The position numbers were made by a program, and so were the translations under genes. Positions 1 to 64,000 of a DNA stretch of 64,000 nucleotides are shown piece after piece (position 1 is the stretch's first letter; each line of letters opens with the position of its first letter). The DNA is from a virus. A model generated the notes under the pieces. It did not search any database. It worked only from the letters and a program-made list of their open reading frames with translations, and was not told where the DNA came from. The stretch lies in IMG/VR virus record IMGVR_UViG_3300029566_000004. One strand, given 5' to 3'.

Positions 1-90
1 TCGAGTTCGAGTATAACAAAAAGCCCAGCACTAAGCTGAGCTTTATTGGAATGAATCAATATGGTAAAAAATAATAAAAATCAATGTTTC

Positions 91-642
91 TTATCCAGAA
101 GTGATACAATTGCGCATTTGTTGTTCCATATCGGCAATTATTTCATCTAATGATATCGGCTTGCAATCATGTGCATCTACCGATACATTATATACATATG
201 GCAAATCATTATAGAATTTGCGTTTGTCATGTGTATGGCCCGAAAGATTGAGCGTCATCTGCTTAAGTGATTCACGCTCAAGGTTGCCTGTCATACAAGG
301 GTAATGGGTCATGAAAAAGTGATGTTTATTATACTTGAGCTTAATCGCAAGCGCAACTTCAACCACATTCGGGCAAGTGCGGTAAAGCGCTTCGCGTGTA
401 TCAGTATCATGATTACCTAAAACAATATGTACTCGGCAAGGAATTTGCAGAAGATATTCCAATCCCTTCTGGTTATCTCCAAGCATTACATCGCCGAGAA
501 TATAAAGATCATCATCGGGTTGAAGTTGAAGCAGATTATGAAGAATAACCCCATTCATTTCTTCTACGTTATTAAAACCACGTGGTTCATATAAAAATGC
601 GCGGTCATGATTAAAATGGAGGTCAGAAGTTACATAAATCAT
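91..642 (-). CDS. calcineurin-like metallophosphoesterase
   Basis: 183-aa ORF; MPP motifs SDLHFNH, GDVMLGD, GNHDTD, GHTH. Confidence 0.8.
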   Translation of the reverse strand: MIYVTSDLHFNHDRAFLYEPRGFNNVEEMNGVILHNLLQLQPDDDLYILGDVMLGDNQKGLEYLLQIPCRVHIVLGNHDTDTREALYRTCPNVVEVALAIKLKYNKHHFFMTHYPCMTGNLERESLKQMTLNLSGHTHDKRKFYNDLPYVYNVSVDAHDCKPISLDEIIADMEQQMRNCITSG

Positions 643-664
643 TTTTTACCTCTCTTTTCTGCGT

Positions 665-1219
665 TTAATACACTTTATTTTCATAAGGCGATTCTAAATA
701 TAAAACCTTTACTGATATTTTCGTATCATTTTCTGGACGTTCAAATGAATTCCACATACGAGTAACAATATCATCTGGTACAATAGCATGGTAAGCGCGC
801 TGATGATTACGCTTTATCGTTTCTTTTAACGAGGCTCTGATAACAAGCACCGTTACTTCAACATTGGACAAATCCAAACGCTTTAACACTTTTAAACGAG
901 ATTTTTCAGTTAAATGAGTTGCATCAGCATATATACGAGTAGGCCCTTTGGCATCATTCAGATAATTCTGAATAGTTTCAATAAATTCATTGAAAACTTC
1001 GGTTTCATGAGTAAAATAATGGTCGTCTTTAGACTGCATATAGCTAAAGCGAATTTCATCGCGAGATACTACAGCGCAATCAGAACCGATAGCATTTGCT
1101 CGCAACCAGGTGCTTTTCCCAGAGCCAGGAGCGCCGCACATCAAGAAAAGCTGTTTCTTTTCAGGCTCTTTATTAATCTCCACAGGTTTTTTTGATTTCT
1201 TAAAAAGATTAAATTCCAT
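665..1219 (-). CDS. P-loop kinase, polynucleotide 5'-kinase-like
   Basis: 184-aa ORF with Walker A GAPGSGKST; lies between two phosphoesterases and downstream of an RNA ligase. Confidence 0.6.
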   Translation of the reverse strand: MEFNLFKKSKKPVEINKEPEKKQLFLMCGAPGSGKSTWLRANAIGSDCAVVSRDEIRFSYMQSKDDHYFTHETEVFNEFIETIQNYLNDAKGPTRIYADATHLTEKSRLKVLKRLDLSNVEVTVLVIRASLKETIKRNHQRAYHAIVPDDIVTRMWNSFERPENDTKISVKVLYLESPYENKVY

Positions 1220-1946
1220 AGATATTTCCTTTCACACGGTCATAAAACGGTATATGCTCACAAGTGTCTAAATTTAATAGTATCGCTCCACCAGACCAAA
1301 AAGAACCATTATCGATATCGATTTTATGGTCATCACCATATATAAGCAGAGTAGGCTCATGCGGCACATCCATATGTAACTCATCGACTACAAAAGGAAT
1401 TGGAGTATGACCATGGACGCATACTTCATCGGGTCGCTCACCGTTATCTTCTGGCACAATCACCTTATCACGAAAATGATTTCTGTCCCAAATTAAATCT
1501 TCACGGATAGGCAAATCTTTACGATATGGAGTATATCCCGCATGCGATAAATGCCAAATTGTGTTATTTTTTTCACTAAAATAATCCATATGTATAGGCA
1601 GTGTGCGCAAACGATCCAACCATACTTTGCGCTCTTCTGGGGTCTCTTTTAACCAGCCCCTATATGTATCATAGCCGTCATTCACTATTACTAATTCAAG
1701 AGATTCATTGAAAGGATAGCCAGCAAGACACTCTTCCATGGCATTTATAAGCATATCTTCATGATTGCCCATCAGATAGATAAACTGCGGATTAGTGTAT
1801 ACAGCTTTGATTAATTCCCAGTTCTTATAACCACGATCGCCGCAATCGCCTAAACAAATTACTTTATCTTCTGGTTTAATATAATCGAGAATTTGCTCAT
1901 AAATATCATACATACCGTGTAGATCTGAACACACATACATCGACAT
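1209..1946 (-). CDS. lambda-phosphatase/ApaH-like metallophosphoesterase
   Basis: 245-aa ORF; motifs SDLHG, GDCGDRG, GNHE, HGHT; RBS and promoter upstream. Confidence 0.8.
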   Translation of the reverse strand: MSMYVCSDLHGMYDIYEQILDYIKPEDKVICLGDCGDRGYKNWELIKAVYTNPQFIYLMGNHEDMLINAMEECLAGYPFNESLELVIVNDGYDTYRGWLKETPEERKVWLDRLRTLPIHMDYFSEKNNTIWHLSHAGYTPYRKDLPIREDLIWDRNHFRDKVIVPEDNGERPDEVCVHGHTPIPFVVDELHMDVPHEPTLLIYGDDHKIDIDNGSFWSGGAILLNLDTCEHIPFYDRVKGNIYGI

Positions 1947-1977
1947 GTTAAATTTCTCCTTTTATTTTTCTATATAT

Positions 1978-2006
1978 ATTATAACAAATTTTTTTATAAA
2001 AATCAA
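1978..2006 (-). promoter_or_regulatory. class-1 promoter TTGATT-N17-TATAAT
   Basis: Minus strand: TTGATT at 2006-2001, 17-nt spacer, TATAAT at 1983-1978; member of a motif repeated about 18 times. Confidence 0.7.
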
Positions 2007-2028
2007 AGGCGGCTGTTATGCCGCCTTT
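2005..2028 (-). terminator. intrinsic terminator hairpin
   Basis: AAAGGCGGC-TGTTAT-GCCGCCTTT followed by a T run in the minus sense, directly after the stop at 2032. Confidence 0.6.
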
Positions 2029-2031
2029 TTC

Positions 2032-2205
2032 TCAATCCTTTTTCTTATTATCTAGCAGAAGTGAAATGTTTAAGCCGCAGCATTTATATTCTGAATTATA
2101 TAGCATACATTTCTCTTCAAAACATTCTTCGACCTTTTCGTTACCAGTAAAGGGATCTGTACGAGAACGCAATGGACAAAGTTTTATTTCTACAAGTCTA
2201 CCCAT
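2032..2205 (-). CDS. small Cys-rich protein
   Basis: ORF track 2032-2250 trimmed to the ATG at 2205, which has a GAGG RBS; the longer form overlaps the upstream gene. Confidence 0.45.
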   Translation of the reverse strand: MGRLVEIKLCPLRSRTDPFTGNEKVEECFEEKCMLYNSEYKCCGLNISLLLDNKKKD

Positions 2206-2212
2206 ATATACC

Positions 2213-3643
2213 TCACATTTCTGATGCGATATCTGCATCGGCAACATCAATTGCCTCTTCAGTTATAATACCAGATAAACACTTAAATGTGAAATTCTTG
2301 TGTTTATAGGCAGTAAATGAAGGACGATTTACAATACGGACCACTACACCTTCGCGCACATGGGTTTTACCTATTGGGTCTGGACCGTCGCAGTAAGTTT
2401 CAGCAGCTTCCATTACCCATTCTCCGGGAGTTTTAGTAACATAATCAATAATTCCTTCACTATTTAGATATAGAATATTGCGGTCATTACTATCTGGAAT
2501 GCGGAGCTGCTCAAACACAGGAACAGTTTTACAACCCATTTGCTCACAACGATAACGCATATAGTCAGGAGTATATTCTACGACATTGCCATCCTCATTA
2601 GTCATAGTCATACGATATACATAGAAATCAGACTGAGACACAGGCTCTGGGATGCTAAATACACTGATTTCATCACGATAGAATTTTTTGCGCTGACCAG
2701 TTGGCTCACAGCCATATGAGAATACAGTAGTAGGACCATACTGACGCTCAAATTCTTTATCGTTTAACTTTTTATTACTTACTGATCCCATAATAGGCGC
2801 ACCAGAAGTAGTAAAACCAACAACTTCGTAGAATACTTCTTCACCCTTATGAAGTTTGCCTTCGAAGAACTTTGCGTGTGGCTCACGGAATTCATTAGAG
2901 CCATAGAAACCGCCATCGAAATTGTCAAGTACAGTACGACGAGTACCAGTTACATAACCCCAATCATAAATTGGCTTGCCGGGACGACGGAATAGTTTGT
3001 CCCAAAAAGTGCGCTTCATACCCTTAAACACTGGCAGATAACCGGTGCGCTGAGAGGTGCCATGCAATTTGAGTGTAATCTCAATCTCGTCACCAGGCTT
3101 AAAAGCGTTAAGATTATACGCAAGTTGTTCAGTATCGGCGTGCTCGTTAAATAAAGGCGCAATAGGTATATTCTTAGGCTTATTCTTACGAGTGCGGTTT
3201 GGGCTATTAAATTCATTATGAGCCTTTACCTTAGGAATATATTTATCACAAATCCCGTGGCCATTAAGCTCATGGATAACAGCGCCTTCAGTTAAGAGAG
3301 ACATATCTACACCAGTATATGCTACTGAGTCAAGAGCCATAAAGATACCATCAGAAGGTTCTCCGCGCAAACGAATAGTCTTGATGTTGCGCTTATCAGG
3401 CTCAAGATATCCACCAACATTTTTACCAGTTTCATCCTTGCGACGTACAAGATTATTCTGTGCGCAAAACTCTTCGCTTAACTGAAGCCCAGATGGGAAA
3501 TAAATACCCATATCACCAAGTTTTACATCCAGACCAACGCAAGTTTCACAGTCAAAGAACTTAGCGATTTGTAACTTATTGGCGTTCATATGTGGACGCA
3601 ACTCTTTTACTTTCACTACATAACCACAGTGAGTAATACTCAT
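2213..3643 (-). CDS. RNA ligase (Rnl2/DraRnl-like nucleotidyltransferase)
   Basis: Motif I KLHGTS resembles T4 Rnl2 KIHGTN; later EGVVVRI and YKHKNF motifs; start trimmed to ATG 3643 with RBS AAAGGAG. Confidence 0.7.
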   Translation of the reverse strand: MSITHCGYVVKVKELRPHMNANKLQIAKFFDCETCVGLDVKLGDMGIYFPSGLQLSEEFCAQNNLVRRKDETGKNVGGYLEPDKRNIKTIRLRGEPSDGIFMALDSVAYTGVDMSLLTEGAVIHELNGHGICDKYIPKVKAHNEFNSPNRTRKNKPKNIPIAPLFNEHADTEQLAYNLNAFKPGDEIEITLKLHGTSQRTGYLPVFKGMKRTFWDKLFRRPGKPIYDWGYVTGTRRTVLDNFDGGFYGSNEFREPHAKFFEGKLHKGEEVFYEVVGFTTSGAPIMGSVSNKKLNDKEFERQYGPTTVFSYGCEPTGQRKKFYRDEISVFSIPEPVSQSDFYVYRMTMTNEDGNVVEYTPDYMRYRCEQMGCKTVPVFEQLRIPDSNDRNILYLNSEGIIDYVTKTPGEWVMEAAETYCDGPDPIGKTHVREGVVVRIVNRPSFTAYKHKNFTFKCLSGIITEEAIDVADADIASEM

Positions 3644-4515
3644 TTTATATCTCCTTTCTGAACAACAGTCCAATTTAAATTTTGATAAGTCAATTTATTC
3701 ATATCTGACCAAATAATTTTTTTTGCAAGTGCTTTGTTGTCACGCTTATACTTAGGCATTGTTTTACGAATATGATTACACAGCCAATCACAAGCCTCTG
3801 TAAAAGTATTAAAACTATGTTTAAGTGCTTTAGTATCAGCATCATAAGCATATATGCATTCAGTATTATTGATAATTGCTTTGCGTGCTTTAGGATCAAG
3901 GCCCAAACGTGTAACTGCGGGCTTTGTTCCTTTCGCTACGAGTGCAGATTTATTTATTTCTGTTTTAGGCTCATAGTCCGGGAAAGGATGACCTTTTACC
4001 GTACCTCCTTGGTTCACCTCATCAAAAACAATTTTGAGAAATTCGGCATCTTCAAGAGCATTATGCGTCTGAACGAATTCCTCTTTTTTATAATAATTTA
4101 CAACTTTAATAAGAGCAATTTCTTTAATTAATCCAAAATGATTTTTAACAGTAGGAGCATAATTCACAAGGTTAGCCGCAATCAAAGAAAGTGACATTTG
4201 TGCGGTTATGCTAGTAGCTTTTTTAATTGCTTTACGCACAAATGTTAAATCTGTATTGCCATAACAGAAAAAGCGGCAAGGTGTGCCATCATTATGTTCT
4301 AATACCCAATAGAAAAAATGAGTAAATACATCATCTAAACTGGGCGCCGCTTTATTCATTCCATCAGTAATACCAGTTAAATTAGTAATAAAAGAAGTAA
4401 TTTTCTTATCGGTATAAACCATACTGGAAAATTTTGCATCTGTCTCACTAACGCAACCAATTGAAATAATTTCATTGGAAAATTGTGTTGCTTCAAAGTC
4501 AATAAAATAATTCAT
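3640..4515 (-). CDS. DnaQ-like DEDDh 3'-5' exonuclease
   Basis: N-terminal FIDFEAT (Exo I) and HNALEDAEF (Exo III, DEDDh) motifs. Confidence 0.7.
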   Translation of the reverse strand: MNYFIDFEATQFSNEIISIGCVSETDAKFSSMVYTDKKITSFITNLTGITDGMNKAAPSLDDVFTHFFYWVLEHNDGTPCRFFCYGNTDLTFVRKAIKKATSITAQMSLSLIAANLVNYAPTVKNHFGLIKEIALIKVVNYYKKEEFVQTHNALEDAEFLKIVFDEVNQGGTVKGHPFPDYEPKTEINKSALVAKGTKPAVTRLGLDPKARKAIINNTECIYAYDADTKALKHSFNTFTEACDWLCNHIRKTMPKYKRDNKALAKKIIWSDMNKLTYQNLNWTVVQKGDIK

Positions 4516-4516
4516 T

Positions 4517-5359
4517 TTATACCTCTAAGAAACTTTTAAGTTTATTACTTCTTATAGGATTACGCAGTTTAGTCAATGCTCGCTCTTCAATCCGACGAAT
4601 CCATTCTCGACTATAACCAAGTATTGTACCCACTTCTTCAAGCGATCTTTGAGAATGCCCATCTATGCCAAAACGCAATTTAATTACTTCACGCTCTTTT
4701 TCAGGAAGGGTATCTAAAACGGTTGAAACCATGGTCTTTAATTCAATAGAATAAATAGCATCAATAGGATCAACAGAATTTTCATCTGCAATTAAATCTC
4801 CAATGGTTGTTTCATCTTCATCAGTAAGAATAGTATTAGTTGAAATAGGTTCTATAAAAAACGAAGTAATTTCTTCTACTTCTTTTGAAGTCAATCCCAT
4901 TGCTTTTGCAATTTGATGCTTGGTTGGCTCATGACCAAGAGCTTGACGCAATGCTTCTGTGGTTTTACGAATTTTATTATAAGTCTCTTGAACATTAGCG
5001 GGAATGCGTGCAGTGCGATTCTGATTAACAATTTCACGTCTAATCGCTTGTTTAATCCAATAAGTAGCATAAGTTGAAAATTTATTCGTAGAAGTCAAAT
5101 CAAATTTTTCAATTGCTGGAATAAGTCCTATACTACCGATAGAAATAAGATCATCATTATCAAGCCCAGAGCATGTATAACGTCCAGCAATAGATTTAAC
5201 AAGACGCATATTATGCATCATCAATTCATTACGTGCTTCAATGTCGCCAGTTTGAGCGCGCTTAAGTAATTCGCGTTCCTCTTCAAATGTTAACAAGTCA
5301 TAACTGTTCAGTTTAGCACGATAAGCATGTGAACTATTGATGTCATTAATTGTACTCAT
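4517..5359 (-). CDS. sigma-70 family RNA polymerase sigma factor
   Basis: Region 2 (FSTYATYWIKQAIRREI), region 3, and a region 4 HTH (LEEVGTILGYSREWIRRIEERALTKLR). Confidence 0.9.
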   Translation of the reverse strand: MSTINDINSSHAYRAKLNSYDLLTFEEERELLKRAQTGDIEARNELMMHNMRLVKSIAGRYTCSGLDNDDLISIGSIGLIPAIEKFDLTSTNKFSTYATYWIKQAIRREIVNQNRTARIPANVQETYNKIRKTTEALRQALGHEPTKHQIAKAMGLTSKEVEEITSFFIEPISTNTILTDEDETTIGDLIADENSVDPIDAIYSIELKTMVSTVLDTLPEKEREVIKLRFGIDGHSQRSLEEVGTILGYSREWIRRIEERALTKLRNPIRSNKLKSFLEV

Positions 5360-5406
5360 TGACTTCCCCCTTATTTATCTTTATCTTTCTTTGATTTTCT
5401 ATATAT

Positions 5407-5435
5407 ATTTTATCATATTTTTTTTTAAAAATCAA
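5407..5435 (-). promoter_or_regulatory. class-1 promoter TTGATT-N17-TAAAAT (sigma gene)
   Basis: Minus strand: TTGATT 5435-5430, 17-nt spacer, TAAAAT 5412-5407. Confidence 0.65.
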
Positions 5436-5453
5436 AAAAGGTATATACACTAG

Positions 5454-5485
<32 letters not shown>

Positions 5486-5507
5486 CTATATATATGTCGT
5501 ATAGTTG

Positions 5508-6345
5508 TCATGTACAGAGCATACATGGAGCAAGATTACGCCCAGTATTTAATATCTGCGTTTTATTATATTCACGCCAACGTTTAGCAATATTTTCAAT
5601 ATTTTCTATATCATAATAGAAATACTCAAAATGCAGATCTTCAATACGATCAATGTGATAATGACCCATAAGCCAAGCATATCTAATTTTGATTTTATGG
5701 CGTAATTCCTCGAGCCATTTTTCCATAGTAGTATCAACTTCACTTTGTTCAATAAAGCTAAGGAATTTATCGAAGGGGCGCATAGTAAAAGGTGCAGTAT
5801 GAGACATTACAAAATCAAATTCTGGAGAAGTTTCAAATAGCAGCTCTGCGTCTTTCATCTCTTCTGGAGTTAATTGCTCATCAGAGAACCAACCACTTAT
5901 TTTTGGATCATTATTTCCCTCGCACAAGCCAGCTCTTGCGAGACGATACCATTTATCTACAGAATAAGCACCACCAATTATTGCAACACGATAGCCGCCA
6001 ATCATATATATGCCATAGTCAAGAAAATATCGAATGCGAGGATATTTTGGCTCCATATAAATCCAATTTTGGACATTCTCGTCATAGATTTTTTGCATCC
6101 CATTAATGGATTGCGGTCTTGCTTCATGATTGCCACGTAGACAGTAATAATAACATTGCGTAGTATTTATAATAATTTCCTTGGTATCTACATCGCGTTT
6201 GTTGAGATAATAATTGAATCCTACATCACCCAATATGATTACTGCGGCCTCGTCGTCGAACACGCATGGCACACTTTGCATTGCATAAAGGCTACCATGA
6301 ACATCGCTAACCCATAACAAACCATTTTTTTAGTTTGTTACTCAT
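5508..6345 (-). CDS. metallophosphoesterase with an apparent frameshift at an A7 run near the start
   Basis: Motifs SDVHG, GDVG, GNHE, GHYH. The RBS-linked ATG at 6345 is one frame off the body; the two frames meet at the homopolymer 6325-6331. Confidence 0.6.
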
Positions 6346-6378
6346 ATTATATCACCTTCTTTACTATTTTCTATATAT

Positions 6379-6407
6379 ATTATAACAAAAAATTATAAAA
6401 AAATCAA
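6379..6407 (-). promoter_or_regulatory. class-1 promoter TTGATT-N17-TATAAT
   Basis: Minus strand: TTGATT 6407-6402, TATAAT 6384-6379. Confidence 0.65.
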
Positions 6408-6486
6408 ATTATTGCTTTGGACAAACACAGTTAAATCTTATAGGTATTTTTTCAAAGTAAATGACCGTATGAAGGAGGTGCTAGAT

Positions 6487-6666
6487 ATGATTACATTAAT
6501 GTCAACTAATGGTCAGGTTCAATATGACCATGACGAATGGGTTGTTGACAAAGAAGAAGACTTAAAATTATTGCCGAGGAAAAGCGGTATGGGAAGTGTC
6601 GCTATTGTCATATCTACCGGAAAAGTGTATATGAAGGATAGCTCCGGCGAATGGAAGGTAATCTAA
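6487..6666 (+). CDS. small late-module protein
   Basis: GGAGG RBS 7 nt upstream of ATG 6487; first gene of the plus-strand block. Confidence 0.5.
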   Translation: MITLMSTNGQVQYDHDEWVVDKEEDLKLLPRKSGMGSVAIVISTGKVYMKDSSGEWKVI

Positions 6667-6667
6667 T

Positions 6668-6916
6668 ATGGATTTAATAACATATGCTTTATTAAAGCGA
6701 TAGATAGCTGAAAGCGGAGTTGATATTGAAACTATCATTCCCCATATAGGTGAAAATGGGAATTGGTACATCGGTGATAAAGACACAGGCGTTTCTGCGT
6801 TGCCCCCAGACGTAACTAACGTAGACATAGCTGACATCCAATAGGAAAAAGATGTTACTTTATATATTTTTGGTGGGTCTGCCTCCCAAGTTTTACCAAA
6901 GGAGGAAAATGAATAA
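6668..6916 (+). CDS. late-module protein (2 in-frame TAG)
   Basis: ATG 6668. The frame stays open to the TAA at 6914 only if TAG 6701 and TAG 6842 are sense codons. Confidence 0.55.
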
Positions 6917-7440
6917 TGTCCAAAGTATTAAAAGCGGTCGTTTAGCTGCGACGTGATAATGAATTTAATTTTGAACCTATTGCGAATTCATTCGTTCCCG
7001 CCAATGGCGAAGTAGTTCTAATAGATACACGTCGAGATGGTTTGCGTGCAAAAGTAGGAGATGGTAAAACTCCCTTGGCCAATCTTATTTGGACTGATGC
7101 ACGTTATCGCGATACCGTTGTGACGGGGTATTATGATGAATCTGAAGATGTTTTTTATGAAACAGATGCCAAAGAAGTAACTTTATCTGCCTATACCAAT
7201 CGTCTTTATATTGACAGATGGCGCAATAAAGTTTATTATTTTAATGGATTAACTTACGTATTAGTGGATGGGACTTGTCCCCCCGCATCCGCTACAATAC
7301 CTGGCATAGTTAAATTATATTCTACTACTGGCCAGAACACAGATGGCACAATGACTCAGAAAGCAATTACTGATGCATTAGACACAAAGTCTAAAGCTTC
7401 TGTAGATTTGCAAGATGAGCTTTTAGTTTTTTCAATTTAA
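6916..7440 (+). CDS. tail fibre protein, Mtd_N-like N-terminal domain (1 in-frame TAG)
   Basis: ATG overlaps the previous TAA. Motif VV[TAG]LRRDN..F.P....PANGEVVLIDT....KVGDGKT; same frame as track ORF 7042-7440. Confidence 0.7.
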
Positions 7441-7455
7441 GGAGGAAAAATTTAT

Positions 7456-8751
7456 ATGACATATACTTATGCAAATGCTCCCGTTCTTTCTAAAATTAAA
7501 ATCGGTGATAATTATTATTATATGAAAGATGCCGATGTACGGGCAATACTTGATACGTTTAATAATGCGATCGTAACTGGTACTATTGCCGCAAACGCAA
7601 GCGATGGTAATACTACAGATTTAGTTACTTTAGGTGTTGTTAAAGATTATGTTAACGCACAAGTTGGTACTATTAATAAGTTTGACGTCGAAGTTGCAAA
7701 TCCTGATAAAATTTTAACTACTCCTACCGCTGATGATATGTATATTCTTTATTTAGTTCCATCAGAGAATGCTGCTGCTGGTAGTTATGTTGAATATATT
7801 GTATTACGTTCCGGTACTGAAGGCAATTATACTTATGCTTGGGAGCAGATTGGCAATACAACTATTGACTTAACAGGTTATCTCTCTACTGATGCAACTG
7901 TTGCTGGCGTTAAATTCACTAATGGTAATGTTTCAGCCACAGCCTTAAAAACTGCATTAGACCTTGATAGCCTTGGCGCTTTTGCAAAAGCGGATACTGG
8001 TACTGCTACTGTTGTAAATGGTGTTGAGGATCATTCGTATCAACCTGCTGGTAATGTATCAGTAGTTCCTGGTTCTACTACTGCAACTGTTACATCTACT
8101 GGTACATATACTCCTGCTGGTAATATAACGGGTAGTGTTGTAGCTAGTGGTAATGTTTCAGCTGCTAAGAATAATGAAAGTGGCGCATTCCAGCTTAGTG
8201 GCTCTGTCGCTGCTCCAACAATTAGTGTTGTTCTTTCAAACGATAATTTTGTTAAGACTGCTGATGCTGGTTCATTACCTTCTTTCACAGAGGGTGCTTT
8301 TACAGCTGCAACATTAACTTACTCTAATAGTAATTTTGCTACTAATGGTTCTATTGCTTCAATTGGTAGTGGTGAAGATGCTGAAACCTTAATCTTCACT
8401 GCGGCAAGCACCGGTTCTGCAAGTAATATTACCGCATTTAATGGTGGTTCTAAGGCTGCTGACACTTTTAGCGCAGGCGCGCTTCCCACTTTCACAACAG
8501 GCAGTGCTGCGATTGGTGTTACTAGTGCTACCGCAACCGCTCCATCCTTTACCGGAGATAAATTTGACTTTACGTTTATTGGCACAGCTGCTACTGTTTC
8601 TGCCAACTTTGAAGGCACAGCAGCTACTATTAACGTAAGTGGTAATTATGACAAGACTACGATTGAAAGTGCGTCCTTTACTGGTACCACTGCAACTCTG
8701 TCTCATAATGTCACTACTGGTACAGTTACTGTTACTCCAGCTACAAAATAA
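7456..8751 (+). CDS. tail fibre/structural protein with Thr/Gly/Ala/Ser-rich repeats
   Basis: 431-aa ORF, AGGAGG RBS, low-complexity C-terminal two thirds, terminator downstream. Confidence 0.7.
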   Translation: MTYTYANAPVLSKIKIGDNYYYMKDADVRAILDTFNNAIVTGTIAANASDGNTTDLVTLGVVKDYVNAQVGTINKFDVEVANPDKILTTPTADDMYILYLVPSENAAAGSYVEYIVLRSGTEGNYTYAWEQIGNTTIDLTGYLSTDATVAGVKFTNGNVSATALKTALDLDSLGAFAKADTGTATVVNGVEDHSYQPAGNVSVVPGSTTATVTSTGTYTPAGNITGSVVASGNVSAAKNNESGAFQLSGSVAAPTISVVLSNDNFVKTADAGSLPSFTEGAFTAATLTYSNSNFATNGSIASIGSGEDAETLIFTAASTGSASNITAFNGGSKAADTFSAGALPTFTTGSAAIGVTSATATAPSFTGDKFDFTFIGTAATVSANFEGTAATINVSGNYDKTTIESASFTGTTATLSHNVTTGTVTVTPATK

Positions 8752-8770
8752 CTAATAATAAGGATAAATT

Positions 8771-8802
8771 AAGTAGGGGTTGAACTTCCCCTACTTAATT
8801 TT
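8771..8802 (+). terminator. intrinsic terminator
   Basis: AAGTAGGGG-TTGAACTT-CCCCTACTT followed by AATTTT. Confidence 0.6.
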
Positions 8803-8816
8803 AAAAGGAGATAAAT

Positions 8817-9158
8817 ATGGCAGATACTTTACGCATTAAAAAAATAAAATTAAACGATGGATCTGTCTATGCGATCTTCGATGAAGGTTCATTACGTTTA
8901 AATGACAATAATGTTTTAATTACGGGTAATAACATAGTTGACAATATGATTATTAAGGGGTCTTTACAAATTACTGAAATTGATGATATTCCTGTTAATA
9001 AATCGCTCGAATATGTTTTAACCTGGGATGCCTCAATTGGGGCATTTTATAAATGTACCTTAGCAGATTTATTTAGTAATGATATTTATGAATTATCTGT
9101 GGATAATAATAACATTCTTACATTAAATAATTTATATGCTAATACAACTATTCAATAA
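8817..9158 (+). CDS. late-module protein
   Basis: 113-aa ORF with RBS AAGGAG. Confidence 0.6.
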   Translation: MADTLRIKKIKLNDGSVYAIFDEGSLRLNDNNVLITGNNIVDNMIIKGSLQITEIDDIPVNKSLEYVLTWDASIGAFYKCTLADLFSNDIYELSVDNNNILTLNNLYANTTIQ

Positions 9159-9184
9159 ATTTACAAAGAAAAGAGGACAAATTT

Positions 9185-10393
9185 ATGGCATATGATGCTA
9201 ATGATTTGGTTATAAAATAGATTCAAGCATCAAATGGTTTGCATGAATTAGATGCAAAATATTTTGATGGTCATAAGTGGTCAGATGTAACAGAATTGGT
9301 AGAAGCGGGTTTTGAAGCTACCATTATGACAACTCTTCCCACGATTACTAGTGAAAATTATAATACATATCGTAATACCTTAGCTTTAAAGGCAGACGAA
9401 AATGCTGAAGCTGGTACGTATTTGGAATATATTGTAGTTAAAGAGGGTAGTACTCAAACTCCCACTTATACTTGGGAACAAATTGGTAGTACAAAAACTA
9501 ATTTTACAATTCCAACAGAACCGTCAATTACTTTAACTGTTAGCACAGCTTCTACTACAGTCCATACTACTAATAATGGTAGTCAAACCGCTACTGGAAA
9601 TGCAAGTATTGTATATGATAAAGCAACCAGTATTGGCTCTGCGGGTGGAGCTACTGCTACTGTTGAAATTACAGTTGACAAGTTAGCGCCTACTATCACT
9701 GAGAGTACTGGCGGAGCCAATATAAAGAATACGAGTTAGCTGGCAGCATCAACAGTTGATACTACTGAAGATGGCAGTCATACCCATTCTGTTACCACTA
9801 CTGCGCATAGTCATACAGTTTATTTAAGTTCCAGTTCTAAAACTGTTGTTACTAATGTAACTAAAACTGGTGCAGCTGGTGCTCATACACATAGCATATC
9901 AGTTAGTAGTTCTAGCACTCCTGTTATAATTTCCGCAAGCGTTAATAATAATATCCTAAGTTTTGGCACAGCTAACGTCATTTCTTCTATTAATGCAGCT
10001 AGCGCAACTGGAGAAGCCGGTGGTCATACTCATAGTATTACTCCTATTACTGCAACCATCAATCATATTACAGGTGCCACTTTAGCTGCTAGTGCTCCTA
10101 ATGGAACTGCAACCTCTGCCGGCACTCATAGTCATAATGTTACGATTGCAGCTCATAGTCATACTTATGTTGAGCTTAAAGCGCATACTCACGCTATTGC
10201 TACTATCAGTGCAACATATAGCGGCGATGCTACAATTAGTGAACATAGTCATACTATTAATTATACTACTACAACTGTTACTGGTACTGCTAGTGTTGCG
10301 GTTGCAAGTCATACTCATAGTGTTGTTATACCTGCGCATACTCATACCGTAACCGTACCTGCTCATAATCATAGTACAGCTGCTGGTTTATAA
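9185..10393 (+). CDS. receptor-binding tail fibre with at least 10 HxH motifs (2 in-frame TAG)
   Basis: ATG 9185; TAG at 9218 and 9737. The frame stays open to TAA 10391. Repeats are SHTHS, AHSHT, GHTHS, THSHN, AHTHA, EHSHT, AHNHS. Confidence 0.7.
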
Positions 10394-10461
10394 AAAATTA
10401 TTTAATGAAGGGAGAGGATTTAATCCTCTCTCTTTAATTAATTTAAAGGAGATAAAGGTGT

Positions 10462-11616
10462 ATGAATTATAAGATTTGTATTTATGCAATTTGTAAAAAT
10501 GAAAAAGAATGGATTAATCGGTGGATAGATAATATGTCTGAAGCTGATTATATCGTTGTTTTAGATACAGGTTCAACCGATGGATCTTATGAAATGTTAA
10601 AAGAAGATTCTCGTATAACTCGTGTTGAATAGAAAATCATTAATCCTTGGCGTTTTGATGTAGCACGCAATGAATCAATGAAATTGGTTCCAGAAGATAC
10701 CGATATTTTTGTTTGTACTGACTTTGATGAAGTGTTTGAATAGGGATGGGCGCAAGTATTACGTGATAATTGGCAACCTGAAGATACAAGATGCTATTAT
10801 ACATATGCATGGTCACATAATGCTTTAGGTGAGCCTCAAGATGTATTTAAATATGATAAAATTCATGCAAAAAATTATCATTGGGTATTTCCAGTGCATG
10901 AAGTATTAGTTCCAAACGATTTAAGTAAACCAGAAGTTGCTTTAGACGCAGGCGAACATATTTATTTACATCATTTATAGGATATAAGTAAACCGCGCGC
11001 CTATTATTTTGATTTGCTTAAAATTGGCGTAGAAGAAAATCCTGCTAATTCGCATTGTTAGATGCTATTAGCGCGGGAATATTTACTTAAGCAAGAATAT
11101 GATAATGCGCTTGAAGCTTATGAAAAATGTTTACAATACGCTGATATTTATGAGCCTAACAAAAAAATGGTTTTATGTGAGACATATGGAAGATTAGGTG
11201 ATTTATATTATTGGCATAAGCACAACTTGAGCGAATCTGTTAAATATTTTAATAAATGGATTGAAGTTGACCGCACGTATCGTGAACCTTATTTTTGTTT
11301 GGCTGATATATATAATAATCAGGAACTTTATCCCTTAGCAATTGGATTAGTTACTACTGGATTAATCGTTGGTCAGCGTCATTATGATTGGGTTGAGCGC
11401 AAGGATAATTGGATTGCTAAAGGCGAAGAACTTTTATGCTATTCTTATTTAGGTTTAAAAGATTATTCTAATGCAATTGTACATGGTAAATTAGCATTAG
11501 CACATGACCCAAACAATGTAACGCTTTTACAAAAATATACAATGGCTCTTGAGGGTTCGATTGCAGGAATGACGCAATCAAATAATAATAGTAACGAATC
11601 ATTGCAAAAACTTTGA
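10462..11616 (+). CDS. family-2 glycosyltransferase fused to a TPR-like region (4 in-frame TAG)
   Basis: N-terminus ICIYAICKNE...VVLDTGSTDGS...CTDFDE (GT2 DxD); TAG at 10630, 10741, 10978, 11059; same frame as track ORF 11062-11616. Confidence 0.75.
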
Positions 11617-11667
11617 AAATGATGGATGCGGGCGAGGATCGTTAAAATAAAAAAGGAGGATGATTGA

Positions 11668-13662
11668 ATGAATGAAATTTCGAAAATAATTATTCCAGGA
11701 AATACTGTTCCTTATGACTTACGTGATGATTATGCGCGCGAAAGAATTAATAATAGCCATTTATTTATTGTTAGTCCGTTAACGACGAGTATAATAAATA
11801 TATATACTTTATTAGGACGGGTGGTAGAACCTTATGAAGGATTAATGCTACATATTTTATGCACAAATAATAATAACGACTCGATTACCCCCACATCTAT
11901 TCGATTAGCAGCGAACGAATTACCAATTGAAATTGAGTATTCTAATTTTATTCGCCGCCGCCCAATAAATGGTGGGATTTACAGTTTTGTTTTACATTAT
12001 ATACCCGAAGAAGAGACGACTCCTGCGCATTGGAATTTTTATCCGATAGATGACACATTAAAATCAAAAGGTGTTGAAATTATTGAGTATACTACCGAAG
12101 CCGATGCAGCTCATGCACAAGTAAAAAAAGCATTGAGTCAAAATATATTACCAGTTGTGCACTATATTGATACAAATGCTGACAATTATGAATATTGGCT
12201 ACCATTATATGAATATGCTACTGATAAAACTAGTTTTATTTTTTCAGCATCTACGGCATATACTTCCAGTGAAGATATTTCGTTATCTTATATTAGAATA
12301 AATTTAGACTCTACGACCTGGGCTATTGATAACTGTGGAACTAATACGGTTAATATTCCCACAATGGCTTAGGCAAAAGGATTATTTTATGGGACTTGCT
12401 AGACCAGCAATGCCACAGCTGCAAAGACTGTTACAGGAGTTGCTGATTGGCCAGAGGCTTTTTTTGCCGGTTAGACAATTTTAATCAAATTTCAACATGG
12501 TAATAATGTTAAAGAAAATCTTACTTTAAGTATAAATGGATCAACTCCAGCTCCAATAGTAGCTTATGATGGTGTTAGCCCTGCGACGATATGGGCAGCT
12601 GGCTCAATTTTATTATTTATTTATAGTGGTACGGATTGGCGTTTAGTCGATGGTCATAATAATGTTAAAATTTTAGGTGATTTAGGTATGGGGTATGGCT
12701 CTTGTGCCAATGCATTAGAAGCAACTGCTAAAAATGCATCTATTCAAGATTATGTATTAACAACTGGAAGTCTTGTAGCAATTAGATTTACATATAGCGT
12801 ACCTGCTGGTTCTACTTTAAATATTTCTGGCACTGGCGCAAAAGCAATTTATTATAAAGGTGCGCCTATTCAATCTAATATAATTAAAAATAATGATACT
12901 GCGCTATTTGTTTATACTGGTTCCGTATATGAATTATTGACTACTACTTCAAAAAATTTATTGCCATTAACAACAAGTACTGATTATATTGTATGTACTA
13001 CATCTGCTAATAATAGTATTAAAATAGCAACATTAAGTGGATTTACATTACCAACTGCAGCAAACCCCTCTGGACATAGATTTGCGGTTAATTTTAAGAA
13101 TTCAGTGCCCGCTAACGCACAATTAAATATTTCTAGCACTGGAGCTAGACACATTATTTGTAATAATGCAAATATTAGCGCAAATACTATTCAAGCTAAT
13201 GATGTTGTCATATTAGAATCTTCTTGGAATGCTTCGTTGGCTACAGCTCAATATATTGTGCGTGCGATTGATCGCAATAATATACGACATGTTTATGAGA
13301 ATTCAATACGTATACGCAATACTACTATAAACAATGCTAACGGACATATCTACGAGTCACCGACAGATATTAAAGGGTACTGGAGTGCCACAACATCAAC
13401 AGGTAGTACGACAGCTACCAATCCTACAATATGTTTATATAATAATACAAATGGTTTCACAAATATTGCACCTGACATGGTACATTAGATAATAGGATCG
13501 GCATATATAGAAATTGGCTCGCGAAAACATATAACTCCTATTATTTTAGATCAAATTGATGTATCACGCACTGCTTTTTTACAGGCTCATTTGGCGAATT
13601 TTTCAGCGCCCGCTAATAGCACTCCTACTTACTATTTGCAAATAATATGTCCTAAAAAATGA
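11668..13662 (+). CDS. large tail fibre/receptor-binding protein (4 in-frame TAG)
   Basis: Track ORFs 11668-12372 and 12688-13488 share one frame. It is joined through TAG 12370, 12400, 12472 and 13486 and ends at TGA 13660. Repeated YG(T/S)C...TGAK.I modules. Confidence 0.65.
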
Positions 13663-13673
13663 GGTGATTAATT

Positions 13674-14555
13674 ATGGCAAAATATTATCCTGAAAATTTT
13701 ATTAAATGGGCTTTAACACATGTTAAACGCTCCACTATTCCTTCAGATGCAAAATTACCATTACCTATTGCAAAATGTGGTACTGAACCTTGGAATTATT
13801 TATTTGGCAGTGTTCGTGTAATGACAACTCAAGCGACTATTGACTATTATTTTAACAATCATTATAAAAATAAAATGACACGTATTGAATATAATGCAAT
13901 TACTGATGCTTGGAGTCGTACAGGTTACGCGACTGATTGTCAAGGTCTCTTGGATGCCTGGATGACTCATGAGATGAACAACAAGACGGATATCAATGCC
14001 CAGATGAATTATGCAAACTGGTGCACAGATAAGGGATCAATTGCAAGCATAAATCGTCCATATGTCATTGGAGAAGCTGTTTTCATGTATTCAGCTAGAT
14101 CTAAAAAAATGACACATATCGGATGGATTTGTGGATTTCGCGCAAATGGTGAACCTCTTGTCGTTGAGGCACGGGGCATTGCGTATGGCGTAGTTGTAAC
14201 TGAATTGTCAAAACGCAATTGGACTCATCGCGGTTTAATGACTGCAAAATTTGATTATACTAAACATCAGGAGGAACCTAAACCTATGTCTACAATTAAA
14301 TTTGAAAAAACAAATCCAATGAAAATTGGAGCACCTTATTTAGCCATGCAAAAAGCCTTAAACGCAGCTGGTTATACAGACGCTACTGGTAAAGTATTAG
14401 TAGAAGATGGAAAATGGGGTACTAAATCTTAGCAAGCATTTGAGAAATTGATTAATGCACATATTACAATTCCTGAACCAGAAAAAGTAAATCGTATTAC
14501 TACATTTTTTTCTCCAGATGGCAAATATAAGTTCTCTGTTATTTTAGAGAAATAA
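13674..14555 (+). CDS. endolysin: NlpC/P60-like peptidase plus PG-binding-like C-terminus (1 in-frame TAG)
   Basis: Cys motif TDCQGLL and His in MTHIGWI. After TAG 14430 the frame continues (QAFEKLINAH...) to TAA 14553. Confidence 0.65.
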
Positions 14556-14593
14556 ATTTAATAATAAAAATAAGAAAGGAAAGGAAGAATAAT

Positions 14594-15367
14594 ATGTCTT
14601 CAAGTCCAATTATTTTAACTACTACAAATTTTAGCACTTTATTTAGTGAAATTTATAGTGTAGTACATCCCGGCACAGGAGAAAATAATAATAATATTGG
14701 CAAAGTTTTATAGGTGGGTAATGATGGTAAAGTTACTTTTACTAATGATATTGTTACTAGTACTGGTTTAAACGCTTTAGAAGCGCGTGTTACGAATAAT
14801 GAAACGGCTTTAGCCAATAAAGTTACTTTAGATGATATAACAACCGCACTTAATACAGCTCGTCCAGTAACCAATAGTGCAAGTGCAAAATTGCAAACTG
14901 CAATTCTTAATCAAGCCGATGTAGCCATTGCTGCATAGTTAAATACTGGCGCTATTGGCGCAGCTATAATTTCAGCAACAACAAATATGGTAACTACAAG
15001 TGATGTTACAACAGCTATTAGTAATGCTAAAAAAGAACTATCTGCTGTTAAGGCTAATAGCGATTTAGCAAATGTATTAGGTTTTGCTAAAGGTAATAAT
15101 ACTAATCTTATAGCTCCTGACGGTACAGCATTAAATAAAACTAGTGTAACTACTATTAAAGAATATATTGATGTTAATGATGCTGAATTATCTACAAAAA
15201 TAGGTAGCGCACCAAATAGTACTGTTGCATTAAATACATTAAAAGCTAATTTAGGTATTACAACTAGTGGTGATATTAATATTTGGCAAGCTATTGAAGC
15301 AATTTCCAATAAAATCGGTAATACAGTTACTGTTAGACCTTCCGATTTAGGCATATCTACTACATAA
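14594..15367 (+). CDS. late-module protein, Ala/Thr/Asn-rich (2 in-frame TAG)
   Basis: ATG 14594 with RBS; TAG 14711 and 14936 join track ORFs 14714-14938 and 14987-15367 in one frame. Confidence 0.6.
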
Positions 15368-15383
15368 AATTAATAAAAAAAAT

Positions 15384-15420
15384 AAGGGGAACCGAATATT
15401 TGGTTCCCCTTATTTTTTTT
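15384..15420. terminator. bidirectional terminator between convergent genes
   Basis: AAGGGGAACC-GAATATTT-GGTTCCCCTT with A/T runs on both sides. Confidence 0.7.
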
Positions 15421-15434
15421 ATATTTTTTTAGTT

Positions 15435-16964
15435 TTATTTAATTCGTGTATACATTTCTCCGTCGAGAACATCAAGCATAAGCTCAAACGCAGTTTTACC
15501 TTTCATAATCTGCTCAAATAGTACAGGACTGAAGCCGCTAACGAAGGTGATACCATCTTTTACAGTCATAGGAATATTATTCTGACGAGCTTGCACATTC
15601 CAAAAGATGAGATTAGGCATCTTTAGACCCCATGCACGCCATTTATCAGCAATATGTTCCATGAGAGCACCACTATTATTATCACTCCATAGACGCGCAG
15701 CATCAAATTCCATATCTGAGATGATGATTATATTCTGAGGAATATCTTCCTTCTTCACATCAGGACGAAGTGCTATTTTAAGAAGAAGATCAAAAGTAGC
15801 TTCAATATCAGTGTTTTCACAAAGATTAGTACGGTAAATACGTGCAACCTTATCACAGAAGTCAACACCTTCAGTAGCTATCCACTGAGGACGACTAGAG
15901 AAGCTAATGTAATGTCCTGCAAAAGGTCCTTTGTTGTGTTCGGCGCAATAAAGACCAAGAGAAATAGCAACATTAATAGGTGCAGATGCCTCACTGCCCC
16001 TCATAGAACCAGAAGTATCAACAACTGCAATGCCATTAAAGGTTGCGCCTTTAAAGTAATCAGTCAAATTCTCCCAATATTTATTAACTGCCAGACGATT
16101 TATATCATCAAGAGCAGGCTCAAAGTCACTACCAAAGTCACTACACCAACCTAAACTTTTCCGCATAACATTTGTGGCGGCTGCAACGCATTCATAAGGA
16201 TGAAGCGCCTTAGCATTAACCTTAGTTTTAGTATCCTTCATGAAGTCTTCATAAGTGGTTTTGCCGATTTTCTGACGTTCAATATCGTGACGAGCAAAAG
16301 CATTGCGATAAATCATACCGGCGCGAGAAGGAATTTTGTCAAATTCAATTTCATTCCAACGTTTTGCAGACATCAGTCTTTCAAGAACACGAATACGTTC
16401 ACGAAGGCTAGAAAGTGCTTTACGATACTCACGAGAAGTAAGATTAAACTTTTGGCGAGTAAGGGTTGCAAGCTGACGGCTCTCATGGCTAGAAGTATTT
16501 TCAGATTTAAGCCATTTAGCAAGCAAAGAGGGGGTCTTGCTCTTAAGATCAAGAACAAGCTGTTGCTTCATCAGGTAGAACATCTTATCCTCAACAGGAG
16601 TTCCTACAAGAGCATAAAGATCGTCCCAGCGACCATAAAAAGGAATGTTCTCAAGATTACGAATTACATCTTCAGGATGATTTTTTGCAAGCCAGTTAAG
16701 GACAACGCGGAAGTAACGACGCTCACCCTGGCCACCGCGTACGGAGCGCAAATAAAAAAGGCACTTAAGCGCACGAAGCGCATCTTCTTCATAAGCCTTC
16801 TTAAAGAGCAGAATGCAATCTGCGTTGGAGCGGGTACGGTACGCGCCACCGAGTGCAAACATATCAAGTAGACCGCTCATAGTAGACTTGTGAGTCAGAG
16901 CACCATTCTCGGTAACAGCATAGTTGTTCGCGTTATTCATTACGTTCATAAAAGTATTAGCCAT
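15435..16964 (-). CDS. helical-domain plus vWA protein (DUF2828-like, Ro60/TROVE-like architecture)
   Basis: 509 aa; N-terminus TENGALTHKST..LLDMFA.GGA.R; C-terminal MIDAS VVDTSGSM. The family name comes from memory of similar phage proteins. Confidence 0.6.
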   Translation of the reverse strand: MANTFMNVMNNANNYAVTENGALTHKSTMSGLLDMFALGGAYRTRSNADCILLFKKAYEEDALRALKCLFYLRSVRGGQGERRYFRVVLNWLAKNHPEDVIRNLENIPFYGRWDDLYALVGTPVEDKMFYLMKQQLVLDLKSKTPSLLAKWLKSENTSSHESRQLATLTRQKFNLTSREYRKALSSLRERIRVLERLMSAKRWNEIEFDKIPSRAGMIYRNAFARHDIERQKIGKTTYEDFMKDTKTKVNAKALHPYECVAAATNVMRKSLGWCSDFGSDFEPALDDINRLAVNKYWENLTDYFKGATFNGIAVVDTSGSMRGSEASAPINVAISLGLYCAEHNKGPFAGHYISFSSRPQWIATEGVDFCDKVARIYRTNLCENTDIEATFDLLLKIALRPDVKKEDIPQNIIIISDMEFDAARLWSDNNSGALMEHIADKWRAWGLKMPNLIFWNVQARQNNIPMTVKDGITFVSGFSPVLFEQIMKGKTAFELMLDVLDGEMYTRIK

Positions 16965-17042
16965 TTTTAATTCTCCTTTATTTTTTTGATGTTCTCTTGG
17001 ACAAGAGAATTTTTATTTTTGAACTTTTTAATTTACATATAT

Positions 17043-17071
17043 ATTATATCATAATTTTTTTACTTTTTCAA
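17043..17071 (-). promoter_or_regulatory. class-1 promoter TTGAAA-N17-TATAAT
   Basis: Minus strand: TTGAAA 17071-17066, TATAAT 17048-17043; overlaps the stop of the upstream gene. Confidence 0.6.
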
Positions 17072-18276
17072 AAAAGTAATTTATGCAACTTTATTGAATT
17101 TCGAGTATAGCCATCAGATACATAAACTCTCTCAGCCGCTACTTCTTTATATTCATCTATGTGTTCATATTCATTGAGATGCGTTAAAACTAGGCTCGTA
17201 GTAACTGGATAGTCAGACTTTTTGCTCTCAGAGGCTATTCTAGTCGCAAATTCTTTATAGTCTAAAATACCATAACGTAGCGTATCCTGGAACATATTCG
17301 GAACATTTGTTCTATCCCACATGAAGAAGTTAATATCTTTTTTCTCGCACTCTGTATCAAAACGACCGGCACCATGACGAGTCATATATGTTCTTGAAAC
17401 GTAGTAAGTATTAATATAGCCGGTAAAATAACATTCTTTGAGAATTTCATTGATGTTATATAAACCAGTATGGCTAGGTGTAAGATGCGGATAATATTCC
17501 ATATTATCCTGGTCTAACAGCAAGCCCTGACCATTCTCAAAAATGACATCATCATATGAGTGTAAAAAGTCTGGACTGTCTACCAAAGCGCACTTTTTCA
17601 TCATGAATTCAAAATCTGAAATGTAATTCTGAATTGCAATTTCAGATTCTAGCGCTTTCTCTAATTCTATCGGCATTTTATGAATTTTTGTCTGGTCAAT
17701 ACGCTTTTCAGTATAATACTTCTTTAGCGATTTAAGATAGTCATATTTACCCAGATAAGACAAAGCCGCAAATTCACCGATAGAAATCCCATAGGGACTA
17801 ATGACTTCCTGCTGAAAAACGAATTCTTTATCTCTATAGCGGCATATGGTTTCATAAATACCTAAACCGCACGAGCCATGTTTTGCTACGCCGCGTTCAA
17901 TTTCTCGAGCCTGATTAATAATCATATCATAAAAGGTAGTAAATTTACACCTTTTATCAATATAAATCTTCGGGCGATTGAATAGTTTAGGCATTAACTT
18001 TTCATACTCTTCTTTGAATATCATTGGGTTACAAATGAAAGATTTGGCAATATAAGTAGATGCGCCCACAAAAGTACCCGCACCAATATGGCGAAAGATA
18101 TGTTCTCTGCCTTCTGGAGTAGTCACAGTATGTGCACGCTGAGGTCCACCATTGTGCAATACAACTATAGCGTTGTCACTTTTGGAAGCTAACCAATCGG
18201 TGACTAGTCCTTTACCTTCATCACCAAAGTTTGCTCCAATAACTGCGGATACCTTAAATTTATAAACTTCAAACAT
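17068..18276 (-). CDS. divergent adenylosuccinate synthetase family protein (PurA/PurZ-like)
   Basis: P-loop GANFGDEGKG, GGPQRAHT, GSCGLGI, FENGQGLLLD, RHGAGRF align with PurA motifs; the C-terminal TTGRRRR-type motif is not recognisable. Confidence 0.7.
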   Translation of the reverse strand: MFEVYKFKVSAVIGANFGDEGKGLVTDWLASKSDNAIVVLHNGGPQRAHTVTTPEGREHIFRHIGAGTFVGASTYIAKSFICNPMIFKEEYEKLMPKLFNRPKIYIDKRCKFTTFYDMIINQAREIERGVAKHGSCGLGIYETICRYRDKEFVFQQEVISPYGISIGEFAALSYLGKYDYLKSLKKYYTEKRIDQTKIHKMPIELEKALESEIAIQNYISDFEFMMKKCALVDSPDFLHSYDDVIFENGQGLLLDQDNMEYYPHLTPSHTGLYNINEILKECYFTGYINTYYVSRTYMTRHGAGRFDTECEKKDINFFMWDRTNVPNMFQDTLRYGILDYKEFATRIASESKKSDYPVTTSLVLTHLNEYEHIDEYKEVAAERVYVSDGYTRNSIKLHKLLF

Positions 18277-18296
18277 ACCTTTCACCTTTCTGTCAA

Positions 18297-19214
18297 TTAA
18301 AATTCAATCAATCCAGTAGAATTCGAATGCTCATATCCGCCATTTTTGGCTAAATCTTTCAGAGCATCTTTTACTATTAGCTGTACAGTACCGTCCCAAC
18401 TATTAATTACATCAACTGCACTTTTACCGCTATGCAACTCCAAAATTGAGACAATAATCTCAGGAATTTTGTCGATAGCTTCAACCACTATCGCATTATT
18501 GCCAAGAAGCTGTTTCCATTCATTATATACAGGCTGATAGATTACAGGATTAACAATGAGGTGATAAACCTCATATTTACGAGATACTTCAGTAAGAAGT
18601 TCAGTAGCACTCAAGTCACGCTCAACATCGTCACCGAGAAACTCTTTAATCTGTGCTTTAGTCAATTTAGGCAAGCAGCACTCATCGCCAACAGTAAACA
18701 GGAAACCTTTCTTGTGATGCTTATCCCATGCGTCAGTCTTACACCTACGAGAAGCTACATACCAAGGGAATGCATAACTTTCGCCGCCGTTACCACCGCC
18801 ACCGCGCTCAAAGTAAATATCATTGAGTTGCTCAGCGATACGAATATCAGACTCAAACTGCGTCACCTGGATAGGAGAAGAGTCGCATTCGCCATCGCCG
18901 AAAGCCATGAAGCACACCTGCGGGTCGGATACAGGATTGCGTTTATAGATTTCGCTCATAGTATCGCCAAGACGCTTACTGACCGTCTCAAGTACAGAAC
19001 TCATAGAGCCAGTTACGTCAAGAGCAAGCACGATAGGAGTAGAGTTAGGGTGTTCTGCACTATCACAACTCTCTCTGAATTTAAACTGTGTGGGATCAAA
19101 CGCATCCTTCATTCTACGCGCAGTATACATTTCACTTGCAGAACTGGAAGCTGTATAGCCCTTAGATATCGTGTAATTTGTCCAACTTGAGGACGTCCAA
19201 CTACCATAACCCAT
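18297..19214 (-). CDS. vWA domain protein
   Basis: MIDAS-like LALDVTGSMSS, about 300 aa. Confidence 0.65.
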   Translation of the reverse strand: MGYGSWTSSSWTNYTISKGYTASSSASEMYTARRMKDAFDPTQFKFRESCDSAEHPNSTPIVLALDVTGSMSSVLETVSKRLGDTMSEIYKRNPVSDPQVCFMAFGDGECDSSPIQVTQFESDIRIAEQLNDIYFERGGGGNGGESYAFPWYVASRRCKTDAWDKHHKKGFLFTVGDECCLPKLTKAQIKEFLGDDVERDLSATELLTEVSRKYEVYHLIVNPVIYQPVYNEWKQLLGNNAIVVEAIDKIPEIIVSILELHSGKSAVDVINSWDGTVQLIVKDALKDLAKNGGYEHSNSTGLIEF

Positions 19215-19217
19215 ACA

Positions 19218-20219
19218 TCATTCCTCCTTTGGATAGATTTCATTTTCTTTGGGTTCAAGTTTTATAAATTTGCGTTCACCATATGCTGTCTTTAAAGCTT
19301 CATCCCATTTACTCCACTCTTCGATCGGGTCTTCACTGGAGCCACTCATATAGAAATCAGTCATAGCCTTCGGGCAGTCAGTATCTAAAGTGCGAAGCAT
19401 TAATTTGACACTTTCTATATCTGTTAAATAGTTTGAAACTTTATCGGCTTTTACTTTTGGAGGCATAACCGCATATATATCAGAAGTAGTACCAATCATG
19501 GGCTCGCCTTCTTTTGCAGCAAACCACCAGCCACCGTAGATGCTAATTGCATGATACTTACAACTTATAAAACAGTTATCAATATCAATGCCATTAACTG
19601 TATAGCCTTCGTGATTAATGAAAGTAATATTCTGCATTAATCGACTCGTTATCCAAGCCAAATGGCGACCTGGTACTTTATTATGCCAATAATTCTCAAT
19701 AAGTGCACGCAACGGATACATATCTTCATTTTTCTGGATTGAAATAATATATTTATCACCAGACGTATAGTAATGAATATCTTGTGGAATTATTACATCA
19801 AAAATTTCTTTTTTCATTTTCGCGTCGGAACAATTCCAAGAAGCAAAAATATGCCGGAAATTCTCATAAAATCTTTTGTGAGCTGCATCGAATATGTAAA
19901 TAAGTCTTGTTTTACTTACATAATATTCGCATATGTCAAGAATACGATGATATTTATATCTGATTCTTAAGGTAGAGCCATTGTCTAACTTAAATGACAT
20001 TATTCCTTTCTCATGCCAAGAGCCATTTGCTAAAGCAGCTAAAGCTTCATCTTTTAACTCAGTTAAACGACGAAAGGCTACTTCGGCATTAGCATCTTTG
20101 TTGATATCAGGATGGACTTTTTTCGCATAAGCGCGATATTGCGCTTCAATCTCATTTTTGTCATGCGAAAATAAGTCACCATATGTGCAGGTCAAAATTT
20201 TATTAAGAAGTTCCGGCAT
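19218..20219 (-). CDS. J-domain (DnaJ-like) protein
   Basis: YRAYAKKVHPDINKD with the HPD motif. Start trimmed to ATG 20219 (RBS AAGGAG) because the longer ORF runs into tRNA-Ile. Confidence 0.7.
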   Translation of the reverse strand: MPELLNKILTCTYGDLFSHDKNEIEAQYRAYAKKVHPDINKDANAEVAFRRLTELKDEALAALANGSWHEKGIMSFKLDNGSTLRIRYKYHRILDICEYYVSKTRLIYIFDAAHKRFYENFRHIFASWNCSDAKMKKEIFDVIIPQDIHYYTSGDKYIISIQKNEDMYPLRALIENYWHNKVPGRHLAWITSRLMQNITFINHEGYTVNGIDIDNCFISCKYHAISIYGGWWFAAKEGEPMIGTTSDIYAVMPPKVKADKVSNYLTDIESVKLMLRTLDTDCPKAMTDFYMSGSSEDPIEEWSKWDEALKTAYGERKFIKLEPKENEIYPKEE

Positions 20220-20237
20220 ATAATTCTCCTTATATAA

Positions 20238-20314
20238 TGGTGCTGGTGGGTGGACTCGAACCACCGACATTCACCTTATCAGAGTGACGCTCTAACCAAC
20301 TGAACTACACCAGC
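20238..20314 (-). tRNA. tRNA-Ile(GAU)
   Basis: Hand-folded cloverleaf, loop CUGAUAA, T-loop GGUUCGAGUCC, encoded CCA. Confidence 0.85.
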
Positions 20315-20318
20315 GAAT

Positions 20319-20395
20319 TGGCACTCCGGAGAGGACTTGAACCCCCAACACCTTGATCCGTAGTCAAGAGCTCTTTCCAATTGAGCTACCGGAGT
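20319..20395 (-). tRNA. tRNA-Arg(ACG)
   Basis: Cloverleaf, loop CUACGGA, encoded CCA. Confidence 0.85.
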
Positions 20396-20533
20396 AAAAA
20401 AAATAAGGTGAAATAGCAGGCACAGGAAAAGTGGAAGTGAAAACCGTGTCAATAAACTATTTCACCTTAAAAATTACAAGACTCATTAAAAATAATATCC
20501 ATATTTCTATAAAATTGCTGTTTGAGTCTTAAT

Positions 20534-20607
20534 TGGAGCACGATATGAGATTTGAACTCACAACTTCGGTTTGGAAGACCAATATGTTACCCTTACACTA
20601 ATCGTGC
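20534..20607 (-). tRNA. tRNA-Gly(UCC)
   Basis: Cloverleaf, loop CUUCCAA, discriminator U, CCA. Confidence 0.85.
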
Positions 20608-20610
20608 ATA

Positions 20611-20684
20611 TGGTGCGGGGCTGCGGATTTGAACCGCTTTTTCAGCTTTTTAAAGCTGAGGGTATACCTTTAGCCTAACCCCGC
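20611..20684 (-). tRNA. tRNA-like gene with a non-canonical anticodon loop (UUUAAAAA)
   Basis: Good acceptor stem, T-arm and CCA. The anticodon stem CAGC/GCUG encloses 8 nt (6 nt if the U:A pair closes); a 7-nt loop is not possible. Confidence 0.5.
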
Positions 20685-20805
20685 AATATAAAACAAAACG
20701 TATTTTTCTTCACTCACTCAAAATAATTCATTTATTGCTACATACGTTTTTATATGGTGCGGATGGAGGGATTCGAACCCTCAAGGATTTCTCCCGACGG
20801 ATTTT

Positions 20806-21540
20806 CTTACTACTCTATGTTACCATAGCCGCATTATTGCGTTGTAGTCTGGATCATGTCTTCTCCATATCTTTCGACTTAGGAGGCTGGTGTATGATCT
20901 CTACACATTTACAATCTAAATGATTGATTTAGCTCGGCGTTATCCCAGTAGGACTTTCGCCGAATTAGCCAGCATTCACTCAGAAGATTTCTCACTCTGG
21001 TGCTCTATTTGCAGAAATAGTATTTTTTCTTCTACGCCAATTTGGAGTATAAGAATGACAGTTTGGACATAATAATTGAAGATTTTCTAAACGATTGTCT
21101 GTCCTATCTCCATTAATATGATGGATTTCAAGAGTAATTGGTTGTCCTAACCACTCTGTTAATCCACAGCATTCACATTTACGTCCTCTCAATTTAATTA
21201 AAGGATTTAATGTTGTGCTGCCATTCTTTTTAATTGAATTTACTGTAAATAATGTGTAATCATAATTCTCATGATTCCATGCTTGTCCTAAAAAATGTGA
21301 GGTATCAAGTTGAAGTTCTTGACACATTTTATTTAATGAAGTTAATGCTCCGCCACTGTCTCTTGCATATCCAAGGGCTATTGCAACTTCACGCATAGAC
21401 TACGCATTTTTTACAATTTCTTCAATTTGTTCTTTTGAAAAAGATTTCCATTTTGGTTCTCTTGCCATAATATAGACCTCCTTTTTTCTTGTCTATTTAT
21501 TATGGCAGAGGCGATAGATATTTTAATCTACTCTGCCCAA
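20806..21540 (-). mobile_element. group-I-like intron carrying an HNH endonuclease ORF
   Basis: Exon ends in U. A possible P1 pairs exon ACUU with intron GAGU (U.G at the splice site). The intron ends in G. About 258 nt lie outside the ORF. Confidence 0.6.
20992..21468 (-). CDS. HNH homing endonuclease (1 in-frame TAG)
   Basis: CECCG...EIHHINGDRTDNRLENLQLLCPNCH. Strong RBS before ATG 21468; TAG at 21402-21400 is in frame with track ORF 20992-21396. Confidence 0.8.
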
Positions 21541-21608
21541 AAGTCCGTTGTGTATGCCATTCCACCACATCCGCACAGTAAGTTTTCATTTCTTTTTCTT
21601 ACATATAT

Positions 21609-21637
21609 ATTTTATCAAATTTTTTTATAAAAATCAA
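21609..21637 (-). promoter_or_regulatory. class-1 promoter TTGATT-N17-TAAAAT
   Basis: Minus strand: TTGATT 21637-21632, TAAAAT 21614-21609; upstream of tRNA-Leu(UAA). Confidence 0.65.
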
Positions 21638-21769
21638 AAAGATAAAATCAAACTAGACGCTATAATAATTCACAAAGGATTCTAACCACCAATTAGAAAA
21701 AATTAAAAATATTAACATAATTGCTGTAAGCGTCTTATCTGGTTTTTATTTTCCCTTTTCCGATTAATA

Positions 21770-21858
21770 TGGCTGGGGTGGAGGGATTCGAACCCCCATC
21801 TTTCGCCTCAGAAGCCCGGCATTTAGAGTGCCGTGTGTTGCCATTACACCACACCCCA
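21770..21858 (-). tRNA. amber suppressor tRNA(CUA), tRNA-Gln-like acceptor, 19-nt variable region
   Basis: Loop CUCUAAA; U1:A72, G2:C71, G3:C70, G73 and CCA as in E. coli tRNA-Gln; variable region GGCUUCUGAGGCGAAAGAU. Confidence 0.8.
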
Positions 21859-22003
21859 GCGTATTATTTAAGGAAAAAGATAAAACATTTGTCAAAAATT
21901 ATTCGTTAAGTTATCAAGACCTCTAGTATAATATTTTATCAGAATATCACTTATAATAATTGCGGAAAAGGTCTTTCTTTATTTATATTATATTATAAAT
22001 TTT

Positions 22004-22531
22004 TTATTTTTTCAATTCTTCAATAATTAAATCTTTTGGCAAAAATTTTTTACATAAATAACAAGAGCCAAAAGACACACCATCTTGCGTTTTTGACATT
22101 GAAGGATCTTTATAATAATTAATTCTCTTATCAAAACCAAGGTATTGTATATTTTTCAAATAAGGGAATCGAGCTTGTCCCTGCAAAGTAGGAACAGGTA
22201 ATAACATTGCATAAGGTTTCCCTAATTCGTCAAGTCTCTTTAAGACATTGTCTTTCTGAGAAAAAGGAGGATTAGAAATAATTATGTCATAATGTTCTTT
22301 TGGTTCCCAAAAGAAAAAATTTTTCCCTTCGTCTATGTGAGAATGTATTACTTTAAAGCCATTCTTTACAAATACCTAAACATACTTAGATGTCTCCAAG
22401 TCAAAAGGACACCAAATAGTTTCATTCCCTTGTAAGTATTTAATAAGAGGAATTACTGCATATTCAGGTGTAAATACTTCATCACTTGCTTTGTCAGTTT
22501 TAGCCTACAAATAACCGACATTAAGAGGCAT
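22004..22531 (-). CDS. N6-adenine DNA methyltransferase-like protein (2 in-frame TAG)
   Basis: Catalytic IISNPPFS motif; ATG 22531 with RBS AAAGGAGG; TAG at 22507-22505 and 22378-22376 joins to track ORF 22004-22207. Confidence 0.65.
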
Positions 22532-22610
22532 TGTATTTCCTCCTTTTATTTTATTTCTGGATAATTAGTAAAAACAGTTACACCACGAGAAGGTTTATCC
22601 AAAGTAACCG

Positions 22611-22682
22611 AGCCCGTGGACGGAGTCGAACCGCCAGCCCTTTCTTTACAAGAGAAACGCTCTACCATTGAGCCACACGGGC
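22611..22682 (-). tRNA. tRNA-Thr(UGU)
   Basis: Cloverleaf, loop CUUGUAA, no encoded CCA. Confidence 0.8.
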
Positions 22683-22688
22683 AAATTC

Positions 22689-22777
22689 AAGACGATTGAA
22701 ATTTATAGGAATCGAACCTACTCAAACAAGGATACAGCCTGTTTTTAAACCATATATAAAATTGCAGAAATCGTCTT
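22689..22777 (-). ncRNA. tRNA-like / Y-RNA-like structured RNA
   Basis: 8-bp terminal stem AAGACGAU/AUCGUCUU encloses a canonical T-arm UAGGUUCGAUUCCUA and extra hairpins. Not a cloverleaf. Lies directly downstream of promoter 22796-22824. Confidence 0.35.
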
Positions 22778-22795
22778 TCTTTTTCTTACATATAT

Positions 22796-22824
22796 ATTAT
22801 ATCAAAAATTTTTATATTTTTCAA
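22796..22824 (-). promoter_or_regulatory. class-1 promoter TTGAAA-N17-TATAAT
   Basis: Minus strand: TTGAAA 22824-22819, TATAAT 22801-22796. Confidence 0.65.
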
Positions 22825-23256
22825 ATAAAAAATATCTGACATAGGACTTGAGCGCATCTACTCCACAAACACTAACTACTGTTGTCTTGTGCCACCCACC
22901 CATACATACATACGTAATGTATTATTACAACAAAACGCATACAATCCATCGACTTGCTGTATTCCTATGTCAGAATATTTTCCCTTGCCTCTACTGCCAT
23001 CCAGAAGAGTTGGAGCGTCTAGTTCGCAAGTAAAACACAACTAATAACAATTAATAAATAAATAAATAAAACCTACAATCTCTTCTCTTATAGGACGACC
23101 GATTTATAGTTATCGGCCTAACTCGAGTAGTATGTCTTTACGACCAAAGAACCACGCCGCGGACGTAGTCCACTTTTTAAATGATGGACACTTTTAATCC
23201 TACATCCTACTCAACAATAGACTTACATATGGATTTTGCCATAAAGCTATTGGTAC

Positions 23257-23330
23257 TGGCAGGGGTGCAGGGACTTGGACCCCAATCTGCGCCTTTGGAG
23301 AGCGTTATGCTGCCGTTACACCACACCCCT
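23257..23330 (-). tRNA. tRNA-Trp(CCA)
   Basis: Cloverleaf, A1:U72, G73, loop CUCCAAA, CCA; T-loop UCCAAGU is slightly atypical. Confidence 0.8.
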
Positions 23331-23333
23331 ATA

Positions 23334-23424
23334 TGGCAGAGGGAGAGGGATTTGAACCCTCGGAACAATAAACTTGTTCGGTAATTTAGCAAACTACTGC
23401 ACTCAGCCACTATGCGATCCCTCT
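23334..23424 (-). tRNA. tRNA-Ser(GCU)
   Basis: Class-II cloverleaf, loop UUGCUAA, long variable arm GAACA/UGUUC, G73, CCA. Confidence 0.85.
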
Positions 23425-23430
23425 ATAAAA

Positions 23431-23507
23431 TGGTAAGTCTGATGGGAGTTGAACCCATAATAAAACGGTTTTGAACCGTTCGCGTCTGCCTATTGCGCCA
23501 CAGACTC
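23431..23507 (-). tRNA. class-I tRNA with anticodon CAA (nominally Leu, no long variable arm)
   Basis: Clean cloverleaf, stem AACGG/CCGUU, loop UUCAAAA, 5-nt variable region, A73, CCA. Confidence 0.65.
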
Positions 23508-23513
23508 ATAAAA

Positions 23514-23600
23514 TGGTGCGTGTAATAGGACTCGAACCTATAAAGTGTTGCCACCATAGCGCCCTCAACACTACGCGTTTACCAGTTTCGCCACACACGC
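23514..23600 (-). tRNA. tRNA-Leu(GAG)
   Basis: Class-II cloverleaf, loop UUGAGGG, A73, CCA. Confidence 0.85.
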
Positions 23601-23747
23601 ATAAAATAGTCGGGATTGTATTACCATATAGCGCTATTAAGTAATAGAACTGGGCCATCTAACCCGACGGAGTGCCCCAAACCCTTGCTCATGCATTAGC
23701 TTAACAGATCGCTGTATGTTTATTATTGCGGAGGGAACAGCAACCCT

Positions 23748-23821
23748 TGGTGGAGACGCTAGGAGTTGAACCTAGTTTTCATCGGCGGTACCATTTTCGA
23801 GCTCTTTCCGAAGTCATCCCC
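23748..23821 (-). ncRNA. tRNA-Ala-like element lacking an anticodon arm
   Basis: Acceptor GGGGAUG/CGUCUCC with G3:U70, A73, CCA, D-arm UUCG/CGAA and T-arm CUAGG-UUCAACU-CCUAG. Only a 4-bp/3-nt mini-hairpin sits where the anticodon arm belongs. Confidence 0.45.
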
Positions 23822-23824
23822 ATA

Positions 23825-23899
23825 TGGTGGGCCAGGGTGGGATTGAACCACCGACGAACGAATTCTTAGTCCGCCACTCTACCTCTGAGTTAGCAGCCC
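23825..23899 (-). tRNA. class-I tRNA with anticodon AAG (nominally Leu, A34, no long variable arm)
   Basis: Standard 76-nt layout, loop CUAAGAA, A73, CCA. Confidence 0.6.
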
Positions 23900-23902
23900 A
23901 AA

Positions 23903-23978
23903 TGGAGCTTGCAATGCGACTTGAACGCATGACCTCACCCGTACCAAGGGTGTGCTCTACCAACTGAGCTATACAAGC
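23903..23978 (-). tRNA. tRNA-Thr(GGU)
   Basis: Cloverleaf, loop UUGGUAC, CCA. Confidence 0.85.
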
Positions 23979-23999
23979 ATATTAAAATCAACCTTAAAG

Positions 24000-24084
24000 T
24001 GGTGCGAGCGAAGAGACTCGAACTCATACACCCTGCGGCACCGGAACCTAAATCCGGCGCGTCTGCCAATTCCGCCACGCCCGC
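24000..24084 (-). tRNA. tRNA-Leu(UAG)
   Basis: Class-II cloverleaf, loop UUUAGGU, A73, CCA. Confidence 0.85.
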
Positions 24085-24150
24085 TGATGCCCTCTGCAAC
24101 GCAATGTCTCGTTTAAATTGATAAATGAAACAAAAACCAAATGCAAAGAT

Positions 24151-24226
24151 TGGTAACCCGTCGGAGATTCGAACTCCGGACACCTTGATTAAAAGTCAAG
24201 TGCTCTACCGACTGAGCTAACGGGTC
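24151..24226 (-). tRNA. tRNA-Lys(UUU)
   Basis: Cloverleaf, loop CUUUUAA, CCA. Confidence 0.85.
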
Positions 24227-24231
24227 AAATC

Positions 24232-24381
24232 TGGCTGAGGTGGCAGGATTTGAACCTGCGAATGCGGGAGTCTGGCAGGCGGCTAAGGATTTGAACCTTA
24301 ATCTTTAGTTTTGGAGGCTATTATGTTACCGTTACACCAACCACCTAAAGTCCCGTGCCTTAACCTCTTGGCTACACCTCA
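24232..24381 (-). tRNA. tRNA-Gln(UUG) split between U35 and G36 by a 74-nt tRNA-like insert
   Basis: Halves 24381-24347 and 24272-24232 join into a perfect 76-nt cloverleaf (U1:A72, G73, loop CUUUGAC, CCA) resembling E. coli tRNA-Gln. Confidence 0.7.
24273..24346 (-). tRNA. tRNA-Trp(CCA)-like gene nested inside the tRNA-Gln anticodon loop
   Basis: Own cloverleaf with CCA and loop CUCCAAA; weak anticodon stem (3 bp); clear paralog of tRNA-Trp 23257-23330. Confidence 0.65.
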
Positions 24382-24411
24382 ATTTTATAATCCCAAGTGT
24401 TTTGATGAAAA

Positions 24412-24488
24412 TGGTCGGGGTGGAGGGATTCGAACCCCCGACTTTCTGCTCCCAAAGCAGACGGACTACCAAACTGTCCTACACCCCG
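24412..24488 (-). tRNA. tRNA-Pro(UGG)
   Basis: Cloverleaf, loop UUUGGGA, CCA. Confidence 0.85.
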
Positions 24489-24491
24489 AAA

Positions 24492-24568
24492 TGGCGGTAC
24501 CAAGGGGATTTGAACCCCTGTCTCCGGCGTGACAGGCCGGCATTCTAGGCCAACTGAACTATGGAACC
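24492..24568 (-). tRNA. tRNA-Asp(GUC)
   Basis: Cloverleaf, loop CUGUCAC, G73, CCA. Confidence 0.85.
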
Positions 24569-24895
24569 ATAAAGAAAGGAGAATAGAGAGAAGAAAGAAG
24601 AAAAATGTGATGAAAAATTAAAGAAATCACATTTCCAGAGCTAAAAGACTCTCTCTATGAGGATAGTCTTTTCTTTCTGCGGCAAGCAATATATTCAGGA
24701 TTTTAACCTGCAGCCCAAAGTTCAATAGTATGTTTATTAAGCACTCAATAAACAAAATACAAGAAGGATCCAAAATAATTAACTTTGGGATTTCCGTCGC
24801 AGGCCTTTATAAAAGCTTGTCAGGGAAAATTATCTTAATGACAATAATTTTATTTTTTATTAATTATAAGCTATTCACTCATTTTTTACAATATA

Positions 24896-24924
24896 ATTAT
24901 ATCATAAATTTTTTGAAAAATCAA
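24896..24924 (-). promoter_or_regulatory. class-1 promoter TTGATT-N17-TATAAT with no ORF or tRNA for about 300 nt downstream
   Basis: Minus strand: TTGATT 24924-24919, TATAAT 24901-24896. The downstream stretch 24890-24570 has only hairpins. Confidence 0.55.
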
Positions 24925-25004
24925 TGGAGCATTCGGTTGGATTCGAACCAACGACATATACGGAGGTTGCAGCTCCGCCTCTTAAGCCACTTGAGTACGA
25001 ATGC
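24925..25004 (-). tRNA. tRNA-Cys(GCA)
   Basis: Cloverleaf, loop CUGCAAC, 8-nt variable region, CCA. Confidence 0.75.
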
Positions 25005-25238
25005 ATAAAAGGCAAAAGACGCATAGGGTCTACCTTGGTCTTTCGAAACTTTTTCTACACATGGTAGATAAGCAAAACTAGACACTTGGATTTTTTCAGA
25101 ATGTAGCGAAAAAAATTCTAAAATTTGCTGTGCGTGTCTAAATTTGGTGGGAATGCCTTACGAGATATATATTGCAATACGGTTTAACTTTTGCATGCCG
25201 TAGCACGTGATACTGACATATAAGTTTCTCTCGCTCCT

Positions 25239-25313
25239 TGGTACCTCGAGGTGGATTTGAACCACCGACTTCCGGAATATGAGTCCGTCGTTCTACCGCT
25301 GAACTATCGAGGC
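25239..25313 (-). tRNA. tRNA-Met(CAU), elongator or Ile2 type
   Basis: Cloverleaf, loop CUCAUAU, G1.U72, CCA. Confidence 0.8.
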
Positions 25314-25478
25314 ATATATAACTAAGTTTTGCTTTCGTTGTCTTTTTATTTTTGTGTGCTGCTAAATGACAATGCCACATATGGATTATATCCCCGGTGG
25401 TAGTTGAAACTTAGAAAATCCATCCTTTCCGCACACTTTGGCGCTCCCGGTAGGACTTGAACCTACGACGCGGTGGTT

Positions 25479-25946
25479 GCTTACACATCAGCTTACCAAT
25501 TCTTTACTACTTCCTCCAATTCATAATTTTTCGCCCAAGTAATACCTCTTACTTGACCATTTTTTGTAGGAAGAATACGAAGTCTTTTATCTGCTCCGCA
25601 CTCCTCAACTGGAACTAAATAACATTTTCCATTAAAAGTAGTTACGAAGTAATCAATTTCCTCGTTTGAGTATGTATGATGCACAATCTTACCATCTTTT
25701 CTATTACAACTTCTACAAGAAAATTTGAATGATGCACCATCATCTTCGGTATTTGATGTTTTAGCTTGAACTCGAATAAACTTTCCATTAACATCTACTA
25801 CAAAGTCATATCTCTCACAATCTCCATATGGAGTTAAAACATTATAACCAAGTTTTAGAAATGCTAACATTGTTTCAAGTTCTGTAATATTTCCTTTTTG
25901 TTTACTATTCATTTATCTTTTCATAAAGAATAGATAAGGTCAGGTA
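25479..25946 (-). mobile_element. intervening sequence that is almost entirely a PD-(D/E)XK endonuclease ORF
   Basis: Only 34 nt upstream and about 14 nt downstream of ORF 25493-25912 lie outside coding sequence. Confidence 0.6.
25493..25912 (-). CDS. PD-(D/E)XK homing endonuclease, I-Ssp6803I-like
   Basis: 139 aa; GNITE...LGYNVLTPYGD.ERYDFVVD....IRVQAKT matches the D...(E/Q)xK core of intron-associated PD-(D/E)XK nucleases (family recalled from memory). Confidence 0.6.
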   Translation of the reverse strand: MNSKQKGNITELETMLAFLKLGYNVLTPYGDCERYDFVVDVNGKFIRVQAKTSNTEDDGASFKFSCRSCNRKDGKIVHHTYSNEEIDYFVTTFNGKCYLVPVEECGADKRLRILPTKNGQVRGITWAKNYELEEVVKNW

Positions 25947-25988
25947 AACAGCCACCTGCTCTGCCAGCTGAGCTACAGGAGCATATAT

Positions 25989-26065
25989 TGGCGGTACCAA
26001 GGGGATTTGAACCCCTGTCTTCGGCGTGACGGACCGACATTCTAGGCCAACTGAACTATGGAACC
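25989..26065 (-). tRNA. tRNA-Asp(GUC), second copy with C33
   Basis: Near-duplicate of 24492-24568, but the loop is CCGUCAC (C at the universally conserved U33 position). Confidence 0.75.
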
Positions 26066-26223
26066 ATTCGTGATTACGCCGCAAGTTCGCGTCACTTGCT
26101 TTTACGGAGGGCGTAGGCTCCGCCTCAAATCTGGTGCTTATGAGGATATCACCCGGACGCCGTAGCGCCACTTTAAAGTTGCCTTAATTTAACGAGCTGG
26201 TCGAGCTCTTAAAAACTAGTCCC

Positions 26224-26295
26224 ATTTTAAGATTGGAGTCGAACCAATGACCTTCAGTTTTGCAGACTGATGCTCTACCTCTGAGCTACTCTCCC
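26224..26295 (-). pseudogene. tRNA-Cys(GCA)-like gene with a broken acceptor stem
   Basis: D, anticodon (CUGCAAA) and T arms are intact, but 5' GGGAGAG cannot pair with 3' CUUAAAA. Confidence 0.45.
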
Positions 26296-26332
26296 AATAT
26301 GCGGAAGCAAGATTGCTGTATAGGACTATAAA

Positions 26333-26408
26333 TGGTAGCGTCATGGGGATTCGAACCCCAGTTGCTGGATTGAAAGCCCAGTCTCCTAACCAATTAGAGG
26401 ATGGCGCC
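26333..26408 (-). tRNA. tRNA-Glu(UUC)
   Basis: Cloverleaf with 3-bp D stem, loop CUUUCAA, CCA. Confidence 0.8.
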
Positions 26409-26414
26409 AAGTTA

Positions 26415-26681
26415 TTAATTCATTGGGAGAAGAACTTTCCATGCGCCATTAGGCTGCATTTCCATTCGCCACCAAGAATCATTTTTAAGCAGATATACTG
26501 CAGTATCAGTATATTTATCAATAAATGCCTGCCGCAAATTTTCTGCTGCATCGAGGTCTTTTACAGGCCCCAGAAATTTCCCTTGAACAGGAGGAATATC
26601 CTCATACATGTTTTTAAATGTCTTTTCTACATAAACGGTATCAATAGGATAATGTTTGCGACATACAACATAAAATTTCAT
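26415..26681 (-). CDS. hypothetical protein
   Basis: Track ORF trimmed to ATG 26681 with RBS AAAGGAGAG. Confidence 0.55.
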   Translation of the reverse strand: MKFYVVCRKHYPIDTVYVEKTFKNMYEDIPPVQGKFLGPVKDLDAAENLRQAFIDKYTDTAVYLLKNDSWWRMEMQPNGAWKVLLPMN

Positions 26682-26885
26682 AGATATCTCTCCTTTGGAT
26701 TTATTTAATGAAGGGTGGAATTCAAACCCTCGCGCTATTATATAGCTTCTTTTCTTTAACGACAACAAGTAAGCTAAATGTCGCTGGTCTTACATCATTT
26801 ATTTAACGTCGCTGTTGGATGGCAGCAAACCTGCGACGAAAAGAATGCTTTGTTTTATGGTATAGAACCATAATATTGGTTTAGT

Positions 26886-26956
26886 TGCTCAAAATAGGAT
26901 TTGAACCTATATCTAACGATATATAGAATCGCTGCTTTGCTATTAAGCTATTGAGC
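26886..26956 (-). tRNA. tRNA-Ile(UAU)-like, C33
   Basis: Short cloverleaf, loop UCUAUAU, no encoded CCA. Confidence 0.6.
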
Positions 26957-27368
26957 ATCATGACCTTCGCCTCTAAAACCTTTTACGGCAAACTCAGCAA
27001 AGGATAAAGTTTTTCAAAGAGCCGCCAAACTCTTCTATTCTCAGCGCTCATCATTTAGACAATCAAGTATTGGCGCACTATCCAGTCATCTTAGAGCAAG
27101 TTTTTCACCGCTTCGTATTTGTTCACCTTGGAACGCCTGCCAGCATTTTATGCCAGCAGCCTGCCGGGGGTCGAACCCGCTATACGAGCAGCTTCATTTT
27201 TGAGAATAAGGTTATATGTAATTACTAGCAAACCTTTGGAAACCAGCTTAGCATGAGTTTATTGACATCTCTAAGGGTGGTCATTGGTCGCAACCAAAAT
27301 TTTTAGTTCCGTCGTTAGTTTAAACAGAGCATACCATCGTGAAGGTGTACGGTAACATTTTATGCTCC

Positions 27369-27441
27369 TTGCGGGGGTGGGACTCGAACCCACAACCTTC
27401 AGATTATGAGACTGACAAGCTACCTATTGCTATACCCCGCG
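27369..27441 (-). tRNA. initiator-type tRNA-fMet(CAU)
   Basis: Starts CGCGGGG and ends CCCCGCAA as E. coli tRNA-fMet does (C1.A72 mismatch); loop CUCAUAA. Confidence 0.8.
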
Positions 27442-27513
27442 ACGTAAAGGCAGTTTAAAGAGACGTGCCTAGGTCTCACAAGAAAGGAAAGATACATAAC
27501 GGTTTCGCACCGC

Positions 27514-27590
27514 TGGTGGCACCCGCCGGGCACGATCCGACATTACCAGCTTGAGAAGCTAGCGTCCTAGTTCAATTAGACGAGGAAGCC
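27514..27590 (-). tRNA. tRNA-Glu(CUC)
   Basis: Cloverleaf, loop UUCUCAA, atypical T-loop AUCGUGC, CCA. Confidence 0.7.
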
Positions 27591-27599
27591 ATATTAAAA

Positions 27600-28229
27600 T
27601 TATTTAGAAAATTTCCAAATATATCCATAAGCAGTTTTTCGTTTTCCTTTACAAACATCTGAAATATGACTAATTCCGCCTCTAGATGTTGATTCTGGAC
27701 AAACTGTTTTATAGGCTTCAGATAAAGAAGGAAAAGTTCTTAAATATTTACCATTTTTATCATATTGATTAATGATACATCCAAATTTTTCTTGATTAAT
27801 TTTTTCTTGAGATTTTATCTCAATATTATACTTTTTCAAAATTTGACTTAAATAGTTTCTATCACAATGATATATTTGACTTATTTCTTCTAAGTTAGGA
27901 TTTTCTTTATAAGCAAAAATTAAAACATCATAATCTAAATAGCGTTTTCCATCGCCCCCTAAAGTGGCATTATATCCATTTTTAAAAGAACGATAATGTT
28001 CAATCCAGTACTTTTCTCTTTCTTCTGGATTATTTGTTTCTTCTATCTGCTCGATATGAAAATGTTCAATTCCATATTTGCGCATCGCCGCATATAGCGG
28101 TCTTTTTTCATTTCTATCTCGAAAAGCATCTTGACAATGTTCTTTAAATCTTTTTTCAATAGAAAATTCTGTTTTGCCAATATAAATTTTCTAATTTATA
28201 TCATTAACAATTTTATAAATGTATGCCAT
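27600..28229 (-). CDS. GIY-YIG homing endonuclease, free-standing (1 in-frame TAG)
   Basis: N-terminus MAYIYKIVNDIN[TAG]KIYIGKT...R...H; ATG 28229 with RBS AAGGAG; TAG at 28193-28191. Confidence 0.75.
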
Positions 28230-28314
28230 AATTAAACAGCTCCTTTTTATTTTTTTGAATTAGTATTAGTTATAACAGAAGAAACCACGTGAAGGTTCTA
28301 ATTCATTTTCTTCC

Positions 28315-28387
28315 TGGCGCCACGAGGATTCGAACCCACGATTACCAGATTGAGAAACTGGTTGCCTAGCCATTAGCAGATGGCGTC
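28315..28387 (-). tRNA. tRNA-Glu(CUC), second copy
   Basis: Loop UUCUCAA; imperfect T stem (bulged U) and an A2.C71 mismatch. Confidence 0.6.
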
Positions 28388-28494
28388 ATTTTACTAGACC
28401 GTTTTTTATCATTTCTAAATCACAAATTTAATGATTAAACATTTGCTGTATCGGTCTATAATTTTCATTTCTTTTCTTTTCTTCTTACATATAT

Positions 28495-28523
28495 ATTATA
28501 ACAAAATTTTTTTAATTTTTCAA
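28495..28523 (-). promoter_or_regulatory. class-1 promoter TTGAAA-N17-TATAAT
   Basis: Minus strand: TTGAAA 28523-28518, TATAAT 28500-28495. Confidence 0.65.
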
Positions 28524-28545
28524 ATACCCGTTCTTGAATAGAGTC

Positions 28546-28631
28546 TGGTGCTGGTGAAGAGATTTGAACTCTTACGCTACCATAGCATTACGTTCTAAGC
28601 GTAACATGTCTGCCTATTCCATCACACCAGC
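28546..28631 (-). tRNA. tRNA-Leu(UAG), second copy
   Basis: Class-II cloverleaf, loop CUUAGAA, A73, CCA. Confidence 0.85.
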
Positions 28632-28823
28632 TTACTGCTCTATTTTATCTTTAATAACAAGGAATTCATCGACATCTGGATCAACTGCCAAACCACCCCA
28701 TGTACCATGAAGTTGTCCAATATCATCAATGTATTTAATTATGCCTTCTTTATCATGGTAAGGACTATTGATAGGCTCGCCGCACAGGCGTAGAATTTTA
28801 ATTTTATCGCCGATATGTGCCAT
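28632..28823 (-). CDS. small protein (DUF4314-like)
   Basis: Trimmed to ATG 28823 (RBS AAAGGAG); motif IDDIGQLHGTWGG; the stop abuts the tRNA-Leu 5' end. Confidence 0.55.
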   Translation of the reverse strand: MAHIGDKIKILRLCGEPINSPYHDKEGIIKYIDDIGQLHGTWGGLAVDPDVDEFLVIKDKIEQ

Positions 28824-28871
28824 TAACATACTCCTTTGATTAAATTTACAAGACACTTTTTTGTTATTATT

Positions 28872-28935
28872 ACTCTGCCAACTGAGCTACCAGTCCAAAT
28901 GAACTGGATAGGATTCAAACCTGCGGCAACGAGAA
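28872..28935 (-). other. permuted tRNA halves (3' half, then 4-nt linker, then 5' half) in a 5' leader
   Basis: The minus strand reads a T-arm plus CCAGUUC, then AUUU, then GGACUGG UA GCUC AGUUGGCA GAG. The two acceptor strands are complementary. Confidence 0.4.
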
Positions 28936-28985
28936 ATAATTTAATCTTATTTGCTGTTAGTGTCTTTCCTTTTTCTTACATATAT

Positions 28986-29014
28986 ATTATAACAAAATTT
29001 TTAATAAAAATCTA
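28986..29014 (-). promoter_or_regulatory. class-1 promoter (weak -35 TAGATT)-N17-TATAAT
   Basis: Same conserved block as the other class-1 promoters; TATAAT at 28991-28986. Confidence 0.5.
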
Positions 29015-29154
29015 ATAAGTAAAATAAAGTGGGAACTCTTTTTACAAATTTTGCGAACAATAAAAAACAAATAAATCATCAAAAGAAAACCTGTTTTAAT
29101 TTTTGATAATTTTAATTGCAATTTAATAATATCGCCAGTATCATCTGAATAAAG

Positions 29155-29469
29155 TTATAAACCAAGAGCCTTCATTAAATTTTCTACTGTTTGTCGCTCT
29201 TCGGGAGTGTATTCAGCAGGTGTAAATTTAGTAGGGGCTACTTCCTGTAGCGTAGTATCTTCAAAATTGATATTATCTGATTTTCCTACTGCGCCCATGG
29301 GAATTTTGGGGCAAGTTAATGAAATCGCAATTTGAACAGGTGAACCGTCCTTTGTTATATTTATATATAGCTTTTTGTCATAAATTCCGACGGTATCTGT
29401 ACCAAATTCTTTTGCAATACGTTGAAATACTTCTTCTTTAGCTGCTATTTCAGCTGCTCGTGTTGCCAT
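29155..29469 (-). CDS. hypothetical protein
   Basis: 104-aa ORF, RBS AAGGAG upstream. Confidence 0.6.
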   Translation of the reverse strand: MATRAAEIAAKEEVFQRIAKEFGTDTVGIYDKKLYINITKDGSPVQIAISLTCPKIPMGAVGKSDNINFEDTTLQEVAPTKFTPAEYTPEERQTVENLMKALGL

Positions 29470-29497
29470 ATATTTACTCCTTAAAAATTAAATTAGT

Positions 29498-30721
29498 TTA
29501 TTCAGATTCATAATAATCGTCTTCAAATTCATCAGGAGGGTCAGGGTCAATTATCTCCATGTCAATTGCACAGCTTTTACATAACATACTGTCACTTTCT
29601 CCATAGATATAATCCTGCCCGCAATGCATACATTTTACATCTGCTCCAATCTCCAATAGAGGTATATTGTCATCATTATGATATACATATCGTGAGCTAT
29701 ACATTGGCTCATAGCGATGAGAAAAAAGTAAATCATTAAAATGTAAAGAATTGTCTGGATTAGCATCACGCACCAAAGTACGTAATGGAACTAATTCACT
29801 TCCCCTATACCTTTTAATACAATAATATTTTTCATTTAAAGGCAATATATCATTTTTTGTATGAAATGAAGACACATATGAATCCGTAAAACGTGTCCAT
29901 GTGTAAGATAAACTAGTTAGTAATTTATCATAAATTAATTCATCTATATGATTAAGTTCATATGGATACTGACGACCTAAAAAACATACTTGATCAGTAG
30001 GATCCATATGTACAAGCATGCGCCATTTCTTAGAATTCCAACTTATACCATGAGGTAAGAAAGGATATTGTAATTTAGCTTCGCCTTTAATATAACACAT
30101 AAACGTTACATTATCAGCCATATAACTTAAATTACCCGCACGATATTCACCATCAAGAGCATGACATGAACGCCAATTGTAAGTATTTACACTTGACGTT
30201 AAAAAATCTAAAGGATGAATTGATATGCAAAAATCACCAGACATTTTGTCTTTTTGAATAATTGAACTCGCACACTCTTGCAAATGGCGCAAAACCGTGT
30301 TGTCACTAATAAAAAATTTAAATGCTTTTACTAATTTCATTCCAAGTTTAAAATCGGCGCAGTTAGGCAAAGTAACACAAGAAACAATATTATCAAAAAA
30401 ACTGTGTTCATTGCTTCGAATAAATTGTTGAAAATTCATCCATTGCGCATCTGCTAATTTACATTTAGCTATATAAAGAAATTCATTAATTAATAGCTCT
30501 TTTTCTTTATCTGAAAGATGAAAGGAAACATGACCTAAGTTTTTAATTAAATTAGAACCAAAACGAATTCGAAAACGTTCTTTATTTTTCCACCATTGCT
30601 CAAATAGTTCATCACTTACAATTGAATATCCTTGCGTATATTCTAAAATATGATTAAATTGATCTTGTATTTCAGAAACAGAAGTGCTCATGATCTCTAT
30701 GGACTCTTGTGTGAACGGCAT
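29498..30721 (-). CDS. large Cys-rich protein, paralog of 33262-35136
   Basis: Shared block SIHPLDFLTSS..NWRSC...WNSKKWR and C-terminal CxxC clusters; start at ATG 30721 with RBS GAGAGG. Confidence 0.65.
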   Translation of the reverse strand: MPFTQESIEIMSTSVSEIQDQFNHILEYTQGYSIVSDELFEQWWKNKERFRIRFGSNLIKNLGHVSFHLSDKEKELLINEFLYIAKCKLADAQWMNFQQFIRSNEHSFFDNIVSCVTLPNCADFKLGMKLVKAFKFFISDNTVLRHLQECASSIIQKDKMSGDFCISIHPLDFLTSSVNTYNWRSCHALDGEYRAGNLSYMADNVTFMCYIKGEAKLQYPFLPHGISWNSKKWRMLVHMDPTDQVCFLGRQYPYELNHIDELIYDKLLTSLSYTWTRFTDSYVSSFHTKNDILPLNEKYYCIKRYRGSELVPLRTLVRDANPDNSLHFNDLLFSHRYEPMYSSRYVYHNDDNIPLLEIGADVKCMHCGQDYIYGESDSMLCKSCAIDMEIIDPDPPDEFEDDYYESE

Positions 30722-31670
30722 AAGCAAAATCCTCTCTTTCTTTATTTTTGCAATTTAAACATATAGTCTCTTTCTCTGCTGGAATAAAATAATTGAAACA
30801 ATGTTCACAAATATCAACATTCATTCCATAATTTGTTATGCAAGTATCGCAAATGTTCCAAGTACCTGTTTCAGTTACGATTTTGTCAAGAGCACGAGCT
30901 GGTAATTTTGTTCCACAAAAACAACAAAAATCTGTAGATGTTGTATAGTCCTGCGGATAATGTTGTTCTATGTACTCAAATTTTGGTACTATTGGTTCTG
31001 ATAACATTTGTGCTACGGCGCTTAATGTATTCATAAAACTATTTACTTTTAAATACTCATAGGAGGTATGCTCATATTCATATCCAATAGATAAATTAAC
31101 AGAACAAATTTTCCAATAATGAGAAAGTATGCGAATGTCAGTATATGAGCCAATAGCCGTATGAAAGCCAAAACTTTCAATATATGCTTGAAACTGTTCA
31201 TTAGCTACATCATAAAAAACGCAATCATTATGATGCGCCCTATCAAGCTCAATCATATAATTAATATTTTCGAGCTTTGTCATTATTCCTGTTAATTCAT
31301 AAGCGCCTGCGCAACAATCTTCTTCATCGCGCATAAATAAAATTGTTGGACGATATCCCTGTTTTAGAAGATAATAAATGCCATATATCCCTGCTCTGTC
31401 ATCTGCGCCAAGACCATGTGGACTCCAAATTACTTGCTCTTCTCTATCATAAAAAATTTCTGTAGGAGGAGCATGAAATACTGTATCCATATGGGCTACT
31501 AATGCAATAGGAATTGTGCCATGCGCTATAATATTACCTTGACAAATTTCAATTTTATCTTTCTCATAATACTTTTCCAAGACTAGCTGAGAAGTATGAC
31601 TCAGCTGTTCTTGCGTCTGCTGGGCAACTACTTTAAATGCTTTATAGTCTTGTTCTGTAAATTCAAACAT
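30672..31670 (-). CDS. M20/M28/M42-type metallopeptidase-like protein with a C-terminal zinc ribbon
   Basis: AHMDTVF and LGADDRAGIYG motifs; C-terminal CxxC x4. Confidence 0.55.
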   Translation of the reverse strand: MFEFTEQDYKAFKVVAQQTQEQLSHTSQLVLEKYYEKDKIEICQGNIIAHGTIPIALVAHMDTVFHAPPTEIFYDREEQVIWSPHGLGADDRAGIYGIYYLLKQGYRPTILFMRDEEDCCAGAYELTGIMTKLENINYMIELDRAHHNDCVFYDVANEQFQAYIESFGFHTAIGSYTDIRILSHYWKICSVNLSIGYEYEHTSYEYLKVNSFMNTLSAVAQMLSEPIVPKFEYIEQHYPQDYTTSTDFCCFCGTKLPARALDKIVTETGTWNICDTCITNYGMNVDICEHCFNYFIPAEKETICLNCKNKEREDFAYAVHTRVHRDHEHFCF

Positions 31671-31730
31671 TATAGATACTCCTTTTATTTTCTCTATATA
31701 TATTTTATCATAATTTTTAATAAAAAACCA

Positions 31731-32537
31731 TTAAACCGATTGTAGTTCTGAATCAAAATATTCACTTATACTATCACGATTAGCTATCTATAATGCGTGC
31801 TCACAAATATGACAGCCATCTCCATTTGGAAATGTCTCACAATTTTGAGAACAATTGCAACGAGCTTTACCAAATCCAGGAGGAATCAAATAATTTGCAA
31901 CATTCATACCTTTGAACTCTAATAACAAAAGACCTAAATCTTGCTCCCAAACGCCTGACTTATAAATTTTAAATAATGCTTGCTCGGCGCGCGAACCATT
32001 TACATCGGGAAATTCAACTATACATCCCTCAATTATATCATATAATTGTAAATCTTCTGGGCGTATCCATGTGCCGTGCTCTAATTTAGATAAAATATTA
32101 TGCATAGACGCATCAACCACATTAGGAGTCCAGCGCACTGGAATACCAAAACGTTTTATTTTATCGTGTGAACTGAATAATGGCTGATTAAGATAAACAT
32201 ATGCAAGTCCTTCACGGCAAGCACGATTTAATTCAGCATATGTATTTAGATACGAAAGAAAATAAGCTTTAAGCCCATAACTTTTTGCTATTGGTATCAT
32301 ATTAAAATTAACCACGCCAATTGTAAAGCCTTTAGGAAATAATGGAGCCATATTTTTTAGCCATTTCCAATCAATATCAGCAGCAGTTTCTTCATAACAT
32401 TGAATAGTAACCGCCACATTTGGATATAGTTCAGGATATTCTAATATACGTTCTTTTTCATTATATTTAACTATAATTTCATCTGCTTGCGCTAAATATT
32501 CTCTATCACACCAAGCATGTAATGCAAATTTTATCAT
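31731..32537 (-). CDS. hypothetical protein (TAG 31790-31788 read through)
   Basis: Track ORF ends at a TAG. The frame continues for 18 codons to TAA 31733-31731, just before the next promoter block. Confidence 0.5.
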
Positions 32538-32679
32538 ATAATTATCACTCTCCTTCTTATTTTATTGTATCGAAAATTTTTATAAATTGCAACTAAAATT
32601 TCCCAGAGGCTTTCATCATTCCGGATGACGAAGCTGCCCGCCGCTCGCGCTGCATTCCGCACGATTTTAAAAATAAAAT

Positions 32680-32705
32680 AAAAGTGACCGCTATAGGTCA
32701 CTTTT
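32680..32705 (-). terminator. intrinsic terminator
   Basis: AAAAGTGACC-GCTATA-GGTCACTTTT with a T run in the minus sense. Confidence 0.65.
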
Positions 32706-32737
32706 ATTTGATCAAAGGCAAGAAATCAAATTATATG

Positions 32738-33181
32738 TTATTTATCGATTGCTTCATTGGCAGGCTTATCTGAGAGCCGATAGCCCATCACAATGCGCTT
32801 CTTACCATCGGCACCAGTAACCTTCAGCTCCTGCTTTTCAGCTTCTCCAGCTTTAACGAGAGAGTTAAGACGATACTGAATTTTTGCGGTGGTTACCTCT
32901 GCGCCCTCAATACAATCAGTAACTTCAGCGATGGTCTGAAACTCATCCGTCAGAACAGACGCAACTGCATTGAGCAGCTCATCAGCAGCAGCTTTATCAG
33001 CTGCACGTTTTCTAGCGGCAACATTCTTTTTCTCGAGCTGAGCTTTTTCATTCGTAGCGAAATTCAAAAGTTCTTCAGAAGTGATGGTGTGCTTTTCTTC
33101 ACCAATAGTGCATTCCATAGCCCCAGAATTAGCGAAGTTGATAAGAGCATCATAGATATTTTTTTTCGTAAGTTTAGACAT
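32738..33181 (-). CDS. putative winged-helix DNA-binding protein (related to 52249 and 55371)
   Basis: 147 aa; the C-terminal region resembles the wHTH-like tail of the two MAKNP.TYADAL paralogs. Confidence 0.5.
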   Translation of the reverse strand: MSKLTKKNIYDALINFANSGAMECTIGEEKHTITSEELLNFATNEKAQLEKKNVAARKRAADKAAADELLNAVASVLTDEFQTIAEVTDCIEGAEVTTAKIQYRLNSLVKAGEAEKQELKVTGADGKKRIVMGYRLSDKPANEAIDK

Positions 33182-33243
33182 GGTGGTTTTCTCCTTTAAG
33201 AGCTCATTTTTTTATTTTTATAAGAACTTTTTCTTACAGCTAT

Positions 33244-33272
33244 ATTTTATCAAAATTTTTATTAAAAATCAA
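33244..33272 (-). promoter_or_regulatory. class-1 promoter TTGATT-N17-TAAAAT
   Basis: Minus strand: TTGATT 33272-33267, TAAAAT 33249-33244. Confidence 0.6.
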
Positions 33273-35136
33273 GGTCATGAGGGTCGGCCGCATCTAAGAG
33301 GCCGCTATGGTTAAACCAATCATATACAGATGCATTATTAAAATTTCTCTTGTTCGCATATACATAGCGATCAGTGTAGAAAAATGCATCACGGCAAGCT
33401 TCTTTAAGACGAGAATCCATAGCCGCTGTATTAATGACTAAATAACCTTTATAAAGGAAAACACTTTTTATGGTTATTCCTTCTATACTGGTGAGGCCCA
33501 GGTCTGCGCCATGATTGTTAGTATATCTCTTTTTAATCGCAGCCCAACACAGAAGAAAATAATTCATTGCATACTGACTGCCGCATCTTTCTTTCTTCCA
33601 AAGTTTACAAAGTTCTTCAAATGAATAATAAGAATGAGTCATCATAAAATCATATATCTCTTGGCGCTCATGTCCATAATGAACATCCCAATTTATATTT
33701 ATACCATTTACGGGGGATGTAAGATATAGTGACTGGACGTCATACGCTTCGCGCAAACGAATATAGTCATCAAGATAAGCTATCGCATCTTTATATGAAT
33801 GATTCATTAGACTGGCGGGCATATAAATAATAGGAATCATTTCGTTACGCCAACCGTCTTCGTGAGTTACACAATCATGTGCGCTATATTCCTGATAGCA
33901 ATCACTGCAAAGAGGAATATCGCCATCATTAATAAAGAAAATCTCATCTTCAGTTAAACGGCATCCGCACTTGTCGCAATACCAAATATCGGCATCTGGT
34001 TCGCATACTTCACATGCCAGGCTATCTCCCTTAAGACTATCCCTATCGGTATTGCCGCAAATCATACACTGAGCGTCACCCGAATAATTGACAAGAAGAG
34101 AGTCGCCGATGCCTTTACGACGAAAACCCCAATGTTTAGTATTCGAGCAACAGTCATTATACATTAAATCAGTTTCAAAACGTACACGAGTTGAACCTAT
34201 CATAGGATATTCAAAAGTATAAGGCTTTTCATAGATATTATTCGGGCAAGCCGTTACCATTAATTCATAAAGCCAATTTGTAACAATCTTATCAATAGAA
34301 CTATCGTAATACGGATAAGATTTAACATTAGCAACAATATCTGGAGTAACAATATAGAGGGAGCGCCATTTTTTGCTATTCCAAGCGGCCTCACGACTAA
34401 TATACATCGGATGAGAAGACTCAAGATAAGCTACAATAATACAAGGGCTATTCATCATTTCTACAGTACCCATACGATAGCAGCCATTTTCTTGCCAAGA
34501 CATGCATGAACTCCAATCACAAGCATTATCACTCATGGTCATATAGTCCAAAGGATGAATAGACAAACAAAGCTTACCTTCGAGAGCAGTAGTGTTTGTA
34601 CACATTGATTGACAAATACGAAACTCTTCAAATTCATCATCATCCATAAAGTGAAGAATGCCGTTTAACTGCTTAAGAGCTTTCATTAATCTACAACCGT
34701 GATTAAGACGATAACCACCAATTTTTACATTAGCTCCACTATATTCATTGGCAAGAAGAGCGTCAGGAGTTACAAGATGACGTAATATGTGAAATTCATC
34801 AGTAGTAACAGTGTTGTTAGCGTAAAGCGCACGGAAACTTTTATCAATCTGATAAATAAATTGATCGAGACGATAAACGTGCTCATAAGTAATTTCATCA
34901 TCACACAATTCATCATACGATTTGTGCAGAGAAACTTCACGCGAGAGAATCAGCTGATTGCCGAAAAGAGTGGTCAAAAATTTACTCTTTGCTTCAGACC
35001 AAGGAGAGAGTAGATTGAAACTGGGAATCATATTGTCGCCAATATGATAACACTGTTCATCAGAAGCATAAATTTCACGATACTTATCGATTAATGAATA
35101 ATCCTTAGCTGTCAACAGATTACGAATATCGCTCAT
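33262..35136 (-). CDS. large Cys-rich protein, paralog of 29498-30721
   Basis: LSIHPLDYMTMSD..DWSSC...WNSKKWRS plus multiple CxxC; start trimmed to ATG 35136 (RBS AAGGGAG). Confidence 0.65.
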   Translation of the reverse strand: MSDIRNLLTAKDYSLIDKYREIYASDEQCYHIGDNMIPSFNLLSPWSEAKSKFLTTLFGNQLILSREVSLHKSYDELCDDEITYEHVYRLDQFIYQIDKSFRALYANNTVTTDEFHILRHLVTPDALLANEYSGANVKIGGYRLNHGCRLMKALKQLNGILHFMDDDEFEEFRICQSMCTNTTALEGKLCLSIHPLDYMTMSDNACDWSSCMSWQENGCYRMGTVEMMNSPCIIVAYLESSHPMYISREAAWNSKKWRSLYIVTPDIVANVKSYPYYDSSIDKIVTNWLYELMVTACPNNIYEKPYTFEYPMIGSTRVRFETDLMYNDCCSNTKHWGFRRKGIGDSLLVNYSGDAQCMICGNTDRDSLKGDSLACEVCEPDADIWYCDKCGCRLTEDEIFFINDGDIPLCSDCYQEYSAHDCVTHEDGWRNEMIPIIYMPASLMNHSYKDAIAYLDDYIRLREAYDVQSLYLTSPVNGININWDVHYGHERQEIYDFMMTHSYYSFEELCKLWKKERCGSQYAMNYFLLCWAAIKKRYTNNHGADLGLTSIEGITIKSVFLYKGYLVINTAAMDSRLKEACRDAFFYTDRYVYANKRNFNNASVYDWFNHSGLLDAADPHDLDF

Positions 35137-35168
35137 TGGTTTTTCTCCCTTTTTCATTTTCTATAATT

Positions 35169-35197
35169 ATTTTATCATATTTTTTTATAAAAATCAA
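35169..35197 (-). promoter_or_regulatory. class-1 promoter TTGATT-N17-TAAAAT
   Basis: Minus strand: TTGATT 35197-35192, TAAAAT 35174-35169. Confidence 0.6.
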
Positions 35198-35269
35198 AGA
35201 AGGTAAATTATTCTAGCATACTCATTTCGATTGCTATTGCTTTATTTGCGTTTTCTTCTGAATATTCCC

Positions 35270-35650
35270 TTATTCACACTCATTTGCAATATTTAATGTT
35301 TCATCGTAATAAGCTGAAGCAAGTGTGCCGCCATTCATAATATCCAACGCAGACGCTATTACTCGCGGATGGTGAATCCGACATGTCGGAAAAATAATTC
35401 TTTCAGAGAACTCTAACTTTGTGCCGTATTGAATGAAAGTTTCAGTTGAACGGCGAGCTCTCATAGATTCCTCTTCTGGTATCATTCGCAGAACAGATCC
35501 ATCAAGGAAATATGCTGACATTTCGGATTTACCTTTTCTAACTGCAAGTATGCATTCTGGCGGCGATACATCTATAATATCCTCAAAGACTTTTTCTGCC
35601 CATGCTCGATCCCAATACCAAATATGAATTATTCGACTCAGATAATTCAT
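35270..35650 (-). CDS. hypothetical protein
   Basis: 126-aa ORF. Confidence 0.5.
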   Translation of the reverse strand: MNYLSRIIHIWYWDRAWAEKVFEDIIDVSPPECILAVRKGKSEMSAYFLDGSVLRMIPEEESMRARRSTETFIQYGTKLEFSERIIFPTCRIHHPRVIASALDIMNGGTLASAYYDETLNIANECE

Positions 35651-35718
35651 TTATTACCCCCGAATAATATAGTAAAATAATTTGTTGCAAAGCATATCTA
35701 CATCAATCAGTCTCATAA

Positions 35719-36129
35719 TCATTCTCCTTCCACTGACTGCTTAAGCCATTCCATCGTCCATTCAAAACTGTTGGTTCGTTGTCCCCATTCATATGCAACG
35801 GCATCTTCTGCGCCTGCATTATAAATATCGTGAAACAGCTCATTCAACTCGTTATCAGTCATTGATCGGATGCTATCGGCGTTGGTCTTTTCTTTGGTAA
35901 GCGGCGTAAAATATTTGTTCCAAGTAGAAGTAGGACAGTTGCAACGATTCAGATCAATATCATTGTTCCATTTAACATTTTGCCCGATTTGACCGTCTGC
36001 AAAATGGCAAACACAATTCACAGATATACCATTGAGCGCATCTCGCTCGATTAAAGTTTCAATTTCATCCAGTGACAAGCTATCTTCCAAATCGCAGATA
36101 TATAAAGTCATTTTATAGAGCTGTGCCAT
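35719..36129 (-). CDS. hypothetical protein
   Basis: Trimmed to ATG 36129 behind the conserved junction CCGAAAGGAGAATGATTATG. Confidence 0.55.
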   Translation of the reverse strand: MAQLYKMTLYICDLEDSLSLDEIETLIERDALNGISVNCVCHFADGQIGQNVKWNNDIDLNRCNCPTSTWNKYFTPLTKEKTNADSIRSMTDNELNELFHDIYNAGAEDAVAYEWGQRTNSFEWTMEWLKQSVEGE

Positions 36130-36131
36130 AA

Positions 36132-36437
36132 TCATTCTCCTTTCGGCGGCTGTGGCAAATATTGCCAATGGGTGACTTTGTATGACAAACCCATCTGGAA
36201 TTTCTCGCCGTCATAAAAACAAATTCCAATTGCCCAATAATCATCATCGTCGCAATAAGCGTGCCTATAATGCACAATACAATTCACTTTTTCTTCCGGC
36301 AACCTATCCTTGACCGAAATCCACTCCTGCACCGTCACACCATTGCGGATAAGGTAATCTGCAATATCTCCAAGCGTTTTCTGACCGGGCTGAATAATTA
36401 TATCCAGTAACTCCACCAGCTTTCCCTTAACATCCAT
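36132..36437 (-). CDS. DUF551-like protein (paralog family)
   Basis: MDVKGKLVELL...NGVTVQEWISVKDRLPE...THWQYLPQPPKGE. Confidence 0.65.
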   Translation of the reverse strand: MDVKGKLVELLDIIIQPGQKTLGDIADYLIRNGVTVQEWISVKDRLPEEKVNCIVHYRHAYCDDDDYWAIGICFYDGEKFQMGLSYKVTHWQYLPQPPKGE

Positions 36438-36739
36438 CAGTCAGCACCTCCATCCATAATTGCGCCGCAGTTGGGGCAGTAGTTATATCTGTGTCCCCAA
36501 ACCGTTCTGTATCCACACACAGAGCAGTCTTCGCATTCATTCATAAAGGGTGCTTCTGTCGGAACCCACCGCCCATGCCGAACTGGGGCAACGTCGGCGG
36601 CTGGAGCGTCGAGTATTGCTCTTTGCGCTCTATCAAGACCACGGTCAAAACCTTCCTCATAGGAAGAATTCGGAGGATTCTTGTAATAATATTTTCTTAT
36701 TCCTTCACTTATCGCTTCACGCTCGATATACTCAGCCAT
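36437..36739 (-). CDS. zinc-ribbon protein (paralog of 38409-38717)
   Basis: C-terminus CSVCGY...NYCPNCGAIMDGG. Confidence 0.55.
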   Translation of the reverse strand: MAEYIEREAISEGIRKYYYKNPPNSSYEEGFDRGLDRAQRAILDAPAADVAPVRHGRWVPTEAPFMNECEDCSVCGYRTVWGHRYNYCPNCGAIMDGGAD

Positions 36740-36959
36740 TGTCATCACCTTCTTCCAGTCCCAAATGCTTTACTGTTTGCATTGCAGGAATACCGTCAAC
36801 GAGATACGAAAGTTCACATAGTGCTTCAAGGCAGAACTCATAAGATTTAAAATCCTGCTCAAACAGTTGCACGTTGTTCCTGTGAATTACTCTTGTAAGC
36901 CCAACCAGATAGGCTATGTACTTTTTCTGCTGTTTCTTTGTCAGGAAGAAAAGCCGCAT
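36732..36959 (-). CDS. hypothetical protein
   Basis: ATG 36959 overlaps the TGA of the upstream gene (ATGA-type coupling). Confidence 0.45.
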   Translation of the reverse strand: MRLFFLTKKQQKKYIAYLVGLTRVIHRNNVQLFEQDFKSYEFCLEALCELSYLVDGIPAMQTVKHLGLEEGDDNG

Positions 36960-37387
36960 CAATTAGCACCCCCTTTCCGTTCTTCTCCTTTCGGTGGATT
37001 TGGCAGCGGCATCCAGTGTGTCACGGAGAATAAACCATTGTGTTCAGAAAGCCAGCCATATGTTTCCTCAAACCAATCATTTTTTGCTTGCCTATATTCC
37101 ATAACTCTTGGAATGTGCATAAATCCGTTATCCTCAACAACCTGTGCAAGCACCCAATCGTGTTCTTTATTGTCCGGCAACCTATCCTTAACCGAAATCC
37201 ACTTTGTTTTTTCAAGCGCAAAAATTGCCATTGCCAAAGCGTCAAGACCTACTTCTTCGGCAGGATCACCCTTTCCACCGTGCTCCAAATATGTGGTATA
37301 ACTATCTGTCCGCTGTCGATGTTCTTCTCGCAAGATAAGAAGTGCGTCCTCAATAGGTAACTCCACCAGCTTTTCTCTAACATCCAT
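36959..37387 (-). CDS. DUF551-like protein
   Basis: MDVREKLVEL...WISVKDRLPD...THWMPLPNPPKGE; RBS GGAGGAGG. Confidence 0.65.
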   Translation of the reverse strand: MDVREKLVELPIEDALLILREEHRQRTDSYTTYLEHGGKGDPAEEVGLDALAMAIFALEKTKWISVKDRLPDNKEHDWVLAQVVEDNGFMHIPRVMEYRQAKNDWFEETYGWLSEHNGLFSVTHWMPLPNPPKGEERKGGAN

Positions 37388-37389
37388 TG

Positions 37390-37854
37390 TTATGCCTCCT
37401 CCGGAAATTTTCTTGTCAAATCGGTCAACTCAAGCCATTTCAAAATGAACTCGCACAGACCTTCTTGATAATCTTCCAAAAACCTTGTGCCAACACTTTC
37501 AAACTCCCAGCAAGGTTCTTTGTCATTCCACCAAATCTGCGCAACCGAATAGCAAGAACGAGTGGAAATCTTTTTTTCTCCGGTTTCCAAATCCGTAACC
37601 TCAATTGGATTATGGCATTGCCACTTTACCACATCCCATTTTTTAGGGTCTGTATGTCCATCGATGAAACAAGTTGGTCTGATTTCAAAATCCTTAAATT
37701 TCATTCTTCTTTTGCCTCCGTAAATTTTCGTGTCAAGCGGCTTTTCCATTGTAATTTTACAAGAAACGCCATTGATGCAAACAAATTCTCTGTCTTTTCC
37801 TGCATGTATACATAGACTATGGCAATTTTTGCAGTTATCATATTTTATGGCCAT
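37390..37854 (-). CDS. hypothetical Cys-containing protein
   Basis: Start moved to ATG 37854 (better spacing from AAGGAG). Confidence 0.5.
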   Translation of the reverse strand: MAIKYDNCKNCHSLCIHAGKDREFVCINGVSCKITMEKPLDTKIYGGKRRMKFKDFEIRPTCFIDGHTDPKKWDVVKWQCHNPIEVTDLETGEKKISTRSCYSVAQIWWNDKEPCWEFESVGTRFLEDYQEGLCEFILKWLELTDLTRKFPEEA

Positions 37855-38260
37855 ATTCATTCTCCTTCGGCGGATGTGACATAGCGGTCTGCCTTTCTTC
37901 TTTCAACGGAACAAGTCGCCTTCCGCAGAACGGGCAAACTTCAATATAAAAATCTCTGCATTCTCCACGAAAATGTACAGTTGCCCACCACGCTTGGCTT
38001 TGATATCCGTTTTCTTTCCTTGTTGATGGATGAATGCTCATTTCCATTCCATCTTCATCATCATAGCTGTGCTTCAACATTCTATGCCCTTCGTCATTAT
38101 CGCAACAATATGGGCAACCGGATTCATGCACCGTTACGCCATTGCTGATAAGGTGGTCGGCAATTCTCTTAATCTTTTCTTCCCACCACCATTCGTCAAG
38201 CACTTTCCCCTCAAAAGGTGCTTGCTTCAAAATCTCCACCAGCTTTTCCCTAGCATCCAT
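37838..38260 (-). CDS. protein sharing the MD(V/A)REKLVE...NGVTVHE N-terminal module, zinc-ribbon C-terminus
   Basis: The N-terminus is paralogous to the DUF551-like genes; C-terminus has CPFCGRR. Confidence 0.55.
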   Translation of the reverse strand: MDAREKLVEILKQAPFEGKVLDEWWWEEKIKRIADHLISNGVTVHESGCPYCCDNDEGHRMLKHSYDDEDGMEMSIHPSTRKENGYQSQAWWATVHFRGECRDFYIEVCPFCGRRLVPLKEERQTAMSHPPKENEYGHKI

Positions 38261-38409
38261 CAGTCAGCACCTTCTTTCGCGCACTGTCCTTCGCAGCAGT
38301 GTAAATATATGCAATGGTAGCATGAACAATCTGAACAGCAGAAGTACTCCGGATCTATTGGGTCATAGTCTCTTTCTGGAAAGTCACAAGTAGCGCATAA
38401 ATCTTTCAT
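38260..38409 (-). CDS. 49-aa Cys-rich micro-protein
   Basis: Not in the ORF track (under 60 aa). ATG and TGA overlap both neighbours; MKDLCATCDF...CCSDCSCYHC. Confidence 0.4.
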   Translation of the reverse strand: MKDLCATCDFPERDYDPIDPEYFCCSDCSCYHCIYLHCCEGQCAKEGAD

Positions 38410-38717
38410 CAGTCAACACCTCCGTCCATTTTTGCTCCGCAGCTTGGGCAGTAGTCTGTCAAACACACTTCATATAAATCGCCACCATAAAGGTCGTCTT
38501 TCTTGAACGATAGTGCATCCGCATCACAAGCTGAGCAGAAATACTTTCCGCTTCCGCCATCGTACAGCCATTCTGCGTGAACCACTTCCACGGCATCCAC
38601 GGTTGGAGCTTCTCGCAGTATAAGCGTTGCGTAGTTGGTTAGATGATATGCATTTGGGTGTGCAATTCCTTGATCGCGAACAATTTCCATCGCTCTATCG
38701 GCATCAATCAGTCTCAT
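38409..38717 (-). CDS. zinc-ribbon protein
   Basis: MRLIDADRAM...FCSACD...DYCPSCGAKMDGG; start behind GGAGAATGATTATG. Confidence 0.55.
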   Translation of the reverse strand: MRLIDADRAMEIVRDQGIAHPNAYHLTNYATLILREAPTVDAVEVVHAEWLYDGGSGKYFCSACDADALSFKKDDLYGGDLYEVCLTDYCPSCGAKMDGGVD

Positions 38718-38719
38718 AA

Positions 38720-39115
38720 TCATTCTCCTTTCGGCGGATGGGGCATTTCGCGCCAATGCGATACTGGATGTATATCACCCAGTGCTGGGAAGAAAAACAC
38801 GTTCCCAACTGTATAACATTCTCGCACCGGTGGAAATTCTCCCGCATCCGTCATATATCCCAAAACGCTGATAAAATTTTGTGGAAGTTTTTCATCAACC
38901 GAAATCCACTCCTGCACCGTTTCAATTGACGGTTCTGATTTGCAAAACGTGATTGGTGCATTTTTTAATTGCTTCAAGAGTTCATCGCTCATTTTCACAT
39001 TTTCATGTACCGTTACGCCGTTTGCGATAAGGTGATCTGCGACATATTCAACGTCTTGCTGTGTGTCAATCGAGTGTCCCGTGAGTAAATCAATCAGCTT
39101 TTCCCTAACATCCAT
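38720..39115 (-). CDS. DUF551-like protein
   Basis: MDVREKLIDLL...NGVTVHE...WISVDEKLPQ...SHWREMPHPPKGE. Confidence 0.65.
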   Translation of the reverse strand: MDVREKLIDLLTGHSIDTQQDVEYVADHLIANGVTVHENVKMSDELLKQLKNAPITFCKSEPSIETVQEWISVDEKLPQNFISVLGYMTDAGEFPPVRECYTVGNVFFFPALGDIHPVSHWREMPHPPKGE

Positions 39116-39201
39116 TGTTATGCCTCCTTATCGTTTGATAGTATAGTCGTTAATTCGTCATTTCTGTCTTGCAACTGTCTGCGGCGGTTGTAAGCCACCC
39201 C

Positions 39202-39546
39202 TTACCATTGGCCTTGATATACTTTATATAGGACTTTCAACCCCTTGTTAGTCAAACACCAATATTCTGTTTGATTGAGTTGACGTGCTTGCCAGTTGCT
39301 ATAATAGCTATACTTAATAAAACCTTGTTCTTGCGCTTCTTTTAATTGTTGCCTTGTAATACCATCGGCTTCATAATGGTAAAGATAGCCACCGCCAAAA
39401 TAGCGCTTGCTTAATTCTTTGAACCACTCAAAAGAACCTTTTTCATAACCATAAACATCAACGAGGTATTTACTATCAGCTTCAAAATGTTTTGCCGTTT
39501 CCTTTGCATTATCAAACTGTTTTTTGAAGAATTCACAAAGTTTCAT
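39202..39546 (-). CDS. hypothetical protein
   Basis: 114-aa ORF with RBS AGGAGG. Confidence 0.6.
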   Translation of the reverse strand: MKLCEFFKKQFDNAKETAKHFEADSKYLVDVYGYEKGSFEWFKELSKRYFGGGYLYHYEADGITRQQLKEAQEQGFIKYSYYSNWQARQLNQTEYWCLTNKGLKVLYKVYQGQW

Positions 39547-39614
39547 ATCTCGTTGCCTCCTAATTAATATCAGGTGTTACCATATTTTTTCTTCTTTTCT
39601 TATTTTCTATATAT

Positions 39615-39643
39615 ATTTTATCAAAAATTTTTATAAAAATCAA
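39615..39643 (-). promoter_or_regulatory. class-1 promoter TTGATT-N17-TAAAAT
   Basis: TTGATT 39643-39638, TAAAAT 39620-39615; preceded by terminator hairpin 39644-39663. Confidence 0.65.
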
Positions 39644-39740
39644 AGGCGACCAAAAGGTCGCCTTAAAATTAGCTATTTGGTTGCGCTTACTCTGCCTTGG
39701 GCGCATCTAATATATTTCCACAAATTCCACTTGTCTGAAA

Positions 39741-40019
39741 TCATTGAACAGCCTCATAAGTCTTCTCAAAGATGTCGCACTTACACGGATAGATTTCCCC
39801 GTTTACGCCGCGTATAATATAATCTCCAGCTTTGGCAACCATTGTTCCTTCGAGTGTTTTTATTTCGCACCATGCAGCACCTTGGTGGAACTTCCCGAAG
39901 TCATGAGTAATGATTGTGTTTTCCGAAACCGCGTCCCAAAACCAATCTTCTCCAACAAGCCCTCTCTCGTTTAACTGGAACGCGTCAATAACCACTGGCT
40001 TTTTTCTGTACTTACTCAT
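39741..40019 (-). CDS. hypothetical protein
   Basis: 92-aa ORF with RBS. Confidence 0.55.
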   Translation of the reverse strand: MSKYRKKPVVIDAFQLNERGLVGEDWFWDAVSENTIITHDFGKFHQGAAWCEIKTLEGTMVAKAGDYIIRGVNGEIYPCKCDIFEKTYEAVQ

Positions 40020-40350
40020 CGCGCTTCATCTCCGCCTTTTTAGGGTCAGGGTCAGGGTCGGGGTGTTCCTTTACCCAATTTTCAACAATTGCGACCATTT
40101 CTCTTGCATCTTCTCTGCTTTCAAGAAACCTTTTAAAGCCATATTCTTCAACCAGTTGACGCTCCTTCTGCCAAAGGTATTCTACGGCGCTCATCTCCTG
40201 CGGAAAAGTTGAGCAATGTTCAAACCATTGTTTCATTCGAAAAATGGGTACAAGTTCTATGCCATTGGAGTAGATTTTCTCAGTGTCAACAATTTTATAT
40301 TGATCCATAAATTCTTCAACCGTTTTGGGAAAAGTCATTATATCACTCAT
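40012..40350 (-). CDS. hypothetical protein
   Basis: 112-aa ORF with RBS AAGGAG. Confidence 0.55.
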   Translation of the reverse strand: MSDIMTFPKTVEEFMDQYKIVDTEKIYSNGIELVPIFRMKQWFEHCSTFPQEMSAVEYLWQKERQLVEEYGFKRFLESREDAREMVAIVENWVKEHPDPDPDPKKAEMKRDE

Positions 40351-40373
40351 TGTTTGTCTCCTTCATTATCGCA

Positions 40374-40640
40374 TTAAAATTTATACTGTTTACCTTTATT
40401 TGTTACCGTAAATGAGCGCAAATGAGCAATTGCTTCAGGACTAAGCTCAAGACAATCAAGACAATCAGATGCCTCAAGTTTATATAAAGTTACTTCAATG
40501 ATGGTATTCTCACCATAGCGACGTTCAAGCTGTATCATAGCATCGGCGCAACTAGACGCACATGTGATACCCTGATTAATATTAGTTACCTTATCAAAAT
40601 CATCATACCATCTTACTTTGTAAGTATAACATCCACCCAT
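40374..40640 (-). CDS. hypothetical protein
   Basis: 88-aa ORF with RBS AAGGGAG. Confidence 0.55.
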   Translation of the reverse strand: MGGCYTYKVRWYDDFDKVTNINQGITCASSCADAMIQLERRYGENTIIEVTLYKLEASDCLDCLELSPEAIAHLRSFTVTNKGKQYKF

Positions 40641-40672
40641 ACTTTTTCTCCCTTCATCATTTCTTTATATAT

Positions 40673-40701
40673 ATTTTATCAAAAATTTTTATAAAAATCA
40701 A
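40673..40701 (-). promoter_or_regulatory. class-1 promoter TTGATT-N17-TAAAAT
   Basis: TTGATT 40701-40696, TAAAAT 40678-40673. Confidence 0.65.
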
Positions 40702-40770
40702 AGGCGGCCAAAAGGTCGCCTTTAAGCCAAATATTAAGCTACTATTACTTTGCCTGAGACGCATTAGCCA

Positions 40771-40995
40771 TTAATAATTAAGTCCTTTCATTACATATTC
40801 ATATTCGTCGTCAGAGAGAGTACAAAAAGAAAGTTGAAGCTGTAAACAGGCATTATAAATATTATGTTCATTTAGTTCAAGAGAGGGATGATTTTTAAAA
40901 TATATTATTAATTCATCCAATTCCGAGATGTTCATGGCATAAGCATTAAACGCTAAGGCCTCAATGGAATCATTGTACCACGGTGGATTAATCAT
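40771..40995 (-). CDS. hypothetical protein
   Basis: 74-aa ORF with RBS AAGGAG. Confidence 0.5.
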   Translation of the reverse strand: MINPPWYNDSIEALAFNAYAMNISELDELIIYFKNHPSLELNEHNIYNACLQLQLSFCTLSDDEYEYVMKGLNY

Positions 40996-41007
40996 AGCAT
41001 ACTCCTT

Positions 41008-41721
41008 TTAATTATTTTCAGCAAGAGCGCAACGAGTCAAAATTGTTTGCGCAACGCCTTTATAAGAATTGTGGTCTTTCACAGTGCCCGTTAGAAGCCA
41101 CGTGGAACCCGCCTCAACTTGTTTGGTAGTCGTAAACCATACATATATATTTTCATAATTATCTTCAAAAGTAATAACTTGTTTGTCACCATAATTTGAA
41201 GAAAAAGTGTTGCAAGATATAACAGTAACGGGAATGTTGCGCAGACGCTCACCTATTTCACCCTGATAAGTTGATTTTCCTGCCTCATATAGGATAGGTT
41301 CAAGGGCCTTTGTTATCACTTCTTCGGTGTAGCATTTGCCATCTTCGCCACCGACGAGAGACCAGTCAAGTCGAATAGGCTCAAGACCATTGATTTCCGG
41401 TACTTCTTTGCCACCAGCGATACTCCAGCCCCACAAACGAGTATAAGTAGCACCGGCTTCGCGCAGCTCTTCTTTATGGTCGAAAGTTTCACCACGGAAA
41501 ATAGTGATATAGCCTTCAGCAAAGCCAAGGACTTCTTTCTGAGTTTTATACACTTCCTGGGTGGCAGCAGCATCAGCACCGTACATAGAATGATATTCAT
41601 TTTCTGTATACCAACGCACCTGTTTGGGGCCAGTAGGCGCAGCAACTTTAACATACATGCGGCCATTAACCGAATATGGAGTGCCTATTTGTTGAAGATT
41701 CTGATAAGACTTAGCGACCAT
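41008..41721 (-). CDS. hypothetical protein
   Basis: Trimmed to ATG 41721; the longer track ORF reads through the promoter block. Confidence 0.55.
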   Translation of the reverse strand: MVAKSYQNLQQIGTPYSVNGRMYVKVAAPTGPKQVRWYTENEYHSMYGADAAATQEVYKTQKEVLGFAEGYITIFRGETFDHKEELREAGATYTRLWGWSIAGGKEVPEINGLEPIRLDWSLVGGEDGKCYTEEVITKALEPILYEAGKSTYQGEIGERLRNIPVTVISCNTFSSNYGDKQVITFEDNYENIYVWFTTTKQVEAGSTWLLTGTVKDHNSYKGVAQTILTRCALAENN

Positions 41722-41755
41722 GGATTTTATGTCCTTTCCTTTATTTTCTATATAT

Positions 41756-41784
41756 ATTTTATCAAATTTTTTTATAAAAATCAA
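41756..41784 (-). promoter_or_regulatory. class-1 promoter TTGATT-N17-TAAAAT
   Basis: TTGATT 41784-41779, TAAAAT 41761-41756. Confidence 0.65.
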
Positions 41785-41839
41785 AAAGTGCCACATAAAT
41801 GCGGCACTGATTGCTCATTATTTAATATGGATTATTGAC

Positions 41840-42766
41840 TTAATTGGGATTCATGAGAATATTGGCGTTTTCGCCAAGCATATAAGTCGGAAGTTTACCA
41901 TCCCACTGCTGAATGTAATAATATTTCAGTAAATCAGAGGTTAGCCATGCGGCGATTGCTTTATTGCGAGCGGCTTCTTTTTGACCCGCATATTCGGCCG
42001 CATCTGCCTGAATTTTAGTAACTTCAAGTTCAGCCTGCGCGGCTATCCTAGCCTGCTCCGCATCAGCCTGTGCTTTTATTACCTGCCGATTAGCTTCCTG
42101 CTCTGCTTCCATAGTAAGCTGATCTTGCTGGGTTTGTGCAGTTAGCTTATTCTGCTGAGCGACCTGCTTTGCTTCGACGGCATTCGTAAATGCGTCGGTA
42201 AAATCAATATTCTGAACCATAATTGAACTAACAACTATTCCATACTGACTGACACTGGGTACAACAATATTAGCTATTTGTTCTGAAAGCGTTTCACGAT
42301 TACTAATTAGCTGTTCCGCAGTATATTCTGCAAAAATAGCTTTCGTGCCTTCCAACAGACGAGGATATACAATATTTTGATAATATTCAGTACCAACAGT
42401 GCGGTATAGTTTTTGCGCTGTTTCTTGATTTATGGAGTAGTTAACGGCAAGAAGAATATCAACTTCTTGAATGTCTGACGAAAATGCTTGGAATGTTTCG
42501 GTGGTTTTCTGCGTACGATTATCCATCTTTATTACCTTCTGGAACGGTGATTTCCAATTAAAACCTTCAGTAAGGACTTTATCCTCAACCTTACCAAAAG
42601 TAGTCAAGATGCCTGTGTGTCCAGCAGGAATTGAAGCGCAACTATTTGCGAAGAAAATAATGCCGATAAGCAAAATCAAACCCAATGGAATCCATATCCA
42701 GAGGCGTTTACGAAGCTTTTTGGCACGAATTTCGGTTGCTGTCGCATCTTCATGATTGTTAAACAT
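41840..42766 (-). CDS. SPFH/band-7 (prohibitin/HflC-like) membrane protein
   Basis: N-terminal TM helix, then GHTGILTTFGKVEDKVLTEGFNWKSPF and a Gln/Ala-rich coiled coil. Confidence 0.75.
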   Translation of the reverse strand: MFNNHEDATATEIRAKKLRKRLWIWIPLGLILLIGIIFFANSCASIPAGHTGILTTFGKVEDKVLTEGFNWKSPFQKVIKMDNRTQKTTETFQAFSSDIQEVDILLAVNYSINQETAQKLYRTVGTEYYQNIVYPRLLEGTKAIFAEYTAEQLISNRETLSEQIANIVVPSVSQYGIVVSSIMVQNIDFTDAFTNAVEAKQVAQQNKLTAQTQQDQLTMEAEQEANRQVIKAQADAEQARIAAQAELEVTKIQADAAEYAGQKEAARNKAIAAWLTSDLLKYYYIQQWDGKLPTYMLGENANILMNPN

Positions 42767-42835
42767 AGTTATTTATTCTCCTTTATATAATATTTTAGGA
42801 TTTCATTTTTCTGTATTCATTTTTCTTACATATAT

Positions 42836-42864
42836 ATTTTATCAAAAATTTTTATGAAAATCAA
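42836..42864 (-). promoter_or_regulatory. class-1 promoter TTGATT-N17-TAAAAT
   Basis: TTGATT 42864-42859, TAAAAT 42841-42836. Confidence 0.65.
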
Positions 42865-42933
42865 AAATGGAACTCTAAAGGAATTTTTTGTATAATTATA
42901 ATAGATGAATATTTATTTAAAGGAGATAATAAA

Positions 42934-43590
42934 ATGGTGGAAGCAATTTGCGCGGGCATCGTTATCGGATTAGGCTGTGTTGCGAATTTATACATAGGGG
43001 GTATAATGGGGGCAATTTTCTATGCAATTGTGGTTATGAGTGTTATTTATTATGATCTTGATTTATTTGTGGGACATACTGGAATTCTTAATTCTAAATA
43101 GACCGATATAATAGAGCTTGGTTTAATTTTTATGTGGAACATTATGGGCGTGTCAATAATTGCCGTTTTGGTTTTATTAACTCCTAGCTATCGGGACGGC
43201 GTTATCGAAAGCGCACGAAAAATTTGGGAATATTACAATCACATCGGACCTTTCGGCATGGTTCCGTTAGGGATCTTTTGCGGCTTAACAATGTACGGAG
43301 GTATAGTGGCATATACTAAAACGCAAAATTATATAATGACAATGATTCCAATAATGATGTGCATTTTGTGCCATTGGCCCTTTTCGCTCAATATAATATT
43401 TTTACTGTGGCTTAATCCAGGTTGTGGCTAGGGAGTCGGAGGCGGATGGGAATTAGCTTTAAGCGCTTTAGTTGGTAATTTAATAGGATGTAATGCATGG
43501 TTATTGATACGAAGAGGTAGTAAGCGCATGACAACAAATTTAGAACCGCAGAAAAAAACATTCTGGGATTATTTTAAAAAGAATAATTGA
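42934..43590 (+). CDS. multi-pass membrane protein (2 in-frame TAG)
   Basis: ATG 42934 with RBS AAGGAG; TAG 43099 and 43429 join to track ORF 43132-43431; ends at TGA 43588; hydrophobic throughout. Confidence 0.55.
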
Positions 43591-43611
43591 TTAAGATGGG
43601 CGCATTAATAA

Positions 43612-43697
43612 AAAATGGTCAAAAATTTCTATTGAAAATATGTTTTTATAGATAAAAATGGTCAAATTTTTCTATAAAAATGGTCAAATTTTTCTAT
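43612..43697 (+). repeat. three iterons AAAATGGTCAAA(A/T)TTT(T)TCTAT
   Basis: Copies at 43612-43632, 43655-43675 and 43677-43697 (the last two are 22 bp apart), immediately upstream of the Rep-like gene. Confidence 0.85.
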
Positions 43698-43716
43698 AAA
43701 ATGAAAGGGAAGAAAA

Positions 43717-44346
43717 ATGAAAGTTGAATTAAATTCACGGTAGATGCCTTCTAACCATGATATTGTTAAAGAAAAAAATTATTGTGATTTGCTTTATGCA
43801 TGGCTATAGTGTAATTCAGAAAAAGTTTATGTCGATGGGTATGATCGACGTATTGCTAAAAATAAAGTAAAATGGACAATTATAGAAAAAGATTTTACAC
43901 ACATTATGCCGGATGGACGCAAAGAAAAAATTATGAATCGAAAAACTATTGCCAAGTATTTTGAGACTTTAGTATAGTTAGGGCTAGTTACTTTATATGA
44001 TAATTATTATTATTTAACTTTGTTAGGAGTACATGATGCGCATTTGATTGAATATAATACATTAACTAAATTAATGAATGTATTATAGAAAAATAGTATT
44101 AATATTTATATTTATTTATTTAATCGTTTTTATGCAAATGGATGTGAACCATTTGTTGCTACAATGAAATAGATTAAAGATTATATTGGCATTGCGACTA
44201 GTACTACTTCTAATAACGCAATTGTTAGTGATACAATCGAAATTTTACAAAGATTAGGGTTATTAGAAATGAACATAGAATATGATGATAAATAGTTAAA
44301 GAGTTATATGAAATTTAATTGGGTAGCTAATAAATTACCAGATTAA
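43717..44346 (+). CDS. replication initiator-like protein, tandem winged-helix-like halves (6 in-frame TAG)
   Basis: The frame is open from ATG 43717 to TAA 44344 only with TAG as sense. Flanked by the same iteron on both sides. Function inferred from context. Confidence 0.5.
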
Positions 44347-44425
44347 AATGGTCAAAATTTTCTATTGATTTTGCATAGATGATCTATATAAAATCGGCAA
44401 AAATGGTCAAATTTTAGATATCTAT
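44345..44425 (+). repeat. two more iteron copies
   Basis: AAAATGGTCAAAATTTTCTAT at 44345-44365 and a variant at 44400-44425. Confidence 0.8.
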
Positions 44426-44463
44426 TAAATATATAGTTGAGTGCTTCGCTCCCGCTCGCCTTA

Positions 44464-44518
44464 GGCTTATAAAAATATTTTTACGCAACTTCGTTGCTCC
44501 AAAATATTTTTATAAGCC
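44464..44518. repeat. perfect 18-bp inverted repeat with a nested 5-bp hairpin
   Basis: GGCTTATAAAAATATTTT (44464-44481) and its exact reverse complement (44501-44518). The spacer contains GCAAC-TTC-GTTGC. Confidence 0.9.
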
Positions 44519-44714
44519 GGGCGCCTCTCACATGGGGGTATTTGCGCACTTGACCTGCCTTGTACTTTACTTGTGCTTTGCTATTGGGGGTGGGGTTCAA
44601 GTTCAGCATATTAAGGGTGAATTGGAACGGGGTATATAGTTTTAAAAAGCCCATATGGAAGCTTAAGCGCAAGTATAAGAGACATAGTTAATTACTGTTG
44701 CTATTGGAGGTATT

Positions 44715-44969
44715 ATGTTAAATATAAGTAATATTGATTATACGATAGGTTATGATTCTGCTGCTACTACTGGAGAGAAGGTATTTGAGTCGAGGGGGAG
44801 AGAGGAGACTCTAATTATTAAATGGATAAGGTATATATTGTATAAAGAGTTAGAAAGAATGAAAAATAGGTTTAAGATAATTGTAACGATTGATACTACT
44901 ACAGGGGATATTAGTAGTAGGTTAGAGGCTGATAGGAATTGTAATATAGTAGGGATAGAGTGGAAATAA
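44715..44969 (+). CDS. hypothetical protein
   Basis: 84-aa ORF with RBS GGAGG. Confidence 0.5.
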   Translation: MLNISNIDYTIGYDSAATTGEKVFESRGREETLIIKWIRYILYKELERMKNRFKIIVTIDTTTGDISSRLEADRNCNIVGIEWK

Positions 44970-44970
44970 T

Positions 44971-45225
44971 ATGTGGCATAGAGAGTCAGCGCAGAGTAAG
45001 TTGTTGAACAAGAGATTAGAAATATATGGAGGTAATATGTTTAAGATAGTTGCACTTGAAAGATGGTAGCTTAAGCGCAAAGATACTGGAGAAGTTTTGT
45101 TAGCAGTTGATTGTAATGAGAAAAATACTATTGTTATTAAATCTGAAGTAATTCCATTGGCTATTGGAAAATTAAATAATAATAGTACTACCTTAGTAGA
45201 GTTAGATGTATATAAAAATATATAA
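44971..45225 (+). CDS. hypothetical protein (1 in-frame TAG)
   Basis: ATG 44971 follows the previous stop by 1 nt; open to TAA 45223 if the single TAG is sense. Confidence 0.45.
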
Positions 45226-45231
45226 TATTGG

Positions 45232-45420
45232 AAAATAGGGGGTATAGGGAATCGAGGGTGCTTAGGGGAAAATAAGGGAAATAGGGAGTATGTCTAAAAA
45301 TAAAAAATAGGGGCATAGAAAAATAGGGGGGTGTTAAAATAGGGGGAATAGGGGCAATAGAGAGTATGCCCGGTGTGTTAGAATAGGGGTATGCTGAGTG
45401 CTAAAATAGGGGGGTATGCC
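45232..45420 (+). repeat. array of about 11 AATAGGGG-type G-rich motifs
   Basis: AATAGGGG(G) or close variants every 11-25 bp, several followed by GTATGC; 45238-45268 fits G3+N1-7 x4. Confidence 0.85.
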
Positions 45421-45491
45421 TGGCCCCGTTCGGTTACCAAATTTCCCCTCATAGTATCGAAACACATCCTTTCGCAGCTTCTGGAACAAAT

Positions 45492-45525
45492 ATAAAAAAG
45501 ACCGCACGATTTCCGTACGGTCTTT
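45492..45525 (-). terminator. intrinsic terminator
   Basis: AAAGACCG...CGGTCTTT hairpin with a T run in the minus sense, downstream of 45554-46030. Confidence 0.6.
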
Positions 45526-45553
45526 AATAGGCTACCAACTATGTCTATATATA

Positions 45554-46030
45554 TTACTTAAACAACTGCTTAAGCAACTTATGCAATTCGTCATCAAGAT
45601 CTGTGGGCTTATTAGCGCACTTACACTTCTTAGTGTTAGAGATAGTCTCATGGCGCAACTTTGCGGGCTGCTCATCCATGTCCTCATTCAGAGTCTTATT
45701 AAGATTCTCAAACATGGACTTGAGCTCGGTGGCCGCAACCATTGCAGCCTCAGTTGACTCAATAACGTCGCGCACATCTTCATCAGAAAATTCGCCTTCA
45801 TCCCAACCATAGTATTTCTGCATGTATTTCCAAAAGAGCCGGCAGAGTTCAGCCATATCTTTCTGCTTTTCAGAATTGCGCTTAGCCGCTTCTTTTTCTC
45901 TTTGAGTGGCCTTCTGGTTTTCTTCATACTCAGCAAATGCTGCATTCAGAGTGTCAGCAATCTCATTAGCAATCGCCTGCGGGTCGTCACCCTTTTGAAG
46001 ACGTGCCATAATATCATCCTTTGTATACAT
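45554..46030 (-). CDS. acidic hypothetical protein
   Basis: 158-aa ORF with RBS AAGGAG. Confidence 0.6.
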   Translation of the reverse strand: MYTKDDIMARLQKGDDPQAIANEIADTLNAAFAEYEENQKATQREKEAAKRNSEKQKDMAELCRLFWKYMQKYYGWDEGEFSDEDVRDVIESTEAAMVAATELKSMFENLNKTLNEDMDEQPAKLRHETISNTKKCKCANKPTDLDDELHKLLKQLFK

Positions 46031-46076
46031 AGAATATTCTCCTTTTTTTTATTAGAATTACTTTTCTTATATATAT

Positions 46077-46105
46077 ATTATACAAAAAATTTTTATAATT
46101 TTCAA
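46077..46105 (-). promoter_or_regulatory. class-1 promoter TTGAAA-N17-TATAAT
   Basis: TTGAAA 46105-46100, TATAAT 46082-46077. Confidence 0.65.
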
Positions 46106-46120
46106 ATATTTTGTGCAAAA

Positions 46121-46905
46121 TCCGTTCGGTTACCGTACGGAGAAGCGCATTTTACGCGAAAATCGCAAAATTTGCTCAGAAAACAGCGATTTTTGTGATG
46201 CGAGAGTATAGATTTTAACCTATAAAATCATTTAGTATGCACGTTTTAGCTGTTTCTGTACATCAATGAAAATTTTTTTAGCATTTTCAATTAGATTTAA
46301 GTAAAATATATGCGTTTTTGGCATTTTTAGACAGTTTACATCTGATATAGCCTGCGCATCTTATGTCTAATTTTGCCTTATAATGATATTTTGTTTAAGG
46401 TGTATTATTTTCTTGTATATATATTATACGAAAAGTTTTTATAATTTTCAAATATACGGCACAAAAGTCAAGATAAGTCAAGCCGTACGGTTGCCGTTCG
46501 TGAACGCCGCAAGTCTCAAAAAATGGTTTCCGGAGGCGATTTTTGTGATGCGAGAGCATAGATTTTAACCTATAAAATCATTTAGTATGCATGTTTTAGG
46601 AGCTTCTCATGGCAAACAAAATTTTTTTAGCATTTTCAATTAGATTCAAGTAAAATATATGCGTTTTCGGCATTTTTGTCTACTTTTGGATGTTAGTTTG
46701 CGCTATAATTACCGTTCGGGAACGCCGCATTCTCAAAATTTGCTCAGAAAACGGTGATTTTTGTAATGCGAGAGCATAGATTTTTACCTAAAAAATCATT
46801 TACTTATAGTGTTTTAAGATTATTTATACCGCAAGCGAAAAATTTTTGGCATTTTCAACTAGATTTAAGTAAAATATTTAAAATTTTGGCATTTTTACCT
46901 ACTCC
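46121..46905. repeat. three degenerate tandem units (about 230-360 bp) without ORFs
   Basis: Shared blocks GATTTTTGTGATGCGAGAG(T/C)ATAGATTTTAACCTATAAAATCATTTAGTATGCA and TTTTTTTAGCATTTTCAATTAGATT.AAGTAAAATATATGCGTTTT in each unit. Confidence 0.8.
46423..46451 (-). promoter_or_regulatory. orphan class-1 promoter TTGAAA-N17-TATAAT (no ORF downstream)
   Basis: TTGAAA 46451-46446, TATAAT 46428-46423. The next 290 nt on the minus strand are repeat unit A with no ORF. Confidence 0.55.
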
Positions 46906-46976
46906 TGGCCGTTCGGTTATCGCACTATACCCGTTCGGGGTGTAGGTTTGAGCCGAGTTAAGGTGCAACTTATAAG

Positions 46977-47163
46977 TGTGAGCAAATTTTTTGCATATAC
47001 GTGCAATACCGAAAGATTCCTTCCGATGTCGATTACGAGAAATGACGGTCCAATGTATGAGTCCACCTTTGTGAGCAAAAATTTCGCATATGTGCGTTTT
47101 TGAATTTCGGGAAACAAAGGCGCAATATATAAGTCCGCTTTTGTGAGCAAAAATTTCGCATAT
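46977..47163. repeat. 3 copies of GTGAGCAAA(A)ATTT(T/C)GCATAT
   Basis: Copies start at 46977, 47071 and 47143. Confidence 0.8.
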
Positions 47164-47301
47164 GATATACCGAACGGGAACTCGGCCCGCATCGCTGGAA
47201 AGCGGGCCGAGCTATATAATATATTGTTTAACCCGGGCGGGATTATATATAATATAGTGATAAAAATAAAAAAGATGCCCCCTCATAGGAGGCACCTTGT
47301 C

Positions 47302-47532
47302 TTACAATTCGGCTTTTATCCTCTTATATTCATTCAGCATTAATTCTTCTGTTGCATATATTTTTGACACTTTGTTAACTCCGTCATAAGGCTTCATTAA
47401 GTATATATCTATTCGATAGCGTATACACTCAGAGCTGTTTACAAGAGCAGGATTTTCATGAACCTTATACTGACTTTTTACCACGATCGCAATATTATGT
47501 TTGGGGATAAGAGTATTAGCGAACTCAATCAT
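47302..47532 (-). CDS. small early protein
   Basis: Trimmed to ATG 47532; the longer ORF reads through the promoter -10 region. Confidence 0.5.
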   Translation of the reverse strand: MIEFANTLIPKHNIAIVVKSQYKVHENPALVNSSECIRYRIDIYLMKPYDGVNKVSKIYATEELMLNEYKRIKAEL

Positions 47533-47562
47533 TTCACATACCTCATTTCTTTTGATGTACTT

Positions 47563-47591
47563 ATTATACACTATTGCAGCGAGTTTGTCAA
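47563..47591 (-). promoter_or_regulatory. class-2 promoter TTGACA-N17-TATAAT
   Basis: TTGACA 47591-47586, TATAAT 47568-47563; palindromic element at 47611-47649 upstream. Confidence 0.75.
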
Positions 47592-47712
47592 TAGCTTTTT
47601 TAGAATTTCAATAATATATTTTTCGGCCCGGACTCGAAAATATATTATAGATAATTGATGCGTAAAAAAGCGGGGATGAAAATCCCCGCATTTATTACAC
47701 GTTGGTTAAGAA

Positions 47713-48846
47713 TTACTGCTGGTTTACGTTCCGCAAATATTTTTGATAATCAGAACGAAAATCACACAGTTCGTCATTCTGAATAGTTGCATTGTAAGCA
47801 CCATAAAACTGATTAATAGTCAGGTCGTCAGAGTTAATATCAACGCAGACAAGCATTTCGTCAGTTTCTTTATCGCACACAACGACAAGATGTCTTTCGC
47901 CGTTACGAAGATAAGTCCTCCATTCGAAAGAATTCACGCAATTGTGAAAATGATTGCCAATTTCGGCGCATTCATCACGAGTAAGCGGAACACGAATATA
48001 ATAGCGATCATTCTCATAAGACAAATCGTGAGAAGTTTGTGCTTTGGCAAACTTACGGTTTTCCGCATCAGTAATTTCTACATTGTAGCGGGCTTCCAGA
48101 TCGGCATGAGCACGATTGATATTTTCTATCTTGTAATCAGTAATTTCCAGCCTATCAAGAATTTCGATAATGCGTGACATTTTGCGGCAAACTTCACGAA
48201 TTTCAGCCTCCGCATTGTACCGCCGAAAAGAAATACCAAACAACATAAAAAGTTCAGCTTCATCTACATTAAAGAATTCTTTAACTTTTGCTTGCGCTTC
48301 AGCAAAGCGATCATTAGCGGCGGAGCGGAGCGCAGAACGGAACGCCTTACAAGATTTAATATAAGGACGCAGAGAAGGCGTAATAGATGAAGCAAAACGC
48401 GCAAGACCATATTGTTCAAGAACGTTTGCGGTCAGTTCACGTTCTACCAAATACTTCAAACGATCAACATTGGGCAAATTGTCGGGATTGGTGTTCCATT
48501 TGCGAAGTACTGTAAGCACATCTTTCCATGCGGGCAAAGTACCTATTCCCCAGTCATAAAAGAACAGACAGTCCAAAGCAAAAACTTTCACCTTGATAGA
48601 AATATCGGGCAAGCTGATAATGCGATCAGCGTATTCACGATAAACAAGATCACGATGTCCCAGAACAGCACCATAAAAAGCATCGCCGATACGTTCACTA
48701 ATCTGCTTGGGACGAGAAGACAGTTCTTTACCAGAAACACCGACAATGCGGAAGGGTTCTTCAAGGTAAGCGGTAATGTGCTTGCCAGTATCAAGATCGA
48801 TAACGTAAGTGTTGCGGTTGCGTGTAATATTAATGATAGTATCCAT
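47713..48846 (-). CDS. PcfJ-like protein (tentative)
   Basis: Trimmed to ATG 48846 (RBS AGGAG). The C-terminal HFHNCVNSF...GERHLVVV recalls the PcfJ family; assignment from memory only. Confidence 0.55.
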   Translation of the reverse strand: MDTIINITRNRNTYVIDLDTGKHITAYLEEPFRIVGVSGKELSSRPKQISERIGDAFYGAVLGHRDLVYREYADRIISLPDISIKVKVFALDCLFFYDWGIGTLPAWKDVLTVLRKWNTNPDNLPNVDRLKYLVERELTANVLEQYGLARFASSITPSLRPYIKSCKAFRSALRSAANDRFAEAQAKVKEFFNVDEAELFMLFGISFRRYNAEAEIREVCRKMSRIIEILDRLEITDYKIENINRAHADLEARYNVEITDAENRKFAKAQTSHDLSYENDRYYIRVPLTRDECAEIGNHFHNCVNSFEWRTYLRNGERHLVVVCDKETDEMLVCVDINSDDLTINQFYGAYNATIQNDELCDFRSDYQKYLRNVNQQ

Positions 48847-48877
48847 TAATTTGTATCTCCTGTTCTTTGATGACTTT

Positions 48878-48906
48878 ATTATAACAGATTTGAACATCGC
48901 TGTCAA
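48878..48906 (-). promoter_or_regulatory. class-2 promoter TTGACA-N17-TATAAT
   Basis: TTGACA 48906-48901, TATAAT 48883-48878. Confidence 0.75.
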
Positions 48907-49042
48907 GTACTTTTTGGTTAAAAGAATAATATATTTTGGCGCCCGGACGGCATTGTATACTATACATTCTTTGAAAGCTGACGAAGGCGCGGGAGGGACA
49001 CTACTCACCTCGCCACGCCTTGCCAGAAGGAAAGAAAGGAGA

Positions 49043-49357
49043 TTAATCGGGAGGGGTATCAACTTCGTGTACCCCCAACAGATAGGCAATATTATTTAGT
49101 GTGATAAATTCTTTCATTGGCTGTTGGATTTCATCGGGGATAAGAGCGGCTACGCTTGGAGCAATGCTCTTCAAGCCGTAATAAACCATTGCTACCCAAT
49201 TACCTCCGCAAGCCGCGCAATGGTTACACAGAAAGTCTTGATAAGTAATGTCCACATGGGGAGCGGCATGGATAGCAGCCACGATTTGACCGCCCAAATC
49301 TTCGCCCCAAAGGTCGATGATATCTTGATAGATTTCTTTGATGTTTTCATAGGTCAC
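49043..49357 (-). CDS. hypothetical protein
   Basis: 104-aa ORF, GTG start 9 nt after AAAGGGG. Confidence 0.5.
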   Translation of the reverse strand: MTYENIKEIYQDIIDLWGEDLGGQIVAAIHAAPHVDITYQDFLCNHCAACGGNWVAMVYYGLKSIAPSVAALIPDEIQQPMKEFITLNNIAYLLGVHEVDTPPD

Positions 49358-49385
49358 TGTTGTTTCCCCTTTCTTTTGATGTATT

Positions 49386-49414
49386 CATTATAACACAGGT
49401 TTGCGGGCTTGTCA
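49386..49414 (-). promoter_or_regulatory. class-2 promoter TTGACA-N17-TATAAT
   Basis: TTGACA 49414-49409, TATAAT 49391-49386. Confidence 0.75.
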
Positions 49415-49501
49415 ATAGCTTTACAGAATATATTTTGGCGCCCGGACGACATTGTATACTGTATATTCGCGCCTGAACATAACTAAAAAAAGGGAGGGGG
49501 A

Positions 49502-50029
49502 TTACCCCCTCATAGCGAATTTGACAATCCGTCCATTATAGCGACCATTGCTCCAATCATGGTCAAAAATTTCATCTTCACAAAGTTCTTCAACGCTATC
49601 CCATCCGCATTTATGAAACCAGTGCTTGTGATCAAAAGATACTACAAAATGGAAATCATTTACACCAACTCGGAACAAAACAATTGTTTCATCGGGACGA
49701 ATCTCTTCCAGTTCGTCAACTACTCGACAGTTAGGAAAATCTTTCAAAATGTGGTTAGTAAATCGGCGGGTTAAAAGTTCAATGCAAGAAAAATAGCAAG
49801 CCCGATTAAAAGACTCATTTTTGTCATGCCGACTTATTTCATAGGCAATTTGTTCAAGATTATCCCATTCCTCATAAACGTCATATCGTTCAGATTCATC
49901 AAAAGGTTCATACCAAGAGTAAGTACCAAGCGCAAAACCGCCGCAATTATAGCTGCATATAGCGGTATTGTAGCGGTTGCGTTTATGAGAATGATTATAA
50001 GGATCTTCGTGCGTAAAAGTGAAAAACAT
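49502..50029 (-). CDS. hypothetical protein
   Basis: 175-aa ORF with RBS. Confidence 0.6.
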   Translation of the reverse strand: MFFTFTHEDPYNHSHKRNRYNTAICSYNCGGFALGTYSWYEPFDESERYDVYEEWDNLEQIAYEISRHDKNESFNRACYFSCIELLTRRFTNHILKDFPNCRVVDELEEIRPDETIVLFRVGVNDFHFVVSFDHKHWFHKCGWDSVEELCEDEIFDHDWSNGRYNGRIVKFAMRG

Positions 50030-50065
50030 ACCTTAAATTTCCTTTCCTTTCCTTTTGGCACTTGT

Positions 50066-50094
50066 ATTATACCAGATACAAGCCTGTTTGTCAA
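50066..50094 (-). promoter_or_regulatory. class-2 promoter TTGACA-N17-TATAAT
   Basis: TTGACA 50094-50089, TATAAT 50071-50066. Confidence 0.75.
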
Positions 50095-50148
50095 TAGATT
50101 TTTGCGAGGGAAAATAATATATTTTTTTCGCCCGGACGGCATTATATA

Positions 50149-50304
50149 TTAATCAAAATCAATGTGTTTATCACGCTGACGAGAATATTTCTTTTTATTT
50201 TTAAATACGGTAGGGCGGGGCATTGTGGGGCGTTCTTCGCCCCGTACTCTCGCCAGAAAATTAAGCATTTCTTTTTCCTTTTTACTTTTTTTACGACAAC
50301 TCAT
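50149..50304 (-). CDS. 51-aa highly basic micro-protein
   Basis: Not in the track; ATGA overlap with the stop of 50301-50618; MSCRKKSKKEKE... Confidence 0.4.
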   Translation of the reverse strand: MSCRKKSKKEKEMLNFLARVRGEERPTMPRPTVFKNKKKYSRQRDKHIDFD

Positions 50305-50618
50305 AGTAAAAGATTCCTTCCGTACATGTTAATATAAGCGGTCAATTCCTCGGCGTCAACAAAGATTTCATTCGCAAGCACAAAAAACAAGTACTGATAT
50401 AATTGTGTAGTAGTGATTTTACCTGCTGTAATATGTACAACAAGGTAAGAGCGAGTGAGCAGTGGGTTAAGACGGAATGACGGTTCAAGATATGCGGTAA
50501 CTTTGGCAAGATGAGTGAGCATTTCATCTTTGGTGATATAACGTAAATACTCATTAAGAGCTTTAAGAGCGCGGTTGACGTTGCGGGATTTGTTATTGCT
50601 ACGCAGTATAGTAAACAT
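50301..50618 (-). CDS. hypothetical protein
   Basis: Trimmed to ATG 50618 (RBS AAAGGA). Confidence 0.5.
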   Translation of the reverse strand: MFTILRSNNKSRNVNRALKALNEYLRYITKDEMLTHLAKVTAYLEPSFRLNPLLTRSYLVVHITAGKITTTQLYQYLFFVLANEIFVDAEELTAYINMYGRNLLL

Positions 50619-50648
50619 TGAGTCTATTTCCTTTCTTTTGATGTACTT

Positions 50649-50677
50649 ATTATACACTATTGGAATGTTTTTGTCAA
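50649..50677 (-). promoter_or_regulatory. class-2 promoter TTGACA-N17-TATAAT
   Basis: TTGACA 50677-50672, TATAAT 50654-50649. Confidence 0.75.
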
Positions 50678-50778
50678 TAGATTTTTTCAAGAAAAAATAA
50701 TATATTTTTCGGGCCGGGCGCGCAAATATATTATAGATAGTTGCGACTGAAAGTGCGGGGGCTTGCGCCCCCTGTTGA

Positions 50779-51141
50779 TTATTGCTTAGGCGGTCTATGT
50801 TTTGTCAGCTTCAAAGTGTAGTTTTCACCGTTGAGTGTAAATTCAATCTCGGTTTCAGTCTTCACTTTTGTGATAGTTGCCTGCAACTCTGTAAGAGTGG
50901 TTTGACAAGCTGTAAGGATTGCCCCTTTTGCTTCGTCAATTTTACGTTCTCTCTGTACAGGTTTTGTGCGTTTATTACCTCCTGCATTTCGGGCATCTTT
51001 ACTTGCTTTTTTTTGCTCGGGAGTAAGCTCAAACAGATTTTCACCGTGATCAATAGCTTCATCATCTTGCAAAACTTCGATAGCTTCTTCTCTTGAGCAA
51101 TGTAAACCTTCCATGATTCGCAAAATATCAGCTTCGGTCAT
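50779..51141 (-). CDS. hypothetical protein
   Basis: Trimmed to ATG 51141 (RBS AAAGGAG). Confidence 0.55.
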   Translation of the reverse strand: MTEADILRIMEGLHCSREEAIEVLQDDEAIDHGENLFELTPEQKKASKDARNAGGNKRTKPVQRERKIDEAKGAILTACQTTLTELQATITKVKTETEIEFTLNGENYTLKLTKHRPPKQ

Positions 51142-51171
51142 AATTGTTTCTCCTTTCTTTGTGACGCTATT

Positions 51172-51200
51172 ATTATACCTAATCACGTTGCGTTTGTCAA
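51172..51200 (-). promoter_or_regulatory. class-2 promoter TTGACA-N17-TATAAT
   Basis: TTGACA 51200-51195, TATAAT 51177-51172. Confidence 0.75.
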
Positions 51201-51365
51201 GTATTTTTTGAAAATATATTATGTAGAATTGGGGTACAGGTCTATGAGCGCACTTGACATTATATCGTTGGGTGTTGGCTTGTGAGCCGCAGGGTCACTC
51301 GTTTACCTGTGTTTAAGACTTACTTACTGTTGACTATCCTTATTCAGCAAGTCCCCACAATTTTA

Positions 51366-51518
51366 TTAATCATTGTCCCAATTTTCGCCTTCTGGATCGC
51401 TGTAAGCGGCATCATCACATTCTTCAAGCAGATTATATCCTTCATCGGCAAGAGCGCAATAAACTACTGTAAGATAGGGACAACTGTCATCAGAACACGG
51501 GCAATAATATCGTTTCAT
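51366..51518 (-). CDS. 50-aa acidic Cys-containing protein
   Basis: Trimmed to ATG 51518 (RBS AAGGAG). Confidence 0.45.
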   Translation of the reverse strand: MKRYYCPCSDDSCPYLTVVYCALADEGYNLLEECDDAAYSDPEGENWDND

Positions 51519-51699
51519 TGTAGCTTTACTCCTTTTCTTTTTTCTATAAATATTATACCATATTTTTCCGTACTTGTCAATAGTTTTCGCTGCGGAAAAT
51601 AAAATATATTTTCCGGCCCGGGCCAAATTGTATATTATATAATTTAACACATAAGAAAAGAGACGTAAAACATTTTAGTAGTTTTACGTCTCAGTGATT

Positions 51700-52044
51700 T
51701 TACGCTTTGATGTTATTAAGCAATTCAACCGCTTCGGCGACCCATTCGTCAAAATGATTTTTAATCGCTTTGGCAATTTTAGAATTTCGGCAAATAAAAT
51801 GGTCATTGCCGCAATGTACTACAACTTGTGGATAGTGGAATTCAATCTTGGCACGCAACATAGCTTCAAGCGCAAGTCTTTCAGTTTTTGTACCTTTAAA
51901 TTGATACGACTTAGTGATAGAACGTTTTTCCGTACGCCATAATCGGTTAGTACGCTGTATAAGATTTACGGTTTCACCGATTTTAACGGTACGATCGCCA
52001 TTTTCAATAGCATCGGCAAAATAGATATAGGAAGTTTCTTTCAT
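51700..52044 (-). CDS. T5orf172/GIY-YIG-like domain protein
   Basis: N-terminus YIYFADAIENGDRTVKIGETVNLIQR resembles the T5orf172 motif. Confidence 0.5.
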   Translation of the reverse strand: MKETSYIYFADAIENGDRTVKIGETVNLIQRTNRLWRTEKRSITKSYQFKGTKTERLALEAMLRAKIEFHYPQVVVHCGNDHFICRNSKIAKAIKNHFDEWVAEAVELLNNIKA

Positions 52045-52248
52045 TGCGGTTTTATAATCTCCTTTGTTTTTTTGATGTACTAATTATACACCCTCTGTTG
52101 GTACTTGTCAAGTACTTTTGGCTAAAAAAAATAATATATTTTTGCGTCCGGGCCCGATTGTATATTGTATATAATATACGGTCTAAGCTAATATAAAAAA
52201 TTAAGGGGCTGAATAGCCCCTCGGGGATTGATAATCCCCTGTCGTTAA

Positions 52249-52602
52249 TTATGCAAGACTGAAATAGGCTTTCCGCTTAATCTGCTCTCTTTTTACTGAG
52301 CCTTCCTCTACAAGCTGACGGACAAGAGCGGAGGCTTTCTGGTTGCTTGCACCGTTAAGCATCGGAACGACAGACATAATTTCTGTAACAGTTCTCGCCG
52401 TGCCGTCCGCCAGTACCGCAAGAATTTCTGTTTTCGTATTATTATTAGCAGTCTGAGTTGCCGTGGGCTTTCTGTCGGAAGAGTTCTTTTTCTCAATTGA
52501 CGCTTTGAGAGCGGTCAGCGTGATACGAGTATCTTCATTCATGCCTTCCAGATTCAGAGCGTTTGTAAGAGCATCAGCATAAGTCATCGGATTTTTTGCC
52601 AT
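52249..52602 (-). CDS. putative winged-helix DNA-binding protein (paralog of 55371-55727)
   Basis: MAKNPMTYADALTNAL...; about 75 percent identical by eye to its paralog. Confidence 0.6.
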   Translation of the reverse strand: MAKNPMTYADALTNALNLEGMNEDTRITLTALKASIEKKNSSDRKPTATQTANNNTKTEILAVLADGTARTVTEIMSVVPMLNGASNQKASALVRQLVEEGSVKREQIKRKAYFSLA

Positions 52603-52887
52603 TATATACTTTCCCTTCTGGTTTTTTAGGGTTCTTCCTTCCCTTGTTGATGTACTTATTATACCACATGGGGAGCAGTTTGTCAAGCATTTTTTTGCTT
52701 TCCGAATAATATATTTTTTTGAGCTCCTTCGGTAGAGGCTTTACTCGTTCAGTCGCTCCCCTTCTTGGTACATTGATAGTATAGCACAGATAGAGGTGGA
52801 TTGCAAGCCCTTTTTGCATTATAGATAATATATTCGCACTCCCGGGCGAGATTGTATATTATTTGAGATAAAAAGCACTTGCGTGCC

Positions 52888-53334
52888 TTAAGTTAAGATG
52901 GTCTTACATTTTGTATGATAAGGGCGGCATTCCTTTTCAAAGACAGCGCGTAAATCCTTTTCAAGATTTTCTTCGGAAGTATTGACAAAATTGTCGCATC
53001 CCCAATAGGTCATTAATGAGGTCTGGGCATCAGTGATTTGAAATACATAGGTGGGGATTTCATGGGCGTATGCGTAACCGAGTTCCCAATTAGATCCTGC
53101 CGTGCTAACACGACCAACAGAAATAAAAAGAAAAATATCACTATGTAAAATAGCATGTACGTCAGCTTTGAATACTTTTTTTGCCCAATCTTCTTGAGAT
53201 ATATCCCATGCGTTAGGGATTTCAAGTTCAAAGGGACAGTAAACATCATACCCCAACGAGCGCAAAAGCTCAGCAACTTTAACCATTCGAGTGCGTTCAG
53301 TTGAACCGCACGAACCGCAGAGGTAAATTTTCAT
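52888..53334 (-). CDS. nucleoside 2-deoxyribosyltransferase-like protein
   Basis: Trimmed to MKIYLCGS...; Rossmann-like N-terminus and SNWELGYAYA motif typical of the NDT/Rcl family. Confidence 0.5.
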   Translation of the reverse strand: MKIYLCGSCGSTERTRMVKVAELLRSLGYDVYCPFELEIPNAWDISQEDWAKKVFKADVHAILHSDIFLFISVGRVSTAGSNWELGYAYAHEIPTYVFQITDAQTSLMTYWGCDNFVNTSEENLEKDLRAVFEKECRPYHTKCKTILT

Positions 53335-53353
53335 TTCGGTATATCCTTTCTCT

Positions 53354-53647
53354 TTAATTGATTTCCTTGTGTAATACCTTATGGTGGTGTTCAAAAATGC
53401 GGTTAGCGACTTCTTCGGCGGTGAGATAGCCTTCGACGTCATCGCCCACTTCTTCTTCATCGACAAGCCCCATTATTTCAAGCAGACCATCTTTTCCGCC
53501 AAAGCTGAATTTGTGGCAGACGACATCACAGACAACGTGTTTCCTATTGGGATACCATACCTGTGGAGCTCCCCAACAAGAGGTAACTTTAAAGGGGATA
53601 TTGCTCTTTTTGAGGATTTCGATAAGTTTGGTCATTTCGTTTTTCAT
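53354..53647 (-). CDS. hypothetical protein
   Basis: 97-aa ORF with RBS AAGGAG. Confidence 0.55.
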   Translation of the reverse strand: MKNEMTKLIEILKKSNIPFKVTSCWGAPQVWYPNRKHVVCDVVCHKFSFGGKDGLLEIMGLVDEEEVGDDVEGYLTAEEVANRIFEHHHKVLHKEIN

Positions 53648-53936
53648 TTTGTTATCTCCTTTTCTTTTGATACATTAATTATACCATATTGAGAGTGAGT
53701 TGTCAAGCATTTTTTTACTTTCCGAATAATATATTTTTCGGAGATTCTTCACTTTGCTTGCCCTTTTGGGTACATGTATAGTATAGCATAAATCGGTAGT
53801 AATTGCAAGTATTTTTAGCTAAAAAAAATAATATATTTTCCCGGCCGGGCGGGGTTGTATATTATGTACTCTTTCGTAATATTGTAAAAAAAGAGGGGGT
53901 ATCCCCTCTTTCATTATGACAAAAGTGTTTTCTTTT

Positions 53937-54572
53937 TCAAAACGGCACAGATATATTCGCAGTCAATTCTTCAAACTCTTTACGTTCTTGTTCTACAATC
54001 TGTTCATATTCCGCTGTAATACTCGGAATATCAATAAAATTGCGACTTGATATATAATCTGCATAATGTACGAGTTGATCAATAGCGGTAAACGGGCGAT
54101 CTTTTCGGTCAGTTACCCATTGCCCCATATGAGAGCGAATAGCCATCGGAATAAAATCAGGCAGTTTGCCATACATAGATTCATAGGCTTCATGCCAAAA
54201 ATTCTCTACCATTTCAGCGCAAATTGCGCCATGTTGCGGATAGGCTTCTTTGTCAAGCTCATTGTCATTGCCGTATTTAGCGCAATCATGAAGTAATATT
54301 GCAACACGAGCGTAATTTTTATATTCCTCGGGCATATAACTCCAACGGCTTAAACGAAGTAATTCTTCAAGGAACATACAGGCAGCTTTTACATGACGTA
54401 CTAAGCCGCCTATTCCCTGAGAAAAGACAGGGTGAAATTTTCCTGAAGAGGATGCGCCGCTTGACCAAAACCACGCGCCTACACGCTCATCCAAGAAACG
54501 AGCGCAAAAATCACGCAGCGTCAAATCAGTAATGCGTTCAAGTTCAGTTTGAAAATAAAGTGATTTTTTCAT
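53937..54572 (-). CDS. HD-domain phosphohydrolase
   Basis: H...HD motif (RHVKAA...AILLHDCAKY) and a later D. Confidence 0.7.
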   Translation of the reverse strand: MKKSLYFQTELERITDLTLRDFCARFLDERVGAWFWSSGASSSGKFHPVFSQGIGGLVRHVKAACMFLEELLRLSRWSYMPEEYKNYARVAILLHDCAKYGNDNELDKEAYPQHGAICAEMVENFWHEAYESMYGKLPDFIPMAIRSHMGQWVTDRKDRPFTAIDQLVHYADYISSRNFIDIPSITAEYEQIVEQERKEFEELTANISVPF

Positions 54573-54729
54573 TGTGTGGGGGATACCTCCTTCCCTTCAT
54601 TTCACTATTGGTATTATAACAGACTGGGACGCAAATGTCAAGCCCTTTTTCCATTTAAAAATAATATATTTTTCCGTCCGGACGCCATTGTATATTGTAT
54701 ATTATCTGTTGGTGTAAAGTAAAAGGGCT

Positions 54730-55161
54730 TTACAGCCCTTTCAGCACTTCAAATATTTCATCTTGTCGATAAGCCTTGCCTGTCCAAGCCTTACGATTTG
54801 CTTCTTCATCGTCAAACAAAATATCATTTCCTTCGTTATAACGATTTTTAGGAGTTCCATAAGGAACAATATGAATTATGTCAAATTGTACGCTTGGCAA
54901 ATGTTTTGCAAGCCAATTACGTTTTGCTTTAGCGGTGCGATCATTATATTCTGGCGTACCATTTTTAGAACACCAAGAAATAATACCGAGAGTATAACCT
55001 TCTTGCTTTAAGCGATTCAGCATACGGGCAAGGGTAGAAAAATGAATAAGCGGCTTTGCAATTTCATAGGGGGTGGTGTTATATGTTTTAAGATAATCCA
55101 GCCAGTTTTCCACGCCGTAAAAATTTGCGATCGTGCCATCCATGTCAAAGTAAATAGTCAT
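54730..55161 (-). CDS. HAD-family 5'(3')-deoxyribonucleotidase-like phosphatase
   Basis: N-terminal IYFDMDGTIANFY (DxDxT), about 140 aa. Confidence 0.65.
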   Translation of the reverse strand: MTIYFDMDGTIANFYGVENWLDYLKTYNTTPYEIAKPLIHFSTLARMLNRLKQEGYTLGIISWCSKNGTPEYNDRTAKAKRNWLAKHLPSVQFDIIHIVPYGTPKNRYNEGNDILFDDEEANRKAWTGKAYRQDEIFEVLKGL

Positions 55162-55370
55162 TTAGAATACTCTCCTTTCTTTCAGCATGGTAATTATACC
55201 AAATTTTTCATAAAAAATCAACTCTTTTTTGCAATTATACTATATATAATTGCGGCCGGGCTAGAAAATATATCATATATTTTCTAGCGCAAAAATATAT
55301 TCCCGCCTGCGCAGACAACAGGCGGGAGCGGTTTTTCTTATCTTACAGAAGTAAGGTTTTTCTTTATGCC

Positions 55371-55727
55371 TTACTTAGCAAGAGAGAAATATGCCTTGCG
55401 CTTAACGACTTCACGCTTAACCGAGCCTTCTTCTACAAGCTGACGGACAAGAGCGGAGGCTTTCTGATTGGAAGCTCCATTGAGGGAAAGCACTGCACTC
55501 ATGATTTCAGTCACGGTGCGGGAAGTGCCATCTGCAAGGACAGCGAGAATTTCCGCTTTGGTGTTTTCGTTTGCGGTCTGGGTTGCGGTAGGCTTGCGAT
55601 CCGAAGCATTTTTCTTTTCGATTGAAGCCTTGAGCGCAAGCAGGGTCACGCGGGTGTCTTCATTCATTCCTTCAAGAGCAAGAGCATTAGTCAGAGCATC
55701 TGCATAAGTGAGGGGATTTTTTGCCAT
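55371..55727 (-). CDS. putative winged-helix DNA-binding protein
   Basis: MAKNPLTYADALTNAL...; paralog of 52249-52602. Confidence 0.6.
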   Translation of the reverse strand: MAKNPLTYADALTNALALEGMNEDTRVTLLALKASIEKKNASDRKPTATQTANENTKAEILAVLADGTSRTVTEIMSAVLSLNGASNQKASALVRQLVEEGSVKREVVKRKAYFSLAK

Positions 55728-56072
55728 AATGGTAGCCTTTCTCGTTTTAGAGGGTGTCGTTCCCTTGTTGTGATTATATTGTACCATAGGGAGCGGGATT
55801 TGTCAAGAGGTTTTGAAAATATATTTTCTTGACTTATTCCCCCATTCAAAAACCACGCAATGTAATGAGCGGAGTTGGTGTCGGGGGTACGTTCCCTTTC
55901 CTTTGGAACATCTGTATTATAACATATTGGGGGCGGGGTGTCAATAGACTTTTCACATTATAGATAATATATTTTCGCGCCCGGACGAATCTGTATATCA
56001 TATACTCTGACAAACATTAAAAAAGCGGAATGTGCAGTTCCGCTTAACCAGTAGAGGACATAAATTACATTT

Positions 56073-56234
56073 TACAGGTTAATCGCATAGATAAAGGGAT
56101 GAATGCCAGCAATGAGAGCCAAAACCGCACATATAGCAGCGGCACGATATTTGCAACACCATTCACACATAAGTCCGATAAGAAGTAAAATACCAATAGC
56201 AATAAGACAGATAGTAACAGAAATTGGGAACATA
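56073..56234 (-). CDS. 53-aa membrane micro-protein
   Basis: RBS AAGGAG 7 nt before ATG 56234; two hydrophobic helices; replaces the out-of-frame track ORF 56065-56280. Confidence 0.45.
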
Positions 56235-56511
56235 ATATTTTCTCCTTTTCTTTTTTTCTATTGGTATTATACCATATCAATAACAGCGTGTCAAGAGGTT
56301 TCGGGTAAATATATTGTATATAATGCGAGGCGGATTATAGATGAAAAAATTGTATATAATATATTATTTCGAAATTCCGGCCATGGCATTGGAAAACGGC
56401 CGGCGCAAAGCATTGTATATAATATATCTCTTGTTTAAATATACAAAAATAAGGAAACTACCCACAGCTTTATAGACGGTAGTTTCCTTATTTTTTATAA
56501 GAAATAGTTCT

Positions 56512-56751
56512 CTATTCCTGTTCGACTGTATAGAACCTATCTCTGTCATTATAGAACCTATCTATTTCATGCCAGCCTTTATCGGTCATTTCCCACAAGG
56601 TAACCATGACAGGATTGGAGCAGAATTGAACAGAATTGCATATATTCTGATAAGCATTGGCGCAGACTTCCATACCATTGTAATAAAGATCAATGGGATC
56701 ATTATAACTACCATTGACGTCAATCAAGATGCAAAATTCAGCAGTTTTCAT
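56512..56751 (-). CDS. hypothetical protein
   Basis: Trimmed to ATG 56751 (RBS AAGGAG). Confidence 0.5.
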   Translation of the reverse strand: MKTAEFCILIDVNGSYNDPIDLYYNGMEVCANAYQNICNSVQFCSNPVMVTLWEMTDKGWHEIDRFYNDRDRFYTVEQE

Positions 56752-56829
56752 TGTTTGATTCTCCTTTTCTTTTGGTATCATTATTGTACCATATAACAGA
56801 GCATATGTCAAGAGCTATTTGCGAATATA

Positions 56830-57024
56830 TTATTCGCTAAACATACGAGCTATATGTTCATATGCACGTGAGCATTCGCAATCACTGTCATAACACAAAA
56901 GTATATAGGTATAACCGTCAATAGAGTGTTTGAGATAAATCTTTATGTCCTTACTATTAACCCGTTGGATAAAGTCAATAAATTCAATAGGAATAATATA
57001 ATGTCCATGAATAACGGCTTTCAT
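56830..57024 (-). CDS. hypothetical protein
   Basis: 64-aa ORF with RBS AAAGGGGG. Confidence 0.5.
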   Translation of the reverse strand: MKAVIHGHYIIPIEFIDFIQRVNSKDIKIYLKHSIDGYTYILLCYDSDCECSRAYEHIARMFSE

Positions 57025-57157
57025 TAGAATGCCCCCTTTCTTTCAACATAGTAATTATACCAAATTTTTCATAAAAAATCAATACTTTTTGGGAAAATAG
57101 ATTATATATAAATTGAAAGCTAATTTGTAGAAAAAAATTCGTATATTATATATTATA

Positions 57158-57192
57158 TTAAAATACCGCTCGTGGCGTCAGTTCACGAGCGG
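57158..57192 (-). terminator. conserved terminator hairpin CCGCTCGTG-N9-CACGAGCGG
   Basis: 9-bp GC-rich stem then UAUUUUA in the minus sense. Family members at 57905, 58741, 59575, 60507 and 62054. Confidence 0.65.
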
Positions 57193-57250
57193 TTCAAGAC
57201 TTTATATATAAAATAATAAAAAGAAAGCCCCTTATCGGGGCAGGTTGCCC

Positions 57251-57736
57251 CTACCGGGGCAGTTTGGCAAGGGTGCTTTCATTACAAAGTGTAGCACGTT
57301 CCCACTTTATCTGATAGCCGATACCGTCAATGTAAATATCAGGATGTGTAAAAAATGGACGGTTGTCTTTGTGCCACGGTTGGTTGCATATATGAAAGAT
57401 ATGCCTTTCGAATACTTCGCCTTTGTTATAGTTATGTTCGGCTTTCGCTTTATTACAATCAGCTTTAAATTGCTCTTCGGTATATTCCGAAAGTTTGCGC
57501 GCACCATGATTGATAAGCATGAGCTTTTTGTCATATGTAGGCGCATAACGGAGAGAAAATCCATTATTACGGCTTGCTTTATCCAGCTTGCAGACCGCAT
57601 ATAAAAGGTCATAGTCCGCTTCTACAACGTACATTTCGCCATAGTAGGTAAAACCAAGCAGGAAGTGCGACGTAGCAGAATTTTTGCGATAAGCGGCAAA
57701 AAGGGTTTCGTAAATATTAGTGGTGTTAGTAGTCAT
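57251..57736 (-). CDS. hypothetical protein
   Basis: Trimmed to ATG 57736 (RBS GAGAGG). Confidence 0.55.
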   Translation of the reverse strand: MTTNTTNIYETLFAAYRKNSATSHFLLGFTYYGEMYVVEADYDLLYAVCKLDKASRNNGFSLRYAPTYDKKLMLINHGARKLSEYTEEQFKADCNKAKAEHNYNKGEVFERHIFHICNQPWHKDNRPFFTHPDIYIDGIGYQIKWERATLCNESTLAKLPR

Positions 57737-57980
57737 TATTGTGTACCTCTCTTTCTTTCGGTACACCTATTATACATCATGCGATCGCCAATGTCAAGCG
57801 TTTTTGCACGGAAAAAATAATATATTTTCGGGAAATTTAAAATAATATATTATATATTATTTTATATGAGAAAAAATTAGTATATTATATATTAAAGTAA
57901 AATACCGCTCGTGGCGTTAGTTCACGAGCGGACAGGCTCTCCCTTATGAGAGAGCCCTGCGCATGAGTAAATTATTATGA

Positions 57981-58178
57981 TTAGTCTTCCATTTCCATCT
58001 CATCAGTATCGAGCGCGGGATATTTTTCATGGGCTTCTACAGCGAGTCGGAGAATCGTGTCATAGATTGCGGTGTTTTCCATGCGTTCGCACTGCTTAGC
58101 GAACGTGATAACAATATGATGCTCAGAGCCGTAGATTTTAATCATCCTGTCCAGCAGATTTTTTCTTATAGTGTTCAT
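57981..58178 (-). CDS. small protein (paralog of 62689-62871)
   Basis: MNTIRKNLLDRMIKIYG...RLAVEAHEKYP. Confidence 0.55.
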   Translation of the reverse strand: MNTIRKNLLDRMIKIYGSEHHIVITFAKQCERMENTAIYDTILRLAVEAHEKYPALDTDEMEMED

Positions 58179-58274
58179 AGCTTTTACCTCTCTTTCCTTT
58201 CGGTGAATACATTATACCACATTAAAACAATGCTGTCAAGTGGTTTTTAAAATATATTTTTTGGGGGGGAGGGC

Positions 58275-58559
58275 TTACGCCCTCTCAACCAAACGTAAGA
58301 AAGATATTTTGACAGATTCCATATGGTCATCATCATCATACGCAACGAAAAAGGTGGACTTTTCGTCGTTTGCCAGTGATTCAAGAATATCTGACTTTAT
58401 GTAATCCGGATCGGCTGAATTATAATCGCCTATTTCATTTATAGCTTTTACTATAAATTCAATTGCAAGATCAAGATCTTCGGTTGCGATAGGATAAATA
58501 TCGCAGGAAGTTTCTACAAAGTAGATAAGACGGTTTGTAGTGATAGTTTTCATTTTCAT
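58275..58559 (-). CDS. hypothetical protein
   Basis: Trimmed to ATG 58559. Confidence 0.5.
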   Translation of the reverse strand: MKMKTITTNRLIYFVETSCDIYPIATEDLDLAIEFIVKAINEIGDYNSADPDYIKSDILESLANDEKSTFFVAYDDDDHMESVKISFLRLVERA

Positions 58560-58855
58560 AAGATAAATACCTCTCTTTTCTTTCGATGAATACATTATAC
58601 CACATAAAATTAAGGTTGTCAACAGGTTTTTTGCATTATACATAATATATTTTTGTGGACATTTCAGGATTTAAAAAGTATATTATATATTATGTACAAG
58701 CGAGGGAAAAAATTAGTATATTATATATTAAAGTAAAATACCGCTCGTGGCATCAGTTCACGAGCGGCTGAGCTCTCTCAGCCAAGAGAGCCCAGCGCAT
58801 AAGCGATACGGTTTGTCAGTCTTCGAAACAAGCCTTAAAAAGCTGTCCGATGAGG

Positions 58856-59200
58856 TCAAAAAGAAGGCTCTCCTTCCTCTTCAAAAGCAGGACACCAACG
58901 CTGATAACGGCACTCGGAGCAAACACGACAGTTATCACATTCAGTAATAATCTCTTTCTTGGTGGGTTTGGTATCTTCCATTTCCACTTTGTCAGTGTTA
59001 AGAATGGTGGCATCAATTTCTCCTGTGGTGTCCGATACAATATGACAGACAAACCAGCTAAGTTTAAGAGTTTTCAGAGGTGCGAGAAGTTCTTTGGCAT
59101 GCTCAATTGCATGTTCGAGATCGCAATAGCCGAGACTGTAATGAGCAACGTCGTCTATTACACAGAGGTAGCGGTCAGCGTGGGTAAGAGTGATATTCAT
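58856..59200 (-). CDS. hypothetical protein with a C-terminal CxxC pair
   Basis: 114-aa ORF with RBS AAGGAG. Confidence 0.55.
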   Translation of the reverse strand: MNITLTHADRYLCVIDDVAHYSLGYCDLEHAIEHAKELLAPLKTLKLSWFVCHIVSDTTGEIDATILNTDKVEMEDTKPTKKEIITECDNCRVCSECRYQRWCPAFEEEGEPSF

Positions 59201-59255
59201 TAGTTTGTATCTCCTTTATTTGATGAGTTTATTATAACAGATTTGAGCGCAATTG

Positions 59256-59414
59256 TCAAGCATTTTTTTTAATTCTTTTTAGCAAATGCCAAGAGCCAAT
59301 GCGAAAAACTACACGATAAATATTACGCCCAATGCAAACTTTTTCGCCCTGCCGGAATTTGTTATTTCGCATACTTCCAAAATCCCAGCCGCAATAGCCA
59401 AAAATTTCATTCAT
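59256..59414 (-). CDS. 52-aa protein
   Basis: Trimmed to ATG 59414 (RBS AAAGGAG). Confidence 0.45.
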   Translation of the reverse strand: MNEIFGYCGWDFGSMRNNKFRQGEKVCIGRNIYRVVFRIGSWHLLKRIKKNA

Positions 59415-59633
59415 TATATTCACTCCTTTCTTTTGGATTATAGTATAACACATAAGGCGCGATTTGTCAATAGTTTTTTTGAAATATATAATATATTATG
59501 GGAGATTAAAAGTGAGTATATTATATATTTTTTGTGTTGTAAAAATTTAGTATATTATATATTATTTCAAATTTGGCTCGTGAACTGGTGCTACGAGCCG
59601 TCAAAAGTAAAAGAGAGCTTGCAATTTTATTTT

Positions 59634-59999
59634 TTAATCTTCATTGAGTATCTCTTGAATTTCGTCATTGTCGAGACTGTCTCCCACCATCACCGCATAC
59701 CCCGCAATAGCGTTTACACATATCGGAGCATCGACAGCATAGCCCGCAGATTCCAAATTGTCATAGTCGTTCATCCAGAAAAAGCGGTCACGAGGGCTAA
59801 AATTGCTGCAAAATCCCATGCGTAAAATATCCGTTGGTGTCCGCCCTTCAAGTGCTTTGTCAAGGTTGTACTTGCTGTAAATGCATCTATTTTTGTTGCC
59901 TATTGCGCAGCAGTAGGTATTGTGCAGCGCAATCAATTCGTCGTCGCCAATACTGTTGATATAATCAACGATTTTTTGTTTCTTTTGCATTTCGTTCAT
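59634..59999 (-). CDS. hypothetical protein
   Basis: Trimmed to ATG 59999 behind the conserved leader 60008-60040. Confidence 0.55.
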   Translation of the reverse strand: MNEMQKKQKIVDYINSIGDDELIALHNTYCCAIGNKNRCIYSKYNLDKALEGRTPTDILRMGFCSNFSPRDRFFWMNDYDNLESAGYAVDAPICVNAIAGYAVMVGDSLDNDEIQEILNED

Positions 60000-60057
60000 T
60001 TTATTTTCCTCTCTCCCCGTATAGCCTGTTAGGACAGCTTGTTTTTTCATCCTTTTG

Positions 60058-60321
60058 TTATTTAAGTTTTACATATACACCATATTTCACATCGTTAATC
60101 TTCACGAGCTTGCAACTTTCTATAATGTAATCTTTTGAGCCTTCATCATAAAAAATTTCAGATTTACGATGATAAAAATTCACTTCACCGTTCGGAAATT
60201 TTACAAAAAGTACATCAACGTTAAAGGGTTCATAATCCTTGTAAATTTTTGCATATGTTGCGTTAAAATTCTGTTGCGTTTTAACTGTCGCATCCCAAAT
60301 TTCAAAAATTGTCATTTTCAT
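60058..60321 (-). CDS. hypothetical protein
   Basis: 87-aa ORF. Confidence 0.5.
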   Translation of the reverse strand: MKMTIFEIWDATVKTQQNFNATYAKIYKDYEPFNVDVLFVKFPNGEVNFYHRKSEIFYDEGSKDYIIESCKLVKINDVKYGVYVKLK

Positions 60322-60591
60322 TTACCTACCATTTCATTGATATTCGGTTCGGTGTCTCTTACCGTGATTATAGTATAACACATTTGGTTCGGCATTGCAA
60401 GTGTTTTTTGTGAAAAAAAATAATATATTTTCGGGAAATTTGGGGCAGTATATTATATACGATTTTGCGATTAAAAAAAATGGTATATTATATATTATTC
60501 CAAATACGGCTCGTGGCGCCAGTTCACGAGCCGTCAAAAGTAAAAGAGAGCTTAGCAAGCCCTCTTTAGATTTTTACTCCGTCAAAAAGTC

Positions 60592-60741
60592 TTAATAAAG
60601 TTTTTTGCCATTATGAAATCGTTCATATCTAGCTTCCAGAAAGTCCAGAATAAATTCGTAGTTATCCGCGTCTATGGGATCGGCGAATGTTTTTTCCAGA
60701 ACCTCGCCAGTATGATCATTATAAATTCGAATCGTCTCCAT
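60592..60741 (-). CDS. 49-aa protein
   Basis: Trimmed to ATG 60741 behind the conserved leader 60751-60782. Confidence 0.45.
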   Translation of the reverse strand: METIRIYNDHTGEVLEKTFADPIDADNYEFILDFLEARYERFHNGKKLY

Positions 60742-60793
60742 TTTGTCTGCCTTTCTCCCCATATAGCCTGTTAGGACAGCTTGAAAAATTTTA

Positions 60794-61021
60794 TTATTTC
60801 CAAAGGTAGTTTTCGTAGCAACCATATGTTGCAGTCACTCCCGACATTTTGCGATAGCGGTTACACTCCGGATTCCATTCATAAGGATATACAACCTTCG
60901 AACGCTTTGGAGTGCCTTTACACATCAAACCTTCTACAAGCTGTCCATTTTTAACGTAAAATCTCAAAGTGCCGTCTTTTGAATAATGCCAACCGTCAGC
61001 ATACGTTGTTCTTTTACTCAT
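60794..61021 (-). CDS. small protein (paralog of 62241-62411)
   Basis: Trimmed to ATG 61021 (RBS AAGGAGG). Confidence 0.5.
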   Translation of the reverse strand: MSKRTTYADGWHYSKDGTLRFYVKNGQLVEGLMCKGTPKRSKVVYPYEWNPECNRYRKMSGVTATYGCYENYLWK

Positions 61022-61420
61022 TGTCATTGTCCTCCTTGTTACTTCCTTTTGGATTGTCTTAATTATACCCCATTTGAACCGACATTGCAAGCGTTTTTAG
61101 GCGAAAGAAAAAATATATTTTTTTTATTAATCTATGTCATAATGTGCGATTCAACTTGACTGCTAACAATATATAATATATTATTTTTTTGCTCCAAGCT
61201 AAGCTGAAAATAATATATAATATTATAGCTTATTATACTATTTCCAGAATATATTATATATTTGGTATTTTACTTATTTTGGGAAAAATATATTATTTTT
61301 TATATTTTAACATGACTCTTGGATTTTTTTAGATAATATATTATATATAAAATTTCGGATATATTACATATTATATCGTATATCACGGTAATGTAATAAA
61401 AAAGGGCTTTCGCCCTTTTA

Positions 61421-61561
61421 TTAGTCTTCGTAAGTCTTAATCTCAACGTACCATTCGTTATTATTAATTGACGGATAACGCCTTTTTGCGTCTTCCCACG
61501 AATAGCCAAACACACAATCTGTCTTACCTGTAACTTTGTTTCTAATATAAAAACACCACAT
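61421..61561 (-). CDS. 46-aa protein
   Basis: Not in the track; ATG 61561 behind the conserved leader 61574-61606; MWCFYIRNKV... Confidence 0.4.
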   Translation of the reverse strand: MWCFYIRNKVTGKTDCVFGYSWEDAKRRYPSINNNEWYVEIKTYED

Positions 61562-61617
61562 TTTGCTTGTTTTCCTCTCTCCCCGTACAGCCTGTTAGGA
61601 CAGCTTGAAAAATTTTA

Positions 61618-61851
61618 TTATTTCGCTCTTTCTTCATTAACAGTTCGGATTCTAACTTCAAGATCAAACAAAAAGTCAGTGCCGAATGTTTCCGCAATCG
61701 AGAGAAGTTTTTTCCGCATCATAGTATATTGATTATCAGCGTTGATTCGGTTATTCAGTGGCAGTGTGCGATAATATGAGCTTTGTTCTTCCCAGCTCCC
61801 GATCATACGGTCAATGATGTTTTCCGCCTTAATATAGTCAAAGTTTTCCAT
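61618..61851 (-). CDS. small protein (paralog of 63679-63912)
   Basis: MENFDYIKAENIIDRMIGSW... Confidence 0.55.
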   Translation of the reverse strand: MENFDYIKAENIIDRMIGSWEEQSSYYRTLPLNNRINADNQYTMMRKKLLSIAETFGTDFLFDLEVRIRTVNEERAK

Positions 61852-62240
61852 AGTTTTACCTTTCGTACGTTTTACAGCCGCCGCTTGAATTGTGGTTGGT
61901 CTCCCTAACCACGAGTATAGTATAACACATTTGAACCGGCATTGCAAGTGTTTTTAGGCGAAAGAAAAAATATATTTTCGGGAAATTTGGGGTAGTATAT
62001 TATATACGATTTTGCGATTAAAAAAAATGGTATATTATATATTATTCCAAATACGGCTCGTGGCGCCAGTTCACGAGCCGCCGCAAACAATAATATATTA
62101 TAGCCAGTGTAAAATAATATATTATATATAATGCCCAAAAGTGAAAGAAATACGAACATATATTATATATAATTACATATGTAAAAAAGGGGCATCAGCC
62201 CCGCACCGGATAATATATTTTTTAGCCCGTTGAGGGCTTT

Positions 62241-62411
62241 TCAGCCCTCGATGAACATGAAGCGCACGGGGATTTTTTCAGCTTTGAGCTCTTTTTCTGC
62301 GGCGATCGCGCTGTCAAGTCCTCTGCCAGTGCGGAGTACGCACCTGTCTTTTGTCATTCTCCATTCGCCGCGATCAAAGTAGTAACGAATGTATGTGGTG
62401 GTGGTTTTCAT
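62241..62411 (-). CDS. small protein
   Basis: Trimmed to ATG 62411 (RBS GGGAGG). Confidence 0.5.
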   Translation of the reverse strand: MKTTTTYIRYYFDRGEWRMTKDRCVLRTGRGLDSAIAAEKELKAEKIPVRFMFIEG

Positions 62412-62688
62412 TGTTATTGTCCTCCCTTTTACTTCCTTTTGGATTGTCTTAATTATACCACCTTTTCCGAAAATTGCAATACCTTTTTTCATTATCTATT
62501 ATCTATAATTTCGGGACCCAAATAATATATTATATATTCTCACATAGCTCTTGGATTTTTTAGATAATATATAATATATAAAATTTCGGATATATTACAT
62601 ATTATATCGTATATCACGACAATGCAATATAAAAGGGCTTTCGCCCTTTTATTAGTCTTTGTAAGTCTTACCTTATTTCTTTCTTTTT

Positions 62689-62871
62689 TTAGTCAAGGTT
62701 CGGAAACTTTTCATGAGCTTCTACAGCGAGTCGGAGAATCGTGTTATTGATTTCAGTATCTTCCAAATGTTCACACAGCTCCGTAAAATGAATAACGGCA
62801 GGATGTTCAAATCCATAAATTCTGATCATGCGATCAATCAGATTTTTTCTCATAGTGCTCATAGTGTTCAT
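62689..62871 (-). CDS. small protein (paralog of 57981-58178)
   Basis: The promoter and leader are also duplicated (62870-62940 versus 58178-58250). Confidence 0.55.
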   Translation of the reverse strand: MNTMSTMRKNLIDRMIRIYGFEHPAVIHFTELCEHLEDTEINNTILRLAVEAHEKFPNLD

Positions 62872-63284
62872 AGCTTTTACCTCTCTTTCCTTTCGGTGAA
62901 TAAATTATACCACATTAAAACAATGCTGTCAAGTGTTTTTGTGTGAAAGAAAAAATATATTTTTTTAACTCGGCTTGAACACTAATAATATATAATATAT
63001 TATCTTTCCGCTCTAAACTAAGTTAGAAATAATATACAATATTATATATTACTGTTGCTTCAATAATATATTATATCTTTAGTGTGTTACTTGTTTTGGG
63101 AAAAATATATTATTTTTTATATTTTCACATGGCTCTTGGATTTTTTTAGATAATATATTATATATAATTTCGGGATATTAAAGAATTACGTTTTGAATAA
63201 CTGTTTCAAATTTTTCTAACCGACAAAGCGATTTTAAATAAAAAACCGACCGCAGCTCTCATTTGCGGTCGGCCAATTAAAACT

Positions 63285-63362
63285 ATATATAATATAACTT
63301 TATAAATTATATATAATATAACTTTATAAATTATATATAATATAACTTTATAAATTATATAT
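63285..63362. repeat. 24-bp tandem repeat, 3.2 copies
   Basis: ATATATAATATAACTTTATAAATT repeated perfectly at 63285, 63309 and 63333. Confidence 0.9.
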
Positions 63363-63446
63363 TATAGATAATTGTGTATATAAAAAAGAGAGCTCACGCT
63401 CTCAACAGTATCTAAGTCCTAATTAATGACTATTTGCTGACAGTTA

Positions 63447-63605
63447 TTACCAATTGTTTACGGCAATCGCCCATGCTCTTGTATATTCTACAACATAAAT
63501 TTCTTCAGTAATCTCTGTAAAACCTACGTTTATTAGTCTTTCTGCTTCTGCTATATTATCCGTACAAGTCAAACCGCCTGTTTTGTAATTGATGAAATAT
63601 TTCAT
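63447..63605 (-). CDS. 52-aa protein
   Basis: Not in the track; ATG 63605 behind the conserved leader 63634-63666. Confidence 0.4.
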   Translation of the reverse strand: MKYFINYKTGGLTCTDNIAEAERLINVGFTEITEEIYVVEYTRAWAIAVNNW

Positions 63606-63678
63606 TATACATACCTCATTTCTGTCTTTTTGTCATCTCTCCCCGTATAGCCTGTTAGGACAGCTTGAAAAACTTTTA

Positions 63679-63912
63679 TTATTTCGCTCTTTCTTCGTTA
63701 ACAGTTTTGATTCTTACTTCAAGATCTACCAAAAAATCAATTCCGTACGTTTCAGCAATTGAAATGAGTTTTTTACGCAACATAGTATAATGATTATCAG
63801 CGTTGATCCGGTTGCTCAACGATAGTTTGGCATAATATAAGTCTTGCTCACACCAGCTACCGATCATACGGTCAATGATATCTTCCGCCTTAATATAGTC
63901 AAAGTTTTCCAT
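63679..63912 (-). CDS. small protein (paralog of 61618-61851)
   Basis: MENFDYIKAEDIIDRMIGSW... Confidence 0.55.
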   Translation of the reverse strand: MENFDYIKAEDIIDRMIGSWCEQDLYYAKLSLSNRINADNHYTMLRKKLISIAETYGIDFLVDLEVRIKTVNEERAK

Positions 63913-64000
63913 AGTTTTACCTTTCGTACGTTTTACGGCCGCCGCCCGATTCGGTTCGGTTTCCCTTACCGTGACTATAGTATAACACATTTGAACCGGC

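Follow-up and report, generated by a model that had tools for sequence, protein, structure and literature searches.

A family of mobile intervening sequences, widespread and hitherto undescribed, interrupts bacteriophage tRNA genes. In the 64,000-nt stretch of viral DNA analysed here (the window), one member splits a tRNA-Asn(GUU) gene on the minus strand (25982..25439) between nucleotides 36 and 37. About 40 related inserts of identical layout (31 IMG/VR loci and nine MAG-contig loci) all lie at this same 36|37 site, and no description of the family was found in literature searches. Judging from its sequence, the insert belongs to none of the three classes of group I, group II and BHB introns. 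Textbooks and reviews hold that every bacterial tRNA intron is a self-splicing group I intron, none being spliced by proteins in bacteria (PMC4090602), and that phage introns are confined to protein-coding genes and absent from tRNA genes (PMC3984707). Since the hallmarks of self-splicing are absent here and an RNA rod pairs with the anticodon, proteins may be what removes such a tRNA intron in bacterial viruses. A protein-spliced mobile tRNA intron, proposed from sequence and predicted RNA folds, is the best reading of these loci, and it is put forward with about even confidence.

The interrupted tRNA gene and its relatives

The 5' half of the tRNA (GCUCCUG-UA-GCUC..GAGC-A-GGUGG-CUGUU) comprises the acceptor, the D arm, the 5' strand of the anticodon stem and C32 U33 G34 U35 U36, and the 3' half (AA-CCACC-GCGUC-GUAGG-UUCAAGU-CCUAC-CGGGAGC-G-CCA) comprises A37 A38, the 3' strand of the anticodon stem, the variable loop, the T arm, the acceptor, G73 and an encoded CCA (Table 1). 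The insert starts UACCUGACC and finishes GCUGAUGUGUAAGC. An endonuclease ORF takes up 420 of its 468 nt, leaving about 48 non-coding nucleotides, 34 before the ORF and 14 after it. ARAGORN in intron mode calls a gene of exactly 25982..25439 with an intron of 468 nt, and the exons joined at 36|37 are called tRNA-Asn(gtt), so that the split tRNA-Asn with a nearly all-ORF insert described in the original prediction is borne out. That prediction had also considered a junction following group I rules (CUGU|...G|CAA), preferred by ARAGORN in intron mode, which would give an Asp tRNA with anticodon GUC. The comparison with intronless homologues suggested there as a check has now been made. About 29 Schiekvirus siblings of Enterococcus phage EFP01, the sole isolated phage found with a related insert, one of 463 nt, carry the exact intronless tRNA-Asn, EFDG1 and CCS1 being among these siblings; it reads CTGTTAACC, i.e., exactly CTGTT|AACC. 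This fixes the junction at 36|37 and rules out the Asp alternative. No second Asn tRNA is seen in the array of the window, and the same is true of nearly all Asn-type loci.

Table 1. Position and strand of the features discussed, with the evidence for each
Feature	Position	Strand	Evidence
tRNA-Asn(GUU) 5' exon, nt 1-36	25947..25982	-	direct reading; ARAGORN intron mode; joined product called tRNA-Asn gtt
Intervening sequence, 468 nt, between U36 and A37	25479..25946	-	direct reading; ARAGORN; EFP01 and intronless siblings
tRNA-Asn 3' exon, nt 37-76	25439..25478	-	direct reading; joined-sequence tRNA call
Helix A 5' strand, G34 U35 U36 and intron +1..+3 (GUU|UAC)	25944..25949	-	covariation; MFE folds
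Helix A 3' strand, last six intron nt, GUAAGC	25479..25484	-	covariation; RNAalifold
Internal-loop side CUGA, intron +4..+7	25940..25943	-	conserved in Asn/Lys group
Internal-loop opposite side UGAUG, intron -12..-8	25486..25490	-	conserved in Asn/Lys group
Helix B 5' strand, in 5' UTR (CUUAUC.UAUUCUUUAU)	25923..25938	-	RNAduplex; MFE folds
Helix B 3' strand, last coding nt, stop codon and one extra base (GUAAAGAAU.UGGUAAG)	25492..25507	-	RNAduplex; MFE
Homing-endonuclease ORF, 139 aa and TAA stop, PD-(D/E)XK (PF11645, I-Ssp6803I family)	25493..25912	-	Pfam; PDB; PHROG
Candidate sealing machinery	665..3673	-	putative link to splicing
AAA_33 P-loop kinase	665..1219	-	Pfam AAA_33 E=1.3e-17
Metallophosphoesterase	1209..1946	-	Pfam Metallophos E=4.7e-14
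RNA ligase	2213..3673	-	PHROG 968 'RNA ligase' E=4.4e-63; Pfam RNA_ligase match weak

Regarding the encoded protein, the I-Ssp6803I-like PD-(D/E)XK endonuclease of the original prediction is recovered by Pfam PDDEXK_5 (E=5.9e-32, 111 bits against a cutoff of 26.1) and by the I-Ssp6803I structure PDB 2OST (E=3.7e-9), with a further match to PHROG 5018. Residues D31, D36, Q49 and K51 are invariant across 18 divergent homologues, and the sequence together with these catalytic residues places the ORF in the PD-(D/E)XK I-Ssp6803I family, of which 647 protein clusters were found in public data. No other protein accompanies the element in every case, and its predicted activity is that of a DNA nuclease dependent on metal ions. 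An EndA-like Tyr-His-Lys site was sought among the same 18 homologues and rejected, no His being invariant (His78/79 vary). The AlphaFold (AF2) model (pLDDT 49.9) was too poor for a fold search.

The related inserts are hosted by eight tRNA species, namely Asn, Ile(GAU), Ile(UAU), Ala, Asp, Thr, Lys and a UUA suppressor. Joining the exons in silico at 36|37 gives a canonical tRNA in 38 of 38 related loci, which is far beyond chance. A few exons look damaged, e.g., the 5' half of L032, a duplication in L019 and C33 in L007. The family also has free-standing homologues in tRNA arrays, such as the PDDEXK_5 genes of My1, Kuttervirus, HSTV-4, L040 and L047, and in the last three of these the endonuclease gene directly adjoins an intact tRNA-Asn. 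Pattern scanning of viral contigs found no ORF-less mini-intron, and an ARAGORN scan for short introns gave only false positives from tRNAs with long variable arms.

The occupancy of the site varies among close relatives. Among Schiekviruses, only one in about 30 has the insert. Relatives of the window phage, found via a neighbouring protein, also have a tRNA-Asn at the corresponding position; two are near-identical to it, one being intronless (L180) and the other carrying a related intron in tRNA-Asp instead (L181), so that three occupancy states exist among phages sharing 97-99% identical flanks. Between the window and a further locus (L005), the introns are 95% identical and the exons 74%, the flanks being at the level expected for unrelated sequence. 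This presence/absence polymorphism at a fixed site, with an element more conserved than its surroundings, indicates that the element is mobile. Identity between the window and the intronless L180 resumes at 25469, within the 3' exon, as would be expected from co-conversion of the exon. Neither an intronless allele of the window's gene nor its 3' flank was recovered by exact-match scanning.

Departure from known intron classes

According to the original prediction, the insert is too small to accommodate a ribozyme beside its ORF and is therefore no ordinary group I intron; a scan with group I and group II covariance models was proposed. In a search of 25350..26070, no Rfam ribozyme (group I, group II or small) matches the insert at E<=10, and Intron_gpI has no match in a 9-kb scan; the group I intron in the tRNA-Leu of the same array, 4.5 kb away, served as positive control and is detected with 36.1 bits (E=6e-8). 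Over 32 distinct loci, the last intron nucleotide is C in 26, A in five, U in one and never G, and nucleotide 36 is U in 28, C in three and A in one. The lack of a P1-type guide noted originally also stands: the last nucleotides of the exon pair with the 3' end of the intron and not with a 5' guide. The hallmarks of group I introns, i.e., core, omega-G, U.G P1 guide and about 200 nt of structured RNA, are thus missing, in support of the view that this is no ordinary group I intron.

A self-splicing RNA could still be envisaged, either as a group I-like core hidden in the coding sequence, an option raised in the original prediction, or as a new small ribozyme made by the rod itself. Organellar group I introns with ORFs overlapping their ribozyme cores are known, the interior of the ORF folds somewhat better than shuffled sequences (z=-2.38), and a CUGA/UGAUG internal loop is conserved in the inserts of the Asn/Lys group. 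Set against this, besides the negative ribozyme search and the terminal nucleotides, the fraction of synonymous differences is flat along the ORF (0.33-0.52), and RNAalifold on 16 full introns retains only the end-to-end helix and two tiny invariant local hairpins, with no other conserved structure within the ORF. The conserved internal loop is, moreover, completely different between the Asn/Lys and the Ile/Ala/Asp/Thr subgroups, and the pseudo-twofold symmetry relating the two junctions suggests a dimeric protein. An embedded core is now unlikely, and self-splicing in either form is regarded as improbable. A hammerhead reading of CUGAUG was likewise rejected: the junction is two-way and not three-way, a GAA element is lacking, and half of the family is without the motif.

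As for the other classes, the group II signature (5' GUGYG, 3' AY and domain V) is absent, the intron starting UACCUG and ending AAGC. The BHB geometry of two 3-nt bulges flanking a 4-bp helix is replaced by a continuous helix in 32 loci, and inspection of the window sequence yielded no alternative BHB register. The pairing of anticodon and intron and the mature-like body of the pre-tRNA that characterize BHB introns are both present, in helix A and in the full-length MFE fold, respectively, the latter retaining the acceptor, D, T and anticodon stems. Archaeal and eukaryal BHB introns (EndA/Sen; RtcB or Trl1) further resemble the inserts in their anticodon-loop site just 3' of the anticodon, the extended anticodon arm, the possibility of an ORF in the intron loop and the availability of RtcB or a heal-and-seal ligase. 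They differ in their site (37|38 against 36|37 here), in their 3-nt bulges and 4-bp central helix, and in their hosts, which are not bacterial viruses. No EndA was found among the part of the window's ORFs that was scanned.

The group I intron in tRNA-fMet of Synechocystis PCC 6803 has 655 nt, with a 150-aa ORF and a ribozyme of about 200 nt (PMC1995217). It shares with the present insert the PF11645 endonuclease family, the tRNA anticodon stem-loop as target and mobility. Unlike that chromosomal cyanobacterial intron, the phage insert has only 468 nt, 48 of them non-coding, it has no core, terminal G or P1-type guide, and pairing joins its two ends to one another as well as to the anticodon.

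A predicted RNA rod beside the anticodon

The non-coding nucleotides form a rod continuing the anticodon stem, with helix A, an internal loop and helix B in that order and the ORF as terminal loop. Throughout the family, helix A is formed by anticodon nucleotides 34-36 and the first intron nucleotides pairing with the last 6-10 nucleotides of the intron. The 5' splice site falls within helix A and the 3' splice site at its base, beside the U33-A37 pair; a single continuous helix contains both junctions, which are separated by 3 bp and show a 3' stagger of 3 nt about the anticodon triplet (32 loci). The original prediction had paired GUUUACC at the intron 5' end with GGUAAGC near the 3' end. 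The pairing of the 5' end near the 3' end holds, but the register was wrong, as the partner is the terminal GUAAGC (25484..25479) and the upstream GGUAAGC copy belongs to helix B with the 5' UTR.

The 3' end of the intron covaries with the anticodon (AAGC with GUU, AAA with UUU, AUC with GAU, GCA with UGC and UAA with UUA), and pairs 34:-1, 35:-2 and 36:-3 are maintained across eight different anticodons. Pairing is found in 95.8% of cells versus 64.1% in shuffles (none of 500 as high) and 35-43% in slid controls, with double changes at 11 of the 12 pairs. In helix B, the 5' strand of which stops 11 nt upstream of the start codon, cognate partners have a mean energy of -13.0 kcal/mol versus -7.1 for non-cognate ones. 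Compensatory changes can be recognized by eye, with AUUCUUUA/UAAAGAAU in the window becoming AUUUUCUUA/UAAGAAAAU in L009, ACUCUUUA/UAAAGAGU in L013 and CCAAUUCUUAA/UUAAGAAUUGG in L021. The rod is present in all 12 MFE folds (z=-3.96 for the window construct). Intron copies have a mean z of -3.0, whereas the free-standing homologues beside an intact tRNA-Asn have no end-to-end pairing (z from +0.7 to -1.4). Free-standing endonucleases of phage tRNA arrays (T4 SegB; PDDEXK_5 genes) are homologous or analogous to the insert's enzyme and likewise live among and target tRNA genes; they are intergenic, while the present gene lies within a tRNA and has acquired the rod. Selection at the RNA level is strong for a structure joining both junctions beside the anticodon.

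Regarding the internal loop, CUGA and UGAUG could form G.A, A.G, U.U and C-G pairs, and the UGAUG side possibly provides a tandem G.A/A.G with U.U resembling box C or a K-turn, with a loop of 1+2 nt against the 0+3 of a K-turn. The likeness of CUGA to box D was judged by eye only. The C+4-G-8 pair is replaced by A-U in L020. As the UGAUG motif is missing in the Ile/Ala/Asp/Thr group, it is not universal. Mimicry by the RNA of the right half-site of the DNA target was considered and dropped, the intron-side arm being unlike the half-site across the family.

The frequency of G.U pairs and the rarity of A.C pairs make the pairing strand-specific, i.e., a property of the RNA. This bears on the notion that the inverted repeats at the ends form a DNA hairpin or cruciform, which would be cut by the resolvase-like PD-(D/E)XK enzyme, so that some copies of the genome would regain an uninterrupted tRNA gene. 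In structure, I-Ssp6803I is most closely related to the Holliday-junction resolvase Hjc (PMC3384342), and the rapid presence/absence polymorphism would also agree with such removal. However, pairing on one strand argues for RNA over the extrusion of duplex DNA, the arms are about 400 bp apart and broken by loops, and the exon sequences of intronless alleles in relatives differ, as expected from homing and recombination but not from exact excision. Such removal from the DNA is considered very improbable.

Removal or persistence of the insert

If the insert is spliced by proteins, its life cycle can be outlined as follows. The endonuclease would have its target in a tRNA gene, at the anticodon stem-loop, and would drive the insertion of its own gene between nucleotides 36 and 37, as we infer from its family membership and from the presence/absence polymorphism. 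After transcription, the pre-tRNA would retain its L-shape, a protein endonuclease would cleave both strands at the two junctions, and the U36/A37 nick in the anticodon loop would be sealed by the phage's own RNA-repair ligase, restoring tRNA-Asn. The sealing enzymes would be RtcB in EFP01 and a kinase, a phosphoesterase and an ATP-dependent ligase in the window phage. Such a scheme would resemble the enzymatic tRNA splicing of archaea and eukaryotes without a BHB intron. Both phages with enough genome context have an RNA ligation system, RtcB being encoded by EFP01 and its siblings and the kinase, phosphoesterase and ligase by the window, and relatives of the window's ligase occur on four other intron-bearing contigs. 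Phages with tRNA arrays, however, commonly encode RNA ligases, which makes the occurrence of these enzymes unspecific. Among the options listed in the original prediction, a protein or ligase pathway is nonetheless the best fit, given the rod and the RNA ligases of the carrier phages, whereas the embedded ribozyme has lost ground.

Several observations weigh against protein splicing. Among the endonucleases of bacteria and phages, none is known to cleave a helix of this kind with a stagger of 3 nt. The chemistry of a DNA nuclease would leave 5'-P/3'-OH ends that RtcB cannot join, and RtcB is the only ligase found in the examined 50-kb Schiekvirus stretch. One scan of metagenome contigs, of low power, found neither a circular-intron junction nor spliced RNA. 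Separately, a contig of about 500 nt from ENA that was suspected to be a circle (L098) proved to be a genomic piece of the usual kind, flanked by exon sequence, and a PDB search with a DUF2828 protein gave no link to Ro60.

Instead, as in the third option of the original prediction, an endonuclease-killed tRNA, the insert could be a selfish gene that breaks up a phage tRNA of no vital importance and undergoes no splicing, with the rod serving the endonuclease mRNA; this is rated less probable than splicing. Phage tRNAs are usually dispensable, so that the drive of the endonuclease could keep an unspliced insertion circulating, and the integrity of the exons and the compensatory changes in their stems may merely reflect recent invasion of functional genes that were already diverse. 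The rod could join the tRNA halves, with trimming by RNase P/Z giving a stable tRNA-capped mRNA, or could alternatively be a processing site for RNase III, for which we would take a helix of 25-30 bp to be a plausible substrate. The very fast turnover described above, the homologues thriving free-standing in tRNA arrays and the damage to some exons are in line with such a selfish gene, as is the fact that no bacterial splicing endonuclease is known (Yoshihisa 2014, PMC4090602). Yet a stabilizing stem would not need the anticodon of the exon, the pairs of which with the intron 3' end are kept through eight anticodons, and free-standing copies also need expression but do without such a stem. Furthermore, the site is invariably 36|37 with a canonical tRNA as joined product, the interrupted gene is normally the sole Asn tRNA in the visible array, and RNase III cuts with a stagger of 2 nt as opposed to 3 nt here. 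The intervening sequences of bacterial rRNA, non-ribozyme inserts with ends forming a long helix that are removed by RNase III, are similar in these two structural respects. They differ in that rRNA fragments stay unligated, while rejoining is essential for a tRNA severed in the anticodon loop, as well as in the stagger.

Within the protein-splicing reading, it can be hypothesized, although this is doubtful, that the splicing enzyme is a product of the intron itself. The PD-(D/E)XK endonuclease would in that case also recognise and cut the RNA helix in which the anticodon triplet is paired with the 3' end of the intron, and the tRNA-repair ligase of the phage would seal the anticodon loop. I-Ssp6803I is said, in work by Bonocora and Shub from 2001, to leave a 3-nt 3' overhang. 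The DNA would then be cut on both sides of the anticodon triplet and the RNA helix with an identical 3-nt 3' stagger. A restriction-fold nuclease is thought to have become the tRNA-splicing endonuclease EndA. Another pathway, SOS splicing, reportedly uses an RTCB-type ligase. It removes DNA transposons from animal mRNAs (PMC12779559) and offers a conceptual analogy only, being eukaryotic, acting on mRNA and serving host defence, whereas here an element-encoded adaptation would be at work.

With split tRNAs being missed by standard finders or called Asp by ARAGORN in intron mode, the tRNA inventories of gut phages are incomplete. If the inserts are never spliced, they still show a homing endonuclease gene maintaining itself within a structural RNA gene in a new manner. 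If they are spliced, the phage RtcB and Pnkp/Rnl-type 'repair' enzymes would gain a splicing role, a new splice-site motif and a new endonuclease activity would be added, and EFP01, which is in culture and for which about 29 siblings without the intron exist, would be an experimentally tractable system for the origin of enzymatic tRNA splicing. Should the intron encode its own splicing enzyme, the bacterial world would have its first case of tRNA splicing by protein alone and, with it, a living example of the passage from a restriction-fold nuclease to a tRNA-splicing endonuclease.

The split tRNA-Asn gene and its junction

The minus strand of the window carries, at ~20.2-28.6 kb, a phage-type tRNA array. 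Among the 25 tRNAs called there by ARAGORN are a CUA suppressor and two tRNA-Asp; tRNA-Asn is not among them. Two matching tRNA halves lie 468 nt apart, and 420 of these nucleotides are an ORF related to PDDEXK_5 (PF11645) and to 2OST, the sequence of the I-Ssp6803I crystal structure (see Table). Re-reading of the sequence bore out every number of the original prediction (halves, insert and ORF). When introns are permitted, ARAGORN returns exactly 25982..25439, and the halves joined in silico are called tRNA-Asn(gtt). In this mode the junction is set one nucleotide too 5', labelling most intron-bearing genes tRNA-Asp(gtc), and default tRNA finders miss them altogether, so that automated annotation will mislabel or omit these tRNAs.

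Two junctions had been proposed, CUGUU/AA (Asn) and, following group I rules, one giving anticodon GUC (Asp). The Enterococcus phage EFP01 (Schiekvirus) has a homologous ORF (59% amino acid and 70% nucleotide identity), which occupies the same position of a tRNA-Asn-like gene, and about 29 other Schiekvirus genomes, with flanks 98-99% identical, have an uninterrupted annotated tRNA-Asn(gtt). Since the allele of the intronless sibling CCS1, which reads ...GACTGGCTGTT followed directly by AACCAGT..., equals precisely the joined EFP01 halves, the insert must be placed between U36 and A37; this gives GUU as the anticodon and C as the last nucleotide of the insert. The comparison with intronless homologues that had been advised thus upholds the Asn junction and excludes the GUC one.

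Table. Features of the window and of the related contig L180
Feature	Position	Strand	Remarks
Kinase, AAA_33 P-loop	665..1219	-	
Metallophosphoesterase	1209..1946	-	beside kinase
RNA ligase	2213..3673	-	PHROG 968, E=4.4e-63
RNase_T-family exonuclease	3640..4515	-	after ligase
DUF2828/DUF7788 protein	15435..16964	-	PHROG 850, 'RNA-binding protein'
tRNA-Leu(UAA)	21574..20755	-	735-nt group I intron between U34 and A35; Intron_gpI match 20829..21010
HNH endonuclease ORF	21468..20992	-	in tRNA-Leu intron
In-frame TAG and CUA-anticodon tRNA	21400..21402, 21770..21858	-	
GIY-YIG gene with in-frame TAG, L180	3413..4050		
Odd tRNA calls	20611..20684, 26230..26290, 22697..22765, 28315..28387	-	
tRNA-Asp with C33	25989..26065, 24492..24568	-	
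tRNA-Asp with C33, L180	3203..3278		
tRNA 5' half	25982..25947	-	perfect; ends C32-U33-G34-U35-U36
Helix A, 5' strand	25949..25944	-	G34-U35-U36 and intron +1 to +3
Internal loop, Asn/Lys group	25943..25940, 25490..25486	-	CUGA opposite UGAUG
Helix B, 5' strand	25938..25923	-	5' UTR
Endonuclease ORF	25912..25493	-	PDDEXK_5 E=5.9e-32; 2OST E=3.7e-9
Helix B, 3' strand	25507..25492	-	last coding nucleotides of ORF and stop codon
Helix A, 3' strand	25484..25479	-	last six intron nucleotides
tRNA 3' half	25478..25439	-	matching; starts A37-A38, ends G73-CCA
YrlA (Y RNA-like) match	28844..28951	-	weak, 31.6 bits; reads as circularly permuted tRNA-like element

The insert family and its surroundings

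A protein-guided scan gave 31 IMG/VR loci, and a GTDB genome scan added more on large phage-like MAG contigs of Bacillota and Bacteroidales; public data hold 647 clusters of the endonuclease protein at 90% identity. The ORF is found inside a tRNA anticodon loop in 38 loci, always between nucleotides 36 and 37, with 14-35 non-coding nucleotides upstream and 0-17 downstream. All products spliced in silico are canonical tRNAs, namely Asn-GUU (24), Ile-GAU (6), Ala-UGC (2) and one each of Lys-UUU, Ile-UAU, Thr-AGU, Asp-GUC and a UUA suppressor; one locus (L019) is a duplicated variant miscalled Ala-ggc.

Sequence comparisons show that the insert is mobile. Between the window and locus L005 the introns are 95% identical, the exons 74%, and the flanks at the level expected of unrelated sequence. 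Three occupancy states exist among phages with 97-99% identical flanks (compared over window 24450..27500): apart from the window, L180 (IMG/VR 3300045988_165556) is without such an intron, its Asp and Asn genes being separated by a free-standing GIY-YIG gene, and L181 (3300045988_166184) carries a related 467-nt intron at 36/37 of tRNA-Asp(GUC). Both relatives keep an intact tRNA-Asn at the homologous position, which adds to the case for the Asn junction in the window. The Asn exons of the window are unlike theirs as far as 25469, within the 3' exon, where identity resumes, a pattern expected of exon co-conversion during homing. More distant homologues are free-standing genes within tRNA arrays (My1, Kuttervirus). 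Three free-standing copies (L040, L047 and haloarchaeal virus HSTV-4) directly adjoin an intact tRNA-Asn, so the link of the lineage with tRNA-Asn appears old.

Intact tRNA-Asp copies have C33 in place of the near-universal U33 (loop CCGUCAC) and may be endonuclease-resistant alleles; the intron-bearing Asp allele of L181 has U33, and the Asn gene of a further locus (L007) also has C33. In-frame TAG codons are found in the HNH ORF, the GIY-YIG gene of L180 and the PDDEXK ORFs of two other loci (L025 and L032, codon 27), accompanied by a CUA-anticodon tRNA. This phage group appears, judging by these genes, to read TAG as sense, and several stretches of the window that lack long ORFs (~42.8-45.5, 46.0-47.7 and 60-64 kb) may represent recoded genes. 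The DUF2828/DUF7788 protein also adjoins the tRNA array in Schiekvirus, and together with the YrlA-like element it may constitute a module resembling Ro/Y-RNA; when the protein was searched against PDB sequences, no link to Ro60 emerged. The odd tRNA calls comprise one tRNA with a 4-base anticodon (uaaa), one truncated Rfam tRNA match (model positions 6-65) and two weak matches uncalled by ARAGORN.

Pairing of the intron ends

The non-coding ends of the intron form a rod. Its basal part, helix A, pairs the anticodon and first intron nucleotides with the intron 3' end and stacks on the U33-A37 pair and the anticodon stem. Over 32 distinct loci, 95.8% of cells are paired, versus 64.1% in column shuffles (none of 500 reached the observed value) and 35-43% with slid partners, and 11/12 pairs exhibit changes on both sides. 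The last three intron nucleotides follow the anticodon (AGC/GUU, AAA/UUU, AUC/GAU, GCA or GUA/UGC, GGC/GUC, AUU/AGU, UAA/UUA and AUA/UAU). In the ochre suppressor tRNA (UUA) of L030 (IMG/VR 7000000052_000049), these three nucleotides are the UAA stop codon of the ORF, which thus pairs with the anticodon. G.U pairs abound and A.C pairs hardly occur, hence the pairing holds on the transcribed strand only, as expected for RNA; such G.U-rich, strand-specific pairing argues against excision at the DNA level, which is hardly credible.

Regarding the junctions, the 3' one (C-1/A37) is at the base of helix A and the 5' one (U36/U+1) three base pairs inward; if both were cut, the anticodon triplet would protrude as a 3' overhang of 3 nt, and a pseudo-dyad would pass through pair 35:-2. 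In 24 of the 32 loci this central pair is either a G.U or U.G wobble or a mismatch, even with a Watson-Crick partner available. Among Asn-type sequences it (25948 with 25480 in the window) is non-Watson-Crick in 20/20, though A would pair. I-Ssp6803I reportedly cuts DNA on either side of the anticodon triplet, leaving 3-nt 3' extensions; if this is correct, the RNA junctions copy the DNA cleavage geometry of the enzyme.

The internal loop of the Asn/Lys group could form C-G, U.U, G.A and A.G pairs as in box C/D K-turns, a likeness drawn by eye; the Ile/Ala/Asp/Thr group has a small A/AC loop instead. Helix B has a mean energy of -13.0 kcal/mol with cognate partners versus -7.1 with non-cognate ones, the cognate partner ranking first or second of 30 tested in 24/30 loci. 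The same rod is found in 12/12 MFE folds of mini pre-tRNAs (window construct, z=-3.96), and the folded full 544-nt precursor retains the cloverleaf arms and helix A. End-to-end pairing is absent in free-standing homologues (z +0.7, +0.7, +0.7, -1.0 and -1.4; mean of intron-borne copies, -3.0), which ties the rod to life inside a tRNA and not to endonuclease expression as such.

That the insert is never spliced seems possible but rather doubtful: phage tRNAs are dispensable, the insert turns over very fast, endonuclease drive could maintain a disruptive insert and the rod might stabilise or process mRNA, yet the pairing extends into the exon and follows the anticodon, free-standing copies are without the rod, and the interrupted gene is normally the sole Asn tRNA in its array.

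Candidate routes of intron removal

The advised covariance-model scan (Rfam, E<=10) found neither a group I or group II intron nor a small ribozyme in the insert; as a positive control, the non-coding part of the tRNA-Leu(UAA) intron gave Intron_gpI at 36.1 bits (E=6e-8). Measured against a 2014 review (PMC3984707), the tRNA-Leu intron is already unusual as a group I intron inside a phage tRNA gene. The terminal intron nucleotide is C, A or U, and G in 0 of 32 distinct loci; nucleotide 36 is C or A in 4/32. The fraction of synonymous differences is flat (0.33-0.52) over the whole ORF, and thus no part of it bears additional constraint at the nucleotide level. RNAalifold, applied to 16 full-length introns, retained nothing beyond the end-to-end helix and a pair of tiny invariant hairpins. 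In the window copy, the ORF interior is moderately more stable when folded than its shuffles are (z=-2.38), though no part of that interior structure is conserved. The Rfam result, the lack of a terminal G, the flat synonymous variation and the lack of conserved internal structure agree with the original view that there is no room for a ribozyme, and a hidden or novel one is very improbable. The cyanobacterial I-Ssp6803I intron (655 nt, 150-aa ORF; PMC1995217) leaves ~200 nt for its ribozyme, whereas the window insert leaves 48 nt. No bulge-helix-bulge motif (a 4-bp helix flanked by two 3-nt bulges; PMC4090602) can be drawn for the insert.

The preferred explanation, to which we give about even odds, is a mobile, ribozyme-less tRNA intron spliced by proteins, in which endonucleolytic cuts at the two helix-embedded junctions would release the intron and a phage RNA ligase would seal the tRNA. 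Such removal would work like archaeal and eukaryal tRNA splicing, although the insert is not a bulge-helix-bulge intron. EFP01 shares RtcB with all its siblings (Pfam E=2.3e-59; EFP01 copy 98.6% identical). RtcB was not found in the window, which has a heal-and-seal cassette (665..4515, minus strand) and two further metallophosphoesterases (91..642 and 5508..6320); at least four further contigs bearing the intron, Lys and Ile types among them, also encode relatives of its ligase. A nick between nucleotides 36 and 37 of a folded tRNA is the kind of anticodon-loop break repaired by such enzymes. RtcB and the kinase/phosphoesterase/ligase set both handle 2',3'-cyclic phosphate/5'-OH ends, and 3'-OH/5'-P ends could be joined by the set of the window only. 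Since RNA ligation enzymes occur widely among phages that have tRNA arrays, finding them here shows sealing to be feasible but is not specific evidence for it.

Cleavage of the RNA helix by the homing endonuclease itself is unlikely. The PD-(D/E)XK homing endonuclease fold is common to tRNA-splicing endonucleases, whose Tyr-His-Lys site differs (PMC3424549); this invariant triad is absent from the endonuclease of the insert, and a metal-dependent hydrolytic cut would leave ends that RtcB could not join.

No description of the insert was found in the literature searched. According to reviews, every phage intron known by 2014 interrupted a protein-coding gene, although phages have many tRNA genes (PMC3984707), and the systematic survey of bacterial tRNA introns demands a group I covariance-model match and would therefore miss these inserts (bioRxiv 10.1101/2020.01.27.920355). 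While enzymatically removed, endonuclease-carrying tRNA introns are known, the splice-site architecture and the host domain would, if the intron is spliced as proposed, be new.
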